Shown: one piece after another, positions 1-29,632 of the stretch
How the letters are laid out: each line of letters begins with the position of its first letter
Position numbering within the stretch: position 1 is the stretch's first letter
Notes under the pieces: generated by a model
Told to the model about the DNA's origin: nothing
Databases searched by the model: none
Seen by the model: only the letters and a program-made list of their open reading frames with translations
Translations under genes and position numbers: made by a program
Source: Bacilli bacterium
Lineage (GTDB): Bacteria; Bacillota_I; Bacilli_A; RFN20; CAG-449
DNA length: 29,632 bases
Direction: 5' to 3'
Assembly (NCBI GenBank): GCA_051891155.1
Contig: JBJFEV010000082.1
Location: 1 to 29,632 of the forward strand

Positions 1-319
1 AATAAGTTAAATCACCATCTTGATCTACTTTTATTCCTAAATCAGTTTCCATTTCTTTATAGATGTTGATAAGAGATGGAGGTAGCTTTTCACAAAGTAC
101 GGAAAATGATAAGCCATGAGCTTGATTAGGCTCATGATATGGATCTTGTCCTAAAATTACCACTTTAGTTTGTTCTAGAGGAGTATATTCAAATGCCGCG
201 AAAATTTGTTCGTAAGGAGGATAGCAAACATACTTAGCGTATTCTTCATCCACAAAATTCATAAGCGATGTGAAATAATCCTTCTTCTTTTCACAAGAAA
301 TAAATTCGTTCCAATTCAT
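1..319 (-). CDS. ung: Uracil-DNA glycosylase (family 1), 3' part runs off the left edge; absent from the ORF track
   Basis: Manual translation from ATG at 319: MNWNEFISCEKKKDYF...VVILGQDPYHEPNQAHGLSFSVLCEKLPPSLINIYKEMETDLG, containing the GQDPYH and LPPSL motifs. Open frame to the window edge; starts 2 nt after the DUF1653 stop. Confidence 0.95.
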   Translation of the reverse strand, partial: MNWNEFISCEKKKDYFTSLMNFVDEEYAKYVCYPPYEQIFAAFEYTPLEQTKVVILGQDPYHEPNQAHGLSFSVLCEKLPPSLINIYKEMETDLGIKVDQDGDLTY

Positions 320-321
320 AA

Positions 322-570
322 TTATTTACCTTGCACACTTTCAATAGATACTTCTTCAAAACGATATTTACTTTTTACAGAAGGATACTTTTGATGATCT
401 ACTTCACTTAAGAACATATCAAGAGGTCGAATATATAATTTAGAGTCTCCATATAAAGCTCGATAAACGACATATTCTTCTTTTGTTTCTGAATGGATAG
501 CAACATCTTCCACTAAGTAAAGATTGCCTTTAAAATGACGATATATTCTATTCTTCTTTATTTGTCTCAT
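322..570 (-). CDS. DUF1653 domain protein (small, SH3-like)
   Basis: YRHFKGNLY...HSET.E.YVVYRALYG...RPLDMF family signature. Start moved from 585 to ATG at 570, which follows a GAGGGTG RBS-like run and overlaps the uvrC 3' end. Confidence 0.9.
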   Translation of the reverse strand: MRQIKKNRIYRHFKGNLYLVEDVAIHSETKEEYVVYRALYGDSKLYIRPLDMFLSEVDHQKYPSVKSKYRFEEVSIESVQGK

Positions 571-2335
571 TTTTTTCACCCTCATTTATATAATTATAAA
601 TCGCTTTAGCAATATCAAGTGGAACTAATTGCTCTAATTCCTCGACACTTGCTTTCTTTAGACTATCTAGCGATGGATATGCCTTCATCAATAATTCTTT
701 TCGTTTCTTGCCAATACCTTTTATCTCATCAAAAAGATTATGCGTTAATCCTTTTCCTCTTTTTTGTTGATGAAAGGATATTGCATAGCGATGAACTTCA
801 TCTTGCATTCTAACAAGCATTAAAAATAAACGTGACTTATGATCGATAGGAATGACTTGATCATTATAAATTAATCCTGATGTATGATGTTTATCATTTT
901 TAGCAAGTCCAACAAGAGGAATATTTATTTCTAAAGAATCTAATACTTCTTTAGCTACATGCATTTGATTTTCTCCCCCATCGACGATGATTAAGTCAGG
1001 AAATTCTTTATTTTCATTTTTAAGGCGCGAATATCTTCTTTTAATAACTTCCCTCATCGATTTTAAATCATCTTTACCACTTGATTCTTGAATGTTAAAT
1101 TTACGGTATAAAGAAGGAGCCTTTACTCCATTTACAAAAACGACCATAGCTCCTACTGGATATGACCCTTGCAAATGAGAATTATCAAATAGTTCGATAC
1201 GTAAAGGGGTAGGTATATTTAATTTAGATCCTAATTCTTCTAAAAGGGATAAACTATCATCTTCTAATCTAGCGGTCAAAAAATGTTCATCTAAACCATT
1301 TTTAGCGTTTTCTAAAGCAATTAATAATAAATCCTTTTTAAAGCCACGTTCAGGTGCGCTAGATTTTATTTCTAAAGCATTTTCAATCTCTTGTGCCAAG
1401 TCTTCTTTTGCGATAACTAATTCCTTTGGCTTATTATGATTAATATAATATTGACCTAAGGAAGATAATATCTCTTCATTCAAGTCATCAAATGCCTCTA
1501 AAACGAAAACATTTTTACCAAGTAGATTACCTCTTCGATATGTCATAATACATAAAGAAAAATAATTTTCCCGTTCGGAATAACCAATAACATCACGATC
1601 GATATGGTCTTGAAGAGTGATGCTTTGTTTATTACAAGTTTTATCAATATCGGATAAAAGATTTTTATATTCTAAAGCTTTTTCAAATTCTAAAGAAGCG
1701 GACGCTTCTAACATCTTTTTTTCAATATCTTGTTTAATTTTTGTTGTTTCACCATTTAAGAAATGATTAATTTCATTAACTAAAGGCTCATATTCCTCTT
1801 CACTAATCTTTTTGACACAAGGTCCTAAACATTGACCTAAATGATAATATAAACATGGTTCTTTTCTTAAATTTTGACATTTTCTTAATGGAAAAATTTT
1901 ATTGAGTAAATCAATAGTATGATAACAAGAAGAAGAGGAAGGAAATGGTCCAAAATATTTAAAAGAAGGATCTTTGTCTTTATAAGATATCTTTAAAAAT
2001 GGATCCCCTTTTTTTGAAAGTGCGATAAAAGGATAAGATTTACCATCCTTTAAAAGAATATTAAATTTAGGATAATATTTTTGAATTAAATTAATTTCAA
2101 GAAGCAATGCTTCCTTTTCAGAAGGAGTTTCAATCGTATCAAAGTCTTGGATTTCTCGTACCATTCGTAAAACTTTACCTTCTTGTGGACGAGTGAAATA
2201 CTGCTTTACTCGCTTAATCAAACTCTTGGCTTTACCAACGTATATTACTTTACCATCAATATTTTTCATGATATATACGCCTGGTTTACTTGGTAATAAT
2301 TCAATTTTAGCTTTTACAAGTTCGTTATTTATCAT
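548..2335 (-). CDS. uvrC: Excinuclease ABC subunit C
   Basis: GIY-YIG (PGVYIM...IYVGKAK), Cys cluster (CQ...PCLYYHLGQCLGPC), RNase H-like endonuclease (ELFDNSH, DLIIVDGG) and C-terminal HhH (IKGIGKKR). ATGA overlap with the mutS2 stop. Confidence 0.98.
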   Translation of the reverse strand: MINNELVKAKIELLPSKPGVYIMKNIDGKVIYVGKAKSLIKRVKQYFTRPQEGKVLRMVREIQDFDTIETPSEKEALLLEINLIQKYYPKFNILLKDGKSYPFIALSKKGDPFLKISYKDKDPSFKYFGPFPSSSSCYHTIDLLNKIFPLRKCQNLRKEPCLYYHLGQCLGPCVKKISEEEYEPLVNEINHFLNGETTKIKQDIEKKMLEASASLEFEKALEYKNLLSDIDKTCNKQSITLQDHIDRDVIGYSERENYFSLCIMTYRRGNLLGKNVFVLEAFDDLNEEILSSLGQYYINHNKPKELVIAKEDLAQEIENALEIKSSAPERGFKKDLLLIALENAKNGLDEHFLTARLEDDSLSLLEELGSKLNIPTPLRIELFDNSHLQGSYPVGAMVVFVNGVKAPSLYRKFNIQESSGKDDLKSMREVIKRRYSRLKNENKEFPDLIIVDGGENQMHVAKEVLDSLEINIPLVGLAKNDKHHTSGLIYNDQVIPIDHKSRLFLMLVRMQDEVHRYAISFHQQKRGKGLTHNLFDEIKGIGKKRKELLMKAYPSLDSLKKASVEELEQLVPLDIAKAIYNYINEGEKNETNKEE

Positions 2336-4650
2336 TTAAGATATACCACAGTAGCACCTACGCCACCTTCTCCTATTCCTCCAAGACGAAATGACTTAAC
2401 TTCTTTTCTTTTCTTTAAATATTCGTGAACCGCAGTTCTTAATTTACCTGTACCTGAACCATGGATAATTCTAACTTGCGAGTAATTAGCGGCTATAGCG
2501 CTATCGAGATAACGATCTAATTCTTGAATTCCATCATCGCAAAATAAACCAATAATATTACACTCTAGAGGTACTTTAACTTCGCTCTTATAAGGAGAAA
2601 CATAAGTTAATTTTTCTTTCTTCTTTTCCTTTTTTATTTTATGAATATTATTTAATTTAGCATTAACATTCATTCCTTGATCACTCAATATTCTTACATT
2701 ATTACCTTTAATTTGTATTACTTTACCACACATTGCCGAATCATTAATTCGTACTTGATCACCCACATTAATCGTCGCATTTTCTCTTTCTTCCTCATCG
2801 TATTCGATTTGATCATCAAGTTTCTTTTTGCTTTTTATTACTTCATGAAGTTTAAATTCACCATTTTTTCTAAACTCTTCTACAATAGAATCAATTTGTT
2901 CTTTTGCTTCTTGAATTAACTTCATTTTTTCTTCATTTGCATTTTGAACTAAATCTTCTCTTTTTCTTTTAAGAATATCTTGTTGGCGTATGAGTTCTTC
3001 TTTTTCTTTTTCTACTTCTTTAAGTTTTTCTTCTAGAGTGTAAGAAATACGTTCGTTCTCTTCAATACGATCTTGCAACATCTTCATTGTTATTTCTTTA
3101 TCTGTTTTAATCTTTTGATTAATATAGTCAGAAGCAAAGGCTAAAACACGTTTATCTAATCCTAAACGTTGTCCTACTTCTAGACCATAACTCTTGCCTG
3201 CAACACCAAGGCGAAGACGATAAGTTGGTATAATATTCTTCTCATCAAATTCCATAGAAGAATTTAAGATGTAATCATGCTCCAATGCGAAGGCTTTTAT
3301 TCCATCGTAGTGAGAAGTAATAATGGAAAAACATCCTACCTCGTGCAGACGATCGATTACTCCTAAAGCAATTGCTTCCCCATCTAAAGGAGAAGTACCT
3401 GTGCCAAGTTCATCTAATATTACCAAAGAATCATATGACACTTCATCAACTATTTTAACAATCTTTGAGATGTGTCCTGAGAAAGTGGAAAGATTATCCA
3501 TTAGGGATTGATTATCACCGATATCGACAAAAATATCTTTGAAAAAACAATGTTCTCCCACTTCATCAACAGGTATCGCCAGTCCACATTCACTCATTAA
3601 AATAAGTAAGCCAATCGTTTTTATAGCTACCGTTTTACCGCCAGCATTAGGGCCGGTAATTAACATAGTTTTTTGTTTATCTAGTACAAAAGAATTCTTA
3701 ACTACTTTATTTTGATCAAGAAGAGGGTGTCTAGCTCCTTTAAAGACGATTTTTCTTTCGTTTGTAATACGAGCAACACTACCATTAATTTCAATAGCGT
3801 AATTTGCTTTTGCAAGTAAAAAATCTAAATATGAAATAACTTCTTGATTCATTTGTAAAGAAGGTAAATATTTCTCAACGTTTCTTGATAATTCATACAA
3901 AATGCGATGAATTTCTTCATGCTCTTTTTCTCTTAATCTTTGTATCTTAGCGTTTGAAGCAATTATTTCATAAGGCTCAATAAATGAAGTATTTCCCGTA
4001 TCGGACATATCTACAATTGCTCCATCAATTTTCCCTTTATAAGCCGATTTAATAGGAAGAGCATAAGAAGAATTTCTCATCGTTACTCTTTCATCATTTA
4101 AAATATCTTTATATTTAACAAGCAAAGAAGACATAATTCTTTGTTGAGAAGCTTCTTCATTACGAATAGAACGTCTTATCTCTCTTAAAGTAGATGAGGC
4201 TGAATCAGCAATATCTAAATCAGGTGTGATGATGCGATCTATATTATTTTTCAAAGATTCACATGGTTCTAATTTTCTAATTAATCCCAATACTAAAGGA
4301 TAAGTCTCATCCTTAACTGATTCGTTGAGTAAAGAAGCTGCATTTCCTAAAAGTGATGATACTTGATAAAAGAAATCAATACTTCCTACTCCATCCTTTC
4401 GTAATAAAAGAAAAAAGGAAGATAAATCCTTATGAGGTGTAATAACTAAAGAACGATATTTATAAGTATATGAAAGTGTTTCTTCTAAATATTTTAATTC
4501 GTTAACTAATTCTTCTTGTGAATTAAAAATTTCTAAATTTCTAATCTTTTCTAGGGCAATTTCACCACGAGCATACTTTTCTATCTTCTTTTTAATCAAG
4601 TCAAATTCAAAACTTTGGTAAATATCTTTCATATTTTTCACCTTCTTCAT
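2332..4650 (-). CDS. mutS2: Endonuclease MutS2 (Smr-domain; ribosome-collision factor family)
   Basis: Walker A ITGPNAGGKT, STFSGH, Walker B ILDELGTGT, coiled coil, KOW-like VGDQVRI and C-terminal Smr IIHGSGTGKLR...GGVGATV. An alternative start at 4632 is possible. Confidence 0.97.
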   Translation of the reverse strand: MKKVKNMKDIYQSFEFDLIKKKIEKYARGEIALEKIRNLEIFNSQEELVNELKYLEETLSYTYKYRSLVITPHKDLSSFFLLLRKDGVGSIDFFYQVSSLLGNAASLLNESVKDETYPLVLGLIRKLEPCESLKNNIDRIITPDLDIADSASSTLREIRRSIRNEEASQQRIMSSLLVKYKDILNDERVTMRNSSYALPIKSAYKGKIDGAIVDMSDTGNTSFIEPYEIIASNAKIQRLREKEHEEIHRILYELSRNVEKYLPSLQMNQEVISYLDFLLAKANYAIEINGSVARITNERKIVFKGARHPLLDQNKVVKNSFVLDKQKTMLITGPNAGGKTVAIKTIGLLILMSECGLAIPVDEVGEHCFFKDIFVDIGDNQSLMDNLSTFSGHISKIVKIVDEVSYDSLVILDELGTGTSPLDGEAIALGVIDRLHEVGCFSIITSHYDGIKAFALEHDYILNSSMEFDEKNIIPTYRLRLGVAGKSYGLEVGQRLGLDKRVLAFASDYINQKIKTDKEITMKMLQDRIEENERISYTLEEKLKEVEKEKEELIRQQDILKRKREDLVQNANEEKMKLIQEAKEQIDSIVEEFRKNGEFKLHEVIKSKKKLDDQIEYDEEERENATINVGDQVRINDSAMCGKVIQIKGNNVRILSDQGMNVNAKLNNIHKIKKEKKKEKLTYVSPYKSEVKVPLECNIIGLFCDDGIQELDRYLDSAIAANYSQVRIIHGSGTGKLRTAVHEYLKKRKEVKSFRLGGIGEGGVGATVVYLK

Positions 4651-4752
4651 TTAGTATTTTACCAAAACGTTACTACATTGTTAATGAAAATAATTTTTTA
4701 TTTATGAACTAATAAAGTAATTATGATAATATTTATAAAGAGGTGAGACAAA

Positions 4753-5655
4753 ATGAAAGAAAATGTATCTTTTGTCATCGATAAAGAAGTAAAAGAATTA
4801 ATGGAAAAACATTATTCATCCTATAAAACCGCTATTAAAGGTGATTACGTTGTTTTTTCTGCTTCTTTAAATTCTTCCTTAACTCTTATTATTTATTCTT
4901 CAAAAAAAGGTTATAAAGCTTATTTTTCTGGTATTGGTGCTCTTCAAGAAGCGCGTTACTGGGATAAAAAAGCTTCATTAATAATTCCTAAAGAAAAAGA
5001 AAGATATGAATGGATTAATCTTAAATCACAAATCGGATCAGATGAAGTAGGAACCGGTGATTTTTTTGGACCTGTTATTGTTGTCGCGGCATTTGTAAAA
5101 GAAGAACAAATTGATTATCTTCATCATTTAGGAGTAGATGATTCTAAGAAACTAAGTGATAAAAAAATCTTAGAAATTGTTCCTTCTTTATTAAACTGTG
5201 TCACTTACTCTATGCTTTGTCTTGACAATATTACTTACAATCAACAAATTGAAAAAGGAGAATCAATGAATTCACTTAAAGCCATCCTTCATAATCGAGC
5301 TTTACTAAATGTAGAAAAAAAGATCAATGCAAAGAATATACCTTTATTTATTGACCAATTTTGTGAAGAAGATTTATTCTTTCATTATTGTAGAAATCAA
5401 AAGGAAATCATTAAAGGTGCTACATTTAAAACTAAAGGAGAATCGTTTTTTCCTTCAGTTGCAGTTGCTTCTTTAATTGCCCGTTATACTTTTTTGAAGA
5501 AGTTGGAGGAATTAAGTAACATATACCAAATGTCCTTTCCTAAAGGCGCTTCTTTATCCGTAGATGAATTCGCCTCATCTTTTATAAAAAAATATTCTAA
5601 AAAAGAATTATATAAAGTTTGTAAAACTAATTTTATCAATTATTCTAAGTTATAA
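4753..5655 (+). CDS. rnhC: Ribonuclease HIII
   Basis: IGSDEVGTGDFFGP, GVDDSKKL, IDQF and VAVASLIAR motifs, plus an N-terminal TBP-like extension. AGAGGTGA RBS. Confidence 0.95.
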   Translation: MKENVSFVIDKEVKELMEKHYSSYKTAIKGDYVVFSASLNSSLTLIIYSSKKGYKAYFSGIGALQEARYWDKKASLIIPKEKERYEWINLKSQIGSDEVGTGDFFGPVIVVAAFVKEEQIDYLHHLGVDDSKKLSDKKILEIVPSLLNCVTYSMLCLDNITYNQQIEKGESMNSLKAILHNRALLNVEKKINAKNIPLFIDQFCEEDLFFHYCRNQKEIIKGATFKTKGESFFPSVAVASLIARYTFLKKLEELSNIYQMSFPKGASLSVDEFASSFIKKYSKKELYKVCKTNFINYSKL

Positions 5656-5659
5656 AAAT

Positions 5660-5703
5660 AAAAAGATGATTGAGCTCAGTACGTTCTCACATCATCTTTT
5701 TTT
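5660..5703. terminator. Bidirectional intrinsic terminator between convergent rnhC and rluD
   Basis: AAAAAGATGATTGAG...CTCACATCATCTTTTTTT inverted repeat with A and T tracts on either side. Confidence 0.8.
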
Positions 5704-5710
5704 ATATCAA

Positions 5711-6628
5711 TTATTTATTTCTAGCCTCTTCAATAACTCTTTTACATTCTTCATCTAAGTCACAAGTAAAGGTCATTTCTTTATTAGTACGTGGATGAAT
5801 AAAAGTTAAAGAATAGGCATGAAGAATTTGTCCATTAGCTTTAATTTCTTGTTTACGATAGCCATATACTGGATCTCCAACAATAGGATGTTTAATATAT
5901 TGCATATGGACTCTAATTTGATGGGTTCTTCCCGTTTCGAGTTTGCATTGAACTAAAGTATTATACTTCATTCTTTCCACCACGTGGACATGAGTGATAG
6001 CCTCTTTACCATTATAGATATCAACGCATTGTTTTAATCGATCATTCTTATCTTTTCCAAGTGGCGCATTTATTAATAAATCAGTATGAGGAATAACTCC
6101 TTCCACTAGAGCATAGTATTCTCTATGCATAGTATGATCTTTTAATTGATTAGATAAAAAGACATGAGTAAAATCGTTTTTAGCGACCACTAAAAGACCA
6201 GATGTATCTTTATCGATACGATGGACAATACCAGGTCTAATTACCCCATTTATCGATGATAAATTTTTGACTGAATATAGAAGGGCATTTACTAACGTAT
6301 CACCATCATAATGACCATTAGAAGGATGGACTACCATGCCACGAGGTTTATTAATAACTAGCAAATCATCGTCTTCATAGATGATATCTAATTGGATATC
6401 TTTGCTGACGATATCTAATGGTTTTTCCTCAAGAAGAGCAAAGAGAACTTCATCATTTAAATTAACAACATAAGAAGGCTTGGTAACTACTTTGCCATTT
6501 ACTTTCACATTTCCTTCTTTTATTGTTTTAATAATATAAGATCGTGATTTATCACATTTTGAAGAAAGGAAAACATCTAAGCGAGAAGATGAATTTTCTT
6601 CATCAACTTGTAAGATTTTTTCTTCCAT
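5711..6628 (-). CDS. rluD: RluA/RluD-family 23S rRNA pseudouridine synthase with S4 domain
   Basis: RLDVFL S4 domain, GIVHRIDKDTSGLL catalytic motif and LETGRTHQIRVH. Canonical position after lspA (TAATG overlap). Confidence 0.93.
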   Translation of the reverse strand: MEEKILQVDEENSSSRLDVFLSSKCDKSRSYIIKTIKEGNVKVNGKVVTKPSYVVNLNDEVLFALLEEKPLDIVSKDIQLDIIYEDDDLLVINKPRGMVVHPSNGHYDGDTLVNALLYSVKNLSSINGVIRPGIVHRIDKDTSGLLVVAKNDFTHVFLSNQLKDHTMHREYYALVEGVIPHTDLLINAPLGKDKNDRLKQCVDIYNGKEAITHVHVVERMKYNTLVQCKLETGRTHQIRVHMQYIKHPIVGDPVYGYRKQEIKANGQILHAYSLTFIHPRTNKEMTFTCDLDEECKRVIEEARNK

Positions 6629-7239
6629 TAATCATTCTCCTTATCATTTTCTTCTTGTGCAAGAATTTCTTGCACTTTATCATCTTTTTGTAAAGAACTT
6701 TTTCTTTCGTCTAAAATATATCCAACTACAACGCAACCTATTCCAATTACAAGCAAGGCATCAGCAACATTAAATGTTGGCCATTCCATAAATCCTAAAT
6801 TGAAGTAGAAGAAATCAATAACACCACGAAAACCATTTTCGTCAAAAATACAACGATCGACTAAATTACCTACGTCTCCTGGAAGCATTAATCCTAATCC
6901 AATCAAAATCCAGTTATTCCATGTCTTATATTTACGAATAAATAAGTAAGGAATTACAATTGCTCCCGCTAGCGATACAAGTATCAAAATGATATGGGCT
7001 GGAATTGAATCAGCACCGAGACCCGCAAAACAGCCTTTATTGTATACTAGCTCAAAATGGAAGAAATTCTTTATTACTACTATTGTTCCTCGTTCAGTTA
7101 GAATCTTTTCAAAGATAATCTTTGTTACTAAATCTAATGCAAGAAGAGGAATAAACATTAAAACGCAAATACATACGACAATAAATCTTCTTTTATCAAC
7201 ATCAAGTTTTGCTCTTAAAGCTTCTAATTTATTATGCAT
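6628..7239 (-). CDS. lspA: Lipoprotein signal peptidase II
   Basis: NKGCFAG, GNLVDR, GVIDFF and FNVAD motifs; four hydrophobic segments. Start moved to ATG at 7239 (AGAGGT RBS inside ileS, ATGCATAA overlap) instead of 7266. Confidence 0.95.
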   Translation of the reverse strand: MHNKLEALRAKLDVDKRRFIVVCICVLMFIPLLALDLVTKIIFEKILTERGTIVVIKNFFHFELVYNKGCFAGLGADSIPAHIILILVSLAGAIVIPYLFIRKYKTWNNWILIGLGLMLPGDVGNLVDRCIFDENGFRGVIDFFYFNLGFMEWPTFNVADALLVIGIGCVVVGYILDERKSSLQKDDKVQEILAQEENDKEND

Positions 7240-9979
7240 CGAGTAAGACCTCTTTACATCTAGCACATACTTTAAACTCTTCTACTTCTTCTAAAGTATT
7301 AAAGAAGTTCCAGCATCTTTCACATTTGCATCCATTATGATGTTCAATTGATGTAGAAGTTACATCATATTCTTTACCAGTAGGAGCATCAACTAGTTCC
7401 ACATCAGAAACGATAAAAATCAAACGTAATTCTTCATTTGTAAATTGTTTAAAGATCTCTCTTGTCTTTTCATCTTTGATATAAATCTTAACATTTGCTT
7501 CTTGGGATGAACCGATTACTTGTGAAGATCTTGCTTCTTCTAAAGCCTTCATGACATCTGTTCTTACTTGTTTAAATAAAGCAAATTCTTTTAAGACATC
7601 ATCGCTAAATACTTTCGTGCGTTTTGGCATATCTTCTAACACGATATGGGATTTTAAATGACCTGGAATATTTTGATATACTTCATCCATAGTAAAGCAT
7701 AGTACAGGCGCAAATAAACGTGATAAATCCTCAACGATTTGATAGATGACGGTTTGAACTTCTCTTCTTCTAGAACTATTCTTTTTATCACAATATAATG
7801 TGTCTTTAGCAATAGAAGCAAAGAAAGCAGATACGTCAGAAGTCATAAAATTGAGTAAAGTTGACATCGCATTAGCAAAATCATATTTATCATAATAATC
7901 TAATACTAAATTCTTAGTTTGTTCTAAGGAAGCTAACATATAAGTTGACACCTTTGAGAATGTTGTAACATGATCAGTATCATTATTATATGCAGTATCT
8001 CCATCGCTTAAATTACCAAGTAAGAACTTAAAAGTATTTCTAATTTTACGATATGTTTCCGATACTTTCTTAATTAAATTTTCAGAGATTCTAACATCAG
8101 ATTGATAATCTACGGTTGCGCACCATAATCTTAATACATCAGCACCATAAATATTGATAATTTTATTTGGATCGACACCATTTCCTAATGATTTAGACAT
8201 TTTATTGCCTTTTTCATCAAGAATAAATCCATGTGATAATACGGCTTTATAAGGAGCTGTACCATAAAGAGCCACAGAGATTAATAAAGAAGAGTTAAAC
8301 CAACCACGATATTGATCTGATCCTTCTAAATATAAATCAACAGGATACTTTAAGCCTCTTTGACGAATTACACCATTAAATGATGAACCAGAGTCAAACC
8401 ACACATCCATAATGTCTTTTTCTTTTTTGAATTCACCATTTGGAGAAGCAGGATTGGTATATCCTTTTGGTAAGATATCTTTTACATCCATTTCATACCA
8501 AATAGATGAACCATATTGACCCACTAATTCTTCGATGCGATCGAATACTTCTTTTTCCATAATTGGTGTGCCATCTTCATTGTAGATAATAGGGATTGGA
8601 AGGCCCCATACTCTTTGACGAGAAATACACCAGTCACCACGATCGGCAATCATATTGTGCATTCTTGTTTTACCCCATTCAGGTGTCCAATTTACTTGAT
8701 CGATTTGTTCAAGTGTTTTTTCTCTAATTTTATCAATAGAACAGAACCATTGAGGTGTTGCTCTAAAGATAACTGGCTTATGTGTTCTCCAATCGTGTGG
8801 GTAGGAGTGAGTGATAGGAATCATCTTTAATAATGCTCCTTCTTCCTCAAGCATAGTAATTACTTTTTCATTTGCTTCTTCATAGAATAAGCCTTTTAAT
8901 TCCTCACCACATGTTTCATCCATCATACCTCTACCATCAACTGGACAATATGGAGGTATATCATATTTCATACAAACATTAAAGTCATCTTCACCAAATC
9001 CAGGAGCAGTATGAACACATCCAGTACCCGCATCAGCGGTAACGTGAGTACCAACAACGATTAATGATTCACGATCATACATAGGATGTTTAACTTTCAT
9101 AAATTCAAGTTCTTGTCCTTTGAATGATTTTATTTCTTCACATTCTTCTAATCCTAATGTTTCTTTTAAAGAATCTTTTAATTCTTTTAAGAATACTAAA
9201 TTACCTTTTTCTGTTTTAAATAATGCATATTCCATATATGGATTAACAGAAATTGCTAAATCGCCAGGCATAGTCCAAGGAGTTGTAGTCCAAATGACAA
9301 AATAATCATCTTGACTTAATAATCCTTTTCCATCGGTAACTTGGAATTTTACATAAATAGTTTTAGCATCTACATCTTTATATTCAATTTCCGCGATAGC
9401 TAAAGCAGATTCAGAAGATGGAGAATAAAAGACAGGTTTAAGTCCTTTATAGATTAATCCATCTAATGCCATTTGTGCAAAAACATGAATTTGGCTCTTT
9501 TCAAAATCTTTTGTTAATGTGATATATTTGTTTTCAAAATCACCTAGAACACCTAAGCGCTTGATTTGGACTTCTTGACGTGCAACTTGTTTATAAGCAA
9601 ATTCCTCACATTTTTTTCTAAAATCAACTATAGGAGTAGTTTTGCGATTTACCCCAGATTTAGTTACTGCATTTTCGATTGGAAGACCATGAGTATCCCA
9701 TCCAGGAATAAAATATGTTTTATAACCAGACATTGCTTTTTGTCTTAAAATAATATCCTTTAAGATTTTATTTAACATATGACCACAGTGCATATCTCCA
9801 TTAGCGTATGGTGGGCCATCATGAAGCATAAAATCTTGTGCATTTTTATTCTTTTCAAGCAATTCGTCATAAACTTTATCTTCTTGCCATTTTGCAAGGA
9901 TAAGAGGCTCTTTTTGCGCTAAATTGCCCTTCATTTCAAAACTTGTTTTACCCATCAATAAAGTTTGTTTGATTTCCAT
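7232..9979 (-). CDS. ileS: Isoleucine-tRNA ligase (type 1)
   Basis: HDGPPYANGDMHCGH (HIGH variant), GWDTHGLPIE, WTTTPWT, WCISRQR, KMSKS and C-terminal Zn motif CERCW...CARC. AGGAGG RBS; T-box leader upstream. Confidence 0.99.
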   Translation of the reverse strand: MEIKQTLLMGKTSFEMKGNLAQKEPLILAKWQEDKVYDELLEKNKNAQDFMLHDGPPYANGDMHCGHMLNKILKDIILRQKAMSGYKTYFIPGWDTHGLPIENAVTKSGVNRKTTPIVDFRKKCEEFAYKQVARQEVQIKRLGVLGDFENKYITLTKDFEKSQIHVFAQMALDGLIYKGLKPVFYSPSSESALAIAEIEYKDVDAKTIYVKFQVTDGKGLLSQDDYFVIWTTTPWTMPGDLAISVNPYMEYALFKTEKGNLVFLKELKDSLKETLGLEECEEIKSFKGQELEFMKVKHPMYDRESLIVVGTHVTADAGTGCVHTAPGFGEDDFNVCMKYDIPPYCPVDGRGMMDETCGEELKGLFYEEANEKVITMLEEEGALLKMIPITHSYPHDWRTHKPVIFRATPQWFCSIDKIREKTLEQIDQVNWTPEWGKTRMHNMIADRGDWCISRQRVWGLPIPIIYNEDGTPIMEKEVFDRIEELVGQYGSSIWYEMDVKDILPKGYTNPASPNGEFKKEKDIMDVWFDSGSSFNGVIRQRGLKYPVDLYLEGSDQYRGWFNSSLLISVALYGTAPYKAVLSHGFILDEKGNKMSKSLGNGVDPNKIINIYGADVLRLWCATVDYQSDVRISENLIKKVSETYRKIRNTFKFLLGNLSDGDTAYNNDTDHVTTFSKVSTYMLASLEQTKNLVLDYYDKYDFANAMSTLLNFMTSDVSAFFASIAKDTLYCDKKNSSRRREVQTVIYQIVEDLSRLFAPVLCFTMDEVYQNIPGHLKSHIVLEDMPKRTKVFSDDVLKEFALFKQVRTDVMKALEEARSSQVIGSSQEANVKIYIKDEKTREIFKQFTNEELRLIFIVSDVELVDAPTGKEYDVTSTSIEHHNGCKCERCWNFFNTLEEVEEFKVCARCKEVLLDA

Positions 9980-9994
9980 AAAATTTCCTCCTAC

Positions 9995-10024
9995 AAAATA
10001 AAAACGTCCTTAATCTAAGGACGT
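9995..10024 (-). terminator. T-box attenuator terminator
   Basis: ACGTCCTTA-GAT-TAAGGACGT stem followed by TTTTATTTT. The 5' arm CGTCCTT can alternatively pair with the T-box to form the antiterminator. Confidence 0.9.
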
Positions 10025-10222
10025 AATAATACGCGGTACCACCTTAGTTTCTAGAAACAATCTAGACACCTCGATATTGATAACGGAATTACCCGTCTTA
10101 ACTTACTTTTAGTTCAGTTAAGAAACTAGAAAGTGATTAGTTTTACTTATTCTTTTATTCCTTTTTCACCAAAATAAGGAATTCTCTAAAAAAGAAGTCG
10201 TAGCTTTTGTCTTCCATACGTT
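9995..10222 (-). promoter_or_regulatory. T-box riboswitch (tRNA-Ile sensing, transcriptional attenuation)
   Basis: T-box AAGGTGGTACCGCG at 10045-10032, stem I AGAGA and GGTGAAA elements, candidate specifier ATC at 10137-10135, stem II TCTTAACT/AGTTAAGA, IIA/B CCGTTATC, then terminator. Confidence 0.92.
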
Positions 10223-10234
10223 TTTGACAATACT

Positions 10235-10263
10235 ATTTTATCTATATAGAAATAAAATAGCAA
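10235..10263 (-). promoter_or_regulatory. Sigma-A promoter for the T-box/ileS operon
   Basis: TTGCTA-17 nt-TAAAAT immediately upstream of stem I. Confidence 0.65.
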
Positions 10264-10296
10264 TTAAAATAAACTTTTTATTAAAATAATATTTTT

Positions 10297-11001
10297 CTAT
10301 TTGAAAATAAAGCGATAAATATAATCATATACTTCTGGAGTACAATCTTCAGCATGGCGAATAAATGTATGATTAAAATCTTTATAAATCCTTATATCTA
10401 TCTCATTACTCTTCATCATCTTTTGAATCATATAGATTTGTTTTTGTGAAACAAATTCATCCTCTGTTCCCTTCATAATTAATGTTGGACAAGTGATATA
10501 TTTATAACTCTTCTTATTTTTAATCATAGAGTGAAGGACTCCAAAAATTAAAGAAATAATGTGATTTAAATGGGCTTTCAACATCTTGCTTTTAGCTTTT
10601 TTATTCTTACGATATTTCCATTTCATCTTTAATGATTTAGTGATAACTTTAACATAATTTGGAATAAAACCCGAACCGATTAATTTGAAAGTAGGAGAAA
10701 TTAACACTAAACGATTGATATCTTTATGCTCTTTACATAAGCGAGCCACTAAAGAGGTGGAAAAAGAGAAGCCTAAAACATTTACTTCATATCCTTGTGC
10801 TAAATAATCAGACACAACGCCATTTAAGACTTTCCATTGCCTTTTATATTTATAAGAATGATGGTCTTCATGATTATATAAATAAACTAATTTTATTTCC
10901 TCTTCCTTTTCTTTAATAGAATTAAGATAGGAAAAAAGATTATTCATATCATGATCATCATGATTCATAAGTCCATGAACCAATAAAAATATTTTTTTCA
11001 T
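10297..11001 (-). CDS. Alpha/beta-fold hydrolase (esterase/lipase-like)
   Basis: LLVHG oxyanion strand, GFSFS nucleophile elbow, GTEDEFV acid and FNHTF His. GGAGG RBS. Confidence 0.85.
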   Translation of the reverse strand: MKKIFLLVHGLMNHDDHDMNNLFSYLNSIKEKEEEIKLVYLYNHEDHHSYKYKRQWKVLNGVVSDYLAQGYEVNVLGFSFSTSLVARLCKEHKDINRLVLISPTFKLIGSGFIPNYVKVITKSLKMKWKYRKNKKAKSKMLKAHLNHIISLIFGVLHSMIKNKKSYKYITCPTLIMKGTEDEFVSQKQIYMIQKMMKSNEIDIRIYKDFNHTFIRHAEDCTPEVYDYIYRFIFK

Positions 11002-11010
11002 TGCTACCTC

Positions 11011-11727
11011 CTATCTATATTCATTCATCAATATTGCTCCCGCTACTCCTACATTTAAAGAATCAATATTTTGTATATCTATTTTAGCGACTACATCAGC
11101 TTGGGCAATATTTTCTTCCTTGACTCCTTGTCCTTCATTTCCAAGAACTAAAACAAATTTTTCTTTTCTATCTACTTTTTTATAATCTATAGCTCCTTTT
11201 AAAGCTGTTACAATTATATAATACCCAAGTTCTTTTAAATGTTCTAGAGTAATGCTATCATGTGGAATAATTTTAAAAATTGCGCCCTTTGATGAAACTA
11301 TAGTTTTTTCATTATATTTTGAAGCCGAATCAGGGCTTAAAATAACATCATCATAACCAAAAGCTAATGCAGTTCGAATAATTGTACCTACATTCCCCGG
11401 ATCCTGTACACCATCTAAATATACTACTTTATTTCCTAACGGTTTATTATCTTCTCGATAAAAAGCTAACGCCATAATGGAAGGTACAGACTTATTAGAA
11501 GAGATTTTTTCTAATATAAACGAAGGAACTATTATTTGATCGCATTGATAATCTTTTTGTTCCTCACAAGAAATAATACACTTAACCATATTATTTTCAT
11601 AACAAAAATCAACAATATCCTTTCCTTCTACAAGAAATGAATTACTGTTTTTTCTTTCTTTAACTGATTTTAACTTAATTAATTCCTTTATAAAAGGATT
11701 AGATGAACTAGTAATCGTCTTAATCAT
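11011..11727 (-). CDS. TrmH/SpoU-family RNA 2'-O-methyltransferase
   Basis: SSSNPFIK, FLVEG, LDGVQDPGNVGTIIRTA, VLGNEGQG and DSLNVGVAGAIL SPOUT motifs. Confidence 0.93.
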   Translation of the reverse strand: MIKTITSSSNPFIKELIKLKSVKERKNSNSFLVEGKDIVDFCYENNMVKCIISCEEQKDYQCDQIIVPSFILEKISSNKSVPSIMALAFYREDNKPLGNKVVYLDGVQDPGNVGTIIRTALAFGYDDVILSPDSASKYNEKTIVSSKGAIFKIIPHDSITLEHLKELGYYIIVTALKGAIDYKKVDRKEKFVLVLGNEGQGVKEENIAQADVVAKIDIQNIDSLNVGVAGAILMNEYR

Positions 11728-12371
11728 TTTCTCTCTCCATAAGTCAACTTCTTTATTAGTTTACGATAATTTGGGCAGTATTGTAAAACAATATTATAAA
11801 AATTTTTTGAATGATTATGATAAAAATAATGACTTAATTCATGAATTATTATCGCATCAATAATTTCCAAACTGTAATGTATTAAATCTTGATCAAAAGT
11901 TAGCATTTTCTTTTGATAATAATTTTTTCCACTGCAGGAACGCATATTTGTTATTTTAATTTGATGTTCAATCGGTATATTCATTATTTTTTCATATTTT
12001 CTAACTTCATTTGTAATTATCTCTAAAGTATATTTTTTCATTATTTTTTCAAGTTCTGTTCTTGATCTTACAACCATATCATAAATAGAATTTGAATTCA
12101 TACCTTCATCCAATACTACCAGTTTCTTTCTATTGCCAAGAATATCAATATAATCTCTACCTACATATGGTGAAGAATAAAATAAAGATATCTTCTTTTC
12201 ATTCATCACCTTCTCTATACTTTTTTCAAGTTCTTTTAGATTATAATTCTTGGAAACAGTAATATTTATTTGACCACCAACATAGGTAAAACGATGACTA
12301 CCTTTAGTAGTAATAAATAAATTTGTTACTATAGGATGATTATGAATATTCAAAATTACTTGTTTTTCCAT
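11724..12371 (-). CDS. YgjP-like (DUF45 / M48-type) zinc metalloprotein
   Basis: IIIHELSHYFYHNHSKNFY (HExxH plus NH...F...V...CP). GAAAGG RBS. Confidence 0.85.
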   Translation of the reverse strand: MEKQVILNIHNHPIVTNLFITTKGSHRFTYVGGQINITVSKNYNLKELEKSIEKVMNEKKISLFYSSPYVGRDYIDILGNRKKLVVLDEGMNSNSIYDMVVRSRTELEKIMKKYTLEIITNEVRKYEKIMNIPIEHQIKITNMRSCSGKNYYQKKMLTFDQDLIHYSLEIIDAIIIHELSHYFYHNHSKNFYNIVLQYCPNYRKLIKKLTYGERK

Positions 12372-12391
12372 ATAATAATCCTTTCTTTATG

Positions 12392-12400
12392 TGTTATAAT
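12392..12400 (+). promoter_or_regulatory. Extended -10 promoter for the DUF523 gene
   Basis: TGTTATAAT (TGn-TATAAT) 18 nt upstream of the ATG; no recognisable -35. Confidence 0.45.
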
Positions 12401-12418
12401 CTAACCTAGGTGATATTT

Positions 12419-12868
12419 ATGAAAGTGTTAGTTAGTGCTTGTTTACTTGGTGAAAAATGCAAATGGAATGGACGAGATAATTTTTCAGAAGCAGTGGAAA
12501 ATTTAAAAAATAAAGTAGAATTTGTTCCGGTTTGCTCAGAAGTTATTTCCGGGATGCCTACTCCACGTATTCCCTCTGAAATCATCGGTGATAAAGTATT
12601 TAATCAAATCAATTTAGATGTCAGCAAATATTTTGAGTATGGTAGAAATCAAATACTTAAAATTGCCTTAGAAAATAATATAAAATACGCAATTTTTAAA
12701 GATGGATCTCCATCTGATGGAGTTCATAAAATATATGATGGTACCTTTTCAAGAAATAAAATTGCAGGAAAAGGTAGAGTTACATCACTTCTTGAAGAAC
12801 ATCACATTAAAGTATATTCGGAAGATGAAGTAGATTTATTTATTCAAGAAGTTCTTGATAGAAAATAA
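12419..12868 (+). CDS. DUF523 / 2-thiouracil desulfidase (TudS)-family protein, divergent
   Basis: VLVSACLLG, PVCSEV.SGMPTPR, SPSDG and G.G.VT.LL family motifs. Start moved to ATG at 12419 after an AGGTGA RBS. Confidence 0.88.
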   Translation: MKVLVSACLLGEKCKWNGRDNFSEAVENLKNKVEFVPVCSEVISGMPTPRIPSEIIGDKVFNQINLDVSKYFEYGRNQILKIALENNIKYAIFKDGSPSDGVHKIYDGTFSRNKIAGKGRVTSLLEEHHIKVYSEDEVDLFIQEVLDRK

Positions 12869-12896
12869 AGGAGCAACTTAGTTGCTCCCTTTTCTT
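12866..12896. terminator. Bidirectional terminator between convergent DUF523 and glgP
   Basis: AAAGGAGCAAC-TTA-GTTGCTCCCTTTT hairpin with A and T flanks. Confidence 0.8.
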
Positions 12897-15317
12897 TTAG
12901 TCTTTGATTTCAATCTTTTCTAATTTCCAAATATCGTCAACATATTGTTGGATAGTACGATCTGATGAGAAGTAACCTGCTTTAGCAATATTTACTAAAC
13001 ATGATTTAGCCCATGCTTCTTTATCAGCATATTTTTTATCTAATGCAAGTGAAGCTTCAATATAAGAATTCAAATCTTTTAATGTGAAATATTCATCATT
13101 TCTATACATAATTTCATCAAAAATAGGTCTGAATTCATCTCTGTTATCATGCCATGTTCCATCGATTAATGAATCCATAATCATCTTAACATCATTATCG
13201 TGATGATATACATCCCATGGTGAATAAGAACCATTTCTTCTTAATTCTTCAATTTCTTCAGTCTTTAAGCCAAAGATTTGATCATTATCAGATCCCACTA
13301 ATTGATCGATTTCAACGTTAGCACCATCTAATGTTCCAAGAGTAAGTGCACCATTGATCATAAATTTCATATTAGAAGTACCAGAAGCTTCTTTACCAGC
13401 AGTAGAAATTTGTTCTGAAACATCAGCAGCTGGAATAATGACTTCTGCTGAAGATACACCATAGTTTTCAATGAAGATAACTTTCATAAATTTAGAAATT
13501 TCAGGATCATTATTAACTTGTGTAGCTACAGCGTTAATTAATTGAATAATCTTCTTTGCTAAATAATATGATGGAGCGGCTTTAGCACCAAATATATATG
13601 TATGTGGAGTAATTCTAAATGAAGCATCTTTCTTCATTCTCTTATAGAAATACATAATTCTAAAGATATTCATCAATTGACGTTTATAGGCGTGCAAACG
13701 TTTTACTTGAACGTCAAATATAGAATTAACATCGACATCAATGTTGTTGTGAACTTTGATATAAGAAGCCAATTTAACTTTATTATCTGCTTTAATTTCG
13801 TTAAGTCTTTCTAAGACTTTTTTATCTTCTTTAAAATCTAAGAACTTAACTAATTCATCAGGATTTCTAATCCAACCATCTCCGATTTTTGAAGTAACTA
13901 AATCCGCTAATTCTGGATTAGCATTTAAGAACCATCTACGATGAGTAATACCATTGGTCTTATTGTTAAATTTTTCAGGATATAAATGATAGAAATCTTT
14001 GAAAGTATCTCTACAACAAATCTCTGTATGTAATTTAGCAACACCATTTACTGAGAAGACAGTATGAATTGCTAAGTTTGTCATATGAATCATTCCATCT
14101 TTAATAATCTTTACATTATTAATGAATTGATCATCATAGCCTTTTGCTCTTAAATCTAAAATTGTTCTTCTATTGATTTCTTCAATAATCATATAGACAC
14201 GTGGTAATAAATTAGATACGTAACTTACTGGCCATTTTTCAAGTGCTTCAGCCATAATAGTATGGTTAGTATATGCCATCATATGTGTCACTTGATACCA
14301 AGCATCATCCCAACCAAAACCATGTTCATCCATGAGTAATCTCATAATTTCAGGAATTGCTAAAATTGGGTGAGTATCATTTAATTGGAAGACAAATTTT
14401 TCACACATATTATTTAGTGTGCCAAATCTTCTCTTATGACCTCTAATCATTGATTGTAAACCAGCAGAAACTAAGAAATATTGTTGTCTTAATCTTAAAA
14501 TACGTCCATGCTCTGTAGAATCATCTGGATATAAACCGTGACATAATTCTTTAATTGCACTTAAATAATCTGAGAAAGATTGGTTTTGTGGTAAATTTTC
14601 TTCAGATGGTTCAGCTGACCATAATCTTAAAGTATTAACAACTTTATTCTTATAACCGATTACTGGAACATCATAAGGAACAGCTTTAACGTGCATTGCA
14701 TTAACTGTTCTGCTTCTGATACATCCGTCAGTATCTTGATATGTTTCAGCATTTCCATAGAATTTTACTTCTACTGCATGTTTTGGTTTTTTAATTTCCC
14801 AAACATTAGTGTTTTGTAACCATTGATCAGGAACTTCAACTTGTTTTCCATCAACAATTTTTTGTTTGAAGAAACCATATTCATATCTGATACAGTTTCC
14901 ATGTCCTGGATAACCAAGTGAAGCAATTGAATCTAAGAAACAAGCCGCTAAACGACCTAAACCACCATTTCCTAGACCAGCATCTGATTCTTGATTTTCA
15001 AGTTCGTGGATATCGATACCAAGTTTTGCTAAACCTTCTTTTGCCACTTGGTAGATACCTAAGTTTTGCATGTTATTTACTAATAAACGACCAATTAAAA
15101 ATTCCATTGAGAAATATACTAATTGTTTTCCTTTATGATCTGTAACATAATCTTTAGATAATTTCCAATCTTCTGCACAAGCATCTCTTACCATTGTACC
15201 AAGTACATCATATAATTCTGTAATGTGGCATCTTTTGTAATCGACTCCGTATTTGGTTACAGCTCTTTTTTCAAATTCCTTAACGAAATTTTCAGTGTTT
15301 TTAAACATGTTTTCCAT
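12897..15317 (-). CDS. glgP: Glycogen/starch/maltodextrin phosphorylase (GT35)
   Basis: GLGNGGLGRLAACFLDS, QLNDTHP, QVKRLHAYKRQ and the PLP-lysine motif EASGTSNMKF...GTLDGANVEI. Confidence 0.97.
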   Translation of the reverse strand: MENMFKNTENFVKEFEKRAVTKYGVDYKRCHITELYDVLGTMVRDACAEDWKLSKDYVTDHKGKQLVYFSMEFLIGRLLVNNMQNLGIYQVAKEGLAKLGIDIHELENQESDAGLGNGGLGRLAACFLDSIASLGYPGHGNCIRYEYGFFKQKIVDGKQVEVPDQWLQNTNVWEIKKPKHAVEVKFYGNAETYQDTDGCIRSRTVNAMHVKAVPYDVPVIGYKNKVVNTLRLWSAEPSEENLPQNQSFSDYLSAIKELCHGLYPDDSTEHGRILRLRQQYFLVSAGLQSMIRGHKRRFGTLNNMCEKFVFQLNDTHPILAIPEIMRLLMDEHGFGWDDAWYQVTHMMAYTNHTIMAEALEKWPVSYVSNLLPRVYMIIEEINRRTILDLRAKGYDDQFINNVKIIKDGMIHMTNLAIHTVFSVNGVAKLHTEICCRDTFKDFYHLYPEKFNNKTNGITHRRWFLNANPELADLVTSKIGDGWIRNPDELVKFLDFKEDKKVLERLNEIKADNKVKLASYIKVHNNIDVDVNSIFDVQVKRLHAYKRQLMNIFRIMYFYKRMKKDASFRITPHTYIFGAKAAPSYYLAKKIIQLINAVATQVNNDPEISKFMKVIFIENYGVSSAEVIIPAADVSEQISTAGKEASGTSNMKFMINGALTLGTLDGANVEIDQLVGSDNDQIFGLKTEEIEELRRNGSYSPWDVYHHDNDVKMIMDSLIDGTWHDNRDEFRPIFDEIMYRNDEYFTLKDLNSYIEASLALDKKYADKEAWAKSCLVNIAKAGYFSSDRTIQQYVDDIWKLEKIEIKD

Positions 15318-15389
15318 AATCCTCTTTTATATTCCTTTCATAACATCATTTAAAATCGAAGTATAACTATAATATATTAATATTATTTA

Positions 15390-17303
15390 CTATCTTTTTT
15401 TTGCGCTTACTGTTGTTTTCTTTTTTCTTGTTACTGCTTGAACAACAACATCCTTTGGTTCGTCAGTTGCAATTTGCTTAGTGACGTGCTTTAAGATCAA
15501 TGCACCGAAGGAAGCGAGTTTAATTGTTATATGATATTTTTGATTGAAACAGTATCCTTCTTGTGCTTGTAAAGGTAAACCATTATATTGGTTAAATCCA
15601 CCATATACATCTTTATCAGAGTTGAATATTTCTACATATTCACCAAGTTCAGTAACTCCGATATTATAACTTTCATAGAAGTAAGGCGTCATATTGTAAA
15701 TGAAGATTAAGCTCTCATCACCTACTTGACGTTTAAAAGCGTAAATTGATTGATCACGATTATCGGCCATTAACCATTGGAAATGAGCTTGATTATGCTC
15801 TTCAAAATACATTGCTTTTTCACTTCTATATATTAAGTTTAAATCTCTTACTAAACGAGAAATAGAATCATGAATTGGATAAACTTTTAGATTCCAAGGT
15901 AATGATTTTGTTTCATTCCATTCATCAAATGAAGCAAGTTCGTTACCCATGAAATTCAATTTTTTACCTGGATGACCCCATTGATATGCATAAAGATTTC
16001 TCAATTGAGCAAATTTTTGATCATAATTTCCCCACATCTTATTGATAATAGTACCCTTACCATGCACAACTTCATCGTGAGATAAAGGTAGCATAAAGTT
16101 ATCTGAATAGAAATAAGCCATTGAGAAAGTTAATTGATAATGGTGATACTTACGATAAATAGGATCTTTTCCGTAATACTTTAAAGTATCGTTCATCCAA
16201 CCTAAATCCCATTTATAGTCAAAGCCTAATCCACCATATTCAAGCGGACGAGTAACTCCGTTATACGCAGAAGAATCTTCTGCGATTAACATAACATTAG
16301 GATGGAATAAATGCATTTTGCCATTCAATCTCTTTACAAATTCAATAGCGCCAGCATTTTCTCCTCTTGAACAATCTCCATGCCAATAAATTACATTAGA
16401 TATCGCATCGAATCTTACACCATCAAAATGGAAATAAGAAATGAAGAAGTTAACTGATGACATCAAGAATGATCTAACAGGATCTTTGCCTAAATCGAAT
16501 AAATATGAGCCCCATTGTGATTTTTCAGCATCGCCTTGGCCTTCATATAAACATGAACCATCAAATTTAGCTAAGCCAAAATTGTCTGTTGCAAAGTGAA
16601 CTACGACAAAATCAAGAATAACACCGATTCCCGCTCTATGTAATCTATCAACAAAAGACATTAATTGTTTTGGATTACCATATCTAGAATCAACTGAGAA
16701 GAATCCAGTAGCTTGATATCCCCATGATCCATCAAATGGATATTGTGTAATTGGCATAATTTCTACATGAGTAAATCCATTTTCATGAATATAATTTATT
16801 AAGTGATCCGCTATTTCTTCATATGATAAATATCTTCCATCTCTCATACCAAGCCATGAACCAAGATGCATTTCATAAATTGACATTGGCTTATCAAAGC
16901 ATCTTGTCATTGAATTCATATAATCCCCATCCATCCATGGGAAACCATTGATATCAAATATTTTTGAACATGATCCAGGTTTATATTCACTATAGAAAGC
17001 ATATGGATCAGCCTTATCAATGTAATTATTATTGCAATCCAAAATATGATATTTGTATGTTTGATATTCTCTAAGTCCAGGAACAAATATTTCATATACA
17101 CCAGTATCGTCAATTTTGCTCATCACATGAACTCTAGGATCCCATCCGTTAAATTCACCGATTAAAGAAATTTGTTTTGCTAATGGAGCATATACTCTAA
17201 ATACGACTCCATCTTTGTCAAACATATGGCAAAAATGTGCACCAAAATAATCAAATGCTGTAACAGATTGTCCATTTAAGAAATCATAAATTCTCAAGTC
17301 CAT
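15390..17303 (-). CDS. glgB: 1,4-alpha-glucan branching enzyme (GH13)
   Basis: YEMHLGSW, SWGYQ, DGVRFDA (nucleophile), IAEDS (acid/base) and LSHDEVVHGK. Start moved to ATG at 17303 after a GAGGAGG RBS. Confidence 0.97.
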   Translation of the reverse strand: MDLRIYDFLNGQSVTAFDYFGAHFCHMFDKDGVVFRVYAPLAKQISLIGEFNGWDPRVHVMSKIDDTGVYEIFVPGLREYQTYKYHILDCNNNYIDKADPYAFYSEYKPGSCSKIFDINGFPWMDGDYMNSMTRCFDKPMSIYEMHLGSWLGMRDGRYLSYEEIADHLINYIHENGFTHVEIMPITQYPFDGSWGYQATGFFSVDSRYGNPKQLMSFVDRLHRAGIGVILDFVVVHFATDNFGLAKFDGSCLYEGQGDAEKSQWGSYLFDLGKDPVRSFLMSSVNFFISYFHFDGVRFDAISNVIYWHGDCSRGENAGAIEFVKRLNGKMHLFHPNVMLIAEDSSAYNGVTRPLEYGGLGFDYKWDLGWMNDTLKYYGKDPIYRKYHHYQLTFSMAYFYSDNFMLPLSHDEVVHGKGTIINKMWGNYDQKFAQLRNLYAYQWGHPGKKLNFMGNELASFDEWNETKSLPWNLKVYPIHDSISRLVRDLNLIYRSEKAMYFEEHNQAHFQWLMADNRDQSIYAFKRQVGDESLIFIYNMTPYFYESYNIGVTELGEYVEIFNSDKDVYGGFNQYNGLPLQAQEGYCFNQKYHITIKLASFGALILKHVTKQIATDEPKDVVVQAVTRKKKTTVSAKKR

Positions 17304-17330
17304 AAAGAACCTCCTCACATAGATAACTTC

Positions 17331-17359
17331 ATTGTAGCAAAAAATAGAGTGTTTTTAAA
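17331..17359 (-). promoter_or_regulatory. Sigma-A promoter for glgB-glgP
   Basis: TTTAAA-17 nt-TACAAT with a TGn extension. Confidence 0.55.
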
Positions 17360-17435
17360 CAATAAATTACCCCTTATTCGCTTTTTTTCTTCAAACAAAA
17401 CTATTTTTACAAAAAATAATTACATAATAAAAAGA

Positions 17436-17449
17436 TGTAAGCGCTTCAT
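17436..17449. promoter_or_regulatory. Candidate cre site (CcpA operator)
   Basis: TGTAAGCGCTTCAT, one mismatch to the TGWAARCGYTWNCW consensus, in the divergent glgB/ackA intergenic region. Confidence 0.55.
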
Positions 17450-17494
17450 ATAAAGAATTATCGAACTAATTAGCAATCAAAAATTGTTTTTCTC

Positions 17495-17523
17495 TTTACT
17501 TTATCTTATATATAGTCTAAAAT
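17495..17523 (+). promoter_or_regulatory. Sigma-A promoter for ackA
   Basis: TTTACT-17 nt-TAAAAT upstream of the AGGAGG RBS. Confidence 0.5.
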
Positions 17524-17550
17524 TAGTACGATAGTTTAGGAGGAAGTAAT

Positions 17551-18756
17551 ATGTCTAAAATTATGGCTGTCAATGCTGGTAGTTCATCATTAAAATTTAA
17601 ACTTTTTGAAATGCCAGAAGAAAAAGTAATATGTTCCGGTATTGCTGATAGAATTGGTCACGAAGATGCAATTTTTTCAATCAAACCTGCAGGAAAAGAA
17701 AAGAACGAAACTATTTGTAGTATTCCAGATCATGCTGTAGCAGTTGAAATGTTATTAGAAGCTTTAGTGGATGAAGGTATTGTTGCTTCATTAGATGAAA
17801 TTAAAGGCGTAGGACATCGTATTGTCCAAGGTGGAGCTTATTTTTCACATTCAGAAATATTTGATAAAAAAGTTGAAGAGAAAATTGAAAGTTTAATTCC
17901 ACTAGCTCCTCTTCATAATGGTGCTCACCTAATTGGTTATCGTGCATTTAGAGATGCATTACCAAATGTAAAAAATGTAGCAGTTTTTGATACTGCATTC
18001 CATCAAACAATGGAACCTGAAGATTATATGTACGCTTGCCCATATGAATATTATGAAAAATATGCAGTAAGAAGATACGGTGCTCATGGTACTTCCCATT
18101 TATATCTTTCTCAAAAAGCAGAAGAATATTTAGCGCCAGGTTCAAAAAGAAGAGTTATTTCTTGCCATATTGGTTCAGGAGCTTCTCTATGTGCAATTAA
18201 AGAAGGAAAATGTGTTACTACATCAATGGGCTTAACTCCATTAGCAGGTGTTATGATGGGCACAAGAACTGGTGATATTGATGGTTCAGTTATGCCTTAT
18301 CTTGTTAAACAAACTGGCAAAGATGCTGAAACAATTTATCAAGAATTTAACAAAAAATCTGGTCTACTTGGAATTTCCGGTGTTTCTAATGACACTCGTG
18401 ATATTGAAAAAGCAGCCAATGAAGGAAACGAAAGAGCAAATCTTGCAATTAAGATGTTCGCAAGAAGAGTAGCGGATTATATCGGTCAATATTATGTCCG
18501 TTTAGGTGGATGTGACTTAATCGTATTCTCTGCTGGTATTGGTGAAAATTCGGAATTCTTTAGAGCGAAGATTTTAGAACAATGTTCTGAAGCTTTAGGA
18601 CTTGTTATCGACGAAGAATTAAATAATGTAACCATCAAAGGTAAAGAAGGTTTAATCTCAACCATTGACTCAAAGATTCCTGTAGTAGTAATTCCAACTG
18701 ATGAAGAAGTTATGATTGCTCGCGATGTTGTTTCTTTAGTTAAACCAAAGCAATAA
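17551..18756 (+). CDS. ackA: Acetate kinase
   Basis: NAGSSSLKF, GHRIVQGG, APLHN, FDTAFH, YGAHGTSH, MGLTPLAG.MMGTRTGD, FSAGIGEN and PTDEE motifs. Confidence 0.98.
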   Translation: MSKIMAVNAGSSSLKFKLFEMPEEKVICSGIADRIGHEDAIFSIKPAGKEKNETICSIPDHAVAVEMLLEALVDEGIVASLDEIKGVGHRIVQGGAYFSHSEIFDKKVEEKIESLIPLAPLHNGAHLIGYRAFRDALPNVKNVAVFDTAFHQTMEPEDYMYACPYEYYEKYAVRRYGAHGTSHLYLSQKAEEYLAPGSKRRVISCHIGSGASLCAIKEGKCVTTSMGLTPLAGVMMGTRTGDIDGSVMPYLVKQTGKDAETIYQEFNKKSGLLGISGVSNDTRDIEKAANEGNERANLAIKMFARRVADYIGQYYVRLGGCDLIVFSAGIGENSEFFRAKILEQCSEALGLVIDEELNNVTIKGKEGLISTIDSKIPVVVIPTDEEVMIARDVVSLVKPKQ

Positions 18757-18768
18757 ATTATATTCATT

Positions 18769-18803
18769 AAAAAAATCAGTGAGTAGTACCCACTGATTTT
18801 TTT
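18769..18803. terminator. Bidirectional terminator between convergent ackA and trmB
   Basis: Perfect 13-bp stem AAAAAAATCAGTG / CACTGATTTTTTT with a 9-nt loop. Confidence 0.88.
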
Positions 18804-18823
18804 ATTATCTTTTTATATTAATT

Positions 18824-19462
18824 TTACTTATTTTTGAGTTTAGCTATAAATCTTTTAATCGGTGTTCCGATTGTTCTAAACTTTTTCTCATATTCAGTTT
18901 GCGCATCAAAATCATCATCACCTTTATAATCAAATGTCGATGATTCAATTTCAAAAGGTGAATCTTTCACATATTCTAAAGAATCGATAAATAAAGATTC
19001 ATTATCAGTTTTAAAAATTAATTTTCCTTCACCAGCAATAATCTTAGCGTATTCTTGCAATTTTGTTGGATAAGTCAAGCGTCTTTTTTGTTGACGTTTC
19101 TTTGGCCAAGGATCAGAAAAATTAAGGAATATTGTTTGAAATTTAATACCATTTAATTCTTCAAAAATATATCCAATATCAGAATTAACAAGTAAAACAT
19201 TATCTATATTTTCCGCTTCAAGTTTACGAACAATATAAGCTATTGCCATCGATTGCATCTCAACAGCAATAAAATGATAAGAAGGATATTTCTTAGCCAT
19301 TTCTATTATGAAATCTCCCTTTCCAGAGCCAATTTCAATGTAAAGATTATCTTTTTTGATAAAATTTTGAAAAATATCTTCTTTTAATCGATCAGCAGTA
19401 ATAACTAAATCGAGGTTTTCTTTTATTAGTTCATCACCCCAAGGTTTATGTTTTAGTCTCAT
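18824..19462 (-). CDS. trmB: tRNA (guanine-N7) methyltransferase
   Basis: IEIGSGKG, NFSDPWPKKR, KRRL, FKTDN and TEYEKKF. Confidence 0.96.
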   Translation of the reverse strand: MRLKHKPWGDELIKENLDLVITADRLKEDIFQNFIKKDNLYIEIGSGKGDFIIEMAKKYPSYHFIAVEMQSMAIAYIVRKLEAENIDNVLLVNSDIGYIFEELNGIKFQTIFLNFSDPWPKKRQQKRRLTYPTKLQEYAKIIAGEGKLIFKTDNESLFIDSLEYVKDSPFEIESSTFDYKGDDDFDAQTEYEKKFRTIGTPIKRFIAKLKNK

Positions 19463-19469
19463 ATAACAC

Positions 19470-20837
19470 CTACTTTAAGTTGCCTAGTTCATAAATCGCA
19501 CGAGCATAAATAGCTTGTGAATCAAGATAGTCAGATAGATGTATTTCTTCATTTGGTGAATGAATTTTATCTTCTCTTCCTGGGAAATGAGAGCCAAAAG
19601 CAACAGTATTTTTACTCTCTTTAGCGTATGTTCCTCCTCCAATAGTCATAATTGGAGTTTTTAAATCGCCTGTTTCTTCTTGATACACTTTTAATAAAGT
19701 TTGTATCATTGGAGAATTTGGATCCATCAATAAAACAGGAGAAGAAGGACCAAATTCAACACTACCAACGCCTAATTTATTTAATTTCTCTTCAACTTCC
19801 TTCACATTAACATTTTCAGGATAACGGAAATTTATAACTAATCTAATTTCATTATCAACATAATTAATTAATCCAGCATTATATGTTGTTCCATGAAGAT
19901 ATTCACTTTCATAATAACAATCCAATAATCGACCGGTTGGTTCTAAATAAGAAGCTGCCACTTGTTGTAATGATTCATTTTGGAATAACCAACCAATAAA
20001 TTTTAATAGTAATAAACCCGCATTTACTCCTTGTTCAGGTGTTGATCCATGAGCGGCTTTTCCGTAAACAATAATTTCTTCACCATTTTCTACATCTTTA
20101 ACTTCATATCTAACTCCGATTAAATCAAAGAAAACAGCGGCCTTTTCTTTCACTGATTGCGGATCATTTATCACGCAATGCGCTTCATCGATAACTGAAT
20201 TAGCGACCACACCAGCATCAAAAGAAATTAATCTATCTTCGTGAAGAGGAATTTTATGTATATAATTGCATATTCCCTTTTCTCCATATATTAAAGGGAA
20301 CTCACCATCCGGTGTGAAGCCATATTTTGGATAAGGTTTCTTTAGTACATGGAAGTAATGCTCTAAGCAAGCAGAACCTCTTTCTTCATTTCCTCCGATT
20401 ACTAAAGTTACTTTATATCCTTTTATTAAATCATTTTCTTTTAATGATTTCAAAGCATAAAAAGCAGCCATCGCAGGTCCTTTATCATCGCTTGTTCCTC
20501 GACCATACATAACACCATTTTTAATTGTTCCAGAAAATGGTTCATCATCCCAATTACCTGAAACTGGAACAACATCAGCATGAGCATATATTGCGATTAG
20601 ATCACCTTCTCCATAAGAAATTTCTGTGCAATAAGAATCACAACGATCAACCTTAAAACCATTTTCTTCTCCAAGGCGAGCAATATATTCTAAAGCAGAT
20701 GAAACACCTTCTCCAAAAGGTTTATCTTCACTCACTGTTTTTTCATCATATATTGAATTAATTTGAATCCATTCTTGCAAAGAAGAAATCGATTCTTTCT
20801 CATACTTTTTTAATAATTTTTTAAAATTCAATTCCAT
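19470..20837 (-). CDS. pepV: M20-family Xaa-His/Sapep-type dipeptidase
   Basis: HADVVP, GRGTSDDKGP, NEERG, PDGEFPLIYGEKG, HGSTP, GGGTYA and HSPNE. Start moved to ATG at 20837 after a GGAGG RBS. Confidence 0.92.
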   Translation of the reverse strand: MELNFKKLLKKYEKESISSLQEWIQINSIYDEKTVSEDKPFGEGVSSALEYIARLGEENGFKVDRCDSYCTEISYGEGDLIAIYAHADVVPVSGNWDDEPFSGTIKNGVMYGRGTSDDKGPAMAAFYALKSLKENDLIKGYKVTLVIGGNEERGSACLEHYFHVLKKPYPKYGFTPDGEFPLIYGEKGICNYIHKIPLHEDRLISFDAGVVANSVIDEAHCVINDPQSVKEKAAVFFDLIGVRYEVKDVENGEEIIVYGKAAHGSTPEQGVNAGLLLLKFIGWLFQNESLQQVAASYLEPTGRLLDCYYESEYLHGTTYNAGLINYVDNEIRLVINFRYPENVNVKEVEEKLNKLGVGSVEFGPSSPVLLMDPNSPMIQTLLKVYQEETGDLKTPIMTIGGGTYAKESKNTVAFGSHFPGREDKIHSPNEEIHLSDYLDSQAIYARAIYELGNLK

Positions 20838-20901
20838 ATAGGACCTCCATATCGAATAAATTATATATAATTTATCTTCAAATTTACATATTTTAAATAA
20901 G

Positions 20902-20937
20902 AAAATAAAAAGTCTTTGCACTTAAGCAAAAGACTTT
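20902..20937 (-). terminator. Intrinsic terminator after panT
   Basis: AAAGTCTTTTGC-TTAAGT-GCAAAGACTTT followed by TTATTTT on the minus strand. Confidence 0.7.
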
Positions 20938-20944
20938 ATAGAAA

Positions 20945-21598
20945 TTATTTAACTAGAGTATCTTCTTCATCAATTTCTTCTGGGATTTCTTTTGTTTCTT
21001 CTTCATCTTCATATACATCGCCTATTGAAACATTTTTAGTGGCAATCTTAATAATGCGATGAATAGCAGGACTTAACAAAGCAGTATAAGCAATTTCAAC
21101 AAGTAAATTGATCAAAAGTGTGGCTGTGAATAATAATCCAAGTCCTTTTCCAGCTCCACCAGCCCATGAATCATATAAAGGAACAAAGAATAACAAAACA
21201 CCAATAATAAAAGTTGTGGTATTGATTAAAGGGACAAAGAAAGCGGCAACAGTTGAAGCTACGATTTGATTTTTCTTTCTTAAGAATTTATAAATAAATC
21301 CAGCGCATAAACCCGCTAAACCGGTCTTTAATAAACACAAAATAATAGTTACAACAGGATTAAAAGCCCAGAATGAAGATATTGTAGCAGGGTCAACAAT
21401 ACAAATAACCCCATCAACTAATCCAAGGAATAAACCGGCTAAAGGACCATAAACACAAGCGCCTATAACAATTGGTATTAGGGCAAAATTTATTGAGACT
21501 TGAAATTTTGGAGCATAAGTTCCAACAAGTCCTAAAATAACAGTAATCGCAGTTAAAATTGCTACTCCACTGATGTAGCGTAATTTATTTTTTTTCAT
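20945..21598 (-). CDS. panT: ECF transporter S component, probably pantothenate-specific (PanT-like)
   Basis: Multiple TM segments with ALIPIVIGACVYGPLAGLFLG...G, typical of PanT-type S components; directly downstream of coaX. Confidence 0.75.
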   Translation of the reverse strand: MKKNKLRYISGVAILTAITVILGLVGTYAPKFQVSINFALIPIVIGACVYGPLAGLFLGLVDGVICIVDPATISSFWAFNPVVTIILCLLKTGLAGLCAGFIYKFLRKKNQIVASTVAAFFVPLINTTTFIIGVLLFFVPLYDSWAGGAGKGLGLLFTATLLINLLVEIAYTALLSPAIHRIIKIATKNVSIGDVYEDEEETKEIPEEIDEEDTLVK

Positions 21599-21644
21599 TA
21601 TATATTTCCTCCATATTTGTATGCTAAAAACAACTTAATAAAAA

Positions 21645-22412
21645 TTAAGCATTCTTTTTATAAATTTGATATAAACCTTCTAGTATCAAAGAAGGGTCAA
21701 AATTGAATTTTTTATCTATGTATTCATATATTAAATTAGAATATCCACCAGTTAATACTTTTTTACATTCATATCCTAATTCATTTTCTATACGTTTTGC
21801 TAAGCCTTCAATCATAGCACATGTTCCATATATTGATCCGCTATTCAAGGAATCAGAAGTATTTTTTCCAATCACACTTCTTGGAGCAATAAATGAAATA
21901 TCGGTCAATTGAGCGGTTCCTCCCACCAATGCAACCATTGATATTTTCATACCTGGTGATATAGTACAACCAATACAAGAGCCTGTCTCATCAACCACAA
22001 TCATTTTCGTGGCTGTACCTAAATCGGCTACAATAATAGGTGCACCATATTTTTTAGTAGCGCCAACAGCATCACATACTAAATCAGCGCCAAGTTCAGA
22101 AGGATTATCGATTCTTATCGGCAATCCACTTTTAATTTCTCTTCCTACAATCAAACATTTTTTTCCGATCAATTTTTCCACAGCACTCTTAATCACTCGC
22201 GTCAAAGACGGAATGACAGATGAAAGAATCGCTCCTTCAAAATCGTTCAGATCAAATTTGTCTTGTAGTAAGAAGCTTTGTAGAATCTCTTTATATTCAT
22301 CGGAAGATTTATTCAAATCTGAATGTTTCCGATATTCTTTTAGTAGAGTTCCGCTCGAGGCGAATACCCCCATGTAGAGATTCGTATTTCCTAAATCTAG
22401 GACTAATATCAT
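21645..22412 (-). CDS. coaX: Type III pantothenate kinase
   Basis: LVLDLGNTN, SSVIP, LGADLV, ADLGTAT, ISPG, IGKNT and LTGG motifs. Start moved to ATG at 22412 after a GGAGG RBS. Confidence 0.96.
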   Translation of the reverse strand: MILVLDLGNTNLYMGVFASSGTLLKEYRKHSDLNKSSDEYKEILQSFLLQDKFDLNDFEGAILSSVIPSLTRVIKSAVEKLIGKKCLIVGREIKSGLPIRIDNPSELGADLVCDAVGATKKYGAPIIVADLGTATKMIVVDETGSCIGCTISPGMKISMVALVGGTAQLTDISFIAPRSVIGKNTSDSLNSGSIYGTCAMIEGLAKRIENELGYECKKVLTGGYSNLIYEYIDKKFNFDPSLILEGLYQIYKKNA

Positions 22413-22475
22413 CTTTTCTACCTCCGCTACAATCCTATCTAAGTAGGTATCGTGCATTTGATATTATACATTGTT

Positions 22476-22796
22476 TTATTCAAAAATATAATGATATTTT
22501 ATTCTTTTGATAATTTCAAAGAGAAAAGAATGAGGATTATTAGTTTTTATATGTAATTTTCCTTCTTTAAACCAAATAAATGTTTTTTCTTTGCTCAAAG
22601 GATTGATGAATTGTAATGAATTTTTTCCTATTTTATACATCTTTTTTTCATTTTCTTTTAACAAAGATAAAAAATAGGTAAGATCGATATTTTTATCAAA
22701 GCTTTTTATAACATGACTTTTATATAAATAAATCAATTCCTTTGATGAGGAATCTAAATTGGTATTAAAACAAAAAAATGTGTATGTTCTTTTCAT
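22476..22796 (-). CDS. Small hypothetical protein, possibly a divergent SirA (sporulation inhibitor of replication)-family member
   Basis: 106-aa frame from ATG at 22796 (track start 22835 is TTG). Lies directly downstream of tkt; N-terminal MKRTY and C-terminal FKEGKLHIKT...FLFEIIKR resemble the recalled SirA pattern. No clear RBS. Confidence 0.55.
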   Translation of the reverse strand: MKRTYTFFCFNTNLDSSSKELIYLYKSHVIKSFDKNIDLTYFLSLLKENEKKMYKIGKNSLQFINPLSKEKTFIWFKEGKLHIKTNNPHSFLFEIIKRIKYHYIFE

Positions 22797-22875
22797 AAGA
22801 ATATTTAACAACAAATAAAGCAAAAATTTTGTCAAAGTAAGATTAAATATATAATTCTATAAAAAATAAATGCGC

Positions 22876-22908
22876 AAAAAAAACACAGGAAATAATTCCT
22901 ATGTTTTT
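22876..22908 (-). terminator. Intrinsic terminator after tkt
   Basis: ACATAGGAA-TTAT-TTCCTGTGT stem (one G-U pair on the minus strand) followed by a T run. Confidence 0.8.
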
Positions 22909-22952
22909 GACATATTTACATTGCTTTTAAAGATAAGAACTATATTAATAAA

Positions 22953-24920
22953 TTATAAGCATTTCTTAACTTTATCGACAACGGCATCGACAGTAAAGCC
23001 ATAATTTTCGATGACTTTTGAAGCAGGAGCGGATTTTCCATAAGTATCGATACCCATAACATTTTTACTAAATCTATGCCATCCAAATGTAGAAAGCATT
23101 TCAATAGAAAGACGTTTTTCATATGGAGCACCAAATACTTGTTCAACATATTTTTCACCTTGTTCCAAGAATAATTCAACACAAGGTAAAGAAACTACTC
23201 TTACATCGATTCCTTCTTCCAATAATCTTTCTTGAGCGGAAACCGCTAAAGAGACTTCTGAACCAGTAGCAATAATTGTGAAGTCAGGTTTATTACCTTT
23301 TTCTTTGGAAATTACATATCCACCTTTAGATAAATCTGAAGAAGATGATCCTTCTAGTAAAGGCAATGCTTGACGAGAAAGAATTAAGCAAGTTGGATGT
23401 TTTGTTGATTTTAAAGCGAATTTCCAACCTTCCACAACTTCATTTGCATCACATGGACGATATACATAATTGCCTGGCGTACTTCTTAACATAGCAAGTT
23501 GTTCAATTGGTTGATGAGTTGGTCCATCTTCCCCGACGGCAATGGAATCGTGAGAGAATAAATAGATTGCAGGAAGTTCTTCTAAACATCCAAGTCTCAA
23601 TGTTGGTTTTACATAATCAGAGAATACGCAGAAACATCCAACATATGTTCTAAGTCCTCCATGTAGTAACATACCATTTTGAATTCCAGACATTGCAAGT
23701 TCTCTAATACCAAAGTTAATATTATGACCTGATGGATTAGAAGGAGTATTATCACTTCCTCCAATAATCTTCGTCATAACTGATTTAGCTACATCGGCAG
23801 AACCACCATAAAGATTAAATAAAGCTTTTTGCATTTCATTTAATACTACTTGCGAAGTATTTCTTGTTGAATCTTTAAATCCTTTTTCAAAAGTAATGTT
23901 GACATTTTCTAAATATGAAGAAACATCATTATCTTTAGTAGCCATAATTTTATTGTATTCTTCAGGATACTCATTTTTATAAGCTTCTAAATTTTGTTTC
24001 CATAGTTTTTCTGCTTTTTTTCCACGTTTAATAAATGTTGATTTAAATGTTTGATAAACTTCTTCTGGGATAGTGAATGGAGGATAATTATATCCATATA
24101 CCTCTTTAGCGTGCTTACCATCTTCTTCACCTAAAGGAGCGCCATGAACATTGCATTTTCCTTGGTTATTTGAACCGTATCCAATGATTGTATTAACCAT
24201 AATTAAAGTTGGTTTTTCGCTTGATTTTTTAGCTTTTTTAATAGCATTATTAAGCGCGTTAACATCGTTGCCATCTTTAACTAAAATAGTGTTCCAATTA
24301 GAAGAAGCAAATCTCTTTAAAACATCTTCATTAAATGACATATCTAATGCGCCATCTAAAGTAACGTTATTAGCGTCATAGAACATAATTAATTTATTTA
24401 GTTTATGTAATCCAGCAAAGGAAATTGCCTCTTGTGAAATACCTTCTTGTAAGCAACCATCGCCACATAAACAATATGTATAATGAGAAAATACTCTATC
24501 TCCTTCTTTATACATAGAAGCAAGAATTCTTTCTGCAAGTGCCATACCAACAGCTTGTGCTATACCTTGACCAAGAGGTCCAGCGGAAGCATCGACTCCA
24601 TCAGTAACACCTACTTCTGGATGACCTGGAGTTACAGAATCTAGTTGTCTAAAGTTCTTTAAATCATCCATTGATACTTTATATCCCGCTACATGAAGCA
24701 TAGTATAAAGTAACATAGAAGCATGTCCAGAAGACATCACAAATCGATCTCTATTTATCCATTTTGAATCTTTAGGATTAGCCACTAAATGATTAGTAAA
24801 TAAAGTATAAAGAATTGGGGCAGATCCTAAAGCCATACCTGGATGGCCTGATTTTGCCTTGTTGATACCATCGATTATTGTTGATCTAATCGCAGCAATA
24901 CATAATTGATCATTTCTCAT
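22953..24920 (-). CDS. tkt: Transketolase
   Basis: SGHPG, RDRFVMSSGH, GHPE, GPLGQG, GDGCLQEG (TPP motif) and HDSIAVGEDGPTHQPIEQ. True start ATG at 24920 after AGAGGAGAG; the track extension to 24989 lies within the ncRNA. Confidence 0.98.
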   Translation of the reverse strand: MRNDQLCIAAIRSTIIDGINKAKSGHPGMALGSAPILYTLFTNHLVANPKDSKWINRDRFVMSSGHASMLLYTMLHVAGYKVSMDDLKNFRQLDSVTPGHPEVGVTDGVDASAGPLGQGIAQAVGMALAERILASMYKEGDRVFSHYTYCLCGDGCLQEGISQEAISFAGLHKLNKLIMFYDANNVTLDGALDMSFNEDVLKRFASSNWNTILVKDGNDVNALNNAIKKAKKSSEKPTLIMVNTIIGYGSNNQGKCNVHGAPLGEEDGKHAKEVYGYNYPPFTIPEEVYQTFKSTFIKRGKKAEKLWKQNLEAYKNEYPEEYNKIMATKDNDVSSYLENVNITFEKGFKDSTRNTSQVVLNEMQKALFNLYGGSADVAKSVMTKIIGGSDNTPSNPSGHNINFGIRELAMSGIQNGMLLHGGLRTYVGCFCVFSDYVKPTLRLGCLEELPAIYLFSHDSIAVGEDGPTHQPIEQLAMLRSTPGNYVYRPCDANEVVEGWKFALKSTKHPTCLILSRQALPLLEGSSSSDLSKGGYVISKEKGNKPDFTIIATGSEVSLAVSAQERLLEEGIDVRVVSLPCVELFLEQGEKYVEQVFGAPYEKRLSIEMLSTFGWHRFSKNVMGIDTYGKSAPASKVIENYGFTVDAVVDKVKKCL

Positions 24921-24947
24921 GAAATACTCTCCTCTTACATTATAAAA

Positions 24948-25121
24948 ATCTAGAAGGCGTCGGAATTCCTGGGTTCTCCAGGGGGGCATCTTTTCTCTAC
25001 TTCTGGATTCCGAACTTAGATGAATAATAAATTAATTTATTAGACGAACGGCCTTCAACTCCATAGAGATGAATAAGATTCCCTATTACAAAATGTAGGA
25101 AACGCATATAACCTTCTAGAC
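24948..25121 (-). ncRNA. ssrS: 6S RNA (SsrS)-like RNA, about 173 nt
   Basis: Terminal stem TCTAGAAGG/CCTTCTAGA continued by TTCCT/AGGAA; 13x13-nt central bubble (ACATTTTGTAATA / CCCTGGAGAACCC); apical stem GGGAATCTT/AAGATGCCC then TCTCTAT/GTAGAGA; own promoter upstream. Confidence 0.8.
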
Positions 25122-25127
25122 ACCTAT

Positions 25128-25156
25128 ATTTTAGCACCTATATATCAATTTATCAA
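25128..25156 (-). promoter_or_regulatory. Sigma-A promoter of the 6S-like RNA
   Basis: TTGATA-17 nt-TAAAAT with a TGn extension; predicted +1 near G25121, the first base of the terminal stem. Confidence 0.75.
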
Positions 25157-25180
25157 GATAGTAACATTGAGTGAAAATGT

Positions 25181-25208
25181 AAAAAAAATCCAAAGCATTA
25201 GCTTTGGA
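25181..25208 (-). terminator. Intrinsic terminator of the SipW operon
   Basis: TCCAAAGC-TAAT-GCTTTGGA followed by T8; the TAA stop of the 902-aa gene lies in the loop. Confidence 0.85.
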
Positions 25209-27906
25209 CATATAATATTGCACTTGAAGTTATTTTATAAAAATATGAAATATCTCCATAAATTAAGTTTTCATCTCCTAAAGCGACAAATGCTTCATTG
25301 GATGATTTACTCAAATCCACTCTTATGACAGGCTTCTTAAGTACATAATCGCATAAATAAATAGTCGCGTTACCATATTTAGCTTTTAATGCTTCATACA
25401 TTGATAAAGATGAACATGGTGATCCGCTCAATATTGAAGAATCACTTGTACAAATATCTCCTCCACATAAATAATCACCAATTCCATATTTATTAGCCCA
25501 TAATAAATGTTCACCTAAATTATAATGATCAATAAAATATCCATTATCACCATCATAATCTTTAACTACAGTGCCTAAATCCATATATTCATCGATAATT
25601 TTTATGAATTTGTTTGTATAACGATATGCATATATATCATAATATTCGGTATATGTATTATACGATTCAAATGAATTACCATTCATTCGTCTAACAATCA
25701 ATAAATCATATAAGCCTTTTCCACGAATCTGATCAAATGAGAAGGTTAAAACACCATTTTTCAATGAATAAGTCAATCCATCTAATTTTTTAAACACTTT
25801 TCCACCACTAGAAAATGCAGAAGGAACATATACTCCACCTGTTGGCGAAGTATTATACCAAGCGGAAGAATTTTCTGTATGATGAGAGGCAATTTGGAAA
25901 TTTAAACTTCTAGTATTAGAGAAGTTAGCGTTTCTATAAATATAAGTATTGTTAGTGATAACATCTCCAAGTAATGATGTATCTCCACCTTCTACTCCAC
26001 CAATATTACTTTCACTTATTGAATAAGCGTTTTCAATTTTTTGAAATGTTCTTGTGGTAGTGTAATTATCTTCATAATAGCTATTGTAATATGAAGAATA
26101 ATCTTCTCCAGTAAAATAAGAGTCATCATAGTTATCGCTATATAAATGATTATCACTATCAATTTCATATAGAATCACCATGTATTTTTTATATTTAGGA
26201 TCAGAAGTACTATTATATGACTTTGTAACATATACTTGGTTATTGTGAGATTCATCTGTAGATGATCCTAAGTTTACCCCATTAGTATTTGCACCAGTAT
26301 AATGAGCATCAGTTTGATTTCCCTTATATAGTTCTAAACCAACTTTGGAGAAATCATATTGTAAGTCCTTTTTATAAAGTGAAGGAAAATTCTCTTTATC
26401 ATTGGTAATTCTTTTTATAAAATCTTTTATTCGTGCACTTTGATCAGTATCTACACTTATACTTGAATCAACAATACTATTTGCATCAATTGACATACTA
26501 GAATTAGCTACAAACATATATATGTTTATATATTTATTTGAATAATCATAGTCTTCTTTTTTCTTAATTTCAAAAGCTTTACGATTAAAAGTATATGTAT
26601 ACGCCAAGGAAGAATCTAGTTGTAATGGATCTAATCTTACATCTAAATAATCAAAGTCAGTTTCTAAACATAATTGTCTTCCTACTGCATAATGAAGATA
26701 ACTATTTCCATTATACAAATCAATATCGCCTTCTTTAGTATAATGCTCATTAGAATAAGTAAATACGCGAGAAGCATCACGTATAATATTAGAGCCTTTC
26801 CATCCTAAAAAGAAGACACCATCTCTTCCTTTGATTTCTGCAAGAGTTTGCGAATACCCTCCGTTTGATATTGGATCAATCACAGCATCTTCACTGATAA
26901 AGAAACGAGGAAATATTCTAATTACATTGCTATCATCATTTTCGGGTTTAATTTTATTTAAATATTTTGATAAATCAGATGAAAATTCAAAACATGGTCC
27001 CATATCTTTTGGATTAGAACCTTCTTGGCGAGTAGTATAAGAACATGATATCTTATATCCACCACTTCCATCACTTACACTATTTGCTACATACCATTCA
27101 TAGTTTTTATTATCCTCAAAATAACCGGAATCTTCATAAATAGCGGCGATTGGATAATCGATCATACTATAAAACTTATTTGTGGACAAAGAATATTTAA
27201 CTTCAATTCGTAAAGGAAGGTATCTTCTTTCTTTATAACCTGTTTGAGGTGTTAATGAAAAAGAAGGAGTATTATCACTACCATATACCGTATAGCCAGA
27301 AGAATCTACTTGTACAAAAGTATCATATTCTGCCCATCCTCCATACCTATCATTGCAATAGTGTTGAATGGAAGAAGTTCTGTAATTAGCCGCGCCATTA
27401 TCATTTCCAGATACGTATTGAGAATAAGCGGTTTGTGCCGCTCTTGTTCGATTTTCATTTGGATAATCAGTTATATTACTAATAAAACTAGCATAAGTAC
27501 TGCATCCATTATATCCTTTTGCCACTCCTCCATTTTTTACTAATGGATAAGAAGGATTATTGGGATCTTTTAATGGTTCACCTAATAAATCATCTTCTTC
27601 TATTTCAAAATATCCGAATGCTTCTTCAGGTTTTGGAGAATTGTTTGGGTCAGATAAATAATCGCTATAAATATCAATATATGCCATTGAAGGAAAGAAA
27701 TATAAAACATAAGTTTCATCTTCATCACCTTCAAATGTATAATTTTCATATATTTTATTTACTTCCGCTTTAGTGGTTATATCCACATTATCTTTAGAAG
27801 TATTAGAGACAGGAAAAAACCACATAGAAAAGCCTGTACTAGTAGCTAGTACAGCAAAAGTTAATAATATAATAAGTGAATATTTTAACTTTCTTAACTT
27901 ATACAT
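25198..27906 (-). CDS. Large exported protein (902 aa), putative SipW-processed adhesin or fibre-associated subunit
   Basis: Basic N-region, hydrophobic core, then GFSMWFF. Y/S/N/D-rich beta-like body with no C-terminal TM or LPxTG anchor. AGGAG RBS overlaps the upstream TAG. Confidence 0.8.
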   Translation of the reverse strand: MYKLRKLKYSLIILLTFAVLATSTGFSMWFFPVSNTSKDNVDITTKAEVNKIYENYTFEGDEDETYVLYFFPSMAYIDIYSDYLSDPNNSPKPEEAFGYFEIEEDDLLGEPLKDPNNPSYPLVKNGGVAKGYNGCSTYASFISNITDYPNENRTRAAQTAYSQYVSGNDNGAANYRTSSIQHYCNDRYGGWAEYDTFVQVDSSGYTVYGSDNTPSFSLTPQTGYKERRYLPLRIEVKYSLSTNKFYSMIDYPIAAIYEDSGYFEDNKNYEWYVANSVSDGSGGYKISCSYTTRQEGSNPKDMGPCFEFSSDLSKYLNKIKPENDDSNVIRIFPRFFISEDAVIDPISNGGYSQTLAEIKGRDGVFFLGWKGSNIIRDASRVFTYSNEHYTKEGDIDLYNGNSYLHYAVGRQLCLETDFDYLDVRLDPLQLDSSLAYTYTFNRKAFEIKKKEDYDYSNKYINIYMFVANSSMSIDANSIVDSSISVDTDQSARIKDFIKRITNDKENFPSLYKKDLQYDFSKVGLELYKGNQTDAHYTGANTNGVNLGSSTDESHNNQVYVTKSYNSTSDPKYKKYMVILYEIDSDNHLYSDNYDDSYFTGEDYSSYYNSYYEDNYTTTRTFQKIENAYSISESNIGGVEGGDTSLLGDVITNNTYIYRNANFSNTRSLNFQIASHHTENSSAWYNTSPTGGVYVPSAFSSGGKVFKKLDGLTYSLKNGVLTFSFDQIRGKGLYDLLIVRRMNGNSFESYNTYTEYYDIYAYRYTNKFIKIIDEYMDLGTVVKDYDGDNGYFIDHYNLGEHLLWANKYGIGDYLCGGDICTSDSSILSGSPCSSLSMYEALKAKYGNATIYLCDYVLKKPVIRVDLSKSSNEAFVALGDENLIYGDISYFYKITSSAILYVQS

Positions 27907-27915
27907 ATAATTCTC

Positions 27916-28671
27916 CTAACTAACATATTCTGAATATAAAGATATTCTAATTTTCCAATTTTGATTATATGAATCTTTAACAAGTTGATTATATTTTGAA
28001 ATTGTTAATGGCTTCACATCTTGACTCACATATTTAATAACTTTGCTCAAGCGGATGATATATGAGACTTCATTTTCATCATTATTATTGATGTTTTTAT
28101 CAATATTTAATGCATCTAAGTATGATGAAGGAATAGTAGAGCTTTCATCATAATATGTATAACATCCAAATGACGAGTCATATATATACTCAAAAGTAGA
28201 TACTGTTTCCACATAATGACTTAAAGGATTTAAAGTATTTCCCCCATCGTCTGTATCTATTTCATTGCTAATTTGAAGTTTTAAGCCTAATTTTAATTTG
28301 GTCAATCCTTGACTAACTAAATAATCTAAATTTGTTTGACTAGGCTTAACAAAAGTCATAATAAATTTATCATCGCTTTCGATATACTCTTGATCATTTT
28401 CATCAAATTTCTTTGAATAGAAGGAAATACCATCAAATAAATCAGCACTTGAGTATGCCCCTTCACTTAATACAACATATAAAGGTTGTTGATCAATTCT
28501 AAAATATCCTGCACTAGCTTCATCAGTAATCACTACTTGAATTTGCTTTTCTTCTTCCTTTTTTTCTCCAGTTTCTATAAACATCCATGAACAAAAACCT
28601 GCTCCTACAAGAGCAACAACTGTTCCAAATGCGATTATAGTGGATAATAACTTACTCATTTTCTTGGTCAT
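27916..28671 (-). CDS. Exported protein (251 aa), putative SipW-processed fibre subunit
   Basis: Basic N-region, hydrophobic core, then GFCSWMF at the same residue positions as in the 902-aa protein. Overlaps the sipW 3' end; no C-terminal anchor. Confidence 0.8.
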   Translation of the reverse strand: MTKKMSKLLSTIIAFGTVVALVGAGFCSWMFIETGEKKEEEKQIQVVITDEASAGYFRIDQQPLYVVLSEGAYSSADLFDGISFYSKKFDENDQEYIESDDKFIMTFVKPSQTNLDYLVSQGLTKLKLGLKLQISNEIDTDDGGNTLNPLSHYVETVSTFEYIYDSSFGCYTYYDESSTIPSSYLDALNIDKNINNNDENEVSYIIRLSKVIKYVSQDVKPLTISKYNQLVKDSYNQNWKIRISLYSEYVS

Positions 28672-29632
28672 TGTTATTATCTCCCTCTTCCTCTACTAAA
28701 GAAGATTGGTTATCTTCAACTATATCATTATCGAGTTCTGTAGATTCTTCATTAATTTGCTCTTCGTTTTCAGCTTCTTCATTTTCTTCTAATTTAGAAT
28801 CGCTTTCTTCTTTTGCTTTTTCCTCGATTTGTTCAAGAATGTATTCAATTCTTTTATCATATGTTTTTTCAATTTTTTCTTCCGTAAAATCAAATGCAAG
28901 GAGGAACATCATAGCACTTACTAAAGCAACAATACCAATATTAGATTGTAGATAAATAAATGCTATTCCAAAACCATAGTTTTGATAACCGCTATACCTT
29001 CCAACAATATCATCTAAAGTTATCTTCATTTCAAAAGATAAAGAAGTACTATTGGCATCACCTCTTAAGGTATAACATGTAACACCTGTTTCTTCATCTT
29101 CATAGATCCTTATAACTCTATGAACATAAATTGTTCCTTTGTATTTATAAGCTACAATATCATATAATTCTATTTCATCATTGCTTGTTACTTTATCAAT
29201 TCCTATCAAACTATAAGTCTCAATTTGATCAGTTAAATTATTCTCTTTAATATAAGTATTAGAATCATTTACAGTTTCCATTGATCCAGTATGAATAGCA
29301 ATATATGTAGTATCAAAAATATATAAATTTTGATTATTTAATTTGAAAACTAAAGCAAAACCAAATGCGACAATTAAGACACCAAAGATAATAGAAGTAA
29401 ATAAATCCATAATGATTTCTACTACCTTTTTACCAGCCTTCTTTTCTAGGAAAATACTTTTAATATTTGTTTTATCTAAAGTTTCTCCTTTTTTAAGAGC
29501 TCTTTTCTCTAATGCCTTGATTTTATTATCTACATCAACTTTTAGAGTTTCATCTTCATGACCATATGAAACATGCTTTCTTTTATATATGGAATATAGG
29601 AAAAAGAGCACACCAAAAACAATAGCTAGTCC
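28652..29632 (-). CDS. sipW: Signal peptidase I, SipW/Sec11-type (S26B); 5' end beyond the right edge
   Basis: Catalytic TGSM (Ser at 29284-29282), VHRV (His at 29122-29120) and RGDAN (29062-29051), flanked by TM segments. The frame stays open to 29632 (GLAIVFGV...), so the track's GTG at 29611 is not the real start. Confidence 0.88.
   Translation of the reverse strand, partial: GLAIVFGVLFFLYSIYKRKHVSYGHEDETLKVDVDNKIKALEKRALKKGETLDKTNIKSIFLEKKAGKKVVEIIMDLFTSIIFGVLIVAFGFALVFKLNNQNLYIFDTTYIAIHTGSMETVNDSNTYIKENNLTDQIETYSLIGIDKVTSNDEIELYDIVAYKYKGTIYVHRVIRIYEDEETGVTCYTLRGDANSTSLSFEMKITLDDIVGRYSGYQNYGFGIAFIYLQSNIGIVALVSAMMFLLAFDFTEEKIEKTYDKRIEYILEQIEEKAKEESDSKLEENEEAENEEQINEESTELDNDIVEDNQSSLVEEEGDNNNDQENE

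Follow-up and report, generated by a model that had tools for sequence, protein, structure and literature searches.

The locus and its promoter

The window analysed here, a 29,632-nt stretch of DNA from a Bacilli bacterium, carries on its minus strand the transketolase gene tkt (22953-24920, 655 aa) and, upstream of it, a 902-aa open reading frame of a putative SipW-associated operon (25198-27906), for which an NCBIfam search gave no match at E <= 0.001. In the 277-nt intergenic gap between the two, and on the same strand, lies a gene of ~174 nt (24948-25121) that we read as the 6S RNA gene (ssrS). It runs from a predicted +1 at G25121 to the end of its closing stem, and the covariance-model match extends over 24943-25125. 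The upstream limit of its transcription unit is set by the intrinsic terminator of the 902-aa gene (25209-25188, minus strand), a 9-bp stem followed by a T-run that stands just ahead of the 6S promoter. In many relatives (L011:1138-1261, L018:1197-1317 and about ten other loci) the upstream neighbour is a divergently oriented L20 leader, that of the infC-rpmI-rplT operon, 150-250 nt away from the 6S gene. The 902-aa gene replaces this neighbour in the window, which is a rearrangement or insertion beside the 6S promoter. Elsewhere in the window, a T-box leader is found at 10014-10227 (minus strand, 103.8 bits).

The sigma-A-type promoter of the 6S gene (25156-25128, minus strand), assigned from a promoter scan and from its placement in orthologues, consists of a -35 element TTGATA (25156-25151), a 17-nt spacer and an extended -10 element TGcTAAAAT (25136-25128). 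It ranks best among the sites of the region, with 10 of 12 matches plus the TG; promoter-like sites as a class are not enriched there (6 found, 5.2 expected). A TTGATA-17-TGnTAAAAT promoter with a predicted +1 had already been proposed from the letters of the DNA, and both are present on the minus strand. The closing stem opens with the predicted +1, G25121. In 28 of 32 orthologues, exactly 6 nt separate the end of the extended -10 from the first paired base. Given this spacing, the primary 6S transcript should begin at the foot of the closing stem. Hence, 5' trimming of the RNA need not be assumed here; the start of the transcript seems to coincide with the first paired base.

Downstream, tkt has a Shine-Dalgarno sequence AGAGGAGAG (24935-24927) and an ATG at 24920, 27 nt past the closing stem. 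Its product matches TIGR00232 with 845.6 bits over residues 7-654 of the 655-aa form. The longest open reading frame is a 678-aa form that begins at a spurious in-frame ATG (gAUGccc, 24989-24987, minus strand) inside the apical helix of the RNA; an exact look-up found the 655-aa protein in public collections and the 678-aa form absent. The sequence-only reading had described the RNA as hidden under a false N-terminal extension of tkt, which does not hold for the public annotation: the extension belongs to the longest open reading frame only, and the public form starts at 24920. A protein search with tkt returned mainly distant transketolases of Bacteroidota and Spirochaetota, and the nearest labelled sequences were from Erysipelotrichaceae bacterium SUG531 (94%) and Bacilli bacterium RGIG3315 (63%).

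A rod with two predicted conformers

The RNA folds into a rod that is closed by a stem of 10 pairs, including a terminal G-U, formed by GUCUAGAAGG (25121-25112) and CCUUCUAGAU (24957-24948); the minimum-free-energy fold adds an eleventh pair. Further in, UUCCU (25101-25097) pairs with AGGAA (24970-24966) as an inner helix. Next to it lie the two 13-nt strands of the central bubble, ACAUUUUGUAAUA on the 5' side (25096-25084, together with UUCCU 25101-25084) and CCCUGGAGAACCC on the 3' side (24983-24971, together with AGGAA 24983-24966). The apical arm (25083-24984) is built from GGGAAUCUU/AAGAUGCCC, UCUCUAU/GUAGAGA and UGGA/UCCA, with a conserved internal loop GUUGAAGGC / GGAAUCC and a variable AU-rich tip. 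Directly 3' of the closing stem follows a U-rich tract, UUUUUAUAAU (24948-24939), a possible weak termination or 3'-end signal. Such a tract, with at least 4 U in the first 8 nt past the stem, is present in 30 of 32 orthologues, and a canonical terminator scan on the 6S strand between the RNA and tkt found none.

The minimum-free-energy fold (-44.1 kcal/mol, z = -2.3) yields the closing stem and the apical arm; as 3 of 200 shuffled sequences fold equally well, the single-sequence fold is only modestly above chance and is weak evidence alone. In this fold the 3' bubble strand folds separately, pairing CCUGG (24982-24978) with CCAGG (24972-24968). This hairpin competes with UUCCU/AGGAA, and the clean 13x13 bubble is therefore one of two conformers. 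When the 3' segments of the 32 orthologues are folded one by one, nearly all are predicted to form an equivalent hairpin, built from different sequences (CCUGG/CCAGG, CCCUGU/ACAGGG, CCUUA/UAAGG, CCCUAUA/UAUAGGG and AAGGAU/AUCCUU), and its 3' arm or loop holds the GGAA or GGGA that alternatively pairs with UUCC. Of the rod drawn on the minus strand by the sequence-only reading, the closing stem, the UUCCU/AGGAA helix and the apical helices thus stand, and the symmetrical open bubble describes one conformer only.

The structure is beyond chance because it is conserved and covaries in relatives. Among 60 related genomes searched at the DNA level, 27 further ones, from the same family and two neighbouring families, keep the region with 69-85% identity over the aligned parts, which is high for a spacer in a genome of 31% G+C. 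Seven sequences showed compensatory changes at 18 of 36 pairs; when 28 orthologues were aligned with MAFFT, blind to structure, 23 of the 28 predicted pairs showed them. In a model-fitted alignment of 32 orthologues with 36 pairs in five helices, 29 pairs changed on both sides, 93.7% of cells were standard pairs versus 41-52% when the partner was slid by 1-3 columns, and the covariation score was 0.544 against a shuffled mean of 0.223, a value that none of 500 shuffles attained being the observed one. The 32-sequence alignment leans toward the model; the same picture emerges from the MAFFT alignment, which is independent of it, and from the slid controls. Alignment A4 was used in place of A2, into which the near-symmetrical rod had drawn weak reverse-strand matches. 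The covariation check proposed with the original prediction thus came out in its favour.

Support differs among the helices. The closing stem has compensatory changes at 9 of its 10 pairs and 99% of cells paired, with orthologous variants such as GUCUAGAAGG/CCUUCUAGAU, GUCCGGAGAG/CUUUCCGGAU and GUCUAAUAGA/UCUAUUAGGC. The apical arm has compensatory pairs throughout (helix 3, 7/9; helix 4, 6/7; helix 5, 5/5). The inner helix UUCC/GGAA is the weakest, with 89% of cells paired and two compensatory pairs, and RNAalifold on the MAFFT alignment A3, in which the variable 3' bubble strand is misaligned, left it unrecovered. On the 5' side of the bubble, C27, C28, A30, C31 and A32 are invariant in 28 sequences, as are UUCC and the A-C-A that follows it (25096-25094), and the opposite strand varies.

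Membership of the 6S family and copy number

An Infernal search of region 24800-25300 with the Rfam 6S model RF00013, run at an E-value threshold, gave a full-length match (model positions 1-187) at 24943-25125 on the minus strand, with 36 bits and an E-value of 8.8e-6 that applies to 501 nt and by our scaling becomes ~5e-4 for the whole window. The score stands below the RF00013 gathering score of 46.4 bits, which is an operational annotation rule and not a biological property. At gathering thresholds, an Rfam search of the whole window returned the T-box alone (10014-10227) and no match at the 6S locus. We attribute the sub-threshold score to the apical tip, which has 34 nt where the Rfam consensus has 8, and to the absence of part of the segment leading from the stem to the bubble. 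The blocks that do match the consensus are GGGA..., UGGaGUuGAAGGCC, GGAAUCC.gAA and GCCCcCCUGGA. Other Rfam families within 24800-25300 reached only E-values of 0.5 or worse, and lay elsewhere or on the other strand. A riboswitch or leader family was considered as an identity for the RNA and rejected, as no Rfam family other than RF00013 scored better than 0.5.

Relatives score higher with the same model. An Rfam scan of 20 relatives' loci gave RF00013 matches at the homologous place, four of them above the gathering score (L011, 51.5 bits; L018, 49.4; L016, 48.1; L014, 46.7) and others at 35-46 bits. Searched genome-wide in five relatives, it matched at the orthologous locus alone in each of the four same-genus genomes, and gave no match in the fifth, which belongs to another genus; genome-wide E-values of the orthologues range from 1e-7 to 1e-9 (43-51.5 bits). 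The 6S identity proposed from the sequence alone is thus borne out by a full-length RF00013 match in the recommended Infernal check, by covariation and by orthologues above the gathering score, and the better riboswitch fit that had been named as the observation to speak against it did not appear among the Rfam families. The accompanying remark that divergent copies are easily missed by annotation applies to this very locus, which scores 10 bits under the cut-off.

A covariance model built from seven sequences (R1) scores 152 bits at the 6S locus, its sole match in the window's genome (74% complete). Across the order it gives one match per genome in 67 of 151 genomes, and within the same family in 27 of 30. 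A second model (R2), built from 32 sequences of this clade only, matches in 79 of 151 genomes sampled across the class. When 20 of the R2 loci were scanned with Rfam at gathering thresholds, 14 carried RF00013 at the R2 positions, with 47-103 bits. The RNA of this clade and accepted 6S RNAs recognize each other reciprocally, and we therefore file it as a 6S RNA. It is a diverged member of a well-known family, not a new kind of RNA.

Two side observations concern copy number and decay. Tandem 6S arrays occur in other families of the Bacilli, with four copies in ~1.6 kb at L146 (G204:C1:982846-984415), three at L159 and two each at L153, L157 and L151; all of these copies exceed the Rfam cut-off (48-103 bits). 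In the closest relative, the copy at L002:1295-1694 (G014:C65) looks degenerate: changes in its closing stem are uncompensated, the 3'-bubble hairpin is lost, the score with R1 is 70 bits, the lowest but one, and the tkt behind it matches residues 98-175 only. The locus may be decaying, or its 2.9-kb contig may carry an assembly artefact.

Linkage to tkt, proposed function and known systems

The sequence-only reading did not recognize the tkt neighbourhood as a setting for 6S RNA. It is no oddity of this genome, and the position is conserved for 6S in the whole clade: tkt directly follows the RNA in 27 of 27 relatives' loci with an intact tkt start, and the arrangement recurs at four loci from other families of the order and in 4 of 4 genomes of one family outside it. 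Loci fetched from the remaining families of the class had no tkt beside 6S. Members of the window's family typically have 20-35 nt between stem and ATG, and a promoter scan between the 6S RNA and the tkt ATG found none. A TATAAT at 24944-24939 was considered as a tkt promoter and rejected, since no usable -35 accompanies it, 19 nt separate it from the ATG, and relatives do not conserve it. In L050, L051, L058 and L059, from other families of the order, the gap between the RNA and tkt is 50-75 nt and by eye holds extended -10-like promoters of the TGATATAAT or TGCTATAAT type. These wider gaps with apparent promoters argue for an independent RNA gene that is linked to tkt by position. It looks as if 6S and tkt share a promoter in some lineages only, and tkt in the window's family probably depends on read-through from the 6S promoter. 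A literature search for synteny of 6S and transketolase returned nothing relevant.

Contigs of a close strain, 90-99% alike, were present in pig-gut metatranscriptomes from three runs of two studies. The contigs, with full lengths of 283, 351 and 464 nt, span 24838-25118, 24757-25106 and 24645-25106, ending at 25118, 25106 and 25106, that is, 3-15 nt inside the predicted 6S +1, and the metatranscriptome contigs give no coverage of 25124-25500, the side of the upstream gene. These are low-depth assemblies (word depth 2.8-7.6) of a related strain, not reads, and they give no molecule sizes. Every one of them bridges the 6S-tkt junction, with the proviso that RNA libraries may hold DNA and that two genes on one contig need not share a transcript. 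Over the RNA, the longest contig differs from the window by 3 substitutions and a 1-nt deletion in 164 nt; over tkt, it has 25 substitutions in 276 nt, which are mostly spaced in threes. Among the changes in the RNA, G25000 to A replaces a U-G pair by U-A, and C24983 to A restores the clade consensus GCCCACCUGG.

Taking together homology, covarying structure, one copy per genome, promoter placement, transcript contigs and synteny, we put the probability that the RNA before tkt is this genome's single 6S RNA gene (ssrS), with its own extended -10 sigma-A promoter, at roughly 92%. An alternative would be that the element acts mainly in cis as a leader or attenuator of tkt, possibly derived from 6S, with its alternative 3' structures and its stem and U-tract controlling read-through and no RNA acting in trans. 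Its place 27 nt ahead of the tkt ATG with neither a tkt promoter nor a canonical terminator between, the adjacency to tkt in all 27 comparable loci, the RNA contigs across the junction and the conservation of two mutually exclusive structures (UUCCU/AGGAA and CCUGG/CCAGG) would all suit such a leader. However, 6S is the only family that matches, to the exclusion of riboswitches and leaders, and in L050, L051, L058 and L059 the RNA stands outside the tkt leader, separated from tkt by the wider gap with its apparent promoters. These genomes would otherwise be without any 6S RNA, and the same model recovers Rfam-certified 6S RNAs away from tkt. A hairpin of this alternative kind is already known from 6S RNAs (PMC8414754). 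We consider a role mainly in cis improbable.

The low Rfam score could also mark a decaying, non-functional relic of 6S RNA, as 36 bits compare with 43-51 bits in same-genus relatives and the copy of the closest relative (L002), in which the closing stem has unpaired changes, the 3' hairpin is gone and tkt is truncated, appears degenerate. The window's copy, however, retains all of its helices, every invariant position and a promoter with 10 of 12 matches and the TG; the co-occurring strain differs by only 3 positions and one indel in 164 nt, with the change of G25000 to A keeping its pair, and the deficit in score stems from the longer apical tip and the shorter stem-to-bubble region, which makes decay very improbable. 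Hardly credible is a chance fold in an AT-rich spacer, or a translated N-terminus of tkt, for which the weak single-sequence z-score and the start of the longest open reading frame at 24989, inside the region, might speak: covariation and conservation across an order rule out chance, and the transketolase profile begins at residue 7 of the 655-aa form, which is the public one.

As a 6S RNA, the ~174-nt transcript would fold into the rod of closing stem, short inner helix, large central bubble and long apical arm, and by homology would occupy the active-site cleft of sigma-A RNA polymerase, mimicking open promoter DNA. Polymerase would be sequestered in this way as growth slows. During outgrowth, the 5' bubble strand may serve the enzyme as the template of a short product RNA, predicted to read 5'-GUAGGAAACGC... 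(start 5'-GUAGGAAAC) and to begin opposite C25095. The invariant A-C-A at 25096-25094 is a candidate for the start site, with C25095 as the template and A25094 as the flanking adenine. The product RNA would then unzip UUCCU/AGGAA, allowing the 3' strand to fold into CCUGG/CCAGG and the enzyme to be released. In described 6S RNAs, a conserved adenine adjoins the product-RNA start and a conserved GG lies near product positions 4-6, and in lactic acid bacteria and in Bacillus subtilis 6S-1 a hairpin opposite the 5' bulge has been linked to polymerase release after product-RNA synthesis (PMC8414754).

At the 3' end, the closing stem and the U-tract probably stop or pause part of transcription, and the rest would read into tkt, since the spacer in the window's family has no room for a tkt promoter. 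A further-reaching and more doubtful proposal, which we offer tentatively, is that 6S and tkt form one transcription unit with a promoterless tkt, in which the rod itself is the control element, its closing stem and U-tract acting as a leaky terminator with a ~150-nt 'loop' that sets the ratio of free 6S RNA to tkt mRNA. Extended -10 promoters are reported, from work in E. coli, to be sensitive to 6S RNA. Because the shared promoter is of this type, both 6S synthesis and pentose-phosphate capacity might in such a unit come under feedback from the RNA.

The practical result is a correction of annotation: an Rfam scan that relies on the cut-off alone misses a universal regulator of RNA polymerase in this genome, and several further genomes of the order, from uncultured gut and rumen Bacilli, share the problem. 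The clade-specific alignment and models recover 6S RNA in the 67 of 151 genomes of the order. Throughout the order, and in one family beyond it, the gene has a fixed place directly upstream of tkt, which differs from its rarA-uspA setting in lactic acid bacteria. In the window's family, where 6S and tkt appear to share one promoter, the locus offers a natural system for the termination of 6S RNA and for the balance of its output against that of a metabolic gene.

A 6S gene ahead of a metabolic gene has a counterpart in Escherichia coli, in which ssrS lies immediately upstream of ygfA (fau), the gene for 5-formyltetrahydrofolate cyclo-ligase, apparently co-transcribed with it and with no strong terminator between them. 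The E. coli 6S RNA is cut from longer precursors at its 5' end. Here, the metabolic gene is that of transketolase, and the promoter stands at the base of the stem. The Ms1 RNA of Actinobacteria is likewise rod-like and binds core RNA polymerase; it is longer (PMC9130861). Ms1 is unmatched by RF00013, whereas the RNA described here matches RF00013 and belongs to the Bacilli.

The closest comparison is with 6S/SsrS RNA as described by RF00013 and in B. subtilis 6S-1 (bsrA) and Lactobacillales (PMC8414754). The RNA has the same size (~175-185 nt) and the same rod with closing stem, large central bubble and apical arm, and the Rfam consensus aligns with both its conserved 3' shoulder, GCCCaCCUGG, and its apical loop, GUUGAAGGC / GGAAUCC. 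It likewise has a hairpin opposite the 5' bubble strand (PMC8414754), a conserved A flanking a C in the 5' bubble where the product RNA would start, a sigma-A promoter and one copy per genome. The predicted product RNA would carry GG at positions 4/5, like the Gram-negative examples in PMC8414754, whereas in lactic acid bacteria GG is at 5/6. In lactic acid bacteria the gene lies between rarA and uspA, and here directly upstream of tkt. In contrast to described Firmicutes 6S genes, it has no separate rho-independent terminator, the U-tract adjoining the closing stem itself, and its promoter is placed at the base of that stem.

Follow-up and report, generated by a model that had tools for sequence, protein, structure and literature searches.

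An uncultured Mollicutes-like member of the Bacilli from the pig gut carries a five-gene operon in which a predicted divergent signal peptidase I of the ER/archaeal type (SipW/Sec11-like, with Ser-His-Asp catalysis) is encoded among four proteins that share one N-terminal leader, and the products of this operon probably build a fast-evolving surface structure. Our overall reading, held with moderate confidence, is that the four proteins are private substrates that would be exported by Sec, cut by the co-encoded peptidase, and assembled into a non-covalent structure at the cell surface. The window analysed, an entire MAG contig of 29,632 nt, holds the 3' three-fifths of the operon, the genes for a 218-aa and a 227-aa protein lying beyond its end. 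A longer public contig, identical to a stretch of the window over 11,717 nt (0 mismatches), supplies the full operon, in the order 218-aa protein, 227-aa protein, peptidase (346 aa), 251-aa protein, 902-aa protein, and terminator.

Features of the operon within the window (coordinates on the forward strand)
Feature	Position	Strand	Remarks
Signal peptidase gene, SipW/Sec11-type	28652..29632	-	codons 21-346 and stop; first 20 codons outside the window
Catalytic residues of the peptidase	Ser137 29282-29284; His191 29120-29122; Asp212 29057-29059	-	invariant in homologues
Overlap of peptidase and 251-aa genes	28652..28671	-	20 nt, different frames; reads as translational coupling
251-aa exported protein ('B-type' small subunit)	27916..28671	-	mature (predicted) 224 aa, 25.8 kDa, pI 4.4
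Leader motif G25-F26-C27|S28-W29-M30-F31 of the 251-aa protein	28579..28599	-	predicted cut after C27
TAGGAG, where the 251-aa stop codon and the 902-aa ribosome-binding site are fused	27907..27918	-	intergenic spacer 9 nt
902-aa exported protein ('Large')	25198..27906	-	mature (predicted) 875 aa, 99.6 kDa, pI 4.65; beta-rich
Leader motif G25-F26-S27|M28-W29-F30-F31 of the 902-aa protein	27814..27834	-	predicted cut at the bar
Intrinsic-terminator-like hairpin	25180..25209	-	9 bp, 4-nt loop, then U8; closes the operon

A promoter-like TTGACA-17-TATTAT lies about 100 nt upstream of the first gene of the operon, a GAGGGAG ribosome-binding site sits just upstream of the 251-aa ATG, and the TAGGAG fusion is found 7 nt ahead of the 902-aa ATG. 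The terminator hairpin (dG -13 kcal/mol, z -5.0) takes in the TAA that ends the 902-aa gene. A first-pass annotation, made from the window alone, had described three co-oriented genes that overlap or abut and end in a terminator, and all of these elements lie where it placed them; its suspicion that more genes might lie upstream was borne out by the two leader-bearing genes on the longer contig. Its view of the substrates needs enlarging, in that the 251-aa and 902-aa proteins both stand but the count of two does not, the real set being four, namely three small paralogues and one large protein. Likewise, the position and type given for the peptidase gene were right, but the ORF runs off the end of the window and the full protein is longer than the one first read.

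The assignment of the peptidase to the SipW type, with a Ser/His active site, also stands. Its serine, S137 of T-G-S-M-E-T (the G-S-M-E box), is invariant in 21 homologues, as are H191 and D212, and the H-R box (H191-R192) and G-D-x-N box (G211-D212-A-N214) are invariant in the homologue alignment, the general base being His and not Lys. Profile comparison matches the protein to human SEC11A/C across IVHRV (HR box) and GDNN (GDxN box) with an E value of 2e-5. The scores against TIGR02228 (32.2 bits, cut-off 51.85) and against the SipW equivalog NF046067 (28.3 bits, cut-off 190) both fall short, and a Pfam search of the peptidase found no peptidase family, which points to a divergent clade rather than to a SipW equivalog. 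Of its three hydrophobic segments (6-38, 89-120, and 240-271) the latter two flank the catalytic part and the first is extra. The protein also has an acidic C-terminal tail and a conserved motif, Y-K-x-K-x-I-x-x-G-H-E-D, in the part predicted to be cytoplasmic. The chain would thus run from a short N-terminus outside the cell through TM1, a Lys-rich cytoplasmic loop, and TM2 to an external catalytic domain, and then through TM3 to the tail in the cytoplasm.

All four non-peptidase proteins begin with a common leader that ends in G-F-[S/A/C]|x-W-x-F, the bar marking the predicted cut. It comprises 25-27 residues, namely a start rich in Lys and Arg, a hydrophobic stretch of about 17, and then V-G-x-G-F-[S/A/C/G]; in the 251-aa and 902-aa proteins G25-F26-x-x-W29-x-F31 is placed after the single N-terminal hydrophobic segment. 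Across 76 proteins, position -3 is G and position -1 is S, A, G, or C in 98%, with F at +4 in 94% and G at -5 in 93%. Judged by its sequence, the leader fits the SipW-cognate pattern of small(-3)-aromatic(-2)-small(-1)|x-aromatic(+2), and GFSAW falls in register with the TYAwF of canonical M73-type leaders (hhalign probability 82%, E 1e-5). No NCBIfam model recognises the leader. When the small and large families are aligned to each other, the alignment is confined to the leader (hhalign probability 93%), and beyond it no domain is common to the 902-aa protein and the small ones. The shared atypical signal noted on first reading is therefore upheld, both as a common leader and by its register with TasA-type leaders. 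A class III leader of the type IV pilin kind was considered and rejected. Such leaders are cut between G and F ahead of the hydrophobic helix, and the pilins have Glu at +5, whereas here G-F comes after the hydrophobic segment and no Glu is conserved at +5.

The leader and the peptidase occur together strictly, a co-occurrence that the first-pass annotation had proposed as a check. The pattern GF[ASCGT][ASGMTC]W within the first 90 aa is present in only 6 of the 2202 ORFs of the genome, and all six lie beside one of two peptidase paralogues, which is not a chance distribution. Leader-bearing genes flank the peptidase in about 43 of 47 related loci. In a sample of 399 genomes of the class, the peptidase was found in 40, and every genome with the small-protein family (27 of 27) also has the peptidase, on the same contigs; the other 13 peptidase-positive genomes have no detectable member of the small family, so that the peptidase clade would also serve other cargo. 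A second, paralogous peptidase family is paired with a single large protein. A housekeeping peptidase of the LepB type was found in 25 of 31 relatives, and none scored above cut-off in the MAG itself, which is 74% complete; the description of the operon peptidase as additional and dedicated thus rests on the relatives.

With export by way of the leader, cleavage by the operon peptidase would most likely fall after the small residue behind the invariant G-F, leaving mature N-termini of the form x-W-x-F and releasing acidic proteins of about 21, 23, 26, and 100 kDa without an anchor. LPXTG is absent from all five operon proteins, neither the 251-aa nor the 902-aa protein has a membrane segment beyond the leader, and sortase (PF04203) turned up in 1 of the 31 relatives searched and not in the genome itself. 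The claim that the substrates lack a wall or membrane anchor holds on these counts, and a sortase-assembled Gram-positive pilus was rejected because neither LPXTG nor, in this genome, a sortase was found. The three small proteins are paralogous and beta-rich, keep a fixed order around the peptidase, and belong to a family with an invariant Lys-Pro, and in related loci the position of the 902-aa protein is taken by its homologues, which are 790-1160 aa long.

Comparisons of the mature proteins with Pfam, NCBIfam, PDB folds, and TasA gave no match, and none of the five proteins matched an enzyme, toxin, defence, or phage family. PF12389 (Peptidase_M73) matched neither the 251-aa and 902-aa proteins nor any of 55 family members, and the mature parts align with canonical M73-like proteins at an hhalign probability of 0.5%. 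The AlphaFold2 models are of moderate quality (pLDDT 75.6 for the 251-aa and 65.1 for the 902-aa protein); a Foldseek search of the former against the PDB gave no match with E < 0.1 and no TasA among the top 50. No significant match to TasA, AbpA, a pilin, or an adhesin came from the fold search, and the 902-aa protein was likewise without a known domain or fold. The nearest named cluster in the ESM Atlas has PF12389 in 22% of its members, with scores (0.88-0.89) below the threshold of the tool. Membership in the TasA/camelysin family was rejected, as there is neither a profile match over the mature domain nor a jelly-roll fold match, in agreement with the first impression that the substrates bear no recognisable likeness to TasA or camelysin.

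Operons in which a SipW peptidase is co-encoded with substrates that share a leader are known from fibre-forming bacteria. The tapA-sipW-tasA operon of Bacillus subtilis (PMC9674648, PMC10151520) likewise places a dedicated ER-type signal peptidase between its own substrates, which have a special leader of the pattern given above and yield anchor-less, sortase-independent products. In contrast to B. subtilis SipW, the peptidase described here carries an additional membrane segment at its N-terminus, along with a charged cytoplasmic loop and an acidic tail, and scores far under the equivalog cut-off (28 versus 190 bits); the mature substrates are unrelated to TasA and TapA by Pfam, profile-profile comparison, and fold search, and there are four of them, including the 100-kDa protein, at most putative polymer subunits whereas TasA is known as fibres. 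Closest in composition is the sipW-bsaA-bsaB-bsaC operon of Clostridium perfringens, in which a single SipW accompanies two small matrix proteins and a large secreted one, as summarised in PMC11580942, citing Obana et al. 2020. BsaA and BsaB show remote homology to TasA, and BsaC contains a von Willebrand A domain (PMC11580942); neither feature could be detected in the proteins here. Polymers of BsaA form by donor-strand exchange, which an Asn-Lys isopeptide bond locks (PMC11580942), against which the invariant Lys-Pro of the small family is to be set as a sequence feature only. The archaeal bundling pili built from AbpA (PMC9245690) resemble our system in having a secreted beta-rich subunit and an archaeal-type signal peptidase with no chaperone or sortase, but assembly is known for AbpA, and its fold is TasA-like, a likeness not found for the proteins here. 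Within the same class, including the same genus, canonical loci (L057-L068) follow the same logic with alignable leaders (T-Y-A-x-F versus G-F-S-x-W), but their peptidases are short (160-260 aa) and their substrates reach the PF12389 cut-off through the N-terminal part. By sequence, the present module is a separate system parallel to these SipW/M73 loci, with a peptidase clade and cargo families of its own.

The module is patchy within the genus and decayed in close relatives, and it evolves faster than its housekeeping neighbours. Between close relatives the peptidase is 69% identical whereas tkt is 94% identical, and over 14 loci the median pairwise identities are 29% (A), 30% (B), 33% (Large), and 43% (peptidase). 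The extracellular product would most likely be held together non-covalently, whether as a fibre, as a matrix, or as an adhesive complex, with the 100-kDa protein as its functional or adhesive part, and the whole would be an accessory structure that diversifies rapidly.

A more specific version, which we regard as possible though well short of probable, is a donor-strand filament: one small protein would polymerise by means of the N-terminal segment that cleavage frees, with the 902-aa protein as adhesin at the tip. The step taken in the first-pass annotation, from exported SipW substrates to a filament of small shaft subunits tipped by a large adhesin, gains no support from the present results and is not refuted by them either. 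Residues 23-48 of the AlphaFold2 monomer, including a family-conserved beta-like 'V-x-V-T', are undocked (pLDDT < 50), which is suggestive of a strand to be donated, and a second stable hairpin, 3' of the pair of small-protein genes upstream (dG -20, z -4.7), could raise the dosage of these two, as happens with major pilins. The similarly organised operons tapA-sipW-tasA and sipW-bsaABC produce the donor-strand polymers of TasA and BsaA (PMC9674648, PMC11580942), and the 251-aa model finds its top PDB match, a weak one, in PapA, a pilus rod subunit (E 0.14, probability 0.28). Against this, neither TasA nor AbpA nor any pilin matched significantly in the fold search, the mature domain finds no M73 counterpart by hhalign, and the 902-aa protein has no domain resembling the small subunit by which it could join a fibre. 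A homotrimer prediction for mature residues 28-251 of the 251-aa protein scored 0.00, which counts neither for nor against assembly. A further conjecture, which we consider less likely than not, is a new Gram-positive appendage whose subunits, of a new fold, would be freed by the three-TM SipW-like peptidase and would polymerise, or dock the 100-kDa protein, by way of the x-W-x-F N-terminus and the next conserved strand, while the cytoplasmic motif and tail of the peptidase would couple assembly to the cell interior.

That the products are instead soluble effectors, such as a large enzyme, toxin, or bacteriocin accompanied by small proteins that help it or confer something like immunity, the peptidase only ensuring their release, appears unlikely. 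The lack of anchors, the fast and patchy evolution, which also fits antagonistic effectors, and the pairing of the second peptidase family with a single large protein would all be compatible with secretion of this kind, but the family searches and the PDB comparison returned no effector family or enzyme fold, and a set of three small, beta-rich paralogues that keep a fixed order about the peptidase is more typical of structural subunits. Least probable is that the leaders stay uncut, leaving four signal-anchored (type II) membrane proteins with G-F-x-x-W-x-F as an interfacial motif in a complex with the three-TM peptidase-like protein: aromatics such as F, W, and Y/F typically act as interface anchors where they stand at the outer end of a membrane helix, conservation of the motif extends to either side of the putative cut, and retention would explain how anchor-less proteins stay with the cell, but Ser, His, and Asp are invariant in a family only about 26-41% identical, which argues for an active enzyme, the restriction of -1 and -3 matches the signal-peptidase rule, and the TasA-type leaders with which these are in register are known to be cleaved.

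The favoured reading, a surface structure built from private substrates of the operon peptidase, bears on a group of organisms, the RF39/RFN20-like 'Mollicutes', that are abundant in animal and human guts and uncultured. To our knowledge their cell-surface biology is almost blank, and the module is among the few surface systems that can be recognised in them. The 251-aa protein belongs to an unnamed family of 1022 representative clusters (632 at E ≤ 1e-10), none of which carries a name, and the single peptidase and single leader motif offer an experimental handle on the module. Its fast and patchy evolution is what one would expect where a structure comes into contact with the host, with phages, or with cells nearby. 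Should the products polymerise, the TasA paradigm would be extended to unrelated folds, and the conjectured appendage, if real, would be a third class of sortase-independent fibre beside the TasA type and type IV pili, specific to gut Bacilli with reduced genomes. Annotation of metagenomes can already draw on the leader motif to mark the substrates of this peptidase clade.

The window is the entire contig C82 of a 1.37-Mb, 74%-complete MAG (G000) with a GC content of about 30%, and a search of sequencing runs returned a single match to its DNA, a DNA run from a pig gut metagenome that is probably the source sample. The first-pass annotation had described three co-oriented, tightly packed ORFs at the end of the window, and a check of the ORFs and sequence found them as stated: the peptidase and 251-aa genes overlap by 20 nt, the 251-aa and 902-aa genes are joined through TAGGAG-N7-ATG, and a terminator consisting of a 9-bp hairpin and U8 (dG -13 kcal/mol, z -5.0) spans the 902-aa stop codon, after which the transketolase (tkt) gene comes next. 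The further suggestion that more genes lie upstream was borne out by a 33.6-kb public contig (L008) on which the 251-aa protein recurs, which matches the window at every position over 11,717 nt, and which spans the 534-bp gap joining the window to contig C150 of the same MAG. In the direction of transcription the order on L008 is a 1478-aa multi-TM gene, a 336-nt gap containing a promoter-like TTGACA-17-TATTAT, the 218-aa and 227-aa genes, an 87-nt gap, the 346-aa peptidase, the 251-aa and 902-aa genes, and the terminator. The genes for two further putative substrates (the 218-aa and 227-aa proteins) and codons 1-20 of the peptidase therefore lie outside the window. The 87-nt gap contains a stable hairpin (dG about -20 kcal/mol, z -4.7), possibly a leaky terminator or else an mRNA stabiliser that boosts the dosage of the small proteins encoded by the two upstream genes.

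On the flanks of the operon, several unannotated membrane-protein genes lie in succession in the 5' region of L008. They encode an acidic TM protein, a multi-TM protein of 237 aa, a TM protein of 405 aa that bears an LRR_5 domain, and the 1478-aa multi-TM giant; their adjacency to the module is not conserved in other loci. For tkt, gene callers choose a start 23 codons downstream of that of the longest ORF (655 aa vs 678 aa), which is itself preceded by a promoter-like sequence.

Table. Location of the operon genes and of other features discussed in the text
Feature	Location	Strand	Remarks
Peptidase ORF	window 28652..29632	-	ORF scan; open at window end
251-aa ORF	window 27916..28671	-	ORF scan
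902-aa ORF	window 25198..27906	-	ORF scan
Promoter-like TTGATA-17-TGnTAAAAT	window 25156-25128	-	~140 nt 5' of longest tkt ORF (region 24990-25160)
Hairpin between 227-aa and peptidase genes	L008:8897-8948		11-bp core, U-rich tail; inside the 534-bp C150-window gap
Membrane-protein genes 5' of operon	L008:1-7193		partly C150
Second module of G000	C122:376-4753	-	outside window
S24/S26-like peptidase cluster of G000	C53:1603-4131		
Fused peptidase ORF, first close relative	L069:318-1604		
Fused peptidase ORF, second close relative	L070:10001-11266		

The four proteins that neighbour the peptidase share a leader with a Lys/Arg-rich start, about 17 hydrophobic residues, and the sequence V-G-x-G-F-[S/A/C]-x-W-x-F. 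A set of 76 such proteins was gathered by searching for the G-F-x-x-W core, which predetermines G, F and W; at other positions, the residue following F is S, A, G or C in 98%, a G stands two positions ahead of G-F in 93%, and an F stands two positions past W in 94%. When the -3/-1 rule is applied to these position statistics, cleavage is predicted after G-F and the small residue. In profile-profile comparisons with canonical TasA/M73-type proteins of the same class, the leaders alone align, and G-F-S-A-W falls opposite T-Y-A-w-F (prob 82%), in the register of the TasA cleavage site. A reading of the 251-aa protein as a lipoprotein was rejected, as the Phe before Cys27 misfits a lipobox and a Cys occupies this position in just 5% of the family.

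The first-pass annotation had expected leader and SipW-type peptidase to occur together, and they were found to do so at three scales. Within G000 the motif lies near the N-terminus of 6 among 2202 ORFs, all six of which adjoin either the peptidase or its paralogue on contig C122. Of 47 related loci, in species genomes that carry the labels uncultured Mollicutes or Bacilli, Candidatus Onthovivens or UBA6380, about 43 have leader-bearing genes adjoining the peptidase, the commonest gene order being small A, peptidase, small B, Large, with two variants. Finally, among 399 genomes sampled evenly across the class, the peptidase clade was present in 40 and the small-protein family in 27, all of which fall within the 40, with the matches sharing contigs; this is not a formal test, because the genomes are related to one another. 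A paralogous peptidase clade is paired with 840-1040-aa proteins whose leaders end in G-[A/G]-Y-A-[T/M]-W, and the pairing of leader and peptidase is therefore a general rule. The second module on C122 comprises a 209-aa (G-F-A-G-W) and a 263-aa (G-F-A-A-W) protein, a 337-aa, three-TM peptidase 32% identical to that of the window, and next to it a 602-aa membrane protein.

The peptidase has no peptidase match in Pfam. In NCBIfam it stays below threshold, with 32 bits against the model for archaeal-type signal peptidase I (cut-off 51.85) and 28 bits against that for Bacillus SipW (cut-off 190). Its 81 homologues in a large protein collection are all unnamed, and nearly all are devoid of a Pfam domain. 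An alignment of 21 homologues has as invariant residues Ser137 (in T-G-S-M-E), His191-Arg192, and Gly211-Asp212-x-Asn214, and its profile matches human SEC11C and SEC11A over the His and Asp boxes (E 2e-5). Together these boxes and the SEC11 match point to a divergent clade of the ER/archaeal-type Ser-His-Asp enzymes. The protein has three hydrophobic segments rather than two (6-38, 89-120, 240-271), a conserved Y-K-x-K-x-I-x-x-G-H-E-D motif behind the first of these, an insertion behind the catalytic Ser, and an acidic tail. Of 31 relatives, 25 have a housekeeping peptidase of the LepB type, and none was found above cut-off in the 74%-complete G000. Elsewhere in this MAG, contig C53 encodes an 88-aa protein of PqqD-like size, a 144-aa soluble S24/S26-like peptidase (G-V-S-M-K ... 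H-R-V ... R-G-D-N) and an ABC-transporter-like gene, which looks like a peptide-maturation cluster unrelated to the operon.

Once the leaders are stripped, BLAST links 69 of the 76 proteins into a single family, the 218-, 227- and 251-aa proteins among them. The residues of this family that are invariant outside the leader are a single Gly and a Lys-Pro pair close to the C-terminus (K220-P221 in the 251-aa protein). Its profile retrieved 1022 representative clusters, 632 of them at E ≤ 1e-10, from 1.84 billion proteins. No model in Pfam or NCBIfam names the family; scans of the five operon proteins and 55 family members against Pfam, NCBIfam, PADLOC and PHROGs gave only the sub-threshold peptidase matches, and the profile found no match among PDB sequences. 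For the 251-aa protein, AF2 predicts a mixed beta/alpha domain (pLDDT 75.6), which has no Foldseek match at E < 0.04 in PDB or BFVD. In the ESM Atlas the small proteins matched only unnamed clusters, with one sub-threshold lead to PF12389; in related genomes this model matches canonical proteins at their leader regions only, and hhalign of the mature parts against canonical M73-like proteins was negative, so that membership in the TasA family was rejected. Homologues of the 902-aa protein, 790-1160 aa long, occupy the equivalent operon position. Its AF2 model is moderate (pLDDT 65) and has no match in PDB by Foldseek (E < 0.04), and the ESM Atlas gave no match for the protein. Small and Large families have the leader alone in common (hhalign, prob 93%), and a pilin-like domain in Large was rejected at the sensitivity of hhalign. 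The principle of SipW with cognate substrates is already known; neither Pfam nor NCBIfam has a name for the architecture of the peptidase, for the leader variant or for either cargo family, and a dedicated literature search yielded no paper about SipW in these lineages.

A sequence scan found neither LPXTG nor a second membrane segment in the exported operon proteins, whose mature forms are predicted to be acidic (pI 4.2-4.7). Two statements of the first-pass annotation, that the substrates carry no wall or membrane anchor and that they are unlike TasA or camelysin, thus hold, the latter by hhalign, Foldseek and Pfam alike. A sortase was found in one of 31 relatives. G000 encodes penicillin-binding proteins, and the organism therefore probably has a cell wall. 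Transpeptidase domains of such proteins were detected in only 9 of the 14 species in the genus and in only 19 of the 31 relatives (G001-G030), although nearly all are more than 90% complete, a patchiness in keeping with peptidoglycan having been lost repeatedly in these orders (PMC10868615).

The reading we favour, with moderate confidence, is that a private signal peptidase would cut and release four co-encoded substrates, and that these acidic, anchor-less proteins would form some surface structure. That this structure is a filament seems less likely than not. In favour of a filament, the operon logic is nearest to that of C. perfringens sipW-bsaA-bsaB-bsaC, where two small proteins accompany a large one (PMC11580942), residues 23-48, which include the conserved N-terminal strand, are undocked in the 251-aa model, and a hairpin stands behind the two upstream small-protein genes; against it, Foldseek found no fold likeness to fibre subunits. 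A homotrimer prediction for the mature 251-aa protein scored 0.00, which according to the predictor is evidence neither way. In a genome of the same genus (G008), a canonical short SipW of 160 aa is followed by three proteins of ~220-260 aa with leaders in T-Y-S-W-F, T-I-A-Y-F and S-L-A-W-F; the genus therefore has classical TasA-type loci as well as the present module. CoCoPALM clusters are McrBC-linked peptidase clusters (PMC11090510); no McrB-like gene was found in the operon or the genes immediately upstream of it.

Returning to the proposed peptidase-substrate module, its history is one of rapid change. In two close relatives (L069, L070), tkt is 93-94% and other neighbours are 86-93% identical, the peptidase only 69%; there the peptidase ORF continues in frame, as a fusion, into about the first 60 residues of a decayed 251-aa gene, the remainder of which is deleted together with the entire 902-aa gene, so that tkt directly follows, and in L070 an Asp replaces the Gly preceding the catalytic Ser. 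The fusion itself was read in these two loci alone; seven of the closest peptidase homologues (representatives 394-416 aa, one cluster having 59 members) were judged by length to fit the fused form. A further strain shows 85% identity in the 251-aa protein and 71.5% in Large, and across 14 loci of standard order the peptidase has a median pairwise identity of 43%, the cargo one of 29-33%. Among other species of the genus, the peptidase clade is present in 7 of 14 and Large in 2 of 14. On these comparisons, the module is an accessory one, fast-evolving and often lost.

What the first reader, a model, noticed from the sequence alone, without database searches (positions are those of the whole stretch)
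27814..28671. Position-identical G25-F26-x-x-W29-x-F31 signal motif in both SipW neighbours
The 902-aa protein reads ...ATSTGFSMWFF (27834-27814) and the 251-aa protein ...LVGAGFCSWMF (28599-28579). G, F, W and F fall on the same residue numbers although the proteins are otherwise unrelated. The spacing matches the TasA site T-W-A|A-F (small -3, aromatic -2, small -1, aromatic +2), predicting cleavage at GFS|MW and GFC|SW. It looks like a new variant of SipW-cognate signal peptides, with W at +2 and F at +4.
Basis: partly seen in the sequence, partly recalled or inferred. Interest (0 to 1): 0.75.

Follow-up and report, generated by a model that had tools for sequence, protein, structure and literature searches.

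The report
Private export signal of SipW-like peptidase
Two otherwise unrelated secreted proteins next to a SipW-type signal peptidase share a conserved signal-peptide ending (G-F-small-x-W-x-F) that marks this peptidase's likely clients in many uncultured small-genome gut Bacilli and that no annotation model recognises.

Summary
Both ORFs read G25-F26-x-x-W29-x-F31 at the stated coordinates.

- **Not chance.** GF..W.F occurs four times in the whole 1.37-Mb MAG, against 0.4-0.8 expected. All four lie at the end of an N-terminal signal, and all four sit in one gene cluster around the peptidase; the cluster is split over contigs C150 and C82.
- **Client list.** A signal-only HMM picks out six ORFs in this genome. 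The two extra ones flank a second peptidase paralogue on C122.
- **Conservation.** In 199 distinct family signals the pattern is G(-5), G/A(-3), F/Y(-2), S/A/C/G(-1), variable(+1), W/F(+2), F(+4). The mature parts are only about 18% identical.
- **Link to the peptidase.** Of 151 genomes of the order, 59 carry the signal. Of these, 58 have the long Ser/His (Sec11/SipW-type) peptidase, usually within 5 kb. Only 1 of the 81 genomes without a strong peptidase match has the signal.
- **Not annotated.** TIGR04088-90, Pfam and NCBIfam do not recognise the signal or the proteins.
- **Cleavage site.** Cleavage after position 27 (GFS|MW, GFC|SW) fits the -3/-1 rule best. It mirrors TasA (TWA|AF), with aromatic P2 and P2'. 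It is unproven.
The identical residue numbers are incidental, because the paralogues have G23. F31 is not invariant.

This is a new variant of a known kind. The same scan has already flagged this signal class in other genomes.

The parts
28652..29632 (-). SipW-like (Sec11/S26B-type, Ser-His) signal peptidase gene. Its 5' end is cut by the contig end. The full gene encodes 346 aa (L003 8980-10020).
   Evidence: TIGR02228 E 8.9e-8 and NF046067 (SipW) E 1.2e-6, both below cut-off. A profile of 12 homologues hits human SEC11A/SEC11C at E about 1e-6. S137, H191 and D212 are invariant. Full length comes from the Logan contig.
29276..29290 (-). TGSME box with the catalytic Ser (S137 in full-length numbering)
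   Evidence: S and M are invariant, and T and E nearly invariant (>=90%), in 12 homologues
29114..29125 (-). VHRV box with the catalytic His (H191)
   Evidence: Invariant H-R; aligned to the HR of SEC11A
29051..29065 (-). RGDAN box (D212)
   Evidence: Invariant G-D-x-N; aligned to the GDNN of SEC11A
27916..28671 (-). 251-aa secreted client. It belongs to a family of 190-290-aa beta-sandwich proteins and overlaps the peptidase gene by 20 nt.
   Evidence: Paralogue of the 218-aa and 227-aa proteins upstream. The family has 416 cluster representatives. AF2 model: pLDDT 82, signal helix 3-25, disordered 26-42, sandwich 43-249.
28591..28671 (-). Predicted signal peptide of the 251-aa protein (residues 1-27, predicted cut GFC|SW)
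   Evidence: Signal-only HMM E 3.9e-10; position profile
28579..28599 (-). Motif GFCSWMF (residues 25-31)
25198..27906 (-). 902-aa secreted client. An orthologous protein of about 610-930 aa sits in most of the related clusters inspected. It has no Pfam or NCBIfam match.
27826..27906 (-). Predicted signal peptide of the 902-aa protein (residues 1-27, predicted cut GFS|MW)
   Evidence: Signal-only HMM E 3.5e-5; position profile
27814..27834 (-). Motif GFSMWFF (residues 25-31)

Best explanation
The G-F-x-x-W-x-F string is the C-terminal end and cleavage region of a specialised Sec signal peptide. Its general form is a K/R-rich start, about 15 hydrophobic residues, then V-G-[STA]-G-[FY]-[SAC] | x-[WF]-x-F.

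This signal marks the clients of the co-encoded SipW/Sec11-type (Ser-His) signal peptidase. The most likely mechanism has three steps:

1. The Sec system exports the preproteins.
2. The bulky aromatic residues at P2 and P2' make the site a poor substrate for the ordinary P-type signal peptidase, as has been shown for TasA.
3. The dedicated ER-type peptidase cuts after the small residue at position 27, giving GFS|MW in the 902-aa protein and GFC|SW in the 251-aa protein.

The mature proteins would then begin x-W-x-F followed by a flexible polar stretch. This may be an N-terminal arm for assembly into a surface structure.

What is shown: the motif, its extreme conservation, its restriction to six proteins of this genome, and its tight genomic linkage to the peptidase. 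What is inferred: the cleavage, its exact position, the dependence on this peptidase, and any fibre assembly.
For: Genome context
- Motif and coordinates are confirmed.
- There are only 4 exact hits in the genome, all at signal ends.
- The Logan contig L003 shows one cluster: 218-aa client, 227-aa client, peptidase, 251-aa client, 902-aa client.
- The signal-only HMM separates six ORFs (E <= 3.5e-5) from everything else (E >= 0.017). Most of the rest are lipoprotein signals.

Conservation
- 150 of 151 listed family proteins (the best 150 hits of the representative search, which found 416 at E <= 0.001, plus one close orthologue) carry the motif. The mature regions average 18% column identity.
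- Profile of 199 distinct signals: -5 G 91%, -3 G/A 100%, -2 F/Y 98%, -1 S/A/C/G 100%, +1 variable including L, V, M, F, Y and D, +2 W 95% or F, +4 F 95%.

Link to the peptidase
- In the order sample of 151 genomes, 59 have the signal at E <= 1e-5 and 70 have the peptidase at E <= 1e-30. 58 have both, and 1 has the signal only.
- 28 of the 30 best signal hits lie within 5 kb of a peptidase hit on the same contig.
- In two other families of the class, 5 of 5 loci inspected again have the peptidase beside the clients.
- The peptidase is ER/archaeal type: invariant Ser, His and Asp boxes, and SEC11A/C profile hits.
- P-type LepB homologues exist in same-genus and same-family genomes, so the SipW-like enzyme is an extra one there.

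Precedent
- TasA is cut by SipW at TWA|AFND, and aromatic P2 and P2' residues hinder LepB (PMC10269814).
Against: - There is no experimental evidence of cleavage or of dependence on this peptidase.
- Two other sites cannot be excluded by sequence alone. G-S-G|F also obeys the -3/-1 rule. An ungapped alignment with TasA's VGGGTWA|AF would put the cut one residue later (A|W).
- The complex prediction of peptidase plus signal gave no answer.
- In at least one related genome (G033) no P-type signal peptidase was found. There the SipW-like enzymes may be general rather than dedicated.
- 12 of 70 genomes with the peptidase showed no strong signal hit, so the signal model does not capture all clients.
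- The mature small proteins are not detectably TasA-like. The fibre analogy therefore rests on gene context only.
Confidence: 0.78

Rival explanations
1. It is the same dedicated signal, but the cut is elsewhere. One option is after the conserved G of G-[STA]-G|F, which would leave F-S-A-W-x-F as the mature N-terminus. The other is one residue later (G-F-S-A|W), as an ungapped alignment with TasA VGGGTWA|AF would suggest.
For: G at -5 (91%) and G/A at -3 (100%) of my numbering would serve as P3 and P1 for a G|F cut. The ungapped alignment of V-G-x-G with TasA's VGGGTWA|AFND puts A|W at the scissile bond.
Against: For A|W, P1 would be L, V, M, F, Y or D in about 18% of signals, including M in the window's own 902-aa protein, and P3 would be F/Y in 98%. 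Both violate the -3/-1 rule. For G|F, the c-region would be only three residues long, and the invariant small residue two positions further on would have no explanation.
Confidence: 0.2
2. The N-terminal segment is not cleaved. It acts as a signal-anchor, and G-F-x-x-W-x-F is an aromatic membrane-interface or assembly motif that holds the proteins on the cell surface. The neighbouring peptidase would act on only some of them, or only later.
For: Trp and Phe residues are typical of membrane interfaces (established knowledge). C. perfringens BsaA oligomers remain membrane-anchored, and SipW is proposed to act after assembly (PMC11580942). The AF2 model shows one continuous helix 3-25 followed by a flexible linker.
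Against: Invariant small residues at exactly -3 and -1 with a variable +1 are the signature of a signal-peptidase site, not of an interface motif. The strict genomic coupling to a signal peptidase argues the same way.
Confidence: 0.1
3. The shared N-terminus reflects only common descent or gene conversion among neighbouring genes. It has no special relation to the peptidase, and any signal peptidase could process it.
For: Three of the four cluster proteins are paralogues, so a shared leader could be inherited.
Against: The 902-aa family shares nothing but the signal with the small family. The motif stays over 95% conserved across families and orders while the mature parts drop to 18% identity. 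Its presence tracks the peptidase gene across 151 genomes.
Confidence: 0.05
4. It is a type IV pilin or pseudopilin (class III) leader cut at G|F by a prepilin peptidase.
For: The G-F dipeptide resembles the G|F of prepilins.
Against: The hydrophobic segment lies before the G-F, not after it. There is no conserved Glu at +5, and no prepilin peptidase or pilus ATPase in the cluster. The neighbouring enzyme is an S26B peptidase.
Confidence: 0.01

Closest known systems
SipW-cognate signal peptides of Bacillus TasA/TapA/CalY (NCBIfam TIGR04088), tapA-sipW-tasA operon
   Same: A dedicated ER/archaeal-type (Ser-His) signal peptidase is encoded beside its clients. The signal is a tripartite Sec signal whose end is unusually conserved and G-rich before the site. 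It has small residues at -3 and -1 and aromatic residues at -2 and +2: TasA reads G-G-G-T-W-A|A-F, and here it is G-S-G-F-S|A-W-x-F.
   Different: The TIGR04088 model does not match. The consensus is G-F-[SA]-x-W-x-F instead of G-T-x-A-x-F-x-D, with W rather than F at +2 and a further F at +4. The mature proteins are not detectably TasA/camelysin-like. The peptidase is much longer, with an extra N-terminal TM segment, a charged cytoplasmic loop and a long tail, and it scores far below the SipW equivalog cut-off (28 against 190 bits).
Clostridium perfringens sipW-bsaA-bsaB-bsaC operon (Obana et al. 2020, as cited in PMC11580942)
   Same: The peptidase gene is co-transcribed with several secreted proteins of different sizes that lack a sortase motif. 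A disordered N-terminal arm follows the signal.
   Different: BsaA and BsaB are remote TasA homologues, and BsaC has a vWA domain. None of these families is detectable here. I saw no evidence for an isopeptide triad or for oligomers in this system.
Eukaryotic/archaeal signal peptidase catalytic subunit SEC11 (PDB 7P2P, 7P2Q)
   Same: The catalytic Ser, His and Asp boxes align.
   Different: This is a stand-alone bacterial membrane protein with three predicted TM segments and a lineage-specific insertion after the Ser box.

Membership tests
SipW-cognate class signal peptide (TIGR04088; related TIGR04089/TIGR04090 exported families) | Match to the family HMM at or above its cut-off (19 bits for TIGR04088) | tested here: not met
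   There is no match in the whole genome at E <= 10, while the control rings in B. subtilis and Haloferax. There is no match for the window proteins or their N-termini, and none in 91 family members at E <= 0.1.
SipW-cognate class signal peptide (TIGR04088; related TIGR04089/TIGR04090 exported families) | Tripartite N-terminal signal with small -3/-1 and an aromatic residue at +2 | tested here: met
   Profile of 199 signals: -3 G/A 100%, -1 S/A/C/G 100%, -2 F/Y 98%, +2 W/F 100%. The regex used to place the window demanded these residue classes, but 150 of 151 listed family proteins satisfied it.
SipW-cognate class signal peptide (TIGR04088; related TIGR04089/TIGR04090 exported families) | Genes lie beside an ER/archaeal-type signal peptidase I gene | tested here: met
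   All six clients of this genome flank such a gene. 58 of 59 genomes with the signal have the peptidase, and 28 of the 30 best hits lie within 5 kb of it.
SipW-cognate class signal peptide (TIGR04088; related TIGR04089/TIGR04090 exported families) | Cleavage depends on the SipW-type enzyme | not testable with these tools
   This needs genetics or biochemistry. The complex prediction gave no answer.
ER/archaeal-type signal peptidase I (MEROPS S26B; SipW, Sec11; TIGR02228) | Ser-His catalytic pair in the GSM and HR boxes, plus the GDxN box | tested here: met
   S137-M138, H191-R192 and G211-D212-x-N214 are invariant in 12 homologues. The HR and GDxN boxes align with SEC11A.
ER/archaeal-type signal peptidase I (MEROPS S26B; SipW, Sec11; TIGR02228) | Family HMM score above the curated cut-off | tested here: not met
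   TIGR02228 gives 32.2 bits against a cut-off of 51.85. NF046067 (SipW of Bacillus) gives 28.3 against 190. Both E-values are significant (about 1e-7 and 1e-6), so this is a divergent member of the superfamily, not an equivalog of SipW.
TasA/camelysin matrix proteins (Pfam PF12389 Peptidase_M73) | Sequence match to PF12389 or to solved TasA | tested here: not met
   1 of 91 members at E 0.045 only. The profile against PDB sequences gives no hit at E <= 10. The Atlas lead of 0.88 to a cluster with 22% PF12389 is below the reliable range.
TasA/camelysin matrix proteins (Pfam PF12389 Peptidase_M73) | TasA-like jelly-roll fold | tested here: inconclusive
   The AF2 model is a beta-sandwich (pLDDT 82). 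Foldseek finds nothing in PDB or AFDB. VIA-align gives a best Z of 4.5 and Z 3.4 for the TasA fibre 8aur, among many Ig-like and pilin domains.
Type IV prepilin (class III) leader | Short charged leader, G|F, then a hydrophobic helix with Glu at +5 | tested here: not met
   The hydrophobic segment precedes the G-F, and polar residues follow the motif.

The most novel reading that the evidence does not exclude
The conserved residues after the cut (x-W-x-F plus the flexible polar arm) are not merely tolerated by the peptidase. They would be the business end of the mature proteins: a shared N-terminal donor arm by which small subunits and the large protein plug into one another. In that reading the peptidase licenses assembly of a so far undescribed, non-TasA surface fibre in small-genome gut Bacilli.
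Probability: 0.2. Interest if true: 0.65.

Novelty: new variant of a known kind. Interest (0 to 1): 0.45.

Why it matters
The motif gives a simple, specific handle for listing the substrates of a dedicated signal peptidase. A 32-position HMM separates clients from all other ORFs by more than two orders of magnitude in E-value.

The handle applies to a large group of uncultured, small-genome gut Bacilli whose surface proteins are all annotated 'hypothetical'. It extends the SipW 'private signal' principle to a second, unrecognised consensus. That consensus keeps the physico-chemical logic of the TasA site (small -3/-1, aromatic -2/+2).

This supports the idea that aromatic P2/P2' residues are what divert a substrate from the general peptidase to an ER-type one. 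A curated model for this signal would improve annotation of hundreds of MAG species. It would also point to their probable adhesion or surface-structure genes.

Tried and rejected
- **Complex prediction.** Peptidase residues 90-285 with client residues 1-60 gave score 0.00, 'no answer'. It counts neither for nor against.
- **Fold searches.** Foldseek of the client model against PDB and AlphaFold DB clusters found nothing below E 0.02. VIA-align over 48,161 chains gave a best Z of 4.5, only generic Ig-like and pilin-like sandwiches. A TasA-like fold is therefore not shown.
- **Sequence searches.**
  - phmmer of the full-length peptidase against PDB sequences gave only low-complexity tail hits. 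The catalytic-domain profile was needed to reach SEC11.
  - The word-indexed homology search found only the protein itself and one orthologue. The exhaustive HMMER search was needed to find the family.
- **Locus search.** The single-protein run gave 5 loci, all from uncultured bacteria; three titles read 'Mollicutes', 'Bacillales' or 'Bacilli' bacterium MAGs and two give no taxon.
- **Literature.** A search for the motif strings found only unrelated papers.
- **Rejected readings.** The type IV prepilin reading of G|F is rejected on anatomy. The significance of identical residue numbers is rejected because the paralogues differ by two positions.
Full report
**1. The observation**

- The window is a whole contig, C82 of a 1.37-Mb, 30% GC, 74%-complete MAG.
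- On the minus strand, three co-oriented genes end the contig:
  - a peptidase gene at 28652-29632, with its 5' end cut off by the contig end;
  - a 251-aa ORF at 27916-28671;
  - a 902-aa ORF at 25198-27906.
- The 902-aa protein reads G25-F26-S-M-W29-F-F31 (window 27814-27834). The 251-aa protein reads G25-F26-C-S-W29-M-F31 (window 28579-28599).
- Both starts are ATG codons with a good Shine-Dalgarno at normal spacing.
- Apart from the signal, the two proteins share nothing detectable. BLASTP aligns only residues 3-39 (E 0.14). A profile of the small-protein family hits the large protein only through its signal, and gives E = 3 once the signal is removed.

**2. More than chance**

- In all stop-to-stop ORFs of 50 aa or more in the genome, GF..W.F occurs four times, where composition predicts 0.4-0.8. 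All four follow an N-terminal K/R-rich, hydrophobic segment.
- The other two hits lie on contig C150. A longer Logan contig carrying the same genes (L003) shows that C150 and C82 are neighbours. The cluster reads: 218-aa client, 227-aa client, 346-aa peptidase, 251-aa client, 902-aa client, then a non-coding gap and tkt.
- The 218-, 227- and 251-aa proteins are paralogues. In the first two the motif sits at G23/F24/W27/F29, so the 'position-identical' numbering is incidental.
- A 32-position HMM built from signals alone (A4) picks out six ORFs in this genome (E 1e-14 to 3.5e-5). The next-best ORF has E 0.017, and most of the rest are lipoprotein signals.
- The two additional clients read GVGFAGWVI and STGFAAWVM. 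They lie on C122 beside a second paralogous peptidase.

**3. The family and its signal**

- An exhaustive HMMER search found 416 cluster representatives at E <= 0.001. Of the 151 proteins held (the best 150 hits plus one close orthologue), 150 carry the motif. The exception reads GFSIWLS.
- Mean column identity of 91 members is 18%. The nearly invariant columns are G22, G24, F25, W28 and F30 of the signal, plus five positions of the mature part.
- Over 199 distinct signals, numbered from the proposed cut, the profile is:

| Position | Residues |
|---|---|
| -7 and -6 | V/I/L |
| -5 | G 91% |
| -4 | S/T/A |
| -3 | G 97% or A |
| -2 | F 89% or Y |
| -1 | S, A, C or G only |
| +1 | A 66%, but also L, V, M, F, Y, D |
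| +2 | W 95% or F |
| +3 | Y/V and others |
| +4 | F 95% |
| +5 to +7 | G/N/S/D/E/T |

- The large proteins of related clusters carry looser versions: GLSYWYF, GFSDFLF, AYAMWHF, GYADFYF, AFCTWYF, GSSIWIF.
- The 85%-identical orthologue of the 251-aa protein has L in place of F31.

**4. The neighbouring enzyme**

- The partial protein matches TIGR02228 (archaeal-type signal peptidase I, E 8.9e-8) and the Bacillus SipW model (E 1.2e-6). Both scores are below the curated cut-offs.
- Twelve homologues share invariant Ser-Met (TGSME), His-Arg (VHRI) and Gly-Asp-x-Asn (RGDAN) boxes.
- Their catalytic-domain profile hits human SEC11A and SEC11C at E about 1e-6, aligning the His and Asp boxes.
- It is therefore an ER/archaeal-type Ser-His peptidase. 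It is a divergent one, with an extra N-terminal TM segment, a charged loop, an insertion after the Ser box and a variable tail.
- P-type (LepB-like) peptidases are present in same-genus and same-family genomes. In this lineage the SipW-like enzyme is therefore an additional enzyme.
- In this incomplete MAG only weak P-type hits were seen. In one genome of another family (G033) none was found.

**5. Linkage of signal and peptidase**

- In a sample of 151 genomes of the order, 59 have the signal at E <= 1e-5 and 70 have the peptidase catalytic domain at E <= 1e-30.
- 58 genomes have both, 12 have the peptidase only, and 1 has the signal only. That one is G007, which has a divergent peptidase homologue inside the same cluster. 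The remaining 80 have neither.
- Related genomes are not independent, so I give no P-value.
- Of the 30 best signal hits, 28 lie within 5 kb of a peptidase hit on the same contig. The other two are in fragmented assemblies.
- In a sample of 301 genomes of the class, the signal was found only in the own order and in two other families (5 of 18 and 1 of 16). It was found in none of the other roughly 230 genomes.
- In those two families, all five loci inspected have two clients followed by the peptidase, a protein of about 600 aa, one of about 420 aa and an ABC transporter. This is the C122-type cassette.
It is therefore answered in the negative for the genomes searched.

**6. Relation to the known SipW-cognate signal**

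- TIGR04088 finds nothing in this genome at E <= 10, although the same search rings in the B. subtilis and Haloferax controls.
- None of 91 family members matches TIGR04088-90 or any matrix-protein model. Pfam gives only noise.
- The logic of the site is nevertheless the same. PMC10269814 gives the TasA site as VGGGTWA|AFND. It reports that aromatic residues at P2' are absent from 143 verified LepB substrates. It also shows that both W at P2 and F at P2' hinder LepB, while the ER-type SipW processes TasA.
- Here the only universally rule-conforming site is [GA]-[FY]-[SACG] | x-[WF], which has small residues at P3 and P1 and aromatic residues at P2 and P2'.
- The alternative A|W would put L, V, M, F, Y or D at P1 in about 18% of signals, including M in the window's 902-aa protein, and F/Y at P3.
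- The alternative G-S-G|F obeys the rule, but it leaves a three-residue c-region and does not explain the invariant small residue two positions later.

**7. What the clients are**

- The AF2 model of the 251-aa protein (pLDDT 82) shows the signal helix at 3-25, a disordered stretch at 26-42 and a beta-sandwich at 43-249.
- Foldseek finds no match in PDB or AlphaFold DB.
- VIA-align gives only weak, generic Ig-like and pilin-like similarities. The best Z is 4.5; the TasA fibre scores Z 3.4, and donor-strand pilins score 3.2-3.8.
- Membership in the TasA family is thus not shown.
- Three features resemble the bsa and tasA operons (PMC11580942):
  - several small paralogues sit with one large protein and a private peptidase;
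  - there is no sortase motif;
  - a flexible N-terminal arm follows the cut.
- A surface structure or adhesin is the most plausible role, by inference only.

**8. Verdict**

The cleavage itself is unproven.
- The system is a new variant of a known kind. It is unannotated and I found no paper on it.
This window adds a further member and a quantified description rather than a first sighting.

Noticed in passing
G000 contig C122, about 376-4753 (not in the window); also L046-L050 and L029: There is a second cassette in the same genome. It has two clients (GVGFAGWVI, STGFAAWVM), a 337-aa paralogous SipW-like peptidase and a 602-aa membrane protein. In relatives, where the contig continues, a protein of about 420 aa and an ABC transporter follow. 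This cassette type is the one that occurs in two other families of the class.
   Followed up: partly
L003 1-10020 (Logan contig that extends the window beyond 29632): In this MAG the gene cluster is split between contigs C150 and C82. Upstream of the two extra clients lie a 1478-aa polytopic membrane protein, a 405-aa protein with an LRR_5 hit, a 237-aa membrane protein and an acidic protein.
   Followed up: partly
Alignment A3 columns about 460-600 (peptidases of L019, L021, L022, L023, L026, L028): Many homologues of the peptidase carry a C-terminal cytoplasmic domain of about 100-150 aa that the window's enzyme lacks. The same profile region also matches many other 300-1100-aa ORFs in these genomes, so it is a separate, widespread, unannotated domain.
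   Followed up: no
whole genome G000: Nearly all other N-terminal signals that the signal HMM touches weakly are lipoprotein signals (hydrophobic stretch followed by Cys). Lipoproteins seem to dominate the exported proteome of this organism.
   Followed up: no
G033 (same order, another family): No P-type (LepB-like) signal peptidase I was found in this 94%-complete genome, although it has four SipW-like paralogues. In some lineages the ER-type enzymes may be the only type I signal peptidases.
   Followed up: no
window 28652-28671: The 251-aa gene starts 20 nt before the stop of the peptidase gene, and the 902-aa gene starts 9 nt after the stop of the 251-aa gene. This suggests translational coupling of peptidase and clients.
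   Followed up: no
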